A DNA stretch of 64,000 nt from Ascidiella aspersa (taxonomy: Eukaryota), in the NCBI GenBank assembly GCA_963924565.1, contig OZ004609.1:6634001-6698000 (forward strand). Reading direction: 5' to 3'. The position numbers were made by a program, and so were the translations under genes. Positions 1-64,000 of this stretch are shown here, piece after piece. Position 1 is the stretch's first letter. The number at the start of each line of letters is the position of its first letter. The notes beneath the pieces are model-generated. The model was not told the DNA's origin and did no database searches. It saw only the letters and a list, made by a program, of their open reading frames with translations.

Positions 1-395
1 CCTTAGCCAGATAAAATTGTTAGCGGTTTTAGCAAGTTTTACAGACTCCATCTTAAAAGTCAATTCGTGCCAAGTTGATCGAGTAATACAACTTGTTTGA
101 GCTTTGCACGAATCGATTACGTCTTTGCAATGTTGCTAATACATCTTATTTAACATTCCTTTTACTACCGGTACATAAGTGTAGATCATGTTTTTTACGC
201 TTTACGCAAACGGATTGCGTCTCATTCGTTTCATATGTGGACTAGGAAAAGGAACTTTCACAGATTACAGAAATCAAAATGCCATGTCACCAAATTACGT
301 CATCTCTAAAAAAATTAATTACTGTGTTTATAACTATAGAAAGACCTTTTTTTCAATTATTGGCGTTTGTTCGCTTTGTTCCAACATAAACTAAC

Positions 396-3300
396 CTTCA
401 TTGATATACAGCGTGTTAGTTCTGGTGATCCCGGCCTGGTTTTTCGCCCAGCACTTCACCGTTGCGTTTACGCCGAAGATTAGCGCTCCGGCCAAAGACA
501 GCTGTGACGTCACTACGCTGTCACGCCTGTGGTTGATGACGTAGGTCGGTGACGTGGCGTTGTTGTCGGGCACGGGTCGGTCGTTGATGCTCCAGTAAAA
601 GGCGGTGGATCGGTCGGCCGCGAAAGTGCAGTTAAACATTGGGGTTTGGCTGAAAACACTTCCATGTTTCGATGTCGCGTTGATAAACCTCGGCTGGACT
701 GAAGAACGCATATTTATTTGCACAAACTCTTTTCATACCTTTCCGTTGTGCGGGATTTTAATAGTAGGAGGTGAAGTTTAAATTAGGACGACACTGCCTA
801 CTTTACATAGTTTGAGAACAGTCCGGTTGGTGCGTGTTTGTTTTTCTGTTTAACAGCCCATCTGTCTAAGCCAGTTAACCTTTGGATAGTTTTGGTGATA
901 ATATGATGTGTCGATATTGTCTGTCTTCTGATGGAAAATGTGCATTCTTCTTATCTCCAAGTTTGCTTGCATGCCTTTGTAATACGATTAGGTTATTGTT
1001 CTTAAATTTATAAACAAATATATCCACCGAACATAGTGTGAGAAATCAATGCTTTATACAGCAATTTGGAGTCGCAGAAATACACCAAACAGTTCACCCT
1101 TACTCCATTTAGGAATGCCCGATACTTGACATTTGTTCCGACACTGAACCTGATAATTTATATGGAATGCATCGCAATACGCTCCGACACCAAATAACGT
1201 CACTGGGCCTACTGAGCTGAAATTAGTAATATGGGTAACATTGATACGAATAAAGGTGCTTTATTCCACGTTGTTAGTTCAAGTTTTGCAATAGCTGGAA
1301 TTTGTTTAGTTACGTTTCAGCTGTTTAATAAAACACATTTGAAACTACATTATTTTATGTGTTTAACTTTGACTTCGAAACTATATTTGTTGGGTTTTCA
1401 AAATACTTACCAAATGTCTCTTTTTATGCAGCCCTACACAAAATAAATATAATAGGCACCTTGCAATGTGAATTCCTTAGTCGTTATAATTCCGAGGTTA
1501 TTTTCTTCACAATAATACTTCCCCGACAAAATAACGTCGATGTTTTTAAAGTGAAGCGTTGCTTCAGGCTTTTTCGTGGCATTAAAATGATGAACTTGAT
1601 AGTAGCGGAGTCGCGAGTTGCTTGTAATTACAGCGCCATTTCTGCACATCAATGACATAAGTTTTTATGTATTCTTAAATGAGAACTTCGCATACAAACA
1701 TTTGCAGGCCTTTGGGTTTTTTTACGTTTTTAGATATTTATAACAAATATTTTGTTTTACGTTAGAACAAAACAAAGGATACAGTTTTGCAATATAGCGT
1801 TATATTAGTAGTTTATAAACCCTTTTAGCTTTCTGTTTAGCACACATCAAAATTAAAAAGTCTTGTGGCACGCTTTCAACAAAGCTACAATATCATAACT
1901 TGAGAATCGCCCTTAATGCGCGTAAAGTGGTTTTGTAAAGATTATTATATTAATTCAGTTATATAATAAAGTTATGCATTCAAGTCACGTATGCAAATCT
2001 ACATGCCTCATTTTCGGCAACACATAGCAATCTGTGGTGACACAAAAATAAATTCACTATTATAAATACTTCACCTAAGAATTGTAGAACAATATTCTAG
2101 TTTGTTTATTCATAAGTAAACAACATAACGTTTTAATATATTTGCTTCGCCTACATTGTTGTAATTGATTAAAACTAGTCTACTCGCTTTTGTTAAACTA
2201 GACGAACACCTAACTTTGTCCAGGTTAAGTAGAATATTGTACGAAGTTTAACTCTAACTGTTTAAAGACTAATAGCGATGTAACGGTCATTTTCATGATA
2301 TACCTTTATCGTTTTACGAACCTTTTCCAAGTAACTTTTTGACTTTTTGGAATTGTGTGGCTGGTGCAAGTAACGCTTGTCGATGCCCGATAATTCGCGA
2401 TGATTTCACTGCTTGATAATGTCAGGTTTGGTTGAACTGAAAAGTAGGAAATAATTATCAAAAAATAACGTTTTACTAATTGTAGGGTTTAAACAAACTA
2501 CAAAATATAATATAAGAAAACCTATAACGAACCATCTTATGGGTTTCCAACTATGGATTTGATTGTTTACAATGCGCGAAATATTTGAAACTTATTTAAT
2601 AGTATTTTTATGATTCGTTGAACAGTATATAAGAAGTTATTTTAACGTCAAGTTCAATCGAAGGTTTCTTTCTATTGACCGGTTTAGATAAACTGCAAGA
2701 TGGTAAAAGTACATTTGTAAAGGAACATTCCATTCCTGGTTGGAGTGCAAAATAAGAATAAAATATGTAAAATATATTAGGAGAAACATTTATTGGTTGA
2801 TTATTATGAATTTGGTTCATCCGCATGTTAAAAAATAGGCGAAAGTATAAAAAAGTGTTTCATTGCTTCTGGAGATAATTTAAACATATAGAGTAAAATG
2901 TTTTTCACTAACATAATGCTAGATTTAGTTCAAAACAAAAACTTCACAGGAATTTCGAAGCCCATGCAGAAGTTGGTATTATTTGTACGTTTTGAATAAT
3001 TCTTTATTCACTTTGTTGAGTTATTAGAAAGGTTCAACATGCTACTTACTTATATATGGGGTTTGGAATTCTTGATACGTTCTACTAACCACCAATCATT
3101 ATGCTCAAGAAATTAAAAAAATGAAACGTTGACCGTTTTTTTGCAAACAAAAGCAACAAAATTAAACAAAAAAGGCCCAAAAGAAGATTTCCGGTATACG
3201 TTATCGAACCGTGGTGCATTTAATAAAAAAATATTGTTCGGATAAACAATTTTGCAATTAAAACGATGCCTCAGCTACAGCCTATTCGTTGAAAACATTT

Positions 3301-6300
3301 GCCGAAAAAAATCAAACCGGCTTACCGACCGTAAGTTGCACGCTAGCTTCAACTGAACAAGTTCCTGCTACATTCGTAGCCTTAAACTTGTACGTGCCGT
3401 TATGGGAAGCTTTTGCTGCGTCAATCCTGTACGTAATAGTCGATCCCGTGAAGCCGCTTAATAGCGTTTGGGCAGGGTTATTGCCAATCACGACGACGTT
3501 AAGAGGCTCCTGGAAAACCTGGGAGATTGCCCCGGTGAATGACACGCTGCTTTCGACCCTTACTGCTTTCACAGGGTTTACAAACGTCAGAACTCGGCCA
3601 GCTGCAAGCAAACGTAGCCTAATTAGTAACGATAAGATGCTTTAATCGGCTGTTGGTCAACGTTTTCATTAATTTTTTTTCAATAAAATTGGTTTATTTA
3701 TCTCATTTTTTGCACATAAAACAATTTGCTAGGTGTTTATTGCGTTTTTTGTCATTATTTGTCGAGTTATTGCTTATAATCAGCGACTTCGCCTACTAAT
3801 TTTAATAGTTAAGCGTTTAATTAATTATGACATGACTAGAAGTTGTCTTGCTCTCAAAATACTTGACTTGGGCATCTGATGACTTGGACTGGGACTTGAC
3901 CTGCAATTTTAGCGAAAGAATGTAATTGTACTCAAGTTATTTTAAAATGACTTGTTTACAACCCTGGGACGTTAATTAACGAACATAACTGTAAATTGCC
4001 AAGATAGGTTGGTGGTTGGAGGTAAATTAAGGAACATAACTGTAAATTAAGGAGTTAGGTTGGTGGTTGGAGGTAAATTAAGGAACATAACTGTAACTTG
4101 CGAAGCTAGGTTGGTGGTTGGTGGTTGGAGGTAAATTAAGGAACATAACTGTAAATTAAGGAGTTAGGTTGGTGGTTGGAGGTAACTGGTGCTGCGAAGT
4201 CAATTTAATACAACTCGTCTTACACCCCCGGCATAGAAAAAACGTCGAGAAGCCAATTTTAGCTAGTCCCGCTTCCAAGTCCTGTATTTCCTACATCAAC
4301 TATAAGTTATGTTGTATATACAACAATCCACTCTTAGAGGTGAGAGCCATGAAGTACTATTAAACACCACAAATTTGACTATAACTCAGAAATGATTAAA
4401 ATAATATATGCTCGTGGCCCCCAAAAATAATCGATGGTCATGTTGGAGAAACCTGTCCTAAAACAAACTTGAGATGTTCGAAAATGACACAAGATAATGA
4501 AAGTTTGGTTATATCTTGCATCGAAAACAAGTTCTAAAAAATCAAACGATCTAAACAGCTTTTACGAAAATCGAGAACTGTTTACTTCGTAGACCTTATA
4601 GTCACAGATGTATGTCGAGAGTTTGAAGAGTCATGTTTACAAAGTGAAATGCCTCTGAACAAAATACGCAGCCATATACCGCGAGGAAAATCTAAAACAC
4701 TCAGCAGTTGTACCTTGATGTTGACAGACGTAATGGTAGTTTCCAGAACAGTGGGCGTCTTGCCACTTCCATGTGTAAGTGTACGGTTTGGATGCGGAGC
4801 GAGTGCCACTAAACACCAAACATGTCCCCGACCCCGACGGTCCGCTTCCAGATTTCCAGCCATTGTAGCCAGGGGTCGACCAACTACTACCTGGAAAATA
4901 TTGCTTGTTTTGAGTCAGTTTTAATGCGCCGGTTGGTGGTTTTAAAAAAGAGCCGGGGCGTCGCACAATAGTTTTGTTTTGCATTTCAACTAAAATGCCT
5001 TAATAAAATGTTTAGGTAATATTGCCCGTAAACTTATGACCCCCTAAAAGTAGTTTACGTGCTCAAAGGGCACAGTTAAAAAAATCTCCTGGCATGAGCA
5101 TAGCATTAGCCGTTCATCAATAATATGGGGCGGTATTAATTATATGAAAGACCCTCTCTACTAGCCAACATTGTACAAAAACTAATTGCTAGAAGCCAAC
5201 TTGTTGAGTATACGGCACGTCATTAATGAACAACTCCTATATATGATTATAGTTTTATACAGAGTTACTATAGGTCAGGGGTAGCCAACATGCGGCTCTC
5301 CACCCAGTTATATGTCCACCCAGTTATATGCGGCTCTTACGATCATGTTACACTTATGATTTTTTTTTTAATGTTTCGATTTTCGTTTGGTTAAGTTATG
5401 GATTATTGTCGGTCCTGACTCTGTTTAATTGCTTTCAGGCAAATTGTCTTTTTAGTAATACTTTTGAAAAAAGATAAACGAAAAATACATGCCCAAACAA
5501 TATTGATAAATGACATCAAAAAACGGACTCTTAAATTAAAATTTTGTCTATTTAACGTAATGAAGGCATTTTTTTCGAGCTATTCGTGCGATCGCTTTGT
5601 GGGAGTGACCAAGAAATGAAGTGAGACATTTTAGCATAAATAATTATGTTAACATAATCCTAATGCGAAACACCACAATTAAAGCAGTATTTTTAAGTGG
5701 GAAAACAAATTGATCAATAAATTTGCTAAATTTTTAGATGAAAAATTCACCACTGCATTAATATAAAAAACTAAAATTTATCGCGGCCCAAGGGTTAAGA
5801 ACCACAATGTAAATCGTAAAGGTCGAAATTAATGCTCTTATAGGTGGTTTACCATTTCTACCCCTAGGGCATGCTTTCCACCGCGGAGAAAGAAGTGTTT
5901 GTTCTAAACTAAAGGTTTGAAAATCAGTTTTCACCCTCGCCATACCATCGTGTCCGAATTGTTGTTCTATTGTTCCACATAATTAACTTTACCTTTTCCA
6001 CGCTTTACGATTCACACTAAAGCCCCTCATAAGAGGTGCTATCATATTAAATTATTCATTTCAGGCATCTGAAAACCATTGTATTCTCATGAATTTTTTT
6101 TCTCAGAAAAAAAAAACACTTTAATTCAACCCAAAAAAATCAGCATGTTTGTTGTACTGTCCAATTTTTTTAATTTTTTTGTTGGTTAATCAAAAAAATT
6201 TAAATTATAAAACAACCCTAAATCAGAAAGCCAGTTATATTTTTGTAAAATTATTGGATTTCTCTTAGATTTAATACTCATATGTACAAGTAATATAGCT

Positions 6301-7394
6301 TTGACTTGGTTAATCGTATATTGTGTAATTTGGAAAATCAACAATATAAAAACATAAAACTATAAAAGTTTTGTGAAAAAAACCTAAAAATGCAGTTATT
6401 TTAACAAAAAAATTAAATTGTAAATGTATTTTTAAAACAATGAGAACAACAACCAAACTTCACCATCAAACTTTCTTTTCTCTCATTTTTTGCCTTACCT
6501 GACAAAGTCGAAAATGTTAATCCATCTTGCCACTGAAATGAATCCCCGACACGTTCGCCGCCGATATAGGCATCTTGAACAAACACGAAGACCATATTTA
6601 TGAATCACATTCGTTGCCGAGAGATATAAAAGTTTGTCTAACTATATGTACTTACAGACTTGGTAATCGGCCGTCCACCCGTTACCCAACTTAGCTGCTA
6701 CTTGACTGGCGATTTGGTATTGCGTTATACTATTGGGAACACTTGCCAAGACTCCGCCACTTTGGTCACAAGCAGTCTTGGCAAATGCCTGGTTTGTTGC
6801 TGTGCTTTTCGAGAGGACGAAGTAGTTCCCCTTGCATACTGTGGCGTCTGCTGTTCAGGAAAAAAGAATATACGTAGAAGAACGAAAATATCCGCTTTTA
6901 AGGAGTATAAATAAACCAGGGAGTGGAACCGAAACTTTATGAACCGGTTTTGAGTTTTCACCGAACCGTTACCGTTTTTCTTACGATTTTAAGGAGCCGA
7001 ACCGGAACTAAACAAAATATTTTGAAAGAATATCAACCTTAACCGAACCCGAACCTTTCAAAAAAGCGGTTCACTTCGGCATGTCTTAATAATAGATCAC
7101 AAAAATTAAATTAAATACGAGTGATAATTCTATAGTTTGTTTCTACATTTGTCCACGCAACAAATGTATCCGAACTGGGACTTATAAACCGGTTTAATCG
7201 CAACTTTTGACTTGCTTCGAACCGAAACCGAAACTGAACCGGATTTCGAAAAAAATCCTTGAACCCTAACCGAACTTAAACCGCAATCGTCAAACAGTTC
7301 GAGTCCTGAAAGAAACAATGAGGTAATAGATAAAGAAAGTCTTACCGCCACATGCAAACTGGCAGACCACCAAGAAAAGTAGAACCCGGCGCAT
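396..7394 (-). CDS. Secreted C-type lectin + multiple Ig-like domain protein (multi-exon; 3' end not resolved)
   Basis: Phase-compatible GT-AG exons: 7394-7346 (signal peptide MRRVLLFLVVCQFACG), 6850-6656, 6573-6499 and 4890-4714 (together a CTL domain: ACDQSGGVLASV..AYIGG..FQWQDG..CLVF..WQDAHCSGNYHYVCQ), 3601-3326 (Ig-like), 2436-2322 + 1641-1460 (Ig: VTC..VTWKR..SGKYYC), 698-396 (Ig: FNC..FYW..VKCWAKN). A donor at 395 implies a further exon; possible extra exons near 800-1215 are unresolved. Confidence 0.85.
3981..4186. repeat. Minisatellite, 4 units of 51-58 bp
   Basis: Units gaacataactgtaa...ggttggtggttggaggtaaattaag start at 3981, 4032, 4083 and 4141; units 2 and 4 share the aaggagtt variant. 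Confidence 0.9.
6917..7308. mobile_element. hAT-like MITE (aaccgaaccg-rich family) in intron 1 of the CTL-Ig gene
   Basis: Termini CAGGGAGT..GAGTCCTG; flanks aaataaac/aaagaaac (7/8 TSD); related to 51338-51927. Confidence 0.7.
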
Positions 7395-8152
7395 TTTTAG
7401 TTCACCGCATTTCCACCGTGTTGTAAATGTCTGTTGAATTCTTGTCTATTCCTTATGTTTTTGTTTCAAATAAACCCTGCCTCGTATTGAACCGTAAAGA
7501 AATACGAGCCCGAGTAGCGATGTTCAGCTAGTTATAGTTGTTTAAACGCCCACACATTCCTACGTTCCTTCTGCGTATGGGCTATTTTTAGCTTGTTTGT
7601 TCGGAATCATTGCTTCAAACAAGCCCACATATGTTATCGTCAGTCTGCCTATTTTCCAGTCCAAACGTTGAAATGTTATTTCTGAGGGACATTGTTTGAT
7701 TTACGTGGGTTTCATCTTGTTTAAAACAAAATAAATCTCGGTAGTTTAAAGAAAAGACCCAAACAACATAAAAAACATCAAGTTAACTTCGTCTTTGTTA
7801 GTAATTTATAGTTATCTTTCGACACCTAAAATAAATTACAGTCACACACATATGCGTGATAGGTGGATTTGTCATGTTCTTTAGTTGCGCAATGCTGTAA
7901 CATCACTTAAAGTAATTAGAATGGCGAAATACGCAACAAGAACTCATCAGGAAAGAAAATCCGCGCAACATATGTGGGTTTTCTATGCGTGTATCTTGTT
8001 TCCTCTTATGCCATATTGTTTGAACAAAATATTCGCAAATTACGCGTTAAAAGATACTCATCATCTTGTTTTTTAGATGAGTGGTTTAGAATCTAGCTTG
8101 ATAATAAATTGCAAAGCCAAAAATGTCGGGTAGATCGACATCATCTTGACTA

Positions 8153-8192
8153 TTAAGACGTTTCAATAACAGCTTGTATCATCTTCAGTTAA
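8153..8192 (-). ncRNA. Minimal type I hammerhead ribozyme (Penelope-type), core intact
   Basis: Minus strand reads TTAA-CTGAAGA-T-GATA(caagctgt)TATT-GAAACGTC-TTAA: CUGANGA box, stem II, GAAA, palindromic ACGU in place of stem III, GUC cleavage triplet, 4-bp stem I. Confidence 0.75.
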
Positions 8193-8865
8193 TGTGGGTC
8201 TCTAAACACACTACATTCCAGCTCAATGGTGAGTTTTACAAACAAATAGATGGTGTAGCAATAGGCTCTCCAATAGCCCCGATGATGGCAGACGTCATGA
8301 TAAACCACGTGATACAGAAGGCAATCGACAAGACCAAGCCGGATCACAGGCCTGAGCTACTGTGTCGTTATGTTAACGACATGTTCTTGGTATGTTAAAT
8401 CCGGATGTGTTTTTTGACTGTATTAACTCAATTCACCCCCGTCTATTCTTCACAAAGAAGCTAGAACACAACAATACAGTCAGTTTCCTAGACGTTTTAG
8501 CGGAAAATACCAGCGGAGTAACCCGAACATCGACATTTAGGAAACCTACGCACACAGATCTCTACACTAAATGGTGTACACCGACTCGAAATACTTAGGC
8601 CCAGCTTCACATCATATACGTCGTAAAAAACACAGGTTTGTACTCCGCTTTACTGGTGGCAAATTTGGGTTTCGGTTAATTCATGACGCAACGAAATCCT
8701 TTGCAATCAAGGATCGCCAAGAACATTTGCAGCGATCTAGTGTCGTGTATAAATTATGTTGTTCATGCGACACTTCTTACATTGGCCAAACCCGACTGAA
8801 CCTGTTAACGAGGGTTAAAGAACGTAGCGTCGATGAGAAATCAGAGGTATGCAGGCATGTTCTGT

Positions 8866-8905
8866 TTAACTGAAGACGATACAAGCTCGTATCAAAACTT
8901 CTTAA
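8866..8905 (+). ncRNA. Degenerate hammerhead copy in the right terminus
   Basis: TTAA-CTGAAGA-C-GATAC(aagctc)GTATC-AAAACTTC-TTAA; GAAA changed to AAAA and GTC to TTC. Confidence 0.55.
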
Positions 8906-9501
8906 TAATCAAGATGATGTCGTTCTACTCGACCTTTTTGGCTTTGCAATTTATTATTAAGAGGTTAGGAACAATTTTATCTATAGTTAAACCACGTTAA
9001 AAATATGGTTTAAACCACGTTAAAAGTACGTTAAACATAAGCCATTTTGAGTCTGAAAAACCTGGAACTACAAACATTTCTATTCAGTAGAATTTGCTCA
9101 CATATAATTCCAACATCAGTAGAGTTTGTTTACATATAATTACTTAAATATAATTATTAACGGCTAAAATTTAAAAAAAATCGGCACGATTGCAGCATTC
9201 ACAACATGTATAGTTTGTCCAATGCAAATTACCACTATACAAACCTAAAGATTCTGTTGGGCAGAAGTTATTAACGCTACAAGTTCTAGCTAAACACTCT
9301 ATTTGAAAATGCATCTGGCAGCTACTCATTTTAGATCTGCAAGTGTTTTTGTTTTATGGTTTGGCCAAGTTTATTAAAAAAATAGGGGTAATATAAAATA
9401 ATGGGTGCCACAAGGTCATGAAGTCGTCCATACCTGTTTTTGCAAACATTTTCTACGTTATTGCTAAACAATATGTAGCCTACAGATTTTTGATAACGTT
9501 T

Positions 9502-12500
9502 AATTGATTTCGCTCTTAAAATTCGCGCCTATAGAGAAATCACGCATTGTTTGTTGTTCATTGGACAAAAAGTAAATTTTATAGTGCTTCTTAATTATGC
9601 CTATCAGTTTGCATGAATGAGTATGTATTATTGCATATGTTCGGACAAAGCTATACTTTATTCTAGTCTAGTGTTGTTTGTTATACAGCAACGGCATTTA
9701 CGGAAGACTGTCATTCCACTACTGTAAAAGACTAATCCATAAAGTAAAATTTGCAAATTTCATGTTTGATTTTGACCGTCCTTGTAGAAATGGTTACTTT
9801 AAATATGATGCTTTACACTAGGATCATGAAACATGATACCGTTATATGTTTATCCAGAGTAAAATGTCAGAACTGTATGCCAACAATGTCCTAAACCTTT
9901 TCTAGATTACTAGGCTACCCTGACCACAAGCATATAAGGCCAATGAAGCGTGCAAATTATTAATCACGCTGTGAAAAGCAAACCAACAACGTCACAGTGT
10001 GTTTGCTCAGTTTGAATTAGCAAGTTTATTCACGTATGTCAGCTGAACTGGATTTTAGTCACGTACGTCACCTGTAGCAGCTTATCGATATTTAAGTGAT
10101 AGCTGACGGCAATACAAGGATTGTATGAGAATTGCAAAACTATAAATCTAGCGTAAATATTGTTTGCTGTTTGCGGACTTAAGTAACGAAGGCCATATTT
10201 CGAACTTGGGCAGTTTTGAATTTCCGAAAGCAATTAAACTTAATCCATGGCTTTTTTTGAAGAGGGCACAAGTGCTAATATTTTATCACTATGTTTCGCT
10301 AGGCCTACGCAAGATGACTAAAGCCTAATGCCGGTTATGCGACAATATCGGATTAGTGACGTCATGCCTTTTGAAAAAAATAGTACACTCTGAAAAGCTT
10401 AGAGCACAAAGGAAAAACTTTAACTAATTCGGGCGAAATTTTTCTCACCTTTTCTCGGCATCACATAAATTAATCTGGGCATAAATTAAACAAAAAACTC
10501 GACAAAAACGAACAAAGCACAATTGTCAGGTTGCAGTTTCTTAATGCCATTTAAAGACCACCAATGCCAACTTATCCGCTATCAATGGAAGGTATACAAA
10601 GAAATTTTAAGAGGACTGCGAAACCGGAAAATTAGATGACAACGATTTAATACTTATTTCGACTTTGGTGTATTTATTTGTTCCTGGATTGTCGATAGAC
10701 ATGTGTTTGGTGGCTGTGTCAATGATGTTTTAGCTCTGATTTCTAAAGCTTGCATGAAAATTATATTTATTAATTAAAAAAAAATAACCTAGTAACATTT
10801 TAATAATAAAAAAAATATTGCTAAATAATTGATTCAAGTACCAACTATATTTCTTCAGTTCCTTAGCAGCTTCAATCGTTTTTGTATGTACAATATCTCT
10901 TTTTGTTCAAGATTTTGCCTAATTTTATAACTTGAATTGGAGCTTTAAACCGTAGACAATGAGTAAACGAAATCGTTAAAAAACGGCCAACGAGACCAAA
11001 GACGTGAAAAAACGAAATACAGAGAAAAAGGCTGCCGAGGATGAATTTGCTTTTCTACATGTGAAACAGGAACCAATTCCTGAAATTTACACCCACCGAC
11101 CAACGAAACCCAAGGAAAAAAAAACGTGGCCAACTGACCCCAGAACAATTGGACCATTATTTCGATAAGGTTTCATATTATGTTGTTTTAATGCTGTTTG
11201 TGAATTAAATATGTATCTGACTTTTGTCTGGTCTTAGATGACAGATCAGTTCGGTGAATGAGATGCTGTTGACTGTATTTCTTAAAACTGAGAAAAATTC
11301 GTTGAGTAAATTTGTTTCATGCATTAATAAACATTAATATTGGATGTTCAGCAAATTCACTTATAGGGGTGTCGTATCATTCATTCGCTTACAACACTTG
11401 GTTGGAAAATATTCAACCATATGCTATTCCACCTTTACAATTTCCAGTTGGCGGCCATATTTTTTGATATTGTTGAATTGATTTCGCTCTTAAAATTCGC
11501 GCCTATAGAGAAATCACGCAATGTTCGTTTTTTTTTGACAAAAACTATGTTTTATACTGCTTAATAATTATGCCTATCAGTTTGCATGAATGAGTTATGC
11601 ATTATTGTATATGTTCGGACAAAGCAATATTCTAGTCTAGTGTGTTTTGTTATACAGCATCGGCATTTACGGAAGACTGTCATTCCACTACTGTAAAAGA
11701 TTGATTCATAAAGTAAAAATTGCGAATTTCATGTTTGATTTTGACCGTCCTTGTAAAAATGGTTACTTTAAATATGATGCTTTGCACTAGGATCATGAAA
11801 CATGATACCGGTATATGTTTATCTGGAGTAAAATTTCAGAACTCTATGCCAATAATGTCGTAAGCCTTACCTAGATTACTAGGCTACCCTGACCAGAGGC
11901 CAGTGAAGCGTACAAAGTGAAAAGCAAACTTAACGTCACAGTGTGTTTGCTCAGTTTGAGTTAGCAAGTTTATTCCCGTATGTCAGATGAACTGGGTTTT
12001 AGTCACGTGCGTCACCTGTAGCAGCTTATCGATATTTAAGTGATAGCTGACGGCAATACAAGGTTTGTATGAGAATTGCAAAACTATAAATCTAGCGTAA
12101 ATATTGTTTGCTGTTTGCGGACTTAAGTAACGAAGGCCATATTTCGAACTTGGGCAGTTTTGAATTTCCGAAAGCAGTTGAACTTAATCGATGGCTTTTT
12201 TTCGAAGAGGGCATAAGTGCTAATATTTTATCACTATGTTTCGCTAGGCCTACGCAAGATGACTGAAGCCTAATGCCGGTTATGCGACAATATCGGATTA
12301 GTGACGTCTGTCTTTTTTGCATAATTGTTGCTCACGGTTGGCATTACATAAATTAATCTAGACAGACACAAAAAAAAATCGATCAAAAACGAACAAAACA
12401 AATTGCCAGGTGGGTTCCGAATGCCATTTAAAGGTCACCAATGCCAAATTGTCTGCTGTCGTAAGAAAGTACAATAAAATCTTAGGAGGAACGTTTAATC

Positions 12501-13810
12501 GGAAAACTAAAAGACAGCAATATTCTATATAGCCTTTCTGAATTTATCATTAGACGCTTCTTTATTTGCTCCTGTGTCTCTGACGATAGAATGTATTTTG
12601 TGGGTTTGCCAACGAATTGTATAAGCTCTGTTCATGTGTCGCAGGTCAGAATAGGTTGTGGAGAACAATTTAGATTATGTGGTCAGAAAATCGAATATGA
12701 CTTAAACAGGCGGTATTTAGCAGACTATTTGTTAAACAGCTATTGTAAGTACGGTACATCAAATTCAAGTCGTGTAGCAACATTCATTGTTCAAATGATT
12801 ATCTTTTGTTAATTGCTTGATAAATCGTGTTCATAAAAAAGTTGTGTTAACATATTTGCTTCTAAGCATTTTTCTTTGTAACGTGTAGCATAATGTCTGT
12901 TTTTTAAGGTTGCATTGAAAACGTTTTTATCAGCTAAAAAAAAATTAGCTTAATAATATTTTGAAACTTTTAAAAAGATTGCTAAATAACTGACTGTAGT
13001 ACCAACTGCAGTTATTTCGTTCCCTAATGCTTCGAACTTTTATACATGTACACTTGTACAGTATTTACTAAAAAATTTCTTATGTTCAAGATTTTTTCTA
13101 ATATTATATTTTGAATTGGTACTTTAAACCGTAAACAATGAGTAAACGAAATCGTTCAAAGACAGCCAATGAGACCAAAGACGTGAAAAGACGAAATACA
13201 GAGAAAAATGCTGCCGAGGATGAATTTGCTTTTCTACATGTGGAACAGGAACCAATTCCTGAAATTTACACCCACCGACCAACGCAACCCAAGGAAAAGA
13301 AACGTGGCCAACTGACCCCAGAACAACTGGACCATTATTTCGATAAGGTTTCATATTATGTTGTTTTAATGCTGTTTGTGAATTAAATTTGTATCTTACT
13401 TTTGTCTGGTCTTAGATGACAGATCAGTTCGGTGAGTGAGATGCTGTTGACTGTATTTCTTAAAACTGAGAAAAACTCGTTGAGTAAATTTGTTTCATGC
13501 ATTAATAAACATTAATTTTATTTTTACAATTTAAGAATACGTGTTTTTTTAAGTGTCCAATATGTCATGCTGGGCTGCGGAGTCGGTTAAAAATAACCCA
13601 AGTCCGACTCCGGTAAAATGTGCGGTTTCGTCGAGTCCCGAGTCCGGCTGCGACTCTACAGCCTTTATTTCATTAATTTACTTAACTAAAATATTGGATA
13701 TTCAGCAAATTCAATTAAAGGTGTGTCGTACAAATCATTCACTTACAATACTTGGTAGAAAATGTTCCACCATATGCTATTCCACCCTTACAGTTTCCAG
13801 TTGGCCGCCA
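9502..13810 (+). repeat. Tandem duplication (~2 kb unit) of the upstream region and first coding exon of the PhyH-family gene
   Basis: aattgatttcgctcttaaaattcgcgcctatagagaaatc occurs at ~9502 and ~11477; the copies stay colinear through exon 1 (10959 and 13138) and into intron 1. Confidence 0.92.
10959..11169 (+). pseudogene. Duplicated PhyH-family exon 1 with premature stop
   Basis: ATG AGT AAA CGA AAT CGT TAA at 10959-10979 (TCA in the intact copy); the rest matches 13138-13347, with an altered A-run near 11116. Confidence 0.85.
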
Positions 13811-16800
13811 TATCAGTTTCAAAATTTGGCATGCGTATGTCGGACTCGAGACTCGGGTAGCTTTACGTGGTCTTGTTCGAGTCCCGAGTCCGACTCCGCA
13901 GCCCTAATGTCATGTTGATTTAAAGAGCCCTAAAAATATAAGCCATTTTAAGAATTTGTTGTTTGGTATTATTGCACAAATAATTTTCGAACTTTTTTTG
14001 CATTTTCTAAAGTTTGGAACAAGGTTGTTCTATGCAACACCTCACCTGAGTACAAGTTTGGTAAACAATAAAAATCTCATCTAGAGATCCCAGTTTTTAA
14101 ATCCACATCACAATATGCTGTTTGAGAACAAGCAAAAAAAAGCTACTACATCGAAGACTCTTTCCATTAAAATGCTCTCCAGCTTCAGATTCCAAGTTCT
14201 CTAACAGGTTTAAAGCGGATCAGAAAGAGTGATTTAACTTGCAAAGCTTTCCGTACAGATCAATGATCATGAGTTCGAACTTCACTACAGGCCAGTTGTT
14301 GTTCTGGCCTGCTTTGCTTGCATCATTGATCGACTGATTTAGTTATTCTGTCAAAGCCAAGAAACTCCATTTGCCCATGGCTAGTCATTTATTCTTACCA
14401 TCATGTATTTTTTTCTGTTCAGGGTTACGTTTTGGTCAAGGACTTTTTCGACCCTCATCGACTGGACATCGTCCGAGAAGCCACCAACAAACTAGTTGAT
14501 AATCTTGCCAACCTTCTTTATAAAGGAGGAAAAATTAAAAGTATGCAATATTTATATCGATATTTATGGTATTTTTTCCTTTCTGTGAAATTTAATAAAA
14601 CAGTAAATCCAGTCCTCAGACTGGTACCGGTACTAGTCCACACAAATAGCCTTTGGAAATTTCTGGTTTATGTACTTCATTGGTTTACCATATTTTTCTT
14701 TTCCGGTAAAATCCCTGTCACTCAAAAACTGAAATTTAACTAAACAAAATCAAACATGAATATAAAAACTTCAATGAAAAATGTGAAACCCATTATGCGT
14801 TTAGGCATGAACCGGTAAAACGGTATTCAAATTATTAAATTATCTCAAGTTTCTTAAAAAAACATCAACAATTTAGCAGTTAACATTTTTAATAATCCAC
14901 TTTCCATTATTATAAATACCTATGAAAAGCCTATAAAAACACCTATCACATCTCACACATATTAAAAAAGGGTTTTCATATTGTAATAAAGTTCGTGAGA
15001 ACGGCGTCGCGTTGAGCAAAAAAAAATCAGTAGCTGTTAAAAATTTTTGTTGGCGTTACATACGAAATGTTTAGGTTTTGTAATATTGTACACAATTTTT
15101 AAAATCTTTCATCCTCGATGTAGTGTAAGGTTTTGTTGTTGAAAACGTACTAAGCCTCTGTTAAAGAAGTATGGCATTTAAAATTGAGAATATTGGTAGA
15201 AAACCAGAAATTATAAGTGTGTTTCTACACAGATAAGCATGAAGACAAAGGCTTCAACTCACGTCTCATTCACTTGGAGAAAGAGTTCAAAGGTGCCTCG
15301 GTGATCTTGCACAAACTGGGAATTTTGCCTCAAGAGTATCGTGACCTATGGTCCGACGATAAGCTGCTAAATGTAGCGGAGCAAATCATCGGACCGAATA
15401 TTGCTGGACACCCAGTGTGGAACTTGAGAACCAAGGTGATCAATCATAAAAATAAAATTAATTTGCACTAAACAAAAACTGTTTATTTAAGGTGTATAGA
15501 CCTTTTGGGAAACAAAACAGATTTATAGTGTGAATTAACTACTGGGGAGCACGGTGTTTTTTTAATTTCCCACTTAAGCAATCAGCAACTGGCAATTTCC
15601 CTTTTTGGTATTTGCATGTCCATGATGACATTTATGAGCATAGCCTTCAAACGTAACAGATTATTTTCTGAAAATAAGTTGTTTTAGCATTTATTTATTT
15701 ATTTGCCGACGTTTCGGTCGGCCTATCCAGGAGGCCTTCATCATGAATTCATTAAACTATGCCTGGTAGCAGCTGCATATTTATTAACTGAGTATTCTTT
15801 TTCTATATTCATTGCAGACGCCCAACAATGAACAAGCAACTGTTCCCTGGCACCAAGGTAAATTTTGTTTGGCTATAAGGGGGATGACCATTTTGTCAGA
15901 GATGACATCACCACAAGGCTATGTCATAACGTGACGTCACATAGTTAAGGGTCATGGCTTTTGGGTCTGGGGAGCATAGCCAGGTGGCTAAGATATTCTA
16001 TAGACATATCTAAAAGAAATTTAAATTTGCTTAGTTAAAATAGGGCCTAAATATGTTCAAATCAATTGATTGAAACCGCTCCTTAAAAAAGCATCGTTTT
16101 ATCGCACAACGATTGCTCTTAAATTGCATATACGCAAATGGCTAGTTTAGATAAGATCTTAGGCTATCCCTGTGGTTATATTTATGGTGCTTGCTTTAAA
16201 TGTGTCCTCATTCTGTTGGACGTTACTGCCATGAAGAATTTGCCCATCTTTGAATCGCAAATAAAATATATAAAGAAAACAAGTAATTATTTTATTTTTA
16301 TTATTTTTGGTGATTTTTGTTGTGTTTTGTGGGAGAGCTATTTTTACAACTAACTTATACTAACTTAGTTTTTTACAACTTTCATATTTCTCGCCGATTT
16401 TTTGTTGAGCTTTTTGTGTTTTATGCAAGCCGTTTTATTCATAAAAATTATTAACTTACTTTGATAGTAATTGTTAGTAAATCGATCAGCTTGTTACTAG
16501 ATGTGCCTTAAAATAGAAGTGTCAACCAATGATTTATTTTTATGTAGGCTATACTCTGTATAACATTTAGACAACAACATAATTTATTTAACAACTTTTA
16601 TTACAAGATACCCGGCATTTTAGTAAAATATGACTGATTCACATTCTTTTAAACATAAAAATAATTTTAAAAACCTCATCATGTTTTTAAACCTACAATA
16701 TCATTTCAATTCCTCAGTATTACATTTTATTCAATTTTTGTTGATTGCGTTGACTATAGGATTCATACTGTTTAAATTCGGCTTAAATAAAAAAAAAAGT

Positions 16801-19800
16801 AGAGTGATCCAATTATAGATTTTCAAACCATACAAATTTGCCTTGAAAAGTCTTTTGGTATCTTTGGATTGATCAGAAATATAAATGGCAACCCTGTATT
16901 AGAAAATCTTGTTAGTAATAGAAAATTCTGTTGACCAACTATAGTTTGGGAGCCACAGTAATACTATTGGACATCTCTAGAACCAACCAACAAACCGAAA
17001 CAATCCTAAAATTTATATGGGGCAATTATAACATTGCAGACAATGCATACTTGGCGCCGTGCAGTCTCAATGTACACCAGTTGGGAGCCTGGATACCTTT
17101 GGTGGACGCAAACTCGGTCAATGGTTGTATGCAGGTTTAATCGTTGATGTTTGTACAATTATAAGACTGATATTATTTAGATTTACCAGTCGTAATCCAA
17201 GTTAATAATTTTGTAACATGTAAAGATGAATTCATTTCGCCAGAAGGTATGGTCAATCTCTATAGAAGAAATCTAACTTAATTTGCTATAGTAAGACTAC
17301 CAACATTGGTTCTATAAAGCAAGAAAGCGTCCAATTTTATAAATTTTAGGCCATATACCCATCAACTTTAAACTGTCCGCACAAGTTGTTAAATGTAATT
17401 GAAACTTAATTGGACAGTTCGCGTCCGGGGGTCACCGAAAGGGCAAGACAGCCCGGCACACTTGCTGTGCTGGGGGCACTTGGTACGTCGAGCTGGACGA
17501 AGAAACAATGGTCAAGGAACTGGACGTTGACATGGACAAGGATATTGTCACCTGCGAGGTGCCGTACGGCGGCGTGCTGTTTCTCAACAACGCCGTGCCG
17601 CATCAGAGGTAGCCTAGAAGTTCCTAAGTTGGGGCCCGTGTACCCCTTGATAATACTTTAAGGGAAGTTAAAGGGGTTATCAAGACCCAATTCACATTAT
17701 AGTGTATATTTTTAAAAATTTAATGCATTTTACGAAAGTAAATCGAAAGCCATCGCAGACTCACCCAATCTGTCGATCAATAATGCAAGCAGGGCAGAAT
17801 AGAAAAACAACTAGCTTGCAGGTTCGAACTCGCCTCCGGGTATACTGAGCCGTCGCTCTACCAACTGAGCTCGCAGGCTCAGAGAGAAGCTAGTCGAAAA
17901 ACAACCATACGCCAACGCTTGCCACATTCTGTTAGTACAAATCTGCCCTGCTTACAACATTGATCCACAGATTCGGTGAGTCTGCAATGGCTTTTCGGTG
18001 TACTAATGATACGTAGCCGTAATCGTTGGTCAACAAGCAGCTTCAGAAGGACTAGATCACCATGGTCAACACACATGTGTGTGTAGGTTTCATTTTACGA
18101 AAGGTCATAAATCAGTTAAAAACACGGTTTGCCGCTTTCTCCTCGAATGTGTTCAGACTTCATCTATTTCACAATCGTTAGCAAACAACAGTTAAAAAGT
18201 CTACTTCTTGTCGTTTCATGGCGTCATTTCGAAAATTTAATTCCGACCCTGGTCCATGCGAAGCAACATATATTCGATGGCAGATATTCCAAACTAATTG
18301 TTTAGTATGCATAAATTGAGATAAATAACCTAAGTTTATAAAAAGATATTCAGTGAAAACAACTAATGTCATCCCGAGAAAATTTGACTCAATGACTTAA
18401 GTTTAAGTCAAGTCATTAAAAAGACTTTTATAACCACTTAGGATTATGTTTACTTGGGTCAACTCAATGAGTTAAGTCAACACCACACCGACGACCAACA
18501 AAACGTATCCAAAACAAAGGCTTAAATACACAAGTGTAGGCTACCGTACCAGGTCATAAGAAGCGTTCCATTGTGAAACGGGAAACAGTTCAAAACTTTG
18601 TGCCGCAAGATATTCTGTGTGACCTTTACTTTTAATTTAATTTGATAAATAATCATTCGTATAACAAGTTATCATAGAGGCAATTAAAGAGACAACCCGT
18701 TAACCCACAAAGGGGCCCAGCGACCACCACCATTTTCACTGCCATAAAAAGCTTATTTGTTTAAATTTTTTCCAGTTGGTGTTCCTTTGAAGGATGGTGT
18801 ATTTTTGTTTCTTTATTGACGTAAAAAATAGATGTTAAAAATAGTTATATTTATTGGAACCCCAAAATCAGTCGGTTAAAGTTCATTGACTTGTAATAAG
18901 GGTATGTTATAATTGTGTTTTTTTTTTTTTGATTTACTTTAAAACAAGTTTGCCAAGATTTTTTTTTATAATTATTAAAGCGGGTCGCAGGATGGACAGT
19001 TTAGCCCTCGTGTAAAGTGAAAAATTGCATAACACACAATAGGAATAATAAAGCCCATAAGAAGTAGATAGCATTGTTAACGTTCCAAATATATCTTCAT
19101 TTATTATCAACATGGTGAGAAGGCTCTGAATATAAGTTTATGTTGCAGAAGGAAACAAGGAGAAAAAAACTCTGAATAGGTGTAGTTAGTGTACACTGTA
19201 CACTATATACAGCGAGAATAATGTCAGTCGCAACGGGCATATTTTTCGATATGGGCTTGGCAACCTAAATATTTTTTGTGATCTCACTCTCACGTAATTC
19301 CATTTGAAAACGATAACAGACGAATTACACAAAAACAGACGACTTGTATTGTTAATTGGGCCAAACTATTCGTGGCAAATCGTGCCTAATTTTACTGGAC
19401 TGTTTGTTAGTTGATTGATTTGCGATTGATAGTTAAAAGTATGAAAAATATATTTAGGCTTTGTCCTGACCTTGGCTGGTATTATCTAAACTTTATTTAA
19501 AACACAGATTTGTTTCTGATTTATTGCTGACTTTTTGTAGCTTGGAGAATCGATCTGAAATAATTCGCTGGAGCCTTGATTTGAGATGGCAGAGACCCGA
19601 CAAGCCAAACGGTTTTTACGGACTAAAGGAAAACGTCTTGATGAGAACCAGCGCCGAGAAAGATTATAAGATCGATTGGACTGGTATGGCCGGCCTAAAC
19701 CGAAGCGAGATGCAAATGGAAAAAGTGGTCAGTTGCAGTGTTGTAAAAAAGTTATTTTAAAACGACTTAAATCTCAGGCAAGTCATTTGTAAAATATTTA

Positions 19801-20914
19801 GTCTAAGTGAAGAATTGTTTTATAAACAACAAGTCAAGTCACCAGTTGCGCAAGTTAAGTCCCAGTCAAGTCATAATTAGAGCAAGTCAACTTCAAGTCA
19901 CGTCCTTGTCATAAAAATAAAACGTTAAACTATTAGAATTTTCAAACTAGTACAATTATCAACAATAACTGAACTCAAAAATAAGGAAAACGCAACATAT
20001 AGCAAGAAATTTGTTTTTTGTTTAAACTTTTGAATAAATAACTCAATTTTATAAAAAAAAATATACTTTAAGAATATACTTCATTTCAACCCAAAGTCAT
20101 TTATCCAAATGACTTAAGTCAAGTCAAGTCAAGTCATTTTATCCAAATAATGTAATTCAAGTCATTTGAAAACAGTGACTTAAGTCAAGACAAGTCATTG
20201 ACTTAAGTCATTACAACACTGGTCAGTTATCACCTACTTTCAATTTTTTTGAACTATTCTAACCTTCCTTTGGTTTTTACGATATACGAGTCGAAAACAA
20301 TGTAGGCTAATGATATAACAAGGGGGACTAAACAACCATATTTTAAGGGCGCAGATAAATGGCGTAAATTTATCTTTAACTCGAGTGGTTTGAAAAAACA
20401 AAAATCCCAAGTAAAGTGGCTTCGTCCTAAATTGTACCCGGAATTAAGTCTTACAAATTATTGACGCCTACTTTTATTGAATACCTGTTTTGTTGTCGAA
20501 TCGTTGAACTTCGGAAATCGGTATTTTCTTCTTCAAAAATGTGTGCCAAAGGGCGTTAAAACACTGTGACTCAATCTCTTGATTTTCAAATTTTGCTTCT
20601 ATTTTTTTGACATATAGGGTTTTTTTATAAAAAAAAAAAAAAAATCACAAGTGGGTATCAAAACGTTTTTCAAGACGATGTTGATATGCTCACCCAATTT
20701 GCCTTTAACATTCATTTTTAAACTAATAGTTTTTTAAAATGTATGATTTAGTAAAAAAAAAAAGATTCGCATTTTTTGCTAGGGAGAAGACTACGATATG
20801 CTTACGCCTGAAATCGGCGGACCGTGGATGAAACGGTGGCAGATTGTTCACCATAACCGACACACAGAGTCGTTTTTCCGGGGTACCGACAAACTTTCCT
20901 GGCATAAATCATAA
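13138..20914 (+). CDS. Phytanoyl-CoA dioxygenase (PhyH)-family Fe(II)/2-oxoglutarate dioxygenase, PHYHD1-like, 391 aa
   Basis: Eight GT-AG exons: 13138-13347, 14423-14540, 15233-15435, 15818-15857, 17040-17134, 17418-17608, 19541-19727, 20783-20914 (1176 nt, open). Motifs LTPEQLDHYFDKGYVLVKDFF, PWHQD (HxD), WIPLVDANSVNGCM, distal His in VPHQS, 2OG-binding R in IRWSLDLR. Confidence 0.92.
13570..13906. mobile_element. MITE with GGGCTGCGGAGTCGG TIRs
   Basis: TIRs ctgggctgcggagtcgg / ccgactccgcagcccta; perfect 8-bp TSD atgtcatg; a decayed relative lies at ~46833-47165. Confidence 0.85.
17726..18103. mobile_element. tRNA-containing non-autonomous retroelement with internal inversion (copy 1)
   Basis: TSD cattttacgaaag (17726-17738 / 18091-18103); tRNA-like core on the minus strand at ~17812-17878; ~60-bp inverted repeat; homologous to 28529-29000. 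Confidence 0.8.
19736..20221. mobile_element. hAT-like MITE (CAGTGTTGTAA TIR, aagtc/gactt-rich family)
   Basis: cagtgttgtaa...ttacaacactg; TSD gtcagttg/gtcagtta; absent from the paralogous sites at ~26372 and ~48283. Confidence 0.85.
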
Positions 20915-21055
20915 AGACGCGAAAGCCTGAAACGTTTATATTCGACGATCGCTTGAAACGAAAGGTCGCCCTATACAGTAATTATATGCAAGCTTTTTCT
21001 CTGTAGCAATTTAGCATGAAACAAAATCGACTCTATCAAGTATGTGATTTGTATT

Positions 21056-21417
21056 CAGTGCTGTAAACACGTCAAGTCTAAGTCTTTTTGATTGAATGCA
21101 AGTCAAGTCCCACTCAAGTCATAATTAGAACAAGTCAATTTCAAGTCCATAAAAATACATGTTTCTATCCGGTTATGAGCAATACCCAACTAAAACATAC
21201 GAAATGCTAATATATTGCAAGCAAATTGTTCCGTGTGCAAAGTTAAAACCAATTTTTATATAAAAAAAGGCTTAAATAAAACACTTTATTTCAACGAAGT
21301 CATTTTTCTAATAAACTTAAGTCAATTCAATAAATTCTGCTGAAAATATTTAAGCCTGGTAAAATCATTTTAAAAACGTATACTTAAGTGCACTTAATTC
21401 AAGTCATTGCAACACTG
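21056..21417. mobile_element. aagtc-rich MITE, same family
   Basis: cagtgctgtaa...ttgcaacactg; partial TSD (tttgtatt/tcagtatt). Further relatives at ~3830-3965, 27310-27430, 55720-56140, 61440-61830, 62320-62731. Confidence 0.7.
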
Positions 21418-21791
21418 TCAGTATTTGTAAGATTTTCGGTGCTTATTTGCCATTCTAGGCCTCTATTGCTTGCTGTTTTTATGCTTATAAATTTTCTTTT
21501 AATAGTTTATAGTTTTGCTTTTTAACTATGATACCCAAAGTTTAATTTACTTTGTACAACTGAAGTTCCCTTAACTGTCAAACTTTAATGCGTTGATTTT
21601 ATAGACTGCTGTATTTTTGAGCTGCAATGTTTATTATATTGCCTAATTTGCTGCTTGTGTATCAGTGCCATTTAATGCGTTGCAGATCAGGTATTTATTG
21701 TGTTGAGTAAATTAAAAGTCTATTGGAAATATTGTGGAAATTGGTTTAACCAAACGAGAAGTCGTGTGATCAATGAAAAATGGGTCAAGAC

Positions 21792-22177
21792 CAGTGGCGT
21801 AGCCAGCCGAAAATTTTGGGGGGGCCAAAAAGTTGGAATGTTTTATTTAGCTCTTAGCATTGTATCAACTGCCGTAACGAACACAATGCTAGCAAACCGT
21901 TCCGAGCAGCAACTGACTGAGTGTTAACGCAATACTCAAAAAACAGTCAATGAACAAAAACTGTCTGAAAGTAGTAAAAGTACATTAATGTATAGTAAAT
22001 ATTATATTATCTACTTCGTTTGTGACGTAACAATGCATGACAATTGAAGGTGTGGCATGCCTGTGATCAAATGTTGTGGTACTGCTCATAAATGCTACAA
22101 AACAAATTAATAAGAATAAAATATTTATAAATTTTGGGGGGGCCATGGCCCCTCAGGCCCCCCTTGTTACGCCTATG
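21792..22177. mobile_element. MITE with CAGTGGCGTAGC-type TIRs
   Basis: cagtggcgtagc...gttacgcctatg; perfect 8-bp TSD gtcaagac. Confidence 0.85.
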
Positions 22178-24148
22178 GTCAAGACACGATATTTTATTAA
22201 TTGTAAAAAATGAAGAAATAGAGTGCGGTATTTTTACTCTTTACCTAGAAAGAGCTCACACGATCAAACCAACATTAACACCACTTTGTATGCTGAATAC
22301 TGGCAGTCCTGTGGCCGCACCATCCCTATTTTGAAGTACAATGTCCTAAAAATATTGTTGTTCTTATTTCTAAGAAATGTACTTCTCTTTGACTTGAATT
22401 CCTTTTTTTAAACAATTACAAAACTTCGATCGTTTTCCTCCGAGATTTTTGAGAAAACCAATCAAAGCACAAGAATTCTTTGTATATAATAATATACAAA
22501 ACAACAAAGCGAACAGAGAGCTCTGTGATGTCATAAAATATAGTTAAAAAAATAGAAACGCACTGATTGTGTATGTTGCGTTCAAAGTGATCAATGAAAA
22601 TCAACTTAACCACAAGAAAGGAAGCAAAACACGTTATGCCAAATTACAGCAGGTAGGCTACTGTGTTTGGCCTGTATGTAAATCACTCTTTGAGAGAGGG
22701 AGGGGAAATTTATAAGAGCATAAGTTCTACAGATATGAACAATGAGATTTAGTTTAGATTTTTTTAAAACTAGATAAAAACTAAGACTAGAGCATTTCTT
22801 TTTTGAAAAATAGATACGAATCAGATCATTTTAGTTTTCACAAATTAGATTAGAACTAGAATTACTAAATTATTAAAAACCGAAATGCAAAGTCAAAATT
22901 GAATAAAACTTACTTTTAAATATTTACAATCAATTTAGTTTACATCGAGATTAATCTCATAAGAGCTAGAGTCTGGCACGTGCATTAGCAAGTTCGAAAC
23001 TGGCAGGCCTATGGCCGGACATTGCAAATCTTAAAGGCGTAATAGCAGTACCGGTAGCGTAATAAAAATAGTTTAATATTTTCCGACGAGTCATGTGGAA
23101 TGCTGTGCAACCACACTATTTTGTTTTGTGTGTAGCCTATTCAATATCACGGGTTGTATCGGTAGTTGTCCTATCCGATAAACTGTGCCAAAGTTGTTAA
23201 CACGGAAGCAAATTATATTCAAATAAAAAAAATATTCTTGAATGTTCCAATTTCGTCTATTTTGCTCTTTTGAGCATATTTGTTACAGCGAGAAACGTAA
23301 TTTAATTTCTATGTTGTTGGCGTAACAATGTCACTGTTTTCCTTTCTAGTTTCTCAAATGTTGCGAGCAAAAGCACATGGCGCAGGTTCTTAACTTTCAG
23401 TTCCTAACTGTAAATTGGGTACACCGGTATTAGTCAGTTGTATTGATTAGTCATATTAATCTTAAGCTTAGAATTAGTAGGAAGTTATAAATTTTACGTT
23501 TATTGTATGTTTAGTATTTGATTATAAACTTTACACTGAAACTGAATATTAACTGTGCATGTTTTTATCCAAGCTAATGTGTATTTAGCATTAAATGAGG
23601 CAGAAAAACTACGACCCGCCAACCTCTTTAACAAACTGGGCACGAGGCCAGTCCTCAAACATTTTTGCTCGTTCAACTCCGTAAACAAAAAGGCCCACCC
23701 TTCCTAGTAACATTAGCAAACTGTTTTGTTTGTTGTACTTACACAACCTGCCTTCTGTAATACCAAACTTAAAGCGAGTTTCAAAGAAAATTAAAGACAA
23801 TAGAGCAGTTGTAAGCAAAGTCCCTTTGATTGTAACAGGAACAACTAGGTTTCATTGTTCTGTCACAGTAAACAAAGTGCTAGTTTTGCTGTACTGCACA
23901 CGTAGGCTGATTCACTTTTTAATTGTACTGGTACGGGTAATTAAGTTCAAGCTATATTTTGAGCTAACATTATTGGTATAGTTGATTTTTCTGTGATAAA
24001 ATGAGAATAAACCTAATTGTGTTTTGAGCTTGATTTGTACCAAACGCACTAAAACCAAGCATCACCCGAGACTTGTAACAAACCCCATATTTCATCACTG
24101 CAGTCGTACGCGAAATGGGTCTCAAAGTAGCCTAATAGTGCTGAAAAC

Positions 24149-24517
24149 CAGGGTACCAGATGGCAAAAATAAAAAAGCTAAACTTACCTAAAAAAAGCCA
24201 AATCTAATACAAACTCTAAGAAAGCCTATTTTATGTTTTACCTTAAATTAATAAAAAATGCAATAAATAGTCAGTTGTACATTGAATTTCTCTTTTTGTG
24301 GCAATTCGTATCAATTTTTTGTAGATTTTTTTTAGTAGATTTTTTTCTTTTTTTGTGTTAGTTTGATCTCTTCTTAACATAACAGTTTTGAAATTTTTGA
24401 ATAAAACCAAAAAAGCCAAATTTTATTTGGATTTTTTTAAAAGAATAACATTCAAAGAGGTTTTTAAAAAGCCTAAATTTTTAAATTTGGCTTTAAAATA
24501 TCCTAACTGGCAAAGCT
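24149..24517. mobile_element. Decayed hAT-like MITE (CAGGGTTGCCA-type)
   Basis: cagggtaccag...ctggcaaagctg; imperfect TSD ctgaaaac/ctaaaaag. Confidence 0.5.
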
Positions 24518-26925
24518 GCTAAAAAGAGTTTTGCGTCATTTCCGCAGCTAAAAGCATTCCTAACAAACTGAAAGTCACGTCTAAGAACCTATATCCTTAA
24601 GGTGGCAAATTATCGCATTTTCATTCTTAAAACAAATGCTTTACGGCACTAAAGTAGAGGGGAACATGCGACAGTTTCTTAAAAAAAACACTTTGATGGA
24701 GCCTACTGTTTTTTGCAATAAATTATTCCTTTCAATATTTTTTTTACTCTGTTTGGTTGTCTTTCATTTTATATAGACCTAAATCATCTAAATTTTTAAG
24801 GGAAACGGGTCAAGAACTTATTATTACATGGAAATAATATTATAGGAAAACCCTGGAAATAAAATTAAATTATGAAAAATGCATTTTATCCTGAAAGAAG
24901 TGTTATTAAACACTGGTTTGATCGGGCGAGCTATTATTTGGTAAGGAATAAATTTAAGGCAATCTATTCCTTACCGAAACGATAAAAGAGCATTTCACAT
25001 CACTAAGATAGGAAACCTTGCCTTGGGTTGTTCTTAATCCGTCACATGGCATCTGTCAGTTTGGGAATCAAACGACAATAGGCGTTTAATTTTACGACAT
25101 TACCACAATAAATACCTGTCTGGCACCGTATTATATAACACTATAAACAAGAAGCAAATTAAGCGATATAATCAACATTGTAAATTAAAAATACAGCAGT
25201 CGGTAAAATCAAACATTGCAATTAAGCGCTTAAAAAAAACCTAATGAACAAAGTGAATTGAACTTTTATGATTATTGTAAGTAGCAAAATTATAAATATA
25301 AAAACAAGTTCTATAAACGCACAAAAACTGACAAATACTGATTATCTGTCCAATCTAAGCGATTATATTGCGCCAAATTGCTACCGGCAAAATACATGTT
25401 TTTTTTGTTTAATTACCAGCGGGGCTAATATTTAAAAGCAACATCCAAATTTTAAGTTTATCGCTGTTGCGCTTTCATGATTTGTGCCAGGCAAGTTTGT
25501 CAGTATCCCGGAAAAACGACTCGGTGTGTCGGTTGTGGTGAACAATCTGCCACCTTTTCATCCACGGTCCGCCGATTTCAGGCGAAATCACGCCGTGTTC
25601 TTCTCTCTACAAAAATGTAGGCAATTAAAAAAACAATATTGAAACAACCGTTCTCGCTAAAACGTACAAATTCAAGGACAAAAACCTATTCCAGTGGTTC
25701 GCAGCCTTTTTCGACTCTTAAGCTCCTTTAGCCGTTATTTAAAACTAAATTCCTCAAATATTGGGTTATTTGGTAACTTTTATATTAGAATTCACTGAAC
25801 AAGGTAATAATGCTTCTGAAAATGCCTAATCAAAACCTAAATTATCGCATTCGGTCAAGTTTTGCCTGCCTTGCTTTTTCCAACATTAGTTCCACTATCA
25901 TAGGAAACGCAATAAAAAAAATACTAGCTGCTAAAGATAAAGAGACAGTTGGAAGGAAAGACCCTACAACTGTAATTGGCCTTACTGTAAAACGCGTTGT
26001 AAGAAAAACACTGATATGTAAAGTTAGACTATGTTTGCAAAAAAATACATAAATATTTATTCTATGAAAGTAAAGCTGTAATTCTGGTCATTAATCATAA
26101 TTAACGAATGTTCCAGCTTTAAATTAACGGATCAATTTTATTTTGATTTTTACTTTATTTGAATAAAAGATTTGAGCCAACCAGCCGTTCTAATAAACGC
26201 AGTTTTTAACCCATCCCACCTTGCGATATATTATTACAAGAATTTTCTACTCGTATATTTGAAAAAACGCAAATCCAATGTTGATAGTGTATAAGGTGAA
26301 CGTACATAGAAAATCACAAAGGTTAAAACGTGATTCAAAGCAACCTTTTATTAAAATACTATAAGGTTTAACAACTGACCACTTTTACCATCTGCATCTC
26401 GCTTCGGTTTAGGCCGGCCATATCAGTCCAATCGATTTTATAATCTTTCTTGGCGCTGGTTCTCATCAAGAAGTTTTCCTTCAGTCCGTAAAAACCGTTC
26501 GGCTTGTCCGGCCTCTGCCATCTTAGGTCAAGGCCCAAGCGAATTATTTCAGATCGATTCTCCAAGCTACAAAAAGTCAGCAATAAATCAGAAACAAATC
26601 TGTGTTTTAAATTGTGAATTTAGATAATACCAGCAAAGGTCAGGACAAAGCCTAAATATACAGCCCATACTTTTGACTATCAATCGCAATACACGCCCAC
26701 GTTCAGCCTAGGGCGTCTTATAACGCTCTGCACACCAACGTTCGGCGCCTATGACCATGTGCATGTGTTTTGGTAATAAGTTTCATTTACAACGGGTGAA
26801 AAGATAAAGCCGGAGTGTTAAAAAAAAGGTTTTGATTAAGTTTGCAATGAATTAAACCATTTAAGTTTACAAAAACACACATAATTACTGTTAAGCTTAA
26901 CTAAACGAAGGGTGTTCCTGTAGAC

Positions 26926-27073
26926 CAGTGGTTCTCAACCGGGGTGCCGTTTCTGATGCCTAGGGGTGCCAAGAGATATTTAAGAATCTTTAGGAATCTG
27001 ATTTGTGCTCAACTTTTTGTGTAAGATTAGAGTGAAATTTCTGAGGGGTGCCGCAAGCCATAAGAGGCCACTG
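26926..27073. mobile_element. hAT-like MITE
   Basis: cagtggttctc...gaggccactg; perfect TSD ctgtagac; related to 45271-45551. Confidence 0.85.
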
Positions 27074-27437
27074 CTGTAGACAGTAAGGCCTCAAATCTTA
27101 AGTGAAAAAAAAACATTTATAAAATTAAATCAAGTTTTAAATAAATGTGTTCTAAGTATCAATCCTATAGTAAACTATCCAATCACCTTCATGCCAGGGA
27201 ACAGTGGCTTGATCATTGTGGGGCGTCTGCAACGAAGAACAAAAAGAATCCGGGTGAGAAGACTACATTTTAAAAAATCATTATTAACATGCAATATCCA
27301 CACAAAACAACTTTAGACTTCAGTCATTATTTTCAAATGACCTGACTTAGTTAAGTCTTTTGATCAAAATAACTTGACTTTATTTGACTGGAACTTGAGT
27401 AATTTCCAACTGACTTGTTTACAACATTGCTTTATAT

Positions 27438-27915
27438 CAGTGATTCCCAAACTTTTTTTCTCGCGTACCATTTTGTGCTTACGTACAGTGTTCATGTACC
27501 ACCTAAGTTACATCCGACTAGAATATCTCAAACTACAACTATTTTGGTATATAGATAAGAAAATGAGCATGTATCTGTATTAAAGTTCAACAAATGTCAT
27601 TCCAAGAAGACATAAACGCCATAAATTAAACAAAACACAGCAAATAGTTTTAATGCGATGGATGGAGTTGTTTTTTCTCCACCAGCTGCTAACAATTAAC
27701 GTTTTATTATCTTGAACAAGATAAGTGTTACGTCATAAACATGTGAAACCTCAAATTAAAGGAGCTAAAACGAAACAATGCAAATTACCCAATCTGAAAG
27801 TTTTAAAAGTTGAAAGTTTTCGGAAATTTATATAGATGCTTTAAAAAATTTTCGCAAGATTTATACGTAGTCGCGTACCACCGGTGGTACGCGTACCACA
27901 GTTTGGGAACCACTG
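27438..27915. mobile_element. hAT-like MITE
   Basis: cagtgattcccaaac...gtttgggaaccactg; perfect TSD ctttatat. Confidence 0.88.
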
Positions 27916-28051
27916 CTTTATATAGATAGCTGGGTAAGATTTTAATGACCTACCTTCATATAATGCATACCAAAGCAAAACCCTGAAAAATTCAGATGCT
28001 GTCTTATTTTCTAATACTTTATATATTAACAAAATACTAAAAACAATTAAC

Positions 28052-28170
28052 AACTTGATAATAAATTGCAAAGCCAAAAAGTTGAGTAGATCGACAGCAT
28101 CTTGATTAAGACGTTTCGATACGAGCTTGCATCATGTTCAGTTGATATGATTGCAATTTATTATCAAGCT
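28052..28170 (-). mobile_element. ORF-less Penelope-terminus mini-element with hammerhead remnant
   Basis: Homologous to 8096-8192 (hammerhead box CTGAACA, mutated), closed by an inverted tail ttgcaattttattatcaag. Confidence 0.8.
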
Positions 28171-28528
28171 ACATTACAGATTCGTGCATAGTGTACCCAA
28201 ATTAACAACTTTATGCAGTAAAATCAAATCACCTTGGTTCTTAAGTTCCATACTGGGTTTCCAGCGATATCCGGTCCGATGATTTGCTCCAGTACATTTA
28301 GCAGCTTATTCTCGGACCATAGGTCACGGTACTCTTGTGGTAAAATTCCCAGCTTGTGCATGATCACCGAGGCACCTTTGAACTCTTTCTCCAAGTTAAT
28401 GAGATGTGAGTTGAAGCCTTTGTCTTCATGCTTATCTGCAAATTTTCATTATTTTTTTTAATTATACTTGGTTTAAAATACGTTTTGGGTCAAATTTAAT
28501 ATTTTGCCAACAGAATCTTGCCCTCTAA

Positions 28529-29000
28529 CACAACACAAAGTACACCGAAAAGCCATCGCAGACTCGCCGAATCTGTCGATCTATGATGCAAGCAGTGCAA
28601 GCCAGAAAAACAACTGGCCTGCAGTGAGGTTCAAACTCACGACCTCCGGTCAAAAAAAAAGCCGGGACCGTCGCTCTACCAACTGAGCTATGCAGGTTCA
28701 GAAGGGAACGAGTCGAGAAGCAACCATGCGCCAATACTTGCACATTTTGTTAGTACAAGCAACTTCACACTGGGGGATCATCAGTCCGTATCAATCAATG
28801 AAAGACACACACAAACATTTTTCTGGCTTACTCTGCTTGCATCATAGATCGACAGATTCAGCGAGTCTGCGATGGCTTGTCGGTGTACTATTGATACGGA
28901 AGCCGTAATCGTTGGTCATAAAGCAACTTCCGAGGGGATAGATCACAGATGTTATTAAACACATATGTTTGTGTGTGTCTTTCATTCACAACACAAAGTA
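28529..29000. mobile_element. tRNA-containing non-autonomous retroelement with internal inversion (copy 2)
   Basis: TSD cacaacacaaagta (28529-28542 / 28987-29000); inverted repeats ~28539-28595 / 28833-28889 and ~28797-28818 / 28965-28986. Confidence 0.82.
28615..28697 (-). other. tRNA-derived sequence (Pol III A/B boxes) inside the retroelement; not a functional tRNA gene
   Basis: CCTGCA-TAGCTCAGTTGGTAGAGC-GA-CGGTC..GACCG-GAGGTC-GTGAGTTTGAACCTCAC-TGCAGG-CCA; the anticodon loop is replaced by an oversized T-rich loop. Confidence 0.75.
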
Positions 29001-29092
29001 GTGTGACTAGAAAAGGAAAAATTACTCTTGGAATATTAATATTTCCTGGTTAGGTAATAAGCATGATGAACAATTACAGTAGGGGTCTAACA

Positions 29093-29350
29093 CAGAGGTT
29101 CTCAAACAGTATGTCTATCAAAGACATTAATATTAAATCAATATCAAAAACATTAATATTAAATTTCCATTCGAACTGATTGATTACGACAAAACTGCAG
29201 CAATCTATTATGGTTTCCTGAAAAAATCAACTAAATTAACTGGTTTTAAAATCGTAAGTAAAAATTAGCAAAATTCCTATCACTCGGTGTGTCGCAAGAC
29301 CAACAAACTTTTCCAAATGCATCGCAGAAAATAAAGTTAGAAAACCACTG
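29093..29350. mobile_element. Decayed hAT-like MITE
   Basis: cagaggttctc...aaaaccactg; TSD gtctaaca/ctctaata. Confidence 0.6.
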
Positions 29351-32218
29351 CTCTAATAGAACACATCAGGTCGGTGGCAGATATTTCTAAATTTATATGC
29401 TTGAGAAGCTCAGCACTTGAAACAAAAGCTAGCCAACAACATGCTATAAACTTATACTAAGCATTTTCTGGTGTGTTGCAACTTTGGATTTTTAATGACA
29501 GTATGTTTTAGTTCAATAACTTTGAATAAATTGCGGTGTTTGACCTGTATTCAATCACACTGTCTGTCTTGTATGTTTCAGCTCTTCAATGACAGAGGAT
29601 AAACCCCAAAATAAAAGACCGATCAATTTCAACGAACACTTTTTTGCATGGAGAAGTATTGGTACAAGTCTGTGGTTTAGGAACACTGGATTATTGGATG
29701 GCACAAAAATGCATATAAACAATTATAATAAAATGATTAATCAACAAAAATTGCATACTTTTAATTTTTCCTGCTTTATATCGAAGGTTGGCGAGTTGAT
29801 CGACCAGTTCGTTGGTGGCTTCCCGAACTATGTCCAGTCAATGCGGGTCAAAAAAGTCTTTGACCAAAATGAAACCCTTATACAAAAATATGCACATGAG
29901 GATACAAAGTCTAATTAGTCATAAGCAAATCTATGTTTATTAAATACTTGGTTGGGTAAAGTCACAAATATAAAGGGGAAATTTAAAACGGGGTTCTACA
30001 TCAAAGATAGCCAAACCTTTCAACTTGCAAATCACGTTTTAATTTCAGTTGTTAAGTAGACTGTTAAGAGAACAACACAGAAGAATTTTTATAAACCTAG
30101 TCACAATGATTTGTATTATAAAGTTTCAACAAATTTTTGTAAATTGTTGCAATGTGATACTTACGTGCGGCCCACCACTTACTCTCACTTTCAGTAGCCT
30201 TTATTTAAAACAATTGTTTCGACTATTATCAAAACGTGTAGAATGCGCAGTATTTAATAAAAGCCAAATCTCATATATTTTCTGAGACTATAATCGAGTC
30301 TAATGTCGCATTTTAACAGCCATCGAAAGGTTGTGCAGCCATCATTGTTAAGCAAAGTGTGTGTATTTCTAAATGTGTGCTTTTGCTGATTGTTTTAAGG
30401 AAGTATATCAGCCCAAAGCTGTGCATGATACTACATGTAATCTCAATTTGTCTAACATTTACTTGCATATTTGCGCACGAGTTTACTTTCGAAGAGCGGA
30501 TGTTTATCAGTTAAGTTATATTACGACGTCACGAAATGACGTGTACCGTATGACGTCACCCCCTTTAATTTAATGGGTTTTGCGGCCCATCTTAATTTTC
30601 AAAGTGGCAATTTGCAGCCCATTCTGTTAAAAGGTTGGACATCCCTGGTGTAGAGTCATCATGAATTTTTATCACATTAACTAAACCGTGTTCAGCTAGG
30701 GAATTGTATAAAATAAAGTTGTTTCAAAAATATACAAAAATATAATAAGTAGCTCTACAAATAATTTGGGCAAAAATATTAAACAAAATCCTAAAAATAG
30801 TTATATCTTTCGGCCTCTTTATATAAACATGCATAATTTGACAGTTTTCAAAAACCAAAAAAAATGTATTAAATAAAAAAATAAAAGTTGAAATAAAATT
30901 AAAGTTAATTAATGGAGGAAGCAAAGTAGACATTAACTTGGAAATAATTGTAACATATATACAGAATATTGATAAGCTAACTGCACTCTCATCTCAAACT
31001 ACATAAAATTTGATCGAAATTGAATAGTCACACCCCAAAAGTTAATTTGAAACCTTATCAAAATAATGGTCCAGTTGTTCTGGGGTCAGTTGGCCACATT
31101 TCTTTTCCTTGGGTTGCGTTGGTCGGTGGGAGTAAATTCCAGGAATTGGTTCCTGTTTCACATGTAGAAACGCAAATTCATCTTCAGCAGCATTTTTCTC
31201 TGTATTTTGTTTCTTTACGTCTTTGTTCTCATAGGCCGTTTTTTAACGATTTCGTTTACTCATTATTTACAGGTGTATAGCACAAAACACAAAATAAAAT
31301 CATAAAAAAGCTGCACAGCAAATGTATTATATACATTAATATAACAATGATTGCATTTAAACAAAAGTCAAGCTTGTAAGCAGAAAAGCTAACACATGAA
31401 CACACATAAATCGCTTAGGTATAATTTTTTCCTAAAATTGTTATCATAATATATTTTTATTGTGCTTTTGTTTGTTTTTTGTGCTGTGTAGCTTCTGGTG
31501 TTATATAACTTCAGTAAAATAGTAATTCAAATTACGGGGGTTTATATTGCTCACAATAGTTGGGTTAGGGTCAGAGTTAGCGTTTGGGTGGGTCAAGTAT
31601 TATTATTATTTTTATTCTTACATATTTATGCCTTTCTTGTAATTTCGTTTTTAAGAACTTATTTCACTAGTGTAAAAATAAACGTGGTAGGATTTTAGAC
31701 CAGCTCAAATTACCCATTTAGTTAAGCTATCAGTATCAACCTGACTGAATCATACTCTTCTATACTGCATCTTTTAACTTAACATTAAATGATACAATTT
31801 AGAACTACATTCTATCCTCAGAAATCAATTTTTGTAGGAATCGGAGTTAAAAAACATATTAGTAATGTAAACAACATTAGAGGGTTTTTATAATATGTTG
31901 CTAAGTCTAGCAAATTTTATTTTTAAGAGGTTATTAGTAAATATTGTAAGTATGAAACATTGTGTATTAAAAGTTATTTTAGATTAAGCAATGTAACAAT
32001 ATTATTTTAATTAGTCAAACTACTTAGAGGCCGATAAGTTAGCACACTTTTTTTACTATAACAATAGCTATCGTGCAGCTAAAAAAGAATGCAATGCTGC
32101 TAGATATTTTTTATTTTAATTTAGTTACAGCAGCTTTCAACACAAAGCCTACCGAACAGCTTTGCTTGGTCGTTTTCGATTTCCTCAACTCATAATTAAA
32201 TTGGGTATAAAGAAAAAA

Positions 32219-32421
32219 GGCGCTGGTCTAGAATCCTACCACAACGTTGAAATAAATATTAAGCAATGCATAATATGTGGGTTAGGGTGTCGGTTAGTGT
32301 TTGGGTGTGGGTAGGTCAAGTAATATTGTTTAACACTATTACTGGACTCACCCAAACCCAAACGCTAACCGGCACCCTAACCTAAATAATGTTCGTTGTG
32401 GTAGGATTCTAGACGAGCGCC
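32219..32421. mobile_element. Fold-back MITE with GG-initiated TIRs (Merlin- or Mutator-like)
   Basis: ggcgctggtctagaatcctaccacaac / gttgtggtaggattctagacgagcgcc; internal inverted ggttaggg-containing arms; 8-bp TSD agaaaaaa; partial relative at ~31495-31706. Confidence 0.8.
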
Positions 32422-33519
32422 AGAAAAAATCTTTGATTGTGATATTGTTTCGCAGGTTAATTGAAGTCCAGAGGTTCACCTGGCAAGCTGGCATACGTAA
32501 CCGAATCTAACTTGCAAACTCGGCTAGCAAAAGTATAAGTAACGCAACGCATTGCACACGTGAATTTTCTATGCACAGTCCGTCAAACATTTTGCACGCT
32601 TCATTGACCCTACATTTTAATCGCTGATTTGTACATTGTCGACGGTATTTTAAAAACTCACAATTTTCGGGTAGTTTTGGTATTTATATCGCGCGACATG
32701 ACGTGTGATTAGGGTGCCGTTTTAAGATAAAGGGATGTTGAAATAGAAATAACTACGTAACATTTAGTTCCTGGTCGTCAAATTTTAAATAGATTTTATT
32801 CTCACAGCAGCTGTCTAGCTACTTTAATTAAACTGAAGCGCCCGGAGTCACAACTCTAACAAACTTGTAGCTAGTATCTCAAAACAACTAGTACGGTAAT
32901 CCATGAGTGTAGCTAATGATAAACATATGCGTTACGTTATTTGTTACAGCCACATGCCAATTTTAATGAAGCTTCTCCCATGTTGACAAAGCCGACCACT
33001 ATGAACTCATTATCAATGCTTCAAAAGCAATTAAAAAAGACTAACTGAGCTTCAATTTTGGAAATCTTATGTTGTGTAGGCATAATTGAGTGTCTAGTGT
33101 CAACAAAAAGTTTTGGGGTTTCATGTTTTTATCTATTTTATTGACATATATAGCATGCTAATTTTGCACTTCTAGGCGATTGTTTTAACCACAAAATATA
33201 TATTGTCGTTCTTAACATGTGTATTCCAAATCATGCAAATATACATTTTAAATCAGTATTTTGTATTGAAAGGATCATAACTCTAAATTACATCGCATAA
33301 TAATATATAGCCTACAAACGCTGGGTGTTACACAGGATATGCACTCCTTTTCCTCATCACTCACTCGTAGTTTCTGTAAAATAAAACCAACAATTTTTTG
33401 ATAACTTGTAGCCTAAATCTTGAGTTGAACACAATTGAATGCCACCAAGTAAAAACATTTTTCTATTATAGTTCATAAATATAATCATTTGGCGACTAAA
33501 GGAAAAGTTTTCCATAGGC

Positions 33520-34083
33520 CAGGAGTGGGCAACGTGCGACCCGCGGGCCGCATGCGGCCCTTTTCAATTTTTTGTTCGTCTCTTCACCTTCTTCCAGCTA
33601 TTTTTCAATAAATAAGGCTATGAGTGTGCACCATGTTGGAACTTTTGCTCTATCAGTTTCCTGTTTAAAGTGCGATGTAACCCATAGGCTAATGTAGTTA
33701 AACTCGAATGGGAAGGATCTATAACAAAACAATCCTCGTTCATAAAGTTTTACTTGTGTCACGTTGTTATGATAAATAACTGTTTTGCAACAACTACACT
33801 TGTCTAGTACAGTCAAGTAACAGACTTTTGCCACGCACATTGGGGCTGTTAATTAAATTGTACTGAGCCGATCCGTACGAAGGCGTCATTGGAATTGTAG
33901 GAAAAGTTATTCCCGAATCCACAAGTAGACAGCACTGACAAAACTGCCGTAGTTGTAGCCTAGTATCCCATAAGATTTTTTAGTAAGAGCTGAAATATGA
34001 ATTAGTGTTTATTTGATTGCGGCCCTCCTGTAAGCATTACATTTCCTAACTGGCCCTTGTGTTAAAAAGGTTGCTCACCCCTG
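33520..34083. mobile_element. hAT-like MITE
   Basis: caggagtgggcaac...gttgctcacccctg with subterminal gcggccc motifs; partial TSD (ccataggc/atctaggc). Confidence 0.75.
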
Positions 34084-34674
34084 ATCTAGGCTAAAACTGA
34101 CAGGAGATTTTTTGTAAATCATTCAGCCACTTTAAATATTCAACAAATTTATTCAGCAACTCTCTATGCAGGATGGTGGATTTAACCAAACCTACTGCAT
34201 CAAAAAGTAACATTTTAAATGAAAAAATAACTTTACAATGTGGAATTGTATAAATGACTGTTTAAACAAAAAACTCGAATAGCATGTTGGTAAGAACTAT
34301 ATAAACTTCCAGGGAGAAAGTTCTGGGTGTCTTCACAAATGTTTAATCAAATCATATGATCGGAATAATCATTAAATCGCAGATTAGTAGCGGCAAATAT
34401 TGCAGTATCATAAATACATCCATCTAGAGTTTATTTCTGTATATAACAACTGGTTGTTTCTTGGCCGCAATTTCAACTAATGTTCACTTCCGTCAAGCAA
34501 ATGTGAATGTGAAACAAATGTAAAGCGGAGCGCAAGCAAATGTAAACGGTGCTAGTACCGTAATCGGGTCTCACATAGAAATTATGCTGCTACTAGTAAA
34601 ACTCCAAGTGACAATGTTTCAGCAAAAACTTAAGCAAAACGCCGTAACAAAAGGCACACAACCACCCACTCAAC

Positions 34675-37108
34675 CTACTTGATCCACTCGTAATCGAGTT
34701 GGTAGACTTCATTAGCCCATGGGCCACCTTCCCCGTCATGACTACAAGACCCGGACGCTCCATATTTCTTGTAGGTCAGCTCAGCGTTTCTAGCCCCGGC
34801 GCACCATCCACCGTTCTGCACAGCGATCATGGTGTAGCCTCGGTCGAAGGCTGCGGCCACGCACTTACTAATGGCGTCCTTCCTCTTGCTGTACTCCCCG
34901 TCCAAGTTGACGTCCAATTTCTCGAGGGCCGGAATCGCCCTTGTCGAAGTATCCTTCCAGCAGCCCATCTTTCTAGTGTGAACTGAAACGATGTCAATTT
35001 TAGGTTATTAGGCGAAATAACAATTAAGAAAAAGTCTGTTTTTTGGAGTGCTACGTTTATTCTCAATTCATATTATCTAAAAACGCTGCTTCGTACAATA
35101 GCTCTACACGTTTCTTGTCGTTTTTTGCCAGGCAGGTTAATCGTACATACCCGATATTATGGACATTTATTGCGACCGATCGGAATGACGTCATAAATAT
35201 GCTCAAACTAGCAAAACAGTTGTAGATTGTTAAGGCTAAAATTTGCTTTAACATTTACACATTTAGGTAGACCTTCAGTGGCTAACCTACTATACTTTTT
35301 AAAGAATTAGATTTTTGATTAGAAATAACTGCGATGGACGTGCGTCGTTGACACTCCTGCCAGGCGAAAAACTAAATCAAGACCGTGCAATATGTGTGAT
35401 TGATTTTGGAAGAATCATAAACTATCAACAGCGCAGTTTCCTAAGTTCCATGTGCGGGACTAGCGTTAAATTACAAGCACGCCTTTCGCCACGTGCATTA
35501 CTAAACGAAGATCGTTTTTCCCCGGGTGTTATTATGTCACAATTAGCACAACATCTGCGCCAAGCAATGTTCCAAGTCAGTTAAAATACAAGCTGCGGTT
35601 GAGGGAAAATAAGTTGTGTCAACTGCACACTAAACAAATAAGGCAAAAATTCCAAAGTTAATTTGGTATGGGATCAGCACTGAGCCACGTATCATATCCG
35701 AGTAACGATACGGTATCGGCTTTGATCCGATATTATCAAATTACCCTATCTTGAAGTAAGGAAACTCGATTGTACCTTTTCCAATCGACTTAAGCTCGTA
35801 GACCTCGTTGGCCCAGGTTCCTCCTTTACCACCGCTCGTACAATCGGTCGAGGCTTCATATCTTGCGTAGGTGGAACGGGCGCTAGTTGAGCTAAAGCAT
35901 TGGCCGCCATCCTGAAAATTATAGTCAAATGCCCTAAACCCAAAGAAATTGTGCCAAACTGTAAAATTATTCGAAGACATAAAAAAAAGTTATTCTTTCT
36001 TTAAAAATGAAAAAATACAATTATTGTTTTTAAAATAAATATTGTTGTAATAAGTATTGCTTTACAGCAGAAATCACTAATTTTTTTTCAAGGACGTGAT
36101 AACCGGAAAACCTGACGAAGGCGGGCCGAATATAAAATTTTGAACAAAAAAACTGAATTAACTCAATTGTAGTTAGAAAAAATACTAAGAAAACGCTGAT
36201 AACTGTTTAATAAAGCTGTAATGACCATATCCTTCAGTTTTAAATTTCATTAAATTTAAGTAAAAAATGTGTTATCTCAGTTGTCGTTAAGGAAGAAAGT
36301 GTAAACAAAAATAAATAATTAGATAAAAAAAATCAAAGAACCTTCATGAAACTCTACTTCAGTTTAAAATTTTCTGCACAGTAGTTTGGTGAGCCCTGTT
36401 ACAGTATAGCTCACCTGCACACCGAATACTTCGCCGTGGTGCTTAAAAGCAGCTTCGGCGCATTTTTGAATGGCCGAGGTCCTTTCGCCATAATTTCCAG
36501 TGAGACCGTACTTGCCCTCCAAAATGGAAATCGCTCTTTCACTTTTGTCTTTCCAACAGCCAAGTTTGCGATATGTTGCTGGAAAAGCAAAAAAACGAAT
36601 CTTAGTATATAGGTAGAGTTTTAGAAATGATCGCCGCATTTAGTGTTGTAAACAAGTCATTTTCAGACGACTTAACTCCCTTTCAATTCTTTTGTGTAAT
36701 AACTTAAGTCCAAATCAAAGTATTTGCATTAAGACAAAGGGTTACATTTTTTGATAAACTGGTCTAATCCTAAAATGTATTTTGAGTAGCAAACAACAAC
36801 CGAAAACTTTGGCAAGCATTTTTTTACAAACAAAAATTCGGTGAAAAAATAATCAAATTTTATAAACAACTATTTGTAAACTATTAAGTTTAAGTCAATC
36901 AATTTTTGTTGAACAATTAGGTTATTTTGCCAATAGCATTTCTGTCACCATTTTAAACCAGTCACTTAGTCATAAAAACATAGCGGCAATTGCATATAGT
37001 GGCATAAGGTACGTTCGTTATTGTACGTCTATTACCTGGGTAGAAAGTTGTCCCAAGAGCTATTTCAATCAATGCCAGGAAAATTACAATCTTGACAAAA
37101 GAACTCAT
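34675..37108 (-). CDS. Secreted protein with two tandem WSC-like domains, 226 aa (copy W1)
   Basis: Exons 37108-37036 (signal MSSFVKIVIFLALIEIALG), 36578-36415, 35911-35776, 34982-34675 (681 nt, open). Repeat motif GCWKD..C..A..VQ(D/N)GG.C..Y..S..C...G.GG.WANEVY occurs twice. Confidence 0.88.
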
Positions 37109-38899
37109 TTTTTATGTTGGTCGTATCAACCTATACAACACTTGCATTAAAGGCAGCCCGTACAATCAAAAACGATTCCAAGTAGTGAGCTATGATTTAG
37201 AATATCTCCCCTTTTTAAGGCTGGTATTTTTACTCTCTTTCAGTATCATCAATTGTTGACTTGCCGGTACTTTCACAGTTCGTTTGCTAACTCACAGGCA
37301 GCAAATCATAGAAATCCTGCCTTCGGCACGACTCCTTAGTTGACCGAGAACTTCAACGAGATAAATCTATTTGACAAGGGCGCGACTTGAATCCATACCG
37401 GTAAATTTAAAGTATATGTAAATATATTTAGTAGGAGCCGTAATTAATCCTCTTCAAAAACGCTTGCCATACGTACTTGACAATTTTGGAAAAAATAGGG
37501 ATTTAAGGTATAGGCTGCAACACTCGAGTTATTATAAAACAATGATAGGCCAAAAACAAATAGATAACCTAACTTTTCTTAACATTTCTTGCGTTCTTCG
37601 AATTGCTTATCTTAATTAGAAATGTCAGCTTTTTGTCGCTGTAGTTCGATTCACAGAATATTTTCAGCCTATACTCCTTCCCAATGCACAACTTTGACAC
37701 TTATTGTTTGATTTTGCTTTACAATGATACTTCATTTCTTAGGTCTGCAATGGAAATTGCGATACACACTCGTGTTACTATAGCGGCAACCGCGTTTAGG
37801 TTCGATAATGTACGTCGTTTTGAAAACGTCAATCTGCTCGCAAAATGGCCAACGAACCGGACAAATAGGTCTAACGTTTCAGTTTAAGGCGCAAAGTCAG
37901 TTAATGATTTGTGCGATTATGTTGCAATCCGTAACAGTAGGGTAGCATGATCCTGTTAGCTCTAATATTAAAAATGCAGCTCTTAATTAGTTGGTTTCAG
38001 TTTTAACATTTTGCATACATCTTCGAATTTTGCCTATTAAACAATTGTTTTACTTCAAAGGTAATTGTAGATTTTTTCATAAAGAGATGATTTTTGGTGT
38101 CTATAGAAATTCGATAGGGTTGTCTCGCCTAAAAGGACGCACTAAAACAGCGTTAAAATTCATGTTTGTCAGGTAATTAATTAAATGGTGGACACTCGAA
38201 GCAAAGTATAGGTTTGAGTTATCAGTAAAAGGTTGGTCTAACCAAGCCGTTGAAAATTTACAAGCTCAACAGTGCCGTGATTACGTGCTAGACATCAACT
38301 TCTGCTTTATCACCGAGCTTATTTGAGTAGATATAAATCCGCCATAACCTTGCGTGAACGTGGGTCTGAGTTACAGGAATTGCGGAGAAGGCAACATTTA
38401 CATACTAAACCTCGTTGAAGTGTTTTGTTTGAATCGCAAACAGCGTCATAAGTTGCTATAGTCACCACGACAATTTGAAACAGAGAAAGCGTTTTCGACT
38501 TGAACGACAAGACATGGTTTATTCCACGGTGGTTAAATCTTTTCAGCGTCCTCTTTGGACGAAGTAAAGACGCAAGAGGCCTGCTTTGCAATTTAATGGG
38601 ACCCGCAACATATTTTCATTGAAATGTTTTCTCGCTCATTTCTGTGCTACATTTTTAAGGCATATTCTTTCGTTTTTTTAAAGTAACTTTTTCGTATTTT
38701 TTTAGAGAATGTTCACTATAAAGATCAATTATCAAAATATATTGAAAATATTGCACATTGTTATGACAACTCACTTTTATTGTTTGATATTGCAATTATG
38801 CAAACCCTATACAATCAGAGGTCCAATTTAGGCATCGTCCCATAACATATGTTTACCATGGGTGTATGATTTAAATGCGTTTTGCGCTTCGATCCAATG

Positions 38900-39012
38900 T
38901 AAGGAATTGGTTCCTTTTTCACATGGAGAAATTCATCCTCGGCAGCATTTTTGCATTTTGTTCCTTCACGTCTTTGTTCATTGGCGGTTTTTGAGTGATT
39001 TCGTTGACTCAT
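38900..39012 (-). pseudogene. Truncated PhyH-family exon 1 remnant
   Basis: MSQRNHSKTANE..NAAEDEFLHVKKEPIP; upstream 39012-39600 matches 31263-31370 and 32470-32880. Confidence 0.8.
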
Positions 39013-39972
39013 TATTCACTGGTGTATAGCACAGAATACAAAATAAAATTACGAAAAGGCTGCAACACGGCAAATGAATTACATTAATATAACAAAGGTT
39101 GCATTTTAAAAGGTTTATCAATAGGGATGTTCAAAGTGTAGGGGTGGATTATGTAGCGCAGGGGAATTAAAATTCAAAAGGTGCACCTGGCATACATAGG
39201 CAAAAGTAACGCAATGCATTGCAAACGTGATTCTGCTTTGCACGGTCAGTGAAATATTTTGCACGCTTTATTGAACTTTGTACTTTGTCGACATTATAAA
39301 AGTACTCACCCTTTTCAGGTAGAGTTGTGGTGTTTGTTTTGCGTGACGTGGCGTATCACGGCGGGTGTGACTTTTATGCCATTTAAGTGTGGCTAACAGC
39401 AGCTTATGCAAAATTTGCTCCTAGTGCGACTTTGTTTTGAGCTAAAAGGATGCTAAAATGAACAAAAGACCGTAACATTTACTACCCGGTCGTCAGATTA
39501 GAAATACCGTAGACTTAAATCACAGATCACAGCAGCTGTCTAGCTATAGTTATTCAAACTAAAGCGCCCGAAATGACAACTCTAACAACCCTGTAGCGAG
39601 TAGGGTAAAATAAGTAATTAATGGGGGCAGTAATAAATAAACATAAGTTTTTCGTTGTTTGAAATTTCAATTCTTTTTTTTTTTTAATTTGCAGCCTATG
39701 TAGTTGTTTTGGACACAATACACAGGTGCAACTGACAACATGTTTTAATTGTTGTTAATTGGGGTACTTCTAAAAAGTTTTCGATGTAGGTCTCTGGTAT
39801 CTGGTATTAGGCCTATACAATTTAAACCAATTTTGAAATCAGCCAAGGAAATATATAGCCTATACGCTGCGAGTGATCGGATTAATAAAGCAATTATCCA
39901 ACTACCAGTAAAAAGTTACAATGTTTCGGCAAAAACTGAACTAAAAACCTCAACAAAAGGCTCCAAAGCAAC

Positions 39973-40802
39973 CTACTTGATCCACGCGTAATCGAATTGG
40001 TAGACTTCATTAGCCCATGGGCCACCTTCTCCGTCAGAACGGCAAGACCTGGACGATCCGTATCTCTTGTAGGTCAGCTCAGCGTTTCTAGCCCCGGCGC
40101 ACCATCCACCGTTCTGCACAGCGATCATGGTGTAGCCTCGGTCGAAGGCTGCGGCCACGCACTTCTTAATGGCATCCTTTCTCTTGCTGTACTCCCCGTC
40201 CAAGTTGACGTCCAATTTCTCGAGGGCTGGAATCGCTCTTAAGTGTCCTTCCAGCAGCCCATCTTTCTAGTGTGACAGGGAACGAATTTGGTAAATTTTT
40301 AAGCGATCGAAACCCCCATAAAGAAAGCCTTTGTTTTTTAAGTTTGGAATTGGATAATTTCTTTAGCAGAAGATGAACAAATTATCTTCTTCCAAACTGC
40401 AATCTATTAATTTTGTCGCTAACCACATAATTATAACAGAAGCGTTCTTTCGATGGACACCGAACTGATATAGGATGCCTTTCAGCACAACTTTTGTACA
40501 ACCTAATGGTTGGTGACAAGCTGTAGAAACAATGCGTAAATTTGGTGTGCATTCATAATTGCCGTACACTGACTGCTCTTCTACTATTCAAAAAAATAGT
40601 ATCAGGCTTTCTAAAAAAAAGACTTTGCGGATTGTCTTCCTTCGACACTTAGTAACTGCTATTTACCTTTTCCAATCGACTTTAGTTCGTAGACCTGGTT
40701 TGCCCATAACCCTCCTGTTCCATTAGGCTTGCAAGCATTTGAGGATCCGTATTCTGCGTAGGTGGAACGTTCGCTAGAAGAACCAAAGCAATAGCCACCA
40801 TC
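39973..40802 (-). pseudogene. WSC-like paralog W2, pseudogene (exons 3-4 only)
   Basis: Exon 3 at 40802-40667 is open. Exon 4 acceptor is lost (cccag to ccctg) and a short deletion gives GAC ACT TAA near 40240. Exons 1-2 are not visible upstream. Confidence 0.85.
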
Positions 40803-41434
40803 CTTACGTTGCAAAAAAATGTTTTTGCCACTTACGTCGCAAAAAAATGGCCCAATAAATTTTTATGAAAGAAAAAACTGTAAAATAGGTTTAGAACAAA
40901 ACATTAGTGAGATATTTATATAAAACAATAAATTTACATTCGTTTTTATTTCCTCCCCAATCCATTATTCCTGTAAAATTAAATATAGTGACACAAATGA
41001 AACTAAATCTAGCTTTTTTAAATTGTTTTTTGGCCCACCTCAAATGTTCTTATGGCCCACCAGTGAGCCATGGCCCACTGGTTGAGAACCGCTGTCCTAG
41101 TAGCAGAATACTACTGATTTAGCTAATCCTCACGCTAACAATCACCCGACTAATTGTACGCTAAATAGAAGTTGTATTTAGGCTACAGTGAACTTTAAGG
41201 CAAGAAAATAAAACGCACATTGCGCAAAACTCTTTAACGTGTTTTGAAAAACGGCCGTTCACAACAAGCTAATTACCATTTCATGTATAAGGAAAGAATG
41301 TTAGCAGACTAAAAAAAGGAGATTTTGGTTGACTCTTATTGGAGGCTGAGAGAAACACCTTAAAGTCAAGATTACCTTGGATAGATATTAACGCATAGCA
41401 AGCCTATAGTCATAACTCAAGTAACACCAGTTAT

Positions 41435-41654
41435 TAATAATTTCAATAAAAATATCAAAGCCAAAATATTAGATAAAAGCGACATTTCGCAATTTCCCGA
41501 CGTTTCAGCAATAACTCATGCCATCATCAGTGTAAAAATCAAGTGAAGATAAAAGCGATAAAAGGTAAAAAGAAAGGAAAAAAAACAGCAGCGAAAAAAG
41601 GCGATGTCGCTTTTATCCAATATTATGGATTTGATGTTTTTATTGAAATTACTA
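41435..41654. mobile_element. Second-family fold-back mini-element carrying a minimal hammerhead core
   Basis: About 50-bp inverted termini (taataatttcaataaaaatatcaaagccaaaatattagataaaagcgacat and its complement). Minus strand at 41496-41533 reads CTGATGA-T-GGCA(tgagttat)TGCT-GAAACGTC. Confidence 0.72.
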
Positions 41655-42549
41655 AAAAAAATATTTGATCCCCGTCGCAGATAAATACATTTTCAGTTAC
41701 GCTCCGTTACATTTAAAGTTGAAGTCTTTCGTTTTTAAAGAAAGTACTCATATCTTTATTGCATTAGATTTATATGCATTGTTAGCTGAGCCTATATGTA
41801 CTTACTCAAACCCTTTAATTTACAAAATCGGAGTACAATTTTACCAAAATTGAAACACAGCAAATATTTAATTCACATAGCTTTTTCAATGCAAAAACTT
41901 TTACTAAGCAAAGCTCTTGTGGTGTTGGGCATAGTTGCAAAAGTTACAACCAAACGACAGCTCATCTAAGAAAGTGGTAACAGTCCATTCACCTCCAAGG
42001 CACCAAGCACAATCTGTCTGGTTTTATTGTTTATTTATATAGCTATCAGCTGTGCGAAACGACAAACAAGTTACTCTACCTGCAGTCACGATGCTAACTC
42101 AAGTAGCATGTGCGTGCAGATTGTGGAGCTTCCAAAAGTTTAAACGCAATTTTAAGCCACGTTGGGAGTCGCGATCTGTCAATTGGCAAACCGCTTGTTA
42201 ATACGAACGAAATTTGTCAATTGGTGGGGGTAAATGTTGCTGACAGATTAACGAAGCTGCTGCAAATGTACGTTGGCTTAAACGCGTCTTGATTGCGGCT
42301 TCTAGTGTTTGGCCAGTGACCAGCACCCTGGCAATTCAGTATGCGCGTATCAGACTTTAGACTTAATAGTGTTTTAACTGCAGTGAAGTGCAGCTATTAA
42401 CTGATCATTTTCTTGATATGCCGCATTGCTGTAGATTAAGCACCTTGTCCAGAATTTATACTTACTTAAGAATAAATGTTAAAGGTTATCCAAACAATCG
42501 CAACAAGTTTATGGTTTCTCGTCAATCAAAGTAAACTGTTGGCAGCACA

Positions 42550-45500
42550 ATGGATGCTTTAGTCACTAGTGAGAAAATACAAGGACAACAAACTGGCTCG
42601 CGGGCCACTGGTTGTAAGGCCAAGTTGCAACCAGTGTTCGGCTGTCTCCTTGCCTTGGTCGCGGCCGTTTTCGGTGCCACCTCTGGTCTATTGGTGAAAT
42701 ACGTTGACGAAGCATCAGAGGATCAGATACAAGTAACGAGAAACGTCCTTCAGTTTCTTTACACACTTCCTATTCTCACTTACCGCAGAGACAACTTCTT
42801 TCGTCCGCAGCCCAAGGTACATCTATTTCGTATCTCAAGTGTTTAACCTGAATAGGATTTTTTACAGACTAACTACTTGACATGAATCTTTATTTACTTT
42901 ACTTGGTAAATGACTAGAAGCTGTACCACTGTTAGGCCGTGGCTCTATGTCTGCATGTTTTCAAACTTACCAGTGAAAACGGTATTTAGTTGCAATGACT
43001 AAAGTCAATGAATTACGTTAAGTACACTAAAGTCGCTTTTTCACGACTTGAATTGAAGTATTTTGATCAATACGATTTATTTGAGACTTTTGAACAAATG
43101 AATTGTTTACAATGCTGGTATTTAGATGACTGTTTTTTTAATTGACCTACCTTGACTGAACCATACTTGACAGATTAACATGGATTGACTAAACTTGATG
43201 ATGCATACCTCTACATTAGGTATATGTTCTCCCTGTTTATTTTGAGTAAAAGTGTCGAGATCCGATCTGCTACCAGCAAATGACGTCATTACTATGTTAA
43301 AATAGTCCAAATACGTAAACGTGAAATTTTTTTAGGTAATATGTTTCTGGTTGAAGGCCGAAAGTGTTATTTTGAGTCAGTAGGTTAAGTTAAATTAGAA
43401 TATGTTCCATATACCAGAAATTTAACATTCGAAAGGAGAAAAACTGCATTGCATACATTAGAAGGCTAAACTACCCAAATTAATTTGATATTACATAGAC
43501 ATAGATGCAATCCCTGTATCGAATGAGTACCGATACTATCGCCTGATATCGGGTATCGGTTAGGATATGGTATTATCAGACATCTATTCTGATGATTAGT
43601 ATAGGTTTAACAATTTTGCTGGTGTGCAAAAGAAATAAAAAACTTTTTATTTACTTTTATGGCGACGTCTTCAACTTAGCACAAGGCGGTTATTTTAGTT
43701 TAATTGTCTTGTATATAGGTGAACCTCTTCTTGTTGTGTCGAGGACTGTTCGGAACAATTTCCAACTGGCTTTTCGTCTACGCTCTCACCTTCATTCCTC
43801 TAGGTGACGTCATGGCGTTGTTTAGCTGCAATGTGGTGTGTGTGGGCCTCATCGCTGCCATCTTCCTGAAGGGTTAGTAGAATGGGCGCCCCCGGAATAT
43901 CAAAATGAGATTATTATTATTGTTTATAAGTGTATTATGTATTACTCATGAAATATATGGAATAATATTAATTTGTATATAAATATCTAATGATATAAAA
44001 TCGTATGTACATATTAATATCATAGGTGAAAGTTAAATTATGATGAAATATGAACACCCCCCCCCCCCCCCCCCTGAAAAGAGCGTAAATCTAACAAAAG
44101 AAATAGTTTATAAATGGAGATCACTAAACTCTTGATGCTAAGGAAAATTTGGGCCTAATTCCCTGGTAAAATTAGATCAGTATATACTGAGCATAACAAT
44201 TACGTCATTTAGTGTTTGATTGAATCGCGATATTTGCAAAATTATCGGGCTTAGGTATCGGTATCGGCCATTCCTGGTCTCTTTCTGCCTTAAGAGGCAA
44301 TCAGCCTACAAGGCAATCTTATATAAGCTTGGCCGATCTCGGTGCATGTTTTAAATCAGCCATATTATTCGGTCTTCTGGTGGATAAATCGGGCCTGTAT
44401 AAATGTGGTGCGTTTTTGTTTGGATAATATGCTGTGTTTTCACGGGCATTGACCTTTTTTGTGCCTATTGCTCAGTATTTCATTTGCAATATGTTATTGC
44501 AATCTTTGCAATATTTTTCATTAAAATTTCGCAGTATTTTCATTAATATAATTTATTAAAGTCGATAAAAACAATTTTGCAGAAACTACAGTTTGTATAA
44601 TTCATAAGTTTACATGGCTCCCATGGTTAGAAAAAAATCGTTTCCGTTAAACAAAACATGTCATGAAATCAAAACAGTGTGATGAATGTTCTAAATCAGT
44701 GATCGGCAACCACCGATCCGCGGACCGGTACCGTATTAAGCACTCGTGAAGTGACCATATGAGCACGTTTACAACATCAAAAATTGCATTTTTCTGATTG
44801 TAAAAATCTAACTCCTCGTGCGGACAATATATTGAAAGCAGGCTATATATAATGTTTTTTAAAGTCCAAACGTGTTTACCCCAAAGTGCAATAAAATAAA
44901 ATCAGGCAAACAATGTTTATAATCAAGGAATTTACGACAAAGCGCGTGCATTTTAATTAGTTTATTGAAAGAAGATGCAATAAATTTCCTTTCCTGAACA
45001 TTTGTTGTTTTTAAGGCCAGTCCGCGACCAAATTTCAGTTTTAAACCGGTCCGCAGTACAAAAAAGGTTGCCGACCCCTGTTCCAAATGTTAGTGATTGC
45101 AATGAAAGTAGGCAAAAAATAGTTTGAAGGGGCCATGGCCTCCAGCCTTTTCAATGGTTCTACACCTGTAGCAAACTATAAGAACCAATAGTGCGTTTAA
45201 GTGGTTAATAATGCGCGACTTGCGCGATTATGATAAACATTCTTACTGTATTTAAACTTACCTTGTATAGCAGTGGTTGTCCACCGGGGTATCGCGGAAC
45301 CCTGAGGTGCCATATCTAATGCCCAAGTGTGCCGAGAGATATTTGAAAAAATAATCTCTTTGGGGTAAGATAAGAGTGGAATTAATCCACTGAAAATTTC
45401 TACGTTGTGTAGAGTTGATGTGAGTTGTTCCAGTTCCGTTTATTGTGACTTTCTATAGTGATTTACCTACAGGAAAAATCTTTTGGGGTTGCCGCAATAT

Positions 45501-46204
45501 ATATATTATTTCTGAGAGGTGGCGCAAGCCATAAAAGGTTGAGAACCACTGATGTATAGTTACATTCTGTCAAACTTACCTTGTATGTTATGCAGTTAAG
45601 CCTGTAATTGTAAAATTTAACTTTCGCAGAGCCCTGCGGAATTGTCCAAGTCGTTCTCTCGTTGGTCACGGTAGCGGGACTAATCCTCATCGCTCGGCCG
45701 ACGCTGATTTTCGGCGCCGACCCGGATTCGGGTTCAATCGGCGCCGCTGACAGAACCACCGGAAGCGTGTTGGCCATTTTGGCCGCACTAACTACTGCCG
45801 TCTCGTACAGCTTGATCCGCAAAATGGGAGCGGACATTCACTACAGCTTGTCCATGTTTCATTACTCTTGGATCGGACTTTTAGCGATGGTGGCCATTTC
45901 GCTGTCCAGGGGAACTCTAACCTTACCCTGCTTACATGATCTGCTGGTTGCAATTGGGTCCAGTGCTTGTGCTATTGCATCTTCGCTTACAACAACTTTG
46001 GCGCTGCAGCACGAAAAAGCCAACAAAGTGACGCTTGTGATATCCACAGAGGTTATATTCGCCTTTGCCCTGCAGCTGATTTTCCTTCCTTACAGGCCCC
46101 AGTGGACCAGTCTGGTCGGCACCCTGCTCATCGTCGGCTCTTCCACGTTTATCACAGTCGGCAAAATTAGGAAGGGTACCGCTGCATCTTCATCTGCATC
46201 CTGA
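42550..46204 (+). CDS. SLC35G-like (EamA/DMT superfamily) multi-pass transporter, 331 aa
   Basis: Exons 42550-42816, 43719-43872, 45630-46204 (996 nt, open). Motifs CRGLFGT, YALTFIPLGDV, AAIFLKEP, GLILIARP, YSLIRKMG, ALQHEKANKVTLV..EVIFAFALQ, SLVGTLLI are typical of SLC35G1/TMEM20-type proteins. Confidence 0.9.
44697..45080. mobile_element. hAT-like MITE in SLC35G intron 2
   Basis: cagtgatcggcaacc...ggttgccgacccctg; TSD ttctaaat/ttccaaat. Confidence 0.82.
45271..45551. mobile_element. hAT-like MITE in SLC35G intron 2
   Basis: cagtggttgtcc...gagaaccactg; TSD ttgtatag/atgtatag. Confidence 0.82.
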
Positions 46205-47689
46205 CTTGTTTTTACGTTCAAAAACCGCGGTAACGAAATCGAGTGATCTATATGCAACTGATTAGCTCAAGAAATCAATTGGCTTTAAACCGGTTATGGT
46301 TGGTTTTAGAACAATTTGACATTAATTTATTTCATTGGTTTGCAGCATCTTTCTGCTATACCATATAGTATGAGTGGATGATTCTATTGGAAATCTTTAC
46401 CAACCTTGAGTTGGAAGCTGCCTTTGATTTTCTGCTAATCTCTGTGCAAACCTATATTGGCGGGCTGTGAACTAGCCTACACCTTCAATTGTGGTGCGTA
46501 ACCCAAGCTATAAGAATTTATTTCAAACATGTTTATTTCGCGCAACAGTCCCAATGAAGTCAGGGAAAGTGGTGAAGGTATGATTTTCACAAGGTTAATT
46601 TATTGGGAATTCGATAAGTTTGACACATGCCATCATACTCGACGCACACAAGTATTTCTCATTAATAACCCTTATTTAGGTTTAGTATTCAAATTATTTG
46701 TGTTGTACGGTTTTCGGTGTTGTTAGAACGAATAAAAACGTGTGCAATGCACATCTTTTAAAGTGGTGGCTGTTACTAATATTGGTTCAGTTCAGTGCAG
46801 GATGTACATTTCATAATAACAGACCAACTAATGGTGCTGCGGAGTCGGTTACAAATAATCCGACTCCGGCCAAATGTGTGATTTCGTCGAGTACCGAGTC
46901 CGGCTCCTATTCCACATCATGTCTTTCACCGATTTACGTAGGTAAAATAAGGTTGCATTTAGCAATTCACCCATAGAGGTGCTATACAAATCATCCACCC
47001 ACAATACATGGGTTGGCAGATATTTCACCATATAAGCTGTTCCACCTTCACAATTTATAGTTGGCGGCAATGTCAGTTTCCTAATTTGTTAAAGCGCAGG
47101 TCGGACTCGCGACTCGGTTAGTTTTACGTTGTCTCATTAAGTATTTGATGTGAGTTGACTACGCGGTCGACATGTTTGTTTTATTTCTGCAGCTCGCAGG
47201 CTTCACATCCCTGGGTTAGTCAGTTACAAAATACCCGTTAAAACGTTAGTAGCGCATTCACTTTTAAAACATAGCCGACTTTTTTAATTTTTCACTTAAA
47301 AAGTTAGCATCGCTTTATATACCTTTACCCGCCATGGTAGTCTACAAAAGAGTCGCTTCAAATAATAGTCCTTTTATAAATAGAAAACATATTTTCTTTT
47401 AATTACTTTTAAAACATACAAAACAGATTTTTCAGTAAATTTGCCGCATTTCGATGGAAATTTGACATTGTATGCTGTTTAGCATATCTCTATCCCAACC
47501 TTTTTCCAAACGGACCATAGATATTAATGGTTTGTGATCTTACTATACCCATATATTTTGGAATCGAGTCGATTTTTTATCAACGGATAATTGCTGCAGA
47601 AGTGAAGCTTGCCTATAAATATTTGATTACTAAAGGGCGACCATTCGTTTAAAGCGGTCGTCGAATATGAATGTTTCATGTTGTACCAT

Positions 47690-48335
47690 CTCCATGATTT
47701 ATGCCAGGCAAGTTTGTCAGTGTTTCGGAAAAACGACTCGGTGTGTCGGTTGTGGTGAACAATCTGCCACCGTTTCATCCAAGGTCCGCCTATTTCAGGC
47801 GTAAGCATATCGTAGTCTTCTCCCTACCAAAAAATTCAAATCTTTTTTTTTCAATACTTTTTCTACTTAAGCATAGAATTAAAAAAAATTAGCTTAAAAA
47901 TGAATGTCAAAGCTAAATTGATTGCGTAAATCAACATCAACTTCAAAAATACGTTTCGACATGCACTTGCATCATTATTAATCTTTTTTTAAATACGTTG
48001 AAAAAAAACAAATAGAAAATCTACGCATCAAGATATGGTATTACAGCGTTTTATTGATCTTCGGCACACATTATTAATGAAGAAAATCCTGAAGTTATAC
48101 GATTCGACGCAAATGCAGAAAGCAGGTGCTCAAAAAAAAAGTAGGCGTTAATAATTTTAAACGATGTAATCCGGGCTGAAATTTATGAAAGAGCACTTAA
48201 CTTGGGATTTTTGGTTTGCAAACTACGCCGAAAACTACTAACTACGCTTTTTTTACTTTATTAAAATACTATATGAGGTAACACAACTGACCACTTTTTC
48301 CATTTTCAGCTCGCTTCTGTCCTGGCCGGCCAGTC
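47690..48335 (-). pseudogene. PhyH-family 3' remnant (end of exon 7, intron 7, exon 8)
   Basis: Exon 8 GEDYDMLTPEIGGPWMKRWQIVHHNRHTESFF..WHKS at ~47824-47696 with the stop changed to TGG; exon 7 tail ..SELKMEKV|gtcagt at ~48335-48290; the intron resembles 20230-20782. Confidence 0.85.
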
Positions 48336-48705
48336 AAAGGACTCTTCCTGGCAATATTCGGTATTTCTGATTAGTTTGAATTGCTTGCTATTTGTGTTCA
48401 TGGTTTATGTATACATTGTTATATACAAGAAAAGTAGCAAAATGTCGAAAGCAAAAAATAAGCAAAGTGGGACGAAGTTGCAAAAACTTATTTATCGATT
48501 GCTTTTAACTGACTTTTTCTGCTGGGTTCCGATTTGCATACTAAGCTATTTATCGCTGGCGGGTATTGAACTATCCAAAGACGTTTACCTTGTGAGTAGC
48601 GGTATTTTGCTTCCCATTAACAAAGCTTTAAATCCACTTCTATATTCCACATTGCTAGAAAAATGTGGAAAACAAATTAAAATACTCAAAGATCTTTGCA
48701 TGTAA
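48334..48705 (+). pseudogene. Orphan GPCR fragment, TM5-TM7, LGR/RXFP (LDLa/LRR-GPCR)-like
   Basis: SWQYSVFLISLNCLLFVFMVYVYIVIY..LLTDFFCWVPICIL..LLPINKALNPLLYS..stop. No TM1-4 is visible upstream; the fragment directly abuts the PhyH remnant. Confidence 0.75.
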
Positions 48706-49706
48706 CACAGGAACATAATACTATACCTGTACATCCCACGTCTGTAAATATTATCTTCTAAAACCTTTTTAAAAGTGTCTTTTAGAGTTTGTGTCGTACG
48801 TTTGTGAATACAACAGAAAAAACTTATACATGACACGGTCATTAGCTTGTTGTAAAAGGCCTTTTGTCAAGCTTGATAAACATTTTTTTCTAATGATTCC
48901 TTGATTTAAATTTCAATGTATAGCGCAACCAAAAACTTATCATCCACGACGCGGATAAAGCTAGTACAAAAATAAGCGCCAAGGGCTTTCCATCGCGAAA
49001 ACGTTTTGTTTGTTCTAGATTGCTTTGGCAACTTACAAATCAAAAATGTTAACGTACATGTCGTTAAAACTTGCCGTATCGAAATCAAACAAATAAAATG
49101 AGATTTACAATTCCTGTAACACACTTCGGCTGGTAAGGTTAAAAGGTTTTATAGATGTTTGAATAACTTTTGTGCGTAGAAACCGTGTGGGCAATAAAAA
49201 AAAACGCTTACTGGAACTCGTGAATTACCTCAATATTAAACTCGATGAAACTGGAGGTTTTTTGTCTAATCAGCAACATTCTATTTAGCATCAAAGCTCC
49301 GAAAAAGCCGAATCCAATGCGGAAGCTATTAGGTCGCCGTGGAAGGTTAGGATTTACCTAGTGTCGCCGTGGTAAAGCTACGTTGCAGATCCGCGCATAG
49401 CGTACCCAAATAAAAGTATTGCTGCGAGACGCATAAAACGAGAAACTCACAGTTTATAGCAACAGTAAAAAAAATGCGTTGGTCGTTGCTAAAATTGAAG
49501 CAAACACTTACAAGTAGGACAGTTACTTTTCTAGCCCAAACCTGCTTTCCTGTAAAAATATGGGTTGCGCCCTTTCCAAACAGTCACCGCGTTTTTGTTC
49601 CGATTTTAACAAAAATACTTAACGCTTGGATGTTTTACTGCGGGTCTGGGGAAATAGTGAAACGACCATAAAATCAAGCATAGTCAAATACAATAAAAAC
49701 TCTAGC

Positions 49707-49752
49707 CTTTATATCAGGGAGACTCTCCAACCGAATGCTCACTACTTTGAAA
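49707..49752 (+). promoter_or_regulatory. Putative core promoter of W3 (TATA-like + Inr-like)
   Basis: ctttatatcagggaga..gctcactactttgaa; the same spacing and motif (ccttaaaaaggggaga..gctcactacttggaa) is conserved upstream of W1 at ~37220-37176 on the minus strand. Confidence 0.45.
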
Positions 49753-49798
49753 TCCGTGTTTTTTGTCTTACGGCTCGAAGAGAACTTCAAGAATCAAA

Positions 49799-51311
49799 AT
49801 GAAGGCGATTGTTTCTGTTTTGATTTCCTTGGCATTACTGGAAGTTGCACTGGCGGCAACCTTTTATCCAGGTAATAATTGTTAGATTAAAAATCGTTTA
49901 ATCTCAACGCACTTTAATAAATCATGTAGTAGAATTAATGACGAACATATCTTTCGCCACCCTAAACAAACTTTTTCTACAGCAACTTATCGCAAACTGG
50001 GCTGTTGGAAAGACAAAAGTGCAAGGGCGATTTACCCCTTGGAGGGAAAGCACGGTATCGTAGGAAACTACCATACAAGGACGTCGGCCATTCAAAAATG
50101 TGCTGTAGCTGCCTTTAAGCACCACAGCGATATTTTCAGTGTTCAGGTGAAATATGATGCAATCCAACAGGATTGCGTGCAATATGTTTACGATCAGAAT
50201 TATTACTATGTCGGGGTGTCTATTTAAGAAATTTTAGAACATCAGAAGTCACTAATCAAGGTTTTTGTTAATTTAAATTTCATAAAACAGTTATAATTTA
50301 ATCATAATATTTTTGGCTTGTGTTTAACATTTTGCTATAAGTGTGCTCAAATTGTTTAGTTTAAGATCCTTTTGCTTTCAGCACTGTTGTGCACTACTCC
50401 ACGCTGGGTAAACTTGGATTTTTGGTCAACCTCAGTTCAATGCGTTTGACTATTTTTTTAGAATGGCGGCCAATGCTTCGGTTCTTCTGGTAGCCGTTCC
50501 ACCTACGCAAGATACGGACCCTCCAATGCTTGTAAGCCTGATGGAGAAGGAGCTTACTGGGCAAACGAAGTCTACGAACTTAAGTCGATTGGAAAAGGTA
50601 AACAGCAGTTTCTTAGTATTGCAGACTGATTCGGAAAACAACTGAACAGTTCTACTAAGGATTATCGCCTTCCTTTTTTGAAAAGCACGTTTTTTTAACA
50701 GTAGAACAGCATTCATTGTACAGCAATCATGTATGCACACCAAGTGCACGCATTGCCTCTACACCTTGTCACCAACCATTAGATTGTACATAAGTTTTGC
50801 TGAAAGGCGTCCTATATCAGTTCGGTGTCCATCTGAAGAACGCACCCGTCATTATAATGATTGAGGACAAAAATTAATAGAATTTGGAAAAATATATTTT
50901 TTATATTTTTGGCTGAAGGAATTATCCAATTCCAACAATAAAAAAACAAAGCCTTTCTTTATGGTGGTTTCCATCACTTCAAAATTTGGCAAATTCGTTC
51001 CAGTTCACACTAGAAAGATGGGCTGCTGGAAGGATACTTCGAGAAGGGCGATTCCAGCCCTTGAGAAATTGGACGTCAACTTGGACGGGGAGTACAGCAA
51101 GAGAAAGGACGCCATTAGTAAGTGCGTGGCCGCAGCCTTCGACCGAGGCTATACCATGATCGCTGTGCAGAACGGTGGATGGTGCGGCGGGGCTAGAAAC
51201 GCTGAGCTGACCTACAAGAGATACGGATCGTCCAGGTCTTGCCGTTCTGACGGAGAAGGTGGCCCATGGGCTAATGAAGTCTACCAGCTCGATTACGAGT
51301 GGATCAAGTAG
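49799..51311 (+). CDS. Secreted protein with two tandem WSC-like domains, 226 aa (copy W3)
   Basis: Exons 49799-49871 (signal MKAIVSVLISLALLEVALA), 49983-50146, 50462-50597, 51004-51311; exon sizes identical to W1 (73/164/136/308); frame open. Confidence 0.9.
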
Positions 51312-51337
51312 GTTGAGAGGGTATATTGAATTTAAAG

Positions 51338-51927
51338 CAGGGAGTCGAGTCGTTTGACTTTTCCCGGCAGGTTGGGTTCTAGTTCAAGTATAGTTTTTCT
51401 AAGTACAGTTAAATTCCGGTTTCCGATAGAGGCAATTCAAATTTTCCGGTTTAGCTCCGGTTAGACCATTGTTATTTCGAAACCGGTTCATAAAGTTCCG
51501 GTTGAGATACACTATAAGTTGCGTTAAATCTAAAAAATGTGGGTCAATAAATGTAGAGAATTATTATTAAAATGTATCTCGCATGGAACCCAAGTTTCGT
51601 GGCGTACCCAAATAAAAAGCGAACAGCTTATCATTAAAATTAAAAAGCAACATTTTATTCGATAAATATTCGTTTTAGTAAATTTTTAACATGGAATAAC
51701 TTGAATTGCAATAAACAATTTGTGACGTCAGCTGGAGTGAATATTTTTTGGCAGGTTTGTGTTCGGTTAAGTCCGCGCTAGAAAAATTTAACAACCCAGC
51801 GTTACGTTGTTAACTGAAAAACTTTTAAACAGACATCAGTTTTTTCAAAATAGTTCGTTCGGTAACGTTTTGGAAAAAAATGTCCCAAAACCGGTTCGGT
51901 TAGGGTTCGGTTCGGTTCGACGCCCTG
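51338..51927. mobile_element. hAT-like MITE in the W3 3' UTR
   Basis: cagggagtcga...tcgacgccctg; near-TSD aatttaaag/aatttaag; cggtt-rich like 6917-7308. Confidence 0.75.
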
Positions 51928-54900
51928 AATTTAAGTGCAGAATTAATTTTGCCGCACTAAACAAGTGATATAATGTAAACTGCACAAATTAGGGTCGAGA
52001 ATTTATCATATTCACATTTTTTTGGCGTATGTATTATTAAAATTACATTTTCCATTCATAGTTTGCCCTAAATTTTGTAAAAGACGTAACCAATACACTT
52101 TCATTATTAAAAAAAATCGCTGTTGGCCCAGAACAACATTTACCATTGAAGTAAAATTGTTTGCTTGAATTAATCCGACTGGTTTTTCGGTCATACTTTA
52201 AGCACACTTGGATCCAAAAATCAGTAAGATTTTTTAGAAATGGGTTAAATCAAAAACTAAAAACATTTCGAGCAGTTGTATGATTGGTAAATAAAAGTAA
52301 GAAAACACATCTATTTTGAAAATAGGCAAAATGTGTTTCTTTCGTGTTCGCATCTCGCTAACTTTATCATTTTGTATATTTTTACAGAAACTACGAGTGA
52401 GGGGAAAAAGAAAGAAGGCATCGATATTATCGTACCACTTTGCTTTTGCGTTTTCATATTAACCGCTGCATTTTAAACGTATAATTACCAATTACTATAC
52501 TAATTATGATGTATCTCAATTTTTTATTACAATAGTGGAGTACACATTATGTGATTCGGTGCCGTTTTGGGGTTTGTGTTTGTTAGATTTGTTTCTTTGG
52601 CGAAATATTTTGTAGTCTAGAAGCTGGCAAAAGTTTTTAGTCAAACTTTACTTTCGACATTTTAAAACGGTCGACTAATAATAAACCGTGGCATAATTTG
52701 AAAATTTAAATTTAATTATTTTAAAATAAATAAGCGCCCATTTTTACCAATCCAACAACTAGGTATTGTTTGTTCCAATTTGCCCTGGCAACTGACAAAT
52801 CAAGGTTACATGTCATTAAAACTGATGATTTATCGAAATCAAACAAATAAAATGACAAGAGGTGAACCACAATCCCTGTAACACAAATCGGCTGGTAAGG
52901 TTAAAAGGTTTTAGAAATGTTTAAATAACCTTTGTGTTTGGAAACAGTTCGAGCAATTTAAAAAGCCCCCGGTTATTAAGTGGTGAAAATAATAGTCGAT
53001 TTGGCTTTTTTAGAGTTTTATTGTTTAATCAGCAAACAGCTTTATGTATCTTTAGAATAAAAACTCGCAATAAAAAGTTATAGGTACAAATTACGAGGAC
53101 CTTATTAGGACACTCGCCATGCACCTTCCCACCAAACTGTAATTTTTACCTATTTTAACGGCGTTAAAGCAAAATCATTTTTAAGGATTAGCGTTGCAGT
53201 ATGACTAACCCCACTTAAAAAAAACGTTTTAACCCAAAGGCGTCTAGCGTCTCATCGCATCATTAAAACAATACTGCTGGCAACTTAAACGAAATAAAAG
53301 CACTTTATTCTTTTTTTGATAATATCTGTGATAATCTGTAATATGTAGCTTTAGCATTGAAAGTAACACCTCTCCAACCTAAGACTTAAAAATACGAACT
53401 TTCTATGTGTTATTAACATTAACGTTTTAAGACGCCATGTTAAATGTAACTTTATGACGTCACGTTTTGACGTAAGTTGATGACGTCATCTCAAACAAAA
53501 ATTCATGCCTCCCCCTAAACTAAAATCCGAGATCCACGCCTGCTAAACACGAACCGTGAGCTAAAGCCAATAACTGAGATTGCTTGAGTGGTTACAATAT
53601 GGACTTGCTAAGCGCCACTATTTAGCTTAGTCAGTCCTAATTTTGAGGTCTTTCTTCCAGCGTCCCAATAAGTCAAGCAAAATCCCCTGTTTTTTCGTCA
53701 GCTAACATTCCTCTTATACATGACACGCCATGACGCGGTCATAGCTTGTTGCGAACGGCCTTAAGTCAAACTTGGTGAAGAGATTTTCCTGATGTGCGTT
53801 CTATTTCTTAAATATAACTGCAAATGTAACGTTAATTTGGCGTACAATTTGTCTGATAATTGTTTAGCTAGAACAGTAGCCGTATGCTATAAGTAGGATT
53901 TATTGTTGCACCTTCTTAAATATCAATAAAGGCAGCCTATAATATGTACCAACAAGTATAATGGGGCAGTTTTGGCAACTCCCCAAATCGTTGTTTTAGT
54001 TTTAATTTTTGTTAGGCCTGTACTGTACCTAAACTCATATTAAATTAAAGTGTAGCGTAACCGGAAATTTTCACGACGCGGATAAAACAGCTTAAAAAAT
54101 AAGCCCCAATGCAAGAGGTTTTGTTTGTTCTAAATTGCCTTGGCAACTGACAACTCAAAAATGTTAGCCTACTTGTCGTTAAAACTTAAGCCGTATCGAT
54201 ATCCAACAAATAAAATGAGGAGACGGGGATGACAATTCAGTTGGTAAGGTTTTAAAACATCGGTTAATCTTAAAAGATTTTTAAAATGTTTAAATAACCT
54301 TTTTGGTTAGAAACCATGAAGCCTTAAAAAGCTCCCGGTTCCTGGAAGTCGTGAAAGTAATAATCGATTTGGGTCGTCCAAAGTTTTATTGTTTAATCAG
54401 CACACAGCTTCATGTATCCTTACTTAGAGTGAAAGCTCAATTTTGGACGACGTTATTCAGCACATTATATCTACAGACATCACATCACCTAGATATGAGA
54501 AAATCCTACTGTACCTTTATGAGAAAACATTATGGAATAAAGACTTGATGAAAAAAAAATTTTTTTTTTATGTCCTAAGATGTAAAATAAGAGGGATTAT
54601 GTAAGTCAACAAGGTTGGTTTCTCTAGAATTCATTACACTAGTTTTTCGTTTCGTTTACTACATTTTGTTGATTTCAGTAAAACAATAAAGTTGTAGCAT
54701 AAATGCAAACTTTAAAAGCACAGTTTAATTGTATTTCAATATTTTGAACCCGCACCCCTAAAAATTTTGCAATTAACAAAAGCAATTAAAGACATAGCCA
54801 ATTTAAGATTCCTTTTATAGAAATTGAAACCAAAGTGATACTTTAACATCCAATCAGATATTAGGCAGGACTAAGGCAATTTTTAGGAGGCTGTTATTCT

Positions 54901-56939
54901 TTAATGACGTATTGGAGCTGTATCGACTTCGAATGAAGATAAAATGTGTCAAAATAGATTTTTTTAGGTAAAAATTGTAGCTGAGAATTCTAAAACAATA
55001 AGGATAATTGCGTAACAAATTTTGCACAACATAGAAAGCAAAACAACTTAAAAAAATTGGTTTCATGGTTACATGCCTTCTGAATGCGCCCCTGTAGTAG
55101 ACAAGTAAATTTATTTTACCGAAAACTGCTTCCATTTGTGTTAATCAGTGGTCTTTACATTTTTAATTTCATGTGATGACACCTGACGATTCATGGAATA
55201 CTATAGTGTTCATCGGAACACCAATTAAAATCACTGCATTGGCTAATAATGTTTATCAACTAATGAACGTCCACATTGTGGATTTGAACTTTCGATTAGT
55301 AATTGTACAGTAAGGTTTTCAACTTTTAATTGTTATAAATTGTTTTACGATGTTTGTGGATATTGAGAAGACAAAAATGATCCGCCAGGTTATAAAATTA
55401 ACGACCACTGCTTTCGAATATGTAAAAAAAATTGAAAAATGAATATTTTTACACCTATATAACAACGATAACTTGCTTTGCAGCGCCGTAATATTCATTA
55501 TTACTTCCACATGTCTCTTATTGAAACTTAATGTTTAAAACCCTTGTTCACCCTTTTATATGTTGCGGCCTTTACGTATTACAGTGTAATTTTAAATTTT
55601 TGTAGTCTTTTCAAACAGTATATCTTTCAAATCAATGCCTGTTGAGTTAGTATCATACCTTGGCTGCTAGTTAATAACCTGATTTCAACTGTACAAAGGC
55701 TTTTGAATTTTGTATGGTTGTAAACAATTCTTTTGTAAATCAACTTAAGTCCCAATCAAGTTAAGTCATAATTATAGCAAGTCATTCTCAGGTCAAGTCC
55801 TTGTGATAAAAAGGGAACGTTAAACTACTAAAATTTGTAAACTAACTCAATTACGAGTAATAAAACAACTAAAATTTAACAAAAGACGCAACATATACAA
55901 GCAAATTGGTATATGTAGAAAAATTATGATATATAACCGAATTTTATAAAAAAATTGGTTGAAAACACCTTATAACCCAGGTCGTTTTTCCGAAAGACTT
56001 CAGTCAAGGCACGTTATTTGCCCAAAAGACTTAAGTCAAGGTAAGTCCTTTTTTCCAAATGATGAGGTCAAGTCTAGTTATTTGAAAACAGTGACTTAGG
56101 TCAAGCCATTGACTTAAGGTTTTAAGTCATTGCAACGTTGAAATTTTGGATCACACAGACGAAAACTGTCTTTGAGGCGCAACAATATTCGTTACATTTT
56201 GGTGTCAAGCTTCTGTACTGAAAACACCTATAGCTTGGCGACTGTTATAACAACATGTATTTCGGTGCGGAAATCTCTACTGCAGCCGTAACTTCACGCA
56301 GCCAAAATAAATTTCGATTTCATTACCCACTGACGCACACCCATTGCTGCACCCTTGTAAAAACATGTTTACGTCGCTCTGGCCCTCCCTAACGTTCAGC
56401 TGTGTTGGATCACGGCCACATTGGACTCTTAGGGGAATCGGTATGCTTTGTGGGATGCAGTCCAATCGACAGCTTTTAATTTAGCAGCGCCCTCAGTGTC
56501 GCTTACGTGCCTTACGGCCTGTCTCCTATGAGACACCACAATTGGAATTTACATGCGTCAATCAAAATACAAGTCGATAAAGAGGGTATTTCCAACTTTT
56601 TTTTGGACTACTGTGTCAATCTAGGTTTTAAATAGGGTGCAGTTCGAAACCAGAGCTTTTTGTTTGCTTGACTGTTATCTCGGGTTTATAAAAAGCGTTT
56701 TTCTATTGTTTGTACCAATAATAATGGTATTATTTAAACATTTTTGTATGTTGAATTTTAGCGGTTATTAAAGTAGGACAATTTTGAACGGTGCCAGCAA
56801 CCGACCGTAAGTTGAATGTTTTCTAGCCTGTTGTGATATCCGCAAAAACTATTATTGCTTTTAGTTTTGATAAATGAGTATTCCCTTATACAGTTTAAAT
56901 AAACTGAGGTACGCTATGCACGGACCTGTAATGTTGCCT

Positions 56940-57075
56940 AATAGTGAATTGCAAAGCCAAAAAGTTCGAGTAAATCGACATCATCTTGATTAAGGTATTT
57001 CGATACGAGCTTGTATCATCATAAGTTAACACTAACTACTCGATTTTCTTGGCTTTGCGATTCATTGTGAAGCTA
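56940..57075 (-). mobile_element. ORF-less Penelope-terminus mini-element (decayed hammerhead)
   Basis: Homologous to 8096-8192, followed by the inverted tail ctactcgattttcttggctttgcgattcattg; core mutated (CTTATGA..GAAATACC). Confidence 0.75.
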
Positions 57076-57649
57076 CAGTTTAAATAGGTATTCCAGTTAA
57101 CGCATCCATTCTATACTTATGAATGCTGTTACCTGCCTTGTGGTTTGGTTTTAAGCTTTATATTAAAAAAACACGGCTACTCCATATGATTCGCACCTGT
57201 AACGAACAGTGTATGATGAGTCAAGTAAACAAATTACATTCTTGATTTGTTTTTTTGTTTTCTTTTTTATAACCTGAAGGAAACTTTTTTAGAATTGTGG
57301 GTTTTGGACTTGCTTAAATACAGCGATTTGTGTTGAGTTACCTTAAACCAAGCAACAACGGCTACAGTTTTCTAATTGAAAGTGCAATACCAATGTATTT
57401 TTTTCATAATGGTAATCATTTTTTAAAAGCACATTTTTTAAGTCTGGTGATACAAAACTGTTCGTTTAACCGCATCTGTTTAATTGTCTAACAACACGCT
57501 AGCTGTCTTTAATTTTTGGTTTGATGTCATGATCAACAAATAATTGTGAAGTTTGGTGACTGCTTTATTTGAAGATGTTTGTTTGAGGCAAGATAAAAAG
57601 CGATCGAAATAAAGTTGGCAATACATTTGGGCACATCAACAAAACATGG

Positions 57650-60600
57650 TTAACTGAGTTGTGTAGAGACAGGGCGAATATTGCTTCCATTTGAACTTCC
57701 GTGAACATCTAGGAATAAGCATAAGAGGAAATAGGATTAATAAAATAATCGTTAATTACGTAATCTAATTGTGCAAAGTCCAGACAATTTGAAACCTAAC
57801 TAAGAAATTTATTTCTACCCCCAAATAGTAAAGCCAAAAAACACGCAACAAAAAAGGTTGCTAATCGTTGGTAAAAAAAATTCTGCACTTATAGTTTGAT
57901 ATACCAAAAGTTGATGGTTTCAAATAGTGTTGGTCCCGTGTAATTCAATTAGACAGGTATTTTTATCAAACCAAATTCCATTTATCTGGGTAAAGCGATT
58001 TTTTCTGTAAATCTCTATATACGAACTTAATTCTTGAAAAAATGACAATAACCCTTTTTTGCCGAGGTTAACATCTGAACTCATAATGCTAAAGGAACCT
58101 AACGGACAAATGTATTGCGTAAACAGGCTACATTATACATAAACATAGAAAACGAACTTAAACATTCTTTATTTTGGTGCGCAAAATGAGTTACAACATT
58201 CTATTGTAAGTTTTAGCCAAAGTTTCAAATTATCTGATCAGCTCTTTGTATTTAGTAAACCTACAAAATCAAGTCCCGTATATTGTCAGTAAAAATGCCA
58301 TAAAGACATATATGTTGAGAACAAAGTCGCTCTGTCCTATTTTAATAGCACCTAACCAAAAATGGAAGACTTATTTTTTTAAAGCAACTTACTCGAACCG
58401 TGATTCGACGGCGTACCACGAATTTCGCTTCTTTTGAAGATCTTCAGAACATAATTGCGCAACGATTGTCGAAAGGTACGATCGTAAATGCTGTACACCA
58501 TCACGTTACCGAATCTAAAAAAAAAATACAGTGTTTGACGAAATGTCTTATGCTGAGAAACCTTTAAGCTGCAAACCGGTCTCAAATTTCACCAGTTTAA
58601 AGCAGTATATTATAATGGAAATTGATTCAGCAGACTACCAAATTGTTTTAGTTTAACCTGACCGACCACCTTTCCATTATTTATGATAAAATGGCCTATA
58701 AAGTCACCGCGGTCCTTAATCCAATTTTTCGTTGAGTTGTGCATATTTTATATTTGAATAGCTAAAGTTTTACGGAATACATTTGCTTAGCAGGTGATCA
58801 CAGTGATTTATAGAAGATCTATTACTCTATAATTAGGCGCGTCATCAATTTTTGTTTTGTTATTCCCGTTTCGTTGTAAACCAAAACTAGCCCCTGGAAG
58901 TAAAGAAATCCAGAAGTTCGAGCCAAAAAACGTGTAACAGTAGCCTAATGGTGCTTAGCGGTTTTGCCTTTGATCATTGCGCATCTGGAGCATTGAAGTA
59001 AACAAGTTATTGAAGAGAAAGTCATTTCTCATTCAAGTGACTTAAGCGAAAGGAAACCAAAACTATAATTTCAGTCAAATGAGAATGGCCATTGCGTAAC
59101 TGAATAGCACTGCAACCTGACCAGGTTGTGACGTCATCGATTCGTCATCGGCAACGCGTTATTCTGTCAGCACTAGTCATACTGACGAAGCAAGTTATTG
59201 GTAAATTACACCGAAAATTTCCACATGGTCATGAATAATTTAAAAGTCCGACGAGGGAATCGAATAGAAATGATTTGACTTTTTCCAACAATGTAGATGA
59301 TACAGAAGCTATATCTATTATTTGAACACATCAAACCAAACAACTTATTTTGTTAAAGCAATAAATAAAATGCCATTTGTTGATAGTACCAAGCAGCACG
59401 TATTGAAATAGCGTTGACATAGCGTTTCGAAATGTAAAGGCAATGCTATTCTGATTAGAAAAACAAGCTTTGGAATCAATAGGCTTTCTTTGGTCGCACG
59501 TATATTTAAAGCTTAAAGAGCAGTGTGGCTAAAAACACGGTGTTGATACGTAGGTCTTATGGCCATTTAAAAGCAGTCAGGTGTATCTGACGCGCAAGAT
59601 TGTGAAACGTCTGTACTTACCCGCCTGAAAGGGCCAGGTAGAAGCACAAGAAAGCTGGCACCGACATTGTTGCACACGTCAAATAACCGGTGGCGAACAA
59701 GAAAAGAAATATAACTTCGGGGGCTGAAAAATTAAAACACCTATAACTAATAAATAACATAAATTTATTGGCTTTTTCGCAATTAATGATGTAAATGGTG
59801 GTAAACTGGTACAAGTACAGAGTTGTCCTTAACTGTTTAAAATCACGTGGCCTATGGTTATCCTCATTGTCAAATATTCGTTAGTTATATTTTTAAGGCA
59901 AAAAATAAACAGCAAGGCTAATATCAACACACGCCATTTCCAGGGTCACTTGGAGGAACTTATTCTTTATTTTATATGACTTGATAGTATTTATACATTT
60001 CCGAAAAAAATCTTGCAACATGTTAAGGGCGAGTTGTGGAAGTTTAAGATGTAGGCCTAATCTTTACAGAGAATTGCAATATTATGCCATATGTGCGGAT
60101 ATTTGTATTACAATACATAACAGCAAAGATATAATATTAAATCTTTTCAAATCCTCCCCCAATTTTGCATTCTGCTTGTTTGTTTTTAACTTAATTTGTG
60201 TTTTAATGACTTAAATATACTTTATCTTAATTATGCAACCACGCTGGAGCATATTAAAAGCCTTTAGATATATCGCTGGAATACGAACGAATAGTTTACC
60301 CGCGCCCATACACCAGAACTAAATAACTTTGGACCATTTTTTTTTGGATGAATTAAACTTATCAAGTATAGGATATTAAAAACATACCAACTGTAATTTT
60401 TTTGTTTTCAAATACACTATTGCATCTATTTACAAAACCGAGTTATATTATTAAAGATCCAGGACGCATAGTCAACCAGCGTCAAATTACCAATAGTGGC
60501 TGTGAAGTTGAGAAACATCATAAAACTCAGGCGGCAAGCCACTAAATCCGCCGCAATTAATTCCGATTGGCTCTGGTTGCTTCCTCGCAGCTTACGTGAC

Positions 60601-63174
60601 TTATGGCGCGCCTTGCGTGCCTTGATTGACGTCAGCGTGTTGAGGGTTGCCTAAAAACAACATCACGGCGTTATGTAGCTATGGCGAAGAAGCTAAACAA
60701 AACAAATGTTGTGGACAAACATGAGGTCAAATACAGGGGAGTTCTTACCCCGGCCAAAATTATTTATTTATTTTGATATTTTACTTCCATTCTAACAGAC
60801 ATGGTATCAGCCATTTTTGGTATTTGACTTTTGGGCGCCGTGGTAGTCTTAACGGATGTAAGTCTTAGTTAGGTATTAGTCGTATTCCGAAATGTGTTTT
60901 CTGCAACCTTGATGCTGTAATAATTGCGATATTATAACTAAACTACATTTTTCAGCAATCTATGTTTCGCTATAAAACAAGCATTTCGACGTTATAGAAA
61001 GCAAATAGTTCATAGATAAACAAATGCCTTTCTAAAAGGTTTAGGGCACCTTTGCTGTAGGATTTTAAAACTAAAACAGGTCAGGATTTTTATAGTATAC
61101 TATAGGTTTTGAATAGATATTAAGTGGACATTTAATCTAGGAATACAAAGAGGTTATTAAGTTGTATTATTTGAAAGATTAGCCGGCCGTGTCCGATTTT
61201 TCGCCTTGGGTAACGTAAAAAATTATATAAACTGCACACATGGTAAAACAGAAACACAACTTATCACTCACGATTATAATGTAGGGCACCACGTTGAAGA
61301 CCACAACGCCGATGAGGTTGTGCGTTGTGATGGAGCCAGGAGCAAACACCATAAGAAACTGGAATATTTCTGGGTTGTAGGAAAATGTAACGTCCTCAGT
61401 AAAGTAAGCCTGATGTATATTGGCAGAGATTTCGAAAAGCAGTGTTGTAATGGCTTAAGTCAATGGATTTACTTAAGGGCACTTAAATCACTATTTTGAA
61501 ATAACTTGACGTTTTGGTAAAATACCTTGACTTGACTTAGTCTTTCGGACAAAGGACTTGACTGGGACTTAAGTCATTTAGTCAAATGACTTGGATTAAA
61601 ATGAAGTGTTTTATTTAACATATTGTCATAAAATAGAGTTATTCATTTTTTTTTAGTTTTCTAAAGGTTTGTCGTTTTATTTTGATATCAGTGATTTGAC
61701 TTAGAGATGACTTGCTTTAATAATGACTTGGAATGGAACTTGGCTTGTTATTTTTTTGAAAGACTTCAATTAATATACAAATAACTTGACTGGGAGTTAA
61801 GTCATTTTTAAAAGACTTGTTAACAACATCGAATCTTGCAGGGTTACGGTAGTGCGCGTGAAGCTTATTTAAAGGTTAGTGAAACGAAATTGTTGCCAAA
61901 ATGTCCCCTGGTGGCATTTAAAGCAAGCTGGAACCCAAATGTCCTAAACACGATTAATCCCGGTAAAGCTTTTCCAAGGAAAAAAGTGTTTGTCTGATAA
62001 CTAGGCATCCTATCACCGAGTAAGGCGCGACAGATTAAGAGCACGGCATTTCAAAAAAGATTTCCAATATTATTGGTTCGGAACTAATACCTGATACAAA
62101 GTAGTTGTATCGGTCTTTGTCCGATACCCGTGGTATCGGTGCCTATCGGATAACGAAAACATTGTTTTGTAAGCCAACGAAATGTTTTTCAGCTTGAAAT
62201 AAAGGTCTCGCAAAAAGTATTAACGATTAAAAGAAAATTAACGAATTTCCTGAAGCTAAACTATTTTTTTCTCAGTTATCTAAAAAAAAGCATTTTTATC
62301 TATAACTTCATTATTTAGTACTATTGTAAACAACTCAATTTGAAATGACTTGAGTGTACGCCAAGTAAAGTAGTTTTAAATAAAAAACAAAGAGCCAGTC
62401 CAAGTCACGTTTCAGTCAAGCCATAATTAATGCAAACCAAGTCCTTGTCATAAAAAACGTTATACTATTAAAATCGGTTGCCTCGTACGATTAGGATCAA
62501 AAACTGAACTAAAACATAAGAAAAAGGCAACATATAGCAAGCAAATTGTTTTATGCGCTAAAATTAATATAAATACCTCAATTTAAAAAAAAGTTAAACA
62601 AAAACACAGCATTTCCACCCAAGACAAATAAATTTTATAAGACTTAAGTCAAATCAAGTTTGTTGATAACAGTGACTTATGTGCACTTAAGTTAAGACAT
62701 TAGGTCATTGACTTAAGTTATTACAATACTGTTAATTGGGCTTATTTACAACCTGGTGAAAACGTCATTAGTTATCGGACTTAACTAAAGGATGTAGCTT
62801 TATATACCGAAGATTGGTTTTGGACATCCCTGTTAGCCGGTATAGCTTATAATTTGGCACAAAACACAAGCCCAATAACCTACTGGCAATGGACGAAGTG
62901 ACGAGAATTAGCAGCCAAATGGCGGCCAGGTGAACGGCCGTATGTCTCTTCGACATTCCCCTGTACTTGAATGGGTAGCGGATTGCCAGAAACCTCTGTG
63001 TGCTCATGTAGAGTAGGTGGAAGACTGAAGAGACGAAAATGAAGAAGAAGAAGGATCCTCCGACAGAGGCAAGGACGCTACCACGAGAGGTGACCACCCA
63101 GATGTACAGTTCCGTAGAAGTAAGGTCTAAAGTTCTGATGAGATGTGGTACGCTCACAGTGAACATTCCGAGAC
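57650..63174 (-). CDS. Divergent class A (rhodopsin-like) orphan GPCR, TM2 to C-terminus (5' exons not seen)
   Basis: Exons 63174-62884 (SVFHLLYMSTQRFLAIRYPFKY..AIWLL), 61409-61272 (ECL2/TM5 ..VVPYIII), 60650-60491 (ICL3/TM6), 59723-59621, 58514-58393 (GNVMVYSIYDRTFR), 57708-57650 (stop). All junctions are phase-compatible except 62884/61409. Confidence 0.8.
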
Positions 63175-63850
63175 CTTTATGCAGTTGTGGTTATAAGGTT
63201 GTATAAGAGTATTGGTGTGCGAAACTTTGGAGTACTTAACCGCTTGACGAAACTCTAGTTGTTTTTTTTTAATTTAGGTTTGCTAAAAAATTATTTGATT
63301 TCTAAGCCATGTAAAGTCACGTATATAGTCACCAGTGTAGGCTACAACGACCTACGTCGATTAGATAATTGTTTTTAAAAGAATCCATCACAGATTTAAT
63401 TTCCCTGTTAAAAAGTTAAACATAATTTAAAATCCACTAACATTCAGCGTTCATCGATCACAAGGCTATATTGTTATTTAACACACTTACCAAAAAAATA
63501 GTTATGCCAGATATTATATAAAATGTAATAAAAATTAACAGCTATTTGTTACGTGTTTGGTGTATAGCATCGCTTTGAATATAATGGGCTCAATAATTTG
63601 TAACTTTAACGTATAATGTTGATGCCAATGCTTTAATTTGCATTTTATTGCTTTGGTACCGACTTGGAAGGGTAATTGGCTTGTTATTTTTAATAATTAC
63701 ATGATTTGGACTTGGCTATAGTTTGCAAATAAGTTATTATGGACTTAAAATCATTTAACAAATAGCTTGACTTGTTATTTGTTAAAAATGACTTTACATG
63801 GAATTGAGTTAATTTGCAAATGTGTTAACTGGGACTTGCATCATTTAGCA

Positions 63851-64000
63851 CAGGGTGGTCCAAACCCAGGCCCGCGGACAACATGTGGCCCGCCACATCA
63901 TTGTTCGTGGCCCACGATGCACTGTTGAATTATTTCAAGTCGTTAAGTTGAGCGTTTAATCAAATAAATTTTATTGACACGAGCAGTAAGCGCACTGCAA
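63851..64000. mobile_element. Left end of a hAT-like MITE
   Basis: cagggtggtccaaac followed by ggcccgc subterminal motifs; runs off the window. Confidence 0.6.

Follow-up and report, generated by a model that had tools for sequence, protein, structure and literature searches.

The insertion at positions 28529-29000 of the window, which is the whole 64,000-nt stretch of Ascidiella aspersa DNA analysed here, raises the question of what kind of mobile element carries a tRNA-like module in its interior, between two inverted arms, and of how such an element is inserted. An earlier note had proposed a circularly permuted, retrozyme-like retroelement built on a closed unit of about 350 nt. The positions in the unit given below refer to a genomic 348-nt unit (unit M, L058:28-375) whose origin was placed at the tRNA 5' end and which comprises, in this order, a tRNA-Ala-like module, a run of five T (T5), block A, end-site 1, block B, block C, end-site 2, block D and block E.

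The 14-bp target-site duplications described in the earlier note are exact direct repeats (28529-28542, CACAACACAAAGTA, and 28987-29000), and the final four bases of the left one overlap the element end TACT, which constitutes a microhomology. Between them, arm 1 (28543-28818, minus strand, 94-97% BLAST identity to unit M) covers unit positions 228-348 and 2-152 in the block order end of C, D, E, tRNA-like module and A, and its 3' end (unit ~152) abuts the left duplication. Arm 2 (28819-28986, plus strand, 97.6% BLAST identity to unit M) covers unit positions 81-249 (A, B, C), passes end-site 1 uninterrupted at 28889/28890 and abuts the right duplication with its 3' end (unit ~249, ...CTTTCATT). 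This mapping bears out the earlier reading of the two arms as C-D-E-tRNA-A and A-B-C. The arms share an inverted repeat of block A (28539-28610 and 28818-28889; 72 nt, 94% complementary) and an inverted repeat of block C (28797-28818 and 28965-28986; 22 nt, 100% complementary). A tRNA-Ala(GGC)-like module with A and B boxes lies on the minus strand at 28616-28697 (Rfam RF00005, 44.5 bits). The two strands of a stem between blocks B and D are also present, namely the 5' strand in block B (28921-28939, plus strand, aagcaacttc ... ggggat) and the 3' strand in block D (28757-28784, minus strand), which includes the motif CTGATGA (TCATCAG on the plus strand, 28778-28784). All the strings that the note had named (those of B and D, CTGATGA and ccgtaatc) occur in this copy.

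The window copy is one old, dead insertion, 3-6% diverged from the consensus. Its anticodon loop carries seven extra T, visible as an A-run on the plus strand (28652-28660), and it was missed by ARAGORN because of these extra bases. The loop holds a run of nine T in the tRNA sense versus two in the family, a copy-specific homopolymer expansion, and the seven extra bases are absent from the contigs of three sequencing runs. The element lies, in minus-strand terms, about 95 bp upstream of an exon on the minus strand (28233-28435, with AG and GT borders); given this short distance, its location is probably intronic. A 1,284-nt contig of one sequencing run (X4) matches only 28228-28438 (AG/GT borders, minus strand) with ~94% identity, which suggests a paralogue or a related strain. 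The single-copy depth of this run is about 100 from 348 Mb of data, a value impossible for whole-genome DNA. Because of this depth and of the exon-only contig match, run X4 may be RNA or a transcriptome, though it is not recorded as RNA; more than 10,000 of its contigs of the element family fall on the stretch, and contig depth is no measure of expression. Just downstream of the element, at 29116-29164, two 23-nt direct repeats lie 26 bp apart (TATCAAAGACATTAATATTAAAT). A second, older copy of the same superfamily was found in the window at 17739-18092 (flanks TTTTACGAAAG at 17728-17738 and 18093-18103); it is likewise built of two arms and has both end points, and used as query it has two-arm matches of 75-88% identity across the genome.

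With arm 1 or arm 2 as query, the genome to which the window belongs (308 Mb in 75 contigs) yielded more than 2,000 first-look candidates, many of which are head-to-tail arrays with a period of 346-350 bp. Copies, arrays and two-arm insertions are dispersed over all large contigs. The closed unit predicted by the earlier note does exist as 348-bp arrays of 100% identical units, and the search for head-to-tail tandems that it had recommended yielded perfect arrays of 346-350 bp reaching at least 12 units, the longest being located on contig C1; Tandem Repeats Finder reported 7.5 copies with 100% matches and no indels in the fetched part of this C1 array. Exact words for the tails of blocks A and C, either stopping at the end-site or reading through it, were counted over the whole genome. 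There are 780 occurrences of the A tail, 402 of which continue through site 1, and 577 of the C tail, 238 of which continue through site 2; this leaves about 378 termini at site 1 and about 339 at site 2. The C-D junction is not a peculiarity of the window, since its exact 35-mer is found at 238 places. The element family is abundant, recently active, non-coding and mobile. In seven sequencing runs (X1-X7) bearing six organism labels, 91-100% of the sampled 31-mers of the unit are present; the runs come either from a single species that bears several labels or from very closely related ones in which the unit is nearly identical.

The anatomy of the insertions was surveyed on 33 non-redundant examples from fetched loci, 24 of which lie between duplications of 9-16 bp (12-14 bp in most cases). 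Multi-unit arrays are also enclosed within one duplication, and a whole array was therefore inserted in a single event. The ends adjacent to the duplications are 3' ends in the tRNA sense, and the opposite 5' ends are scattered. The arms end at two positions of the unit only, ~153 and ~250, which are 97 nt apart: site 1 ends fall at unit 147-158 (...GTGTACTA(T)) and site 2 ends at unit 240-258, mostly 247-258 (...CTTTCATT). In the young unit, UUGAUACGGA follows both end-sites, and this motif is only partly retained in older subfamilies. These observations bear on the notion that the element is a foldback or satellite DNA repeat propagated without an RNA step, by recombination or a DNA transposase. 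Tandem arrays and inverted repeats, as such a repeat would have, are indeed present, but arrays and two-arm copies are scattered over all large contigs, each of them is bounded by its own duplication, of 10-16 bp and variable in length, and the ends are of two kinds, fixed and variable, so that this origin is extremely improbable.

The duplication usually has 1-7 bases in common with the element end (TA, TAT, TACT ...), and rare variants at the tip of one arm (e.g. at position 151 in L050 and L032) are missing from the other arm. Both features are expected from priming by microhomology. The 5' ends of young arms are enriched about 2.6-fold around unit 130-168, beside site 1. In older copies, the 5' ends of arm 1 cluster in the D strand (unit 261-319) and those of arm 2 at the 3' boundary of the tRNA-like module (unit 76-142), clusters that presumably reflect stalling of the reverse transcriptase at stable structure. 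Two further loci deserve mention. At L092:1900-2290, a two-arm copy lies about 20 bp or less from the end of a GIY-YIG ORF, with the duplication ACATTGCGTATG, and its centre contains the motif TTGATACGG once more, inverted, which suggests a switch between two copies of this motif. On contig C1, two two-arm insertions with an identical spacing of 258 bp (C1:2372328-2372607 and C1:2380099-2380378) are 7.8 kb apart and probably represent a segmental duplication that carried an insertion along.

A tRNA-derived SINE consists of a 5' tRNA-related head, a body and a 3' tail that matches a LINE or is A-rich. An ordinary SINE of this type, moved by a LINE and inverted by twin priming, would account for the tRNA-like module with its A and B boxes, for the duplications of 10-16 bp and for the 5' truncation. 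However, the tRNA is internal here, none of the examined insertions begins at it, and 5' ends occur all along the unit; the termini (...GTGTACTA and ...CTTTCATT) bear no A-rich or simple-repeat tail, and no LINE with a matching 3' end was seen. Furthermore, T5 stands just after the tRNA, the two ends are fixed, non-identical and always one of each, and perfect multi-unit arrays lie inside single duplications. A SINE origin is therefore very unlikely, and the earlier proposal of a non-autonomous structured-RNA element distinct from a plain SINE starting at the tRNA stands, with the tRNA internal and the B:D stem conserved.

The tRNA-like module and this stem are the conserved parts of the unit. 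Indeed, in the consensus unit the module reaches 54 bits with the Rfam tRNA model and is called tRNA-Ala(GGC) by ARAGORN; it has good A and B boxes and hardly varies between subfamilies whose remaining sequence is only ~80% identical. A canonical tRNA folds as a cloverleaf with a 7-nt anticodon loop, U33 and a purine at position 37. The consensus anticodon loop is CCGGCUU, hence C33 and U37, and the Rfam alignment has one mispaired stem position. Because its loop has neither U33 nor a purine 37, the module is probably, as judged from its sequence, a tRNA-like mimic and not a decoding tRNA. It is directly followed by the conserved T5, which would end transcription by Pol III.

The complementarity of B and D pointed out in the earlier note is real and corresponds to a conserved stem of ~30 bp with compensatory changes. 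In an alignment of 12 sequences (68-100% identical), RNAalifold predicted 35 pairs in this stem; 95.9% of the cells are paired, versus 37-50% with the partners slid, and five pairs are changed on both sides (e.g. A-U in nine sequences and G-C in three). The covariation score is 0.184 versus 0.130 in shuffles, a value reached by none of the 500 shuffles, though the structure had itself been predicted from this set of related sequences. The B-C-D hairpin has a folding energy of -44.3 kcal/mol (z = -4.8) and end-site 2 is predicted to lie within its apical part. The circular fold suggested by the note gave a rod-like structure for the whole unit (MFE -125.5 kcal/mol; folding z = -3.4).

The ribozyme implied by a retrozyme-like candidate fared differently. 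A hammerhead has the core CUGAUGA ... GAAA ... UH, around which three helices nest. The Rfam scan proposed earlier (cmscan, E<=10) covered the window copy and four tandem units and returned tRNA and noise only, with no ribozyme, and the whole window gave no hammerhead at E<=1. The hammerhead pieced together in the note from CTGATGA and ccgtaatc fails, as the partners of helix I (ccgtaatc) and helix II (gggg) are interleaved and cannot nest. When the unit was read for GAAA after the candidate helix II partner and for a cleavage triplet, neither was present. Moreover, in older subfamilies (full units 76-86% identical) CTGATGA is replaced by CTGGCGA, CTGTAGA, CTGTGGA or CTGTTGA; on these sequence grounds, its presence in the young lineage is fortuitous. 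Two weaker resemblances were also rejected, as alignments scored against shuffles stayed at chance level (z<=2.3): that of unit 150-186 to a decayed local Penelope hammerhead (CTATTGA-TACGG..CCGTA-..GTTGGTC), and that of block A or its end to the tail of local mini-Penelope insertions (shared ACAGATTCG and GTGTAC).

According to Craig et al. 2021 (PMC8557442), insertions of Penelope-like elements are marked by strong 5' truncation, by partial tandems and by a directly adjoining 5'-truncated copy in inverted orientation. They may bear a 'tail' of 30-40 bp, often at one end only, and most Penelope clades carry a hammerhead, Naiads being without it (PMC8557442). The tRNA-bearing element displays the same combination of 5' truncation, head-to-tail partial or multicopy tandems and an adjacent inverted 5'-truncated arm that forms inverted repeats; its ends are always unlike (unit ~153 versus ~250), which amounts to the one-sided extension typical of Penelope insertions. 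The architecture of the insertions thus passes every structural test for Penelope-type integration, and the variable 5' truncation and the duplications of 10-16 bp agree with target-primed reverse transcription of the Penelope type. Penelope-type reverse transcriptase and GIY-YIG ORFs are encoded in the genome; the local Penelope machinery to which the note had ascribed the mobilisation is represented in the window by a relic only. Three mini-Penelope foldback insertions with duplications of 10-12 bp (window 28056-28199, window 56905-57075 and L079:85-284) provide a local comparison: in all three, one arm ends ...TTATCA(A) and the other extends by ~33 nt, in a templated sequence that is homologous between copies (...CATTACAG..GTGCA.AG.GTACC). 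Like these 113-nt foldbacks, the tRNA-bearing element has two outward-facing arms, short duplications and one extended arm. It differs from them in lacking their hammerhead-like core (GATAC..GTATC-GAAAC-GTC) and in the length of the extension, 97 (or 251) nt versus ~33 nt, and there is no detectable sequence similarity. Indeed, local alignments of the unit with the Penelope relic of the window, the mini-Penelope arms and the tails (one local family) revealed no significant similarity.

Two loci were considered as possible autonomous partners and set aside. The first, L091, has a Penelope reverse transcriptase and GIY-YIG ORF and a canonical hammerhead, with no similarity to the unit; at the second, L092, the unit is merely inserted beside a Penelope ORF, with its own duplication. 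The ORF of L091 is open over 453 aa and belongs to a family different from the window relic, and a minimal canonical hammerhead (CTGATGA-AGCAC..GTGC-GAAAGC) lies on the minus strand at L091:1250-1330, ~170 nt downstream of the ORF stop.

The two-arm insertions follow a strict rule. About 19 young and about 15 old ones were found, and in the fetched loci all of them are heterotypic, in that their two arms stop at different sites, ~153 and ~250 (the ~19 young copies, including the window and L092 copies, plus the older ones that could be scored). A second count was based on the coordinates of stopping and read-through tails in the first 35.4 Mb of contig C1, pairing outward-facing termini within 4 kb. 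All 14 pairs are heterotypic, eight in one order and six in the other, and none is homotypic, an outcome with a probability of about 6e-5 under independent choice for the C1 pairs alone, a few of which may duplicate insertions counted in the fetched loci. Single-arm arrays that end at either site also occur, with duplications, which shows that neither site needs the other to initiate synthesis; in insertions primed from both DNA ends, the same site is never used twice.

The two arms of an insertion are, furthermore, clonal. One array variant of 346 nt lacks AT in ACACATATG and another of 350 nt has two extra A; in both arrays, the indel present throughout the units of one arm recurs in the opposite, inverted arm, and the 346-nt variant is present at a second locus (L025). 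Each insertion was therefore copied from one template lineage, and the variants are heritable through transposition. This clonality rests on the two private indels, private substitutions being mostly uninformative, as young copies contain few variants and the variants of old copies are subfamily-wide. It agrees equally well with a circular monomer, with a homogeneous multimer and with a monomer that is copied over and over through template jumping.

Taken together, these data make it probable that the element is a non-coding, non-autonomous retroelement in which the closed 348-nt unit serves as template and is inserted in the Penelope style by a reverse transcriptase supplied in trans. In the proposed mechanism, a reverse transcriptase/endonuclease acting in trans, by the architecture of the insertions most likely a Penelope-like reverse transcriptase with a GIY-YIG nuclease, would nick the two target strands ~13 bp apart. 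Over 1-7 bases, each freed DNA 3' end would then anneal to either of two short RNA sites, ...GUGUACUAU (unit ~147-158) and ...CUUUCAUU (unit ~247-258), and the paired ends, one per site, would prime cDNA synthesis. Synthesis would proceed 5'-ward over a variable distance, often for several rounds of the unit, which would give perfect head-to-tail arrays, and the two cDNAs would be joined at the centre. For the window insertion, arm 1 would have been copied over 274 nt and arm 2 over 168 nt, so that block A (the 72-nt inverted repeat) and block C (22 nt) would have been copied twice. The identity of the enzyme, the transcription of the template and its form (circle, linear multimer or monomer with jumping) are what we infer here. 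Points that weigh against this reading are the chance-level similarity of the unit to the local Penelope sequences compared, the absence of the canonical hammerhead that most Penelope clades have, the T5 that would halt Pol III and the incomplete retention of UUGAUACGGA in older subfamilies. A template consisting of a tRNA-flanked spacer released by RNase P/Z was considered and rejected, as arm 1 always runs through the tRNA.

The form of the template is where a retrozyme analogue enters the discussion, in which the unit would be released from multimeric transcripts at an undescribed self-cleaving or host-processed site located at one or both end-sites, ligated into a 348-nt circle and copied by rolling-circle reverse transcription. 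Such an analogue would agree with the closed unit, the perfect arrays and the clonality of units and arms, with the use of each end-site just once per insertion, which a template holding single copies of both would predict, with the rod-like fold of the whole unit and with the enrichment of young 5' ends beside site 1. Three low-depth runs also assemble a self-closed contig of the unit (378 nt, i.e. 348 + k-1), but such a contig is equally produced by tandem DNA. No known ribozyme family matches at E<=10, and linear multimers, or a monomer with end-to-end template jumping, would give the same genomic products; the local mini-Penelope has the same asymmetry, and there too the genomic data require no circle. 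We consider this analogue unlikely. A more explicit version, a hammerhead-less counterpart of the retrozymes, seems quite unlikely as well: a 348-nt RNA containing a tRNA-like domain and the conserved rod would be cut at the twin sites before UUGAUACGGA, by an undescribed self-cleaving fold or a host nuclease, then circularised and copied by rolling circle, the Penelope-type enzyme starting internally in two hairpin loops. Telomerase, a relative of the Penelope-type enzyme, uses an internal template. If this version were true, the one-of-each rule would report a single monomeric circle per integration complex.

Among known elements, the closest resemblance in organisation is offered by the SINE-like retroposons Sm-alpha and Sj-alpha of schistosomes, units of ~330 nt that are tRNA-like, both tandem and dispersed, present in very high copy number and provided with an active hammerhead (PMC2770079). 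The element of the window shares with them a short non-coding unit, a tRNA-like Pol III module that is detected by tRNA finders, and the coexistence of a tandem 'satellite' form and dispersed copies. In contrast, an active hammerhead is found in every Sm-alpha unit and none in the tRNA-bearing element, and the tRNA-like part is Ala(GGC)-like in the latter and Gln-like in Sm-alpha. Animal non-LTR retrozymes carry a type I hammerhead, form circular RNA and have been proposed to be Penelope passengers (Cervera & de la Pena 2020, PMC7229834; Li et al. 2026 preprint). With its 348-bp arrays and its duplications of 10-16 bp, the tRNA-bearing element falls within their range of tandem units of 170-400 nt and of duplications longer than 4 bp. 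Unlike them, it has no type I hammerhead per unit, and it is known here from genomic sequence, whereas circular RNA was demonstrated for retrozymes. A term search of the 2026 preprint on vertebrate retrozymes found no mention of a tRNA-like module, and in Cervera & de la Pena 2020 (PMC7229834) 'tRNA' appears only for tRNA ligases and processing.

The non-autonomous Penelope derivatives (MRC1, or non-autonomous Chlamys) are similar in their head-to-tail multicopy organisation, 5' truncation, inverted arm and one-end tail, and the absence of a hammerhead is shared with the Naiad Penelope-like elements (PMC8557442). Unlike the present element, for which no such similarity was found in the one local family compared, these derivatives share their 3' ends with an autonomous family, and none is described as having a tRNA-like module or two end-sites 97 nt apart. 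The element is accordingly a tRNA-bearing, hammerhead-less, Penelope-style non-autonomous element and not a retrozyme, a class to which it was not assigned because it has no hammerhead.

In summary, this family shows that what is conserved in such a passenger can be a tRNA-like module and a rod instead of a hammerhead, which bears on the role of the hammerhead in retrozymes and Penelope elements. For studying how Penelope elements build their unusual tandem and inverted insertions, an in vitro system has been called for (PMC8557442). The coupling of one end of each kind and the clonality of the arms imply that the two DNA ends do not choose templates or sites independently. The 97-nt distance between the end-sites allows both primings of a single integration to be distinguished from each other, and this young, abundant family, with roughly 700 scorable termini, constitutes a natural marker experiment for Penelope-style integration.
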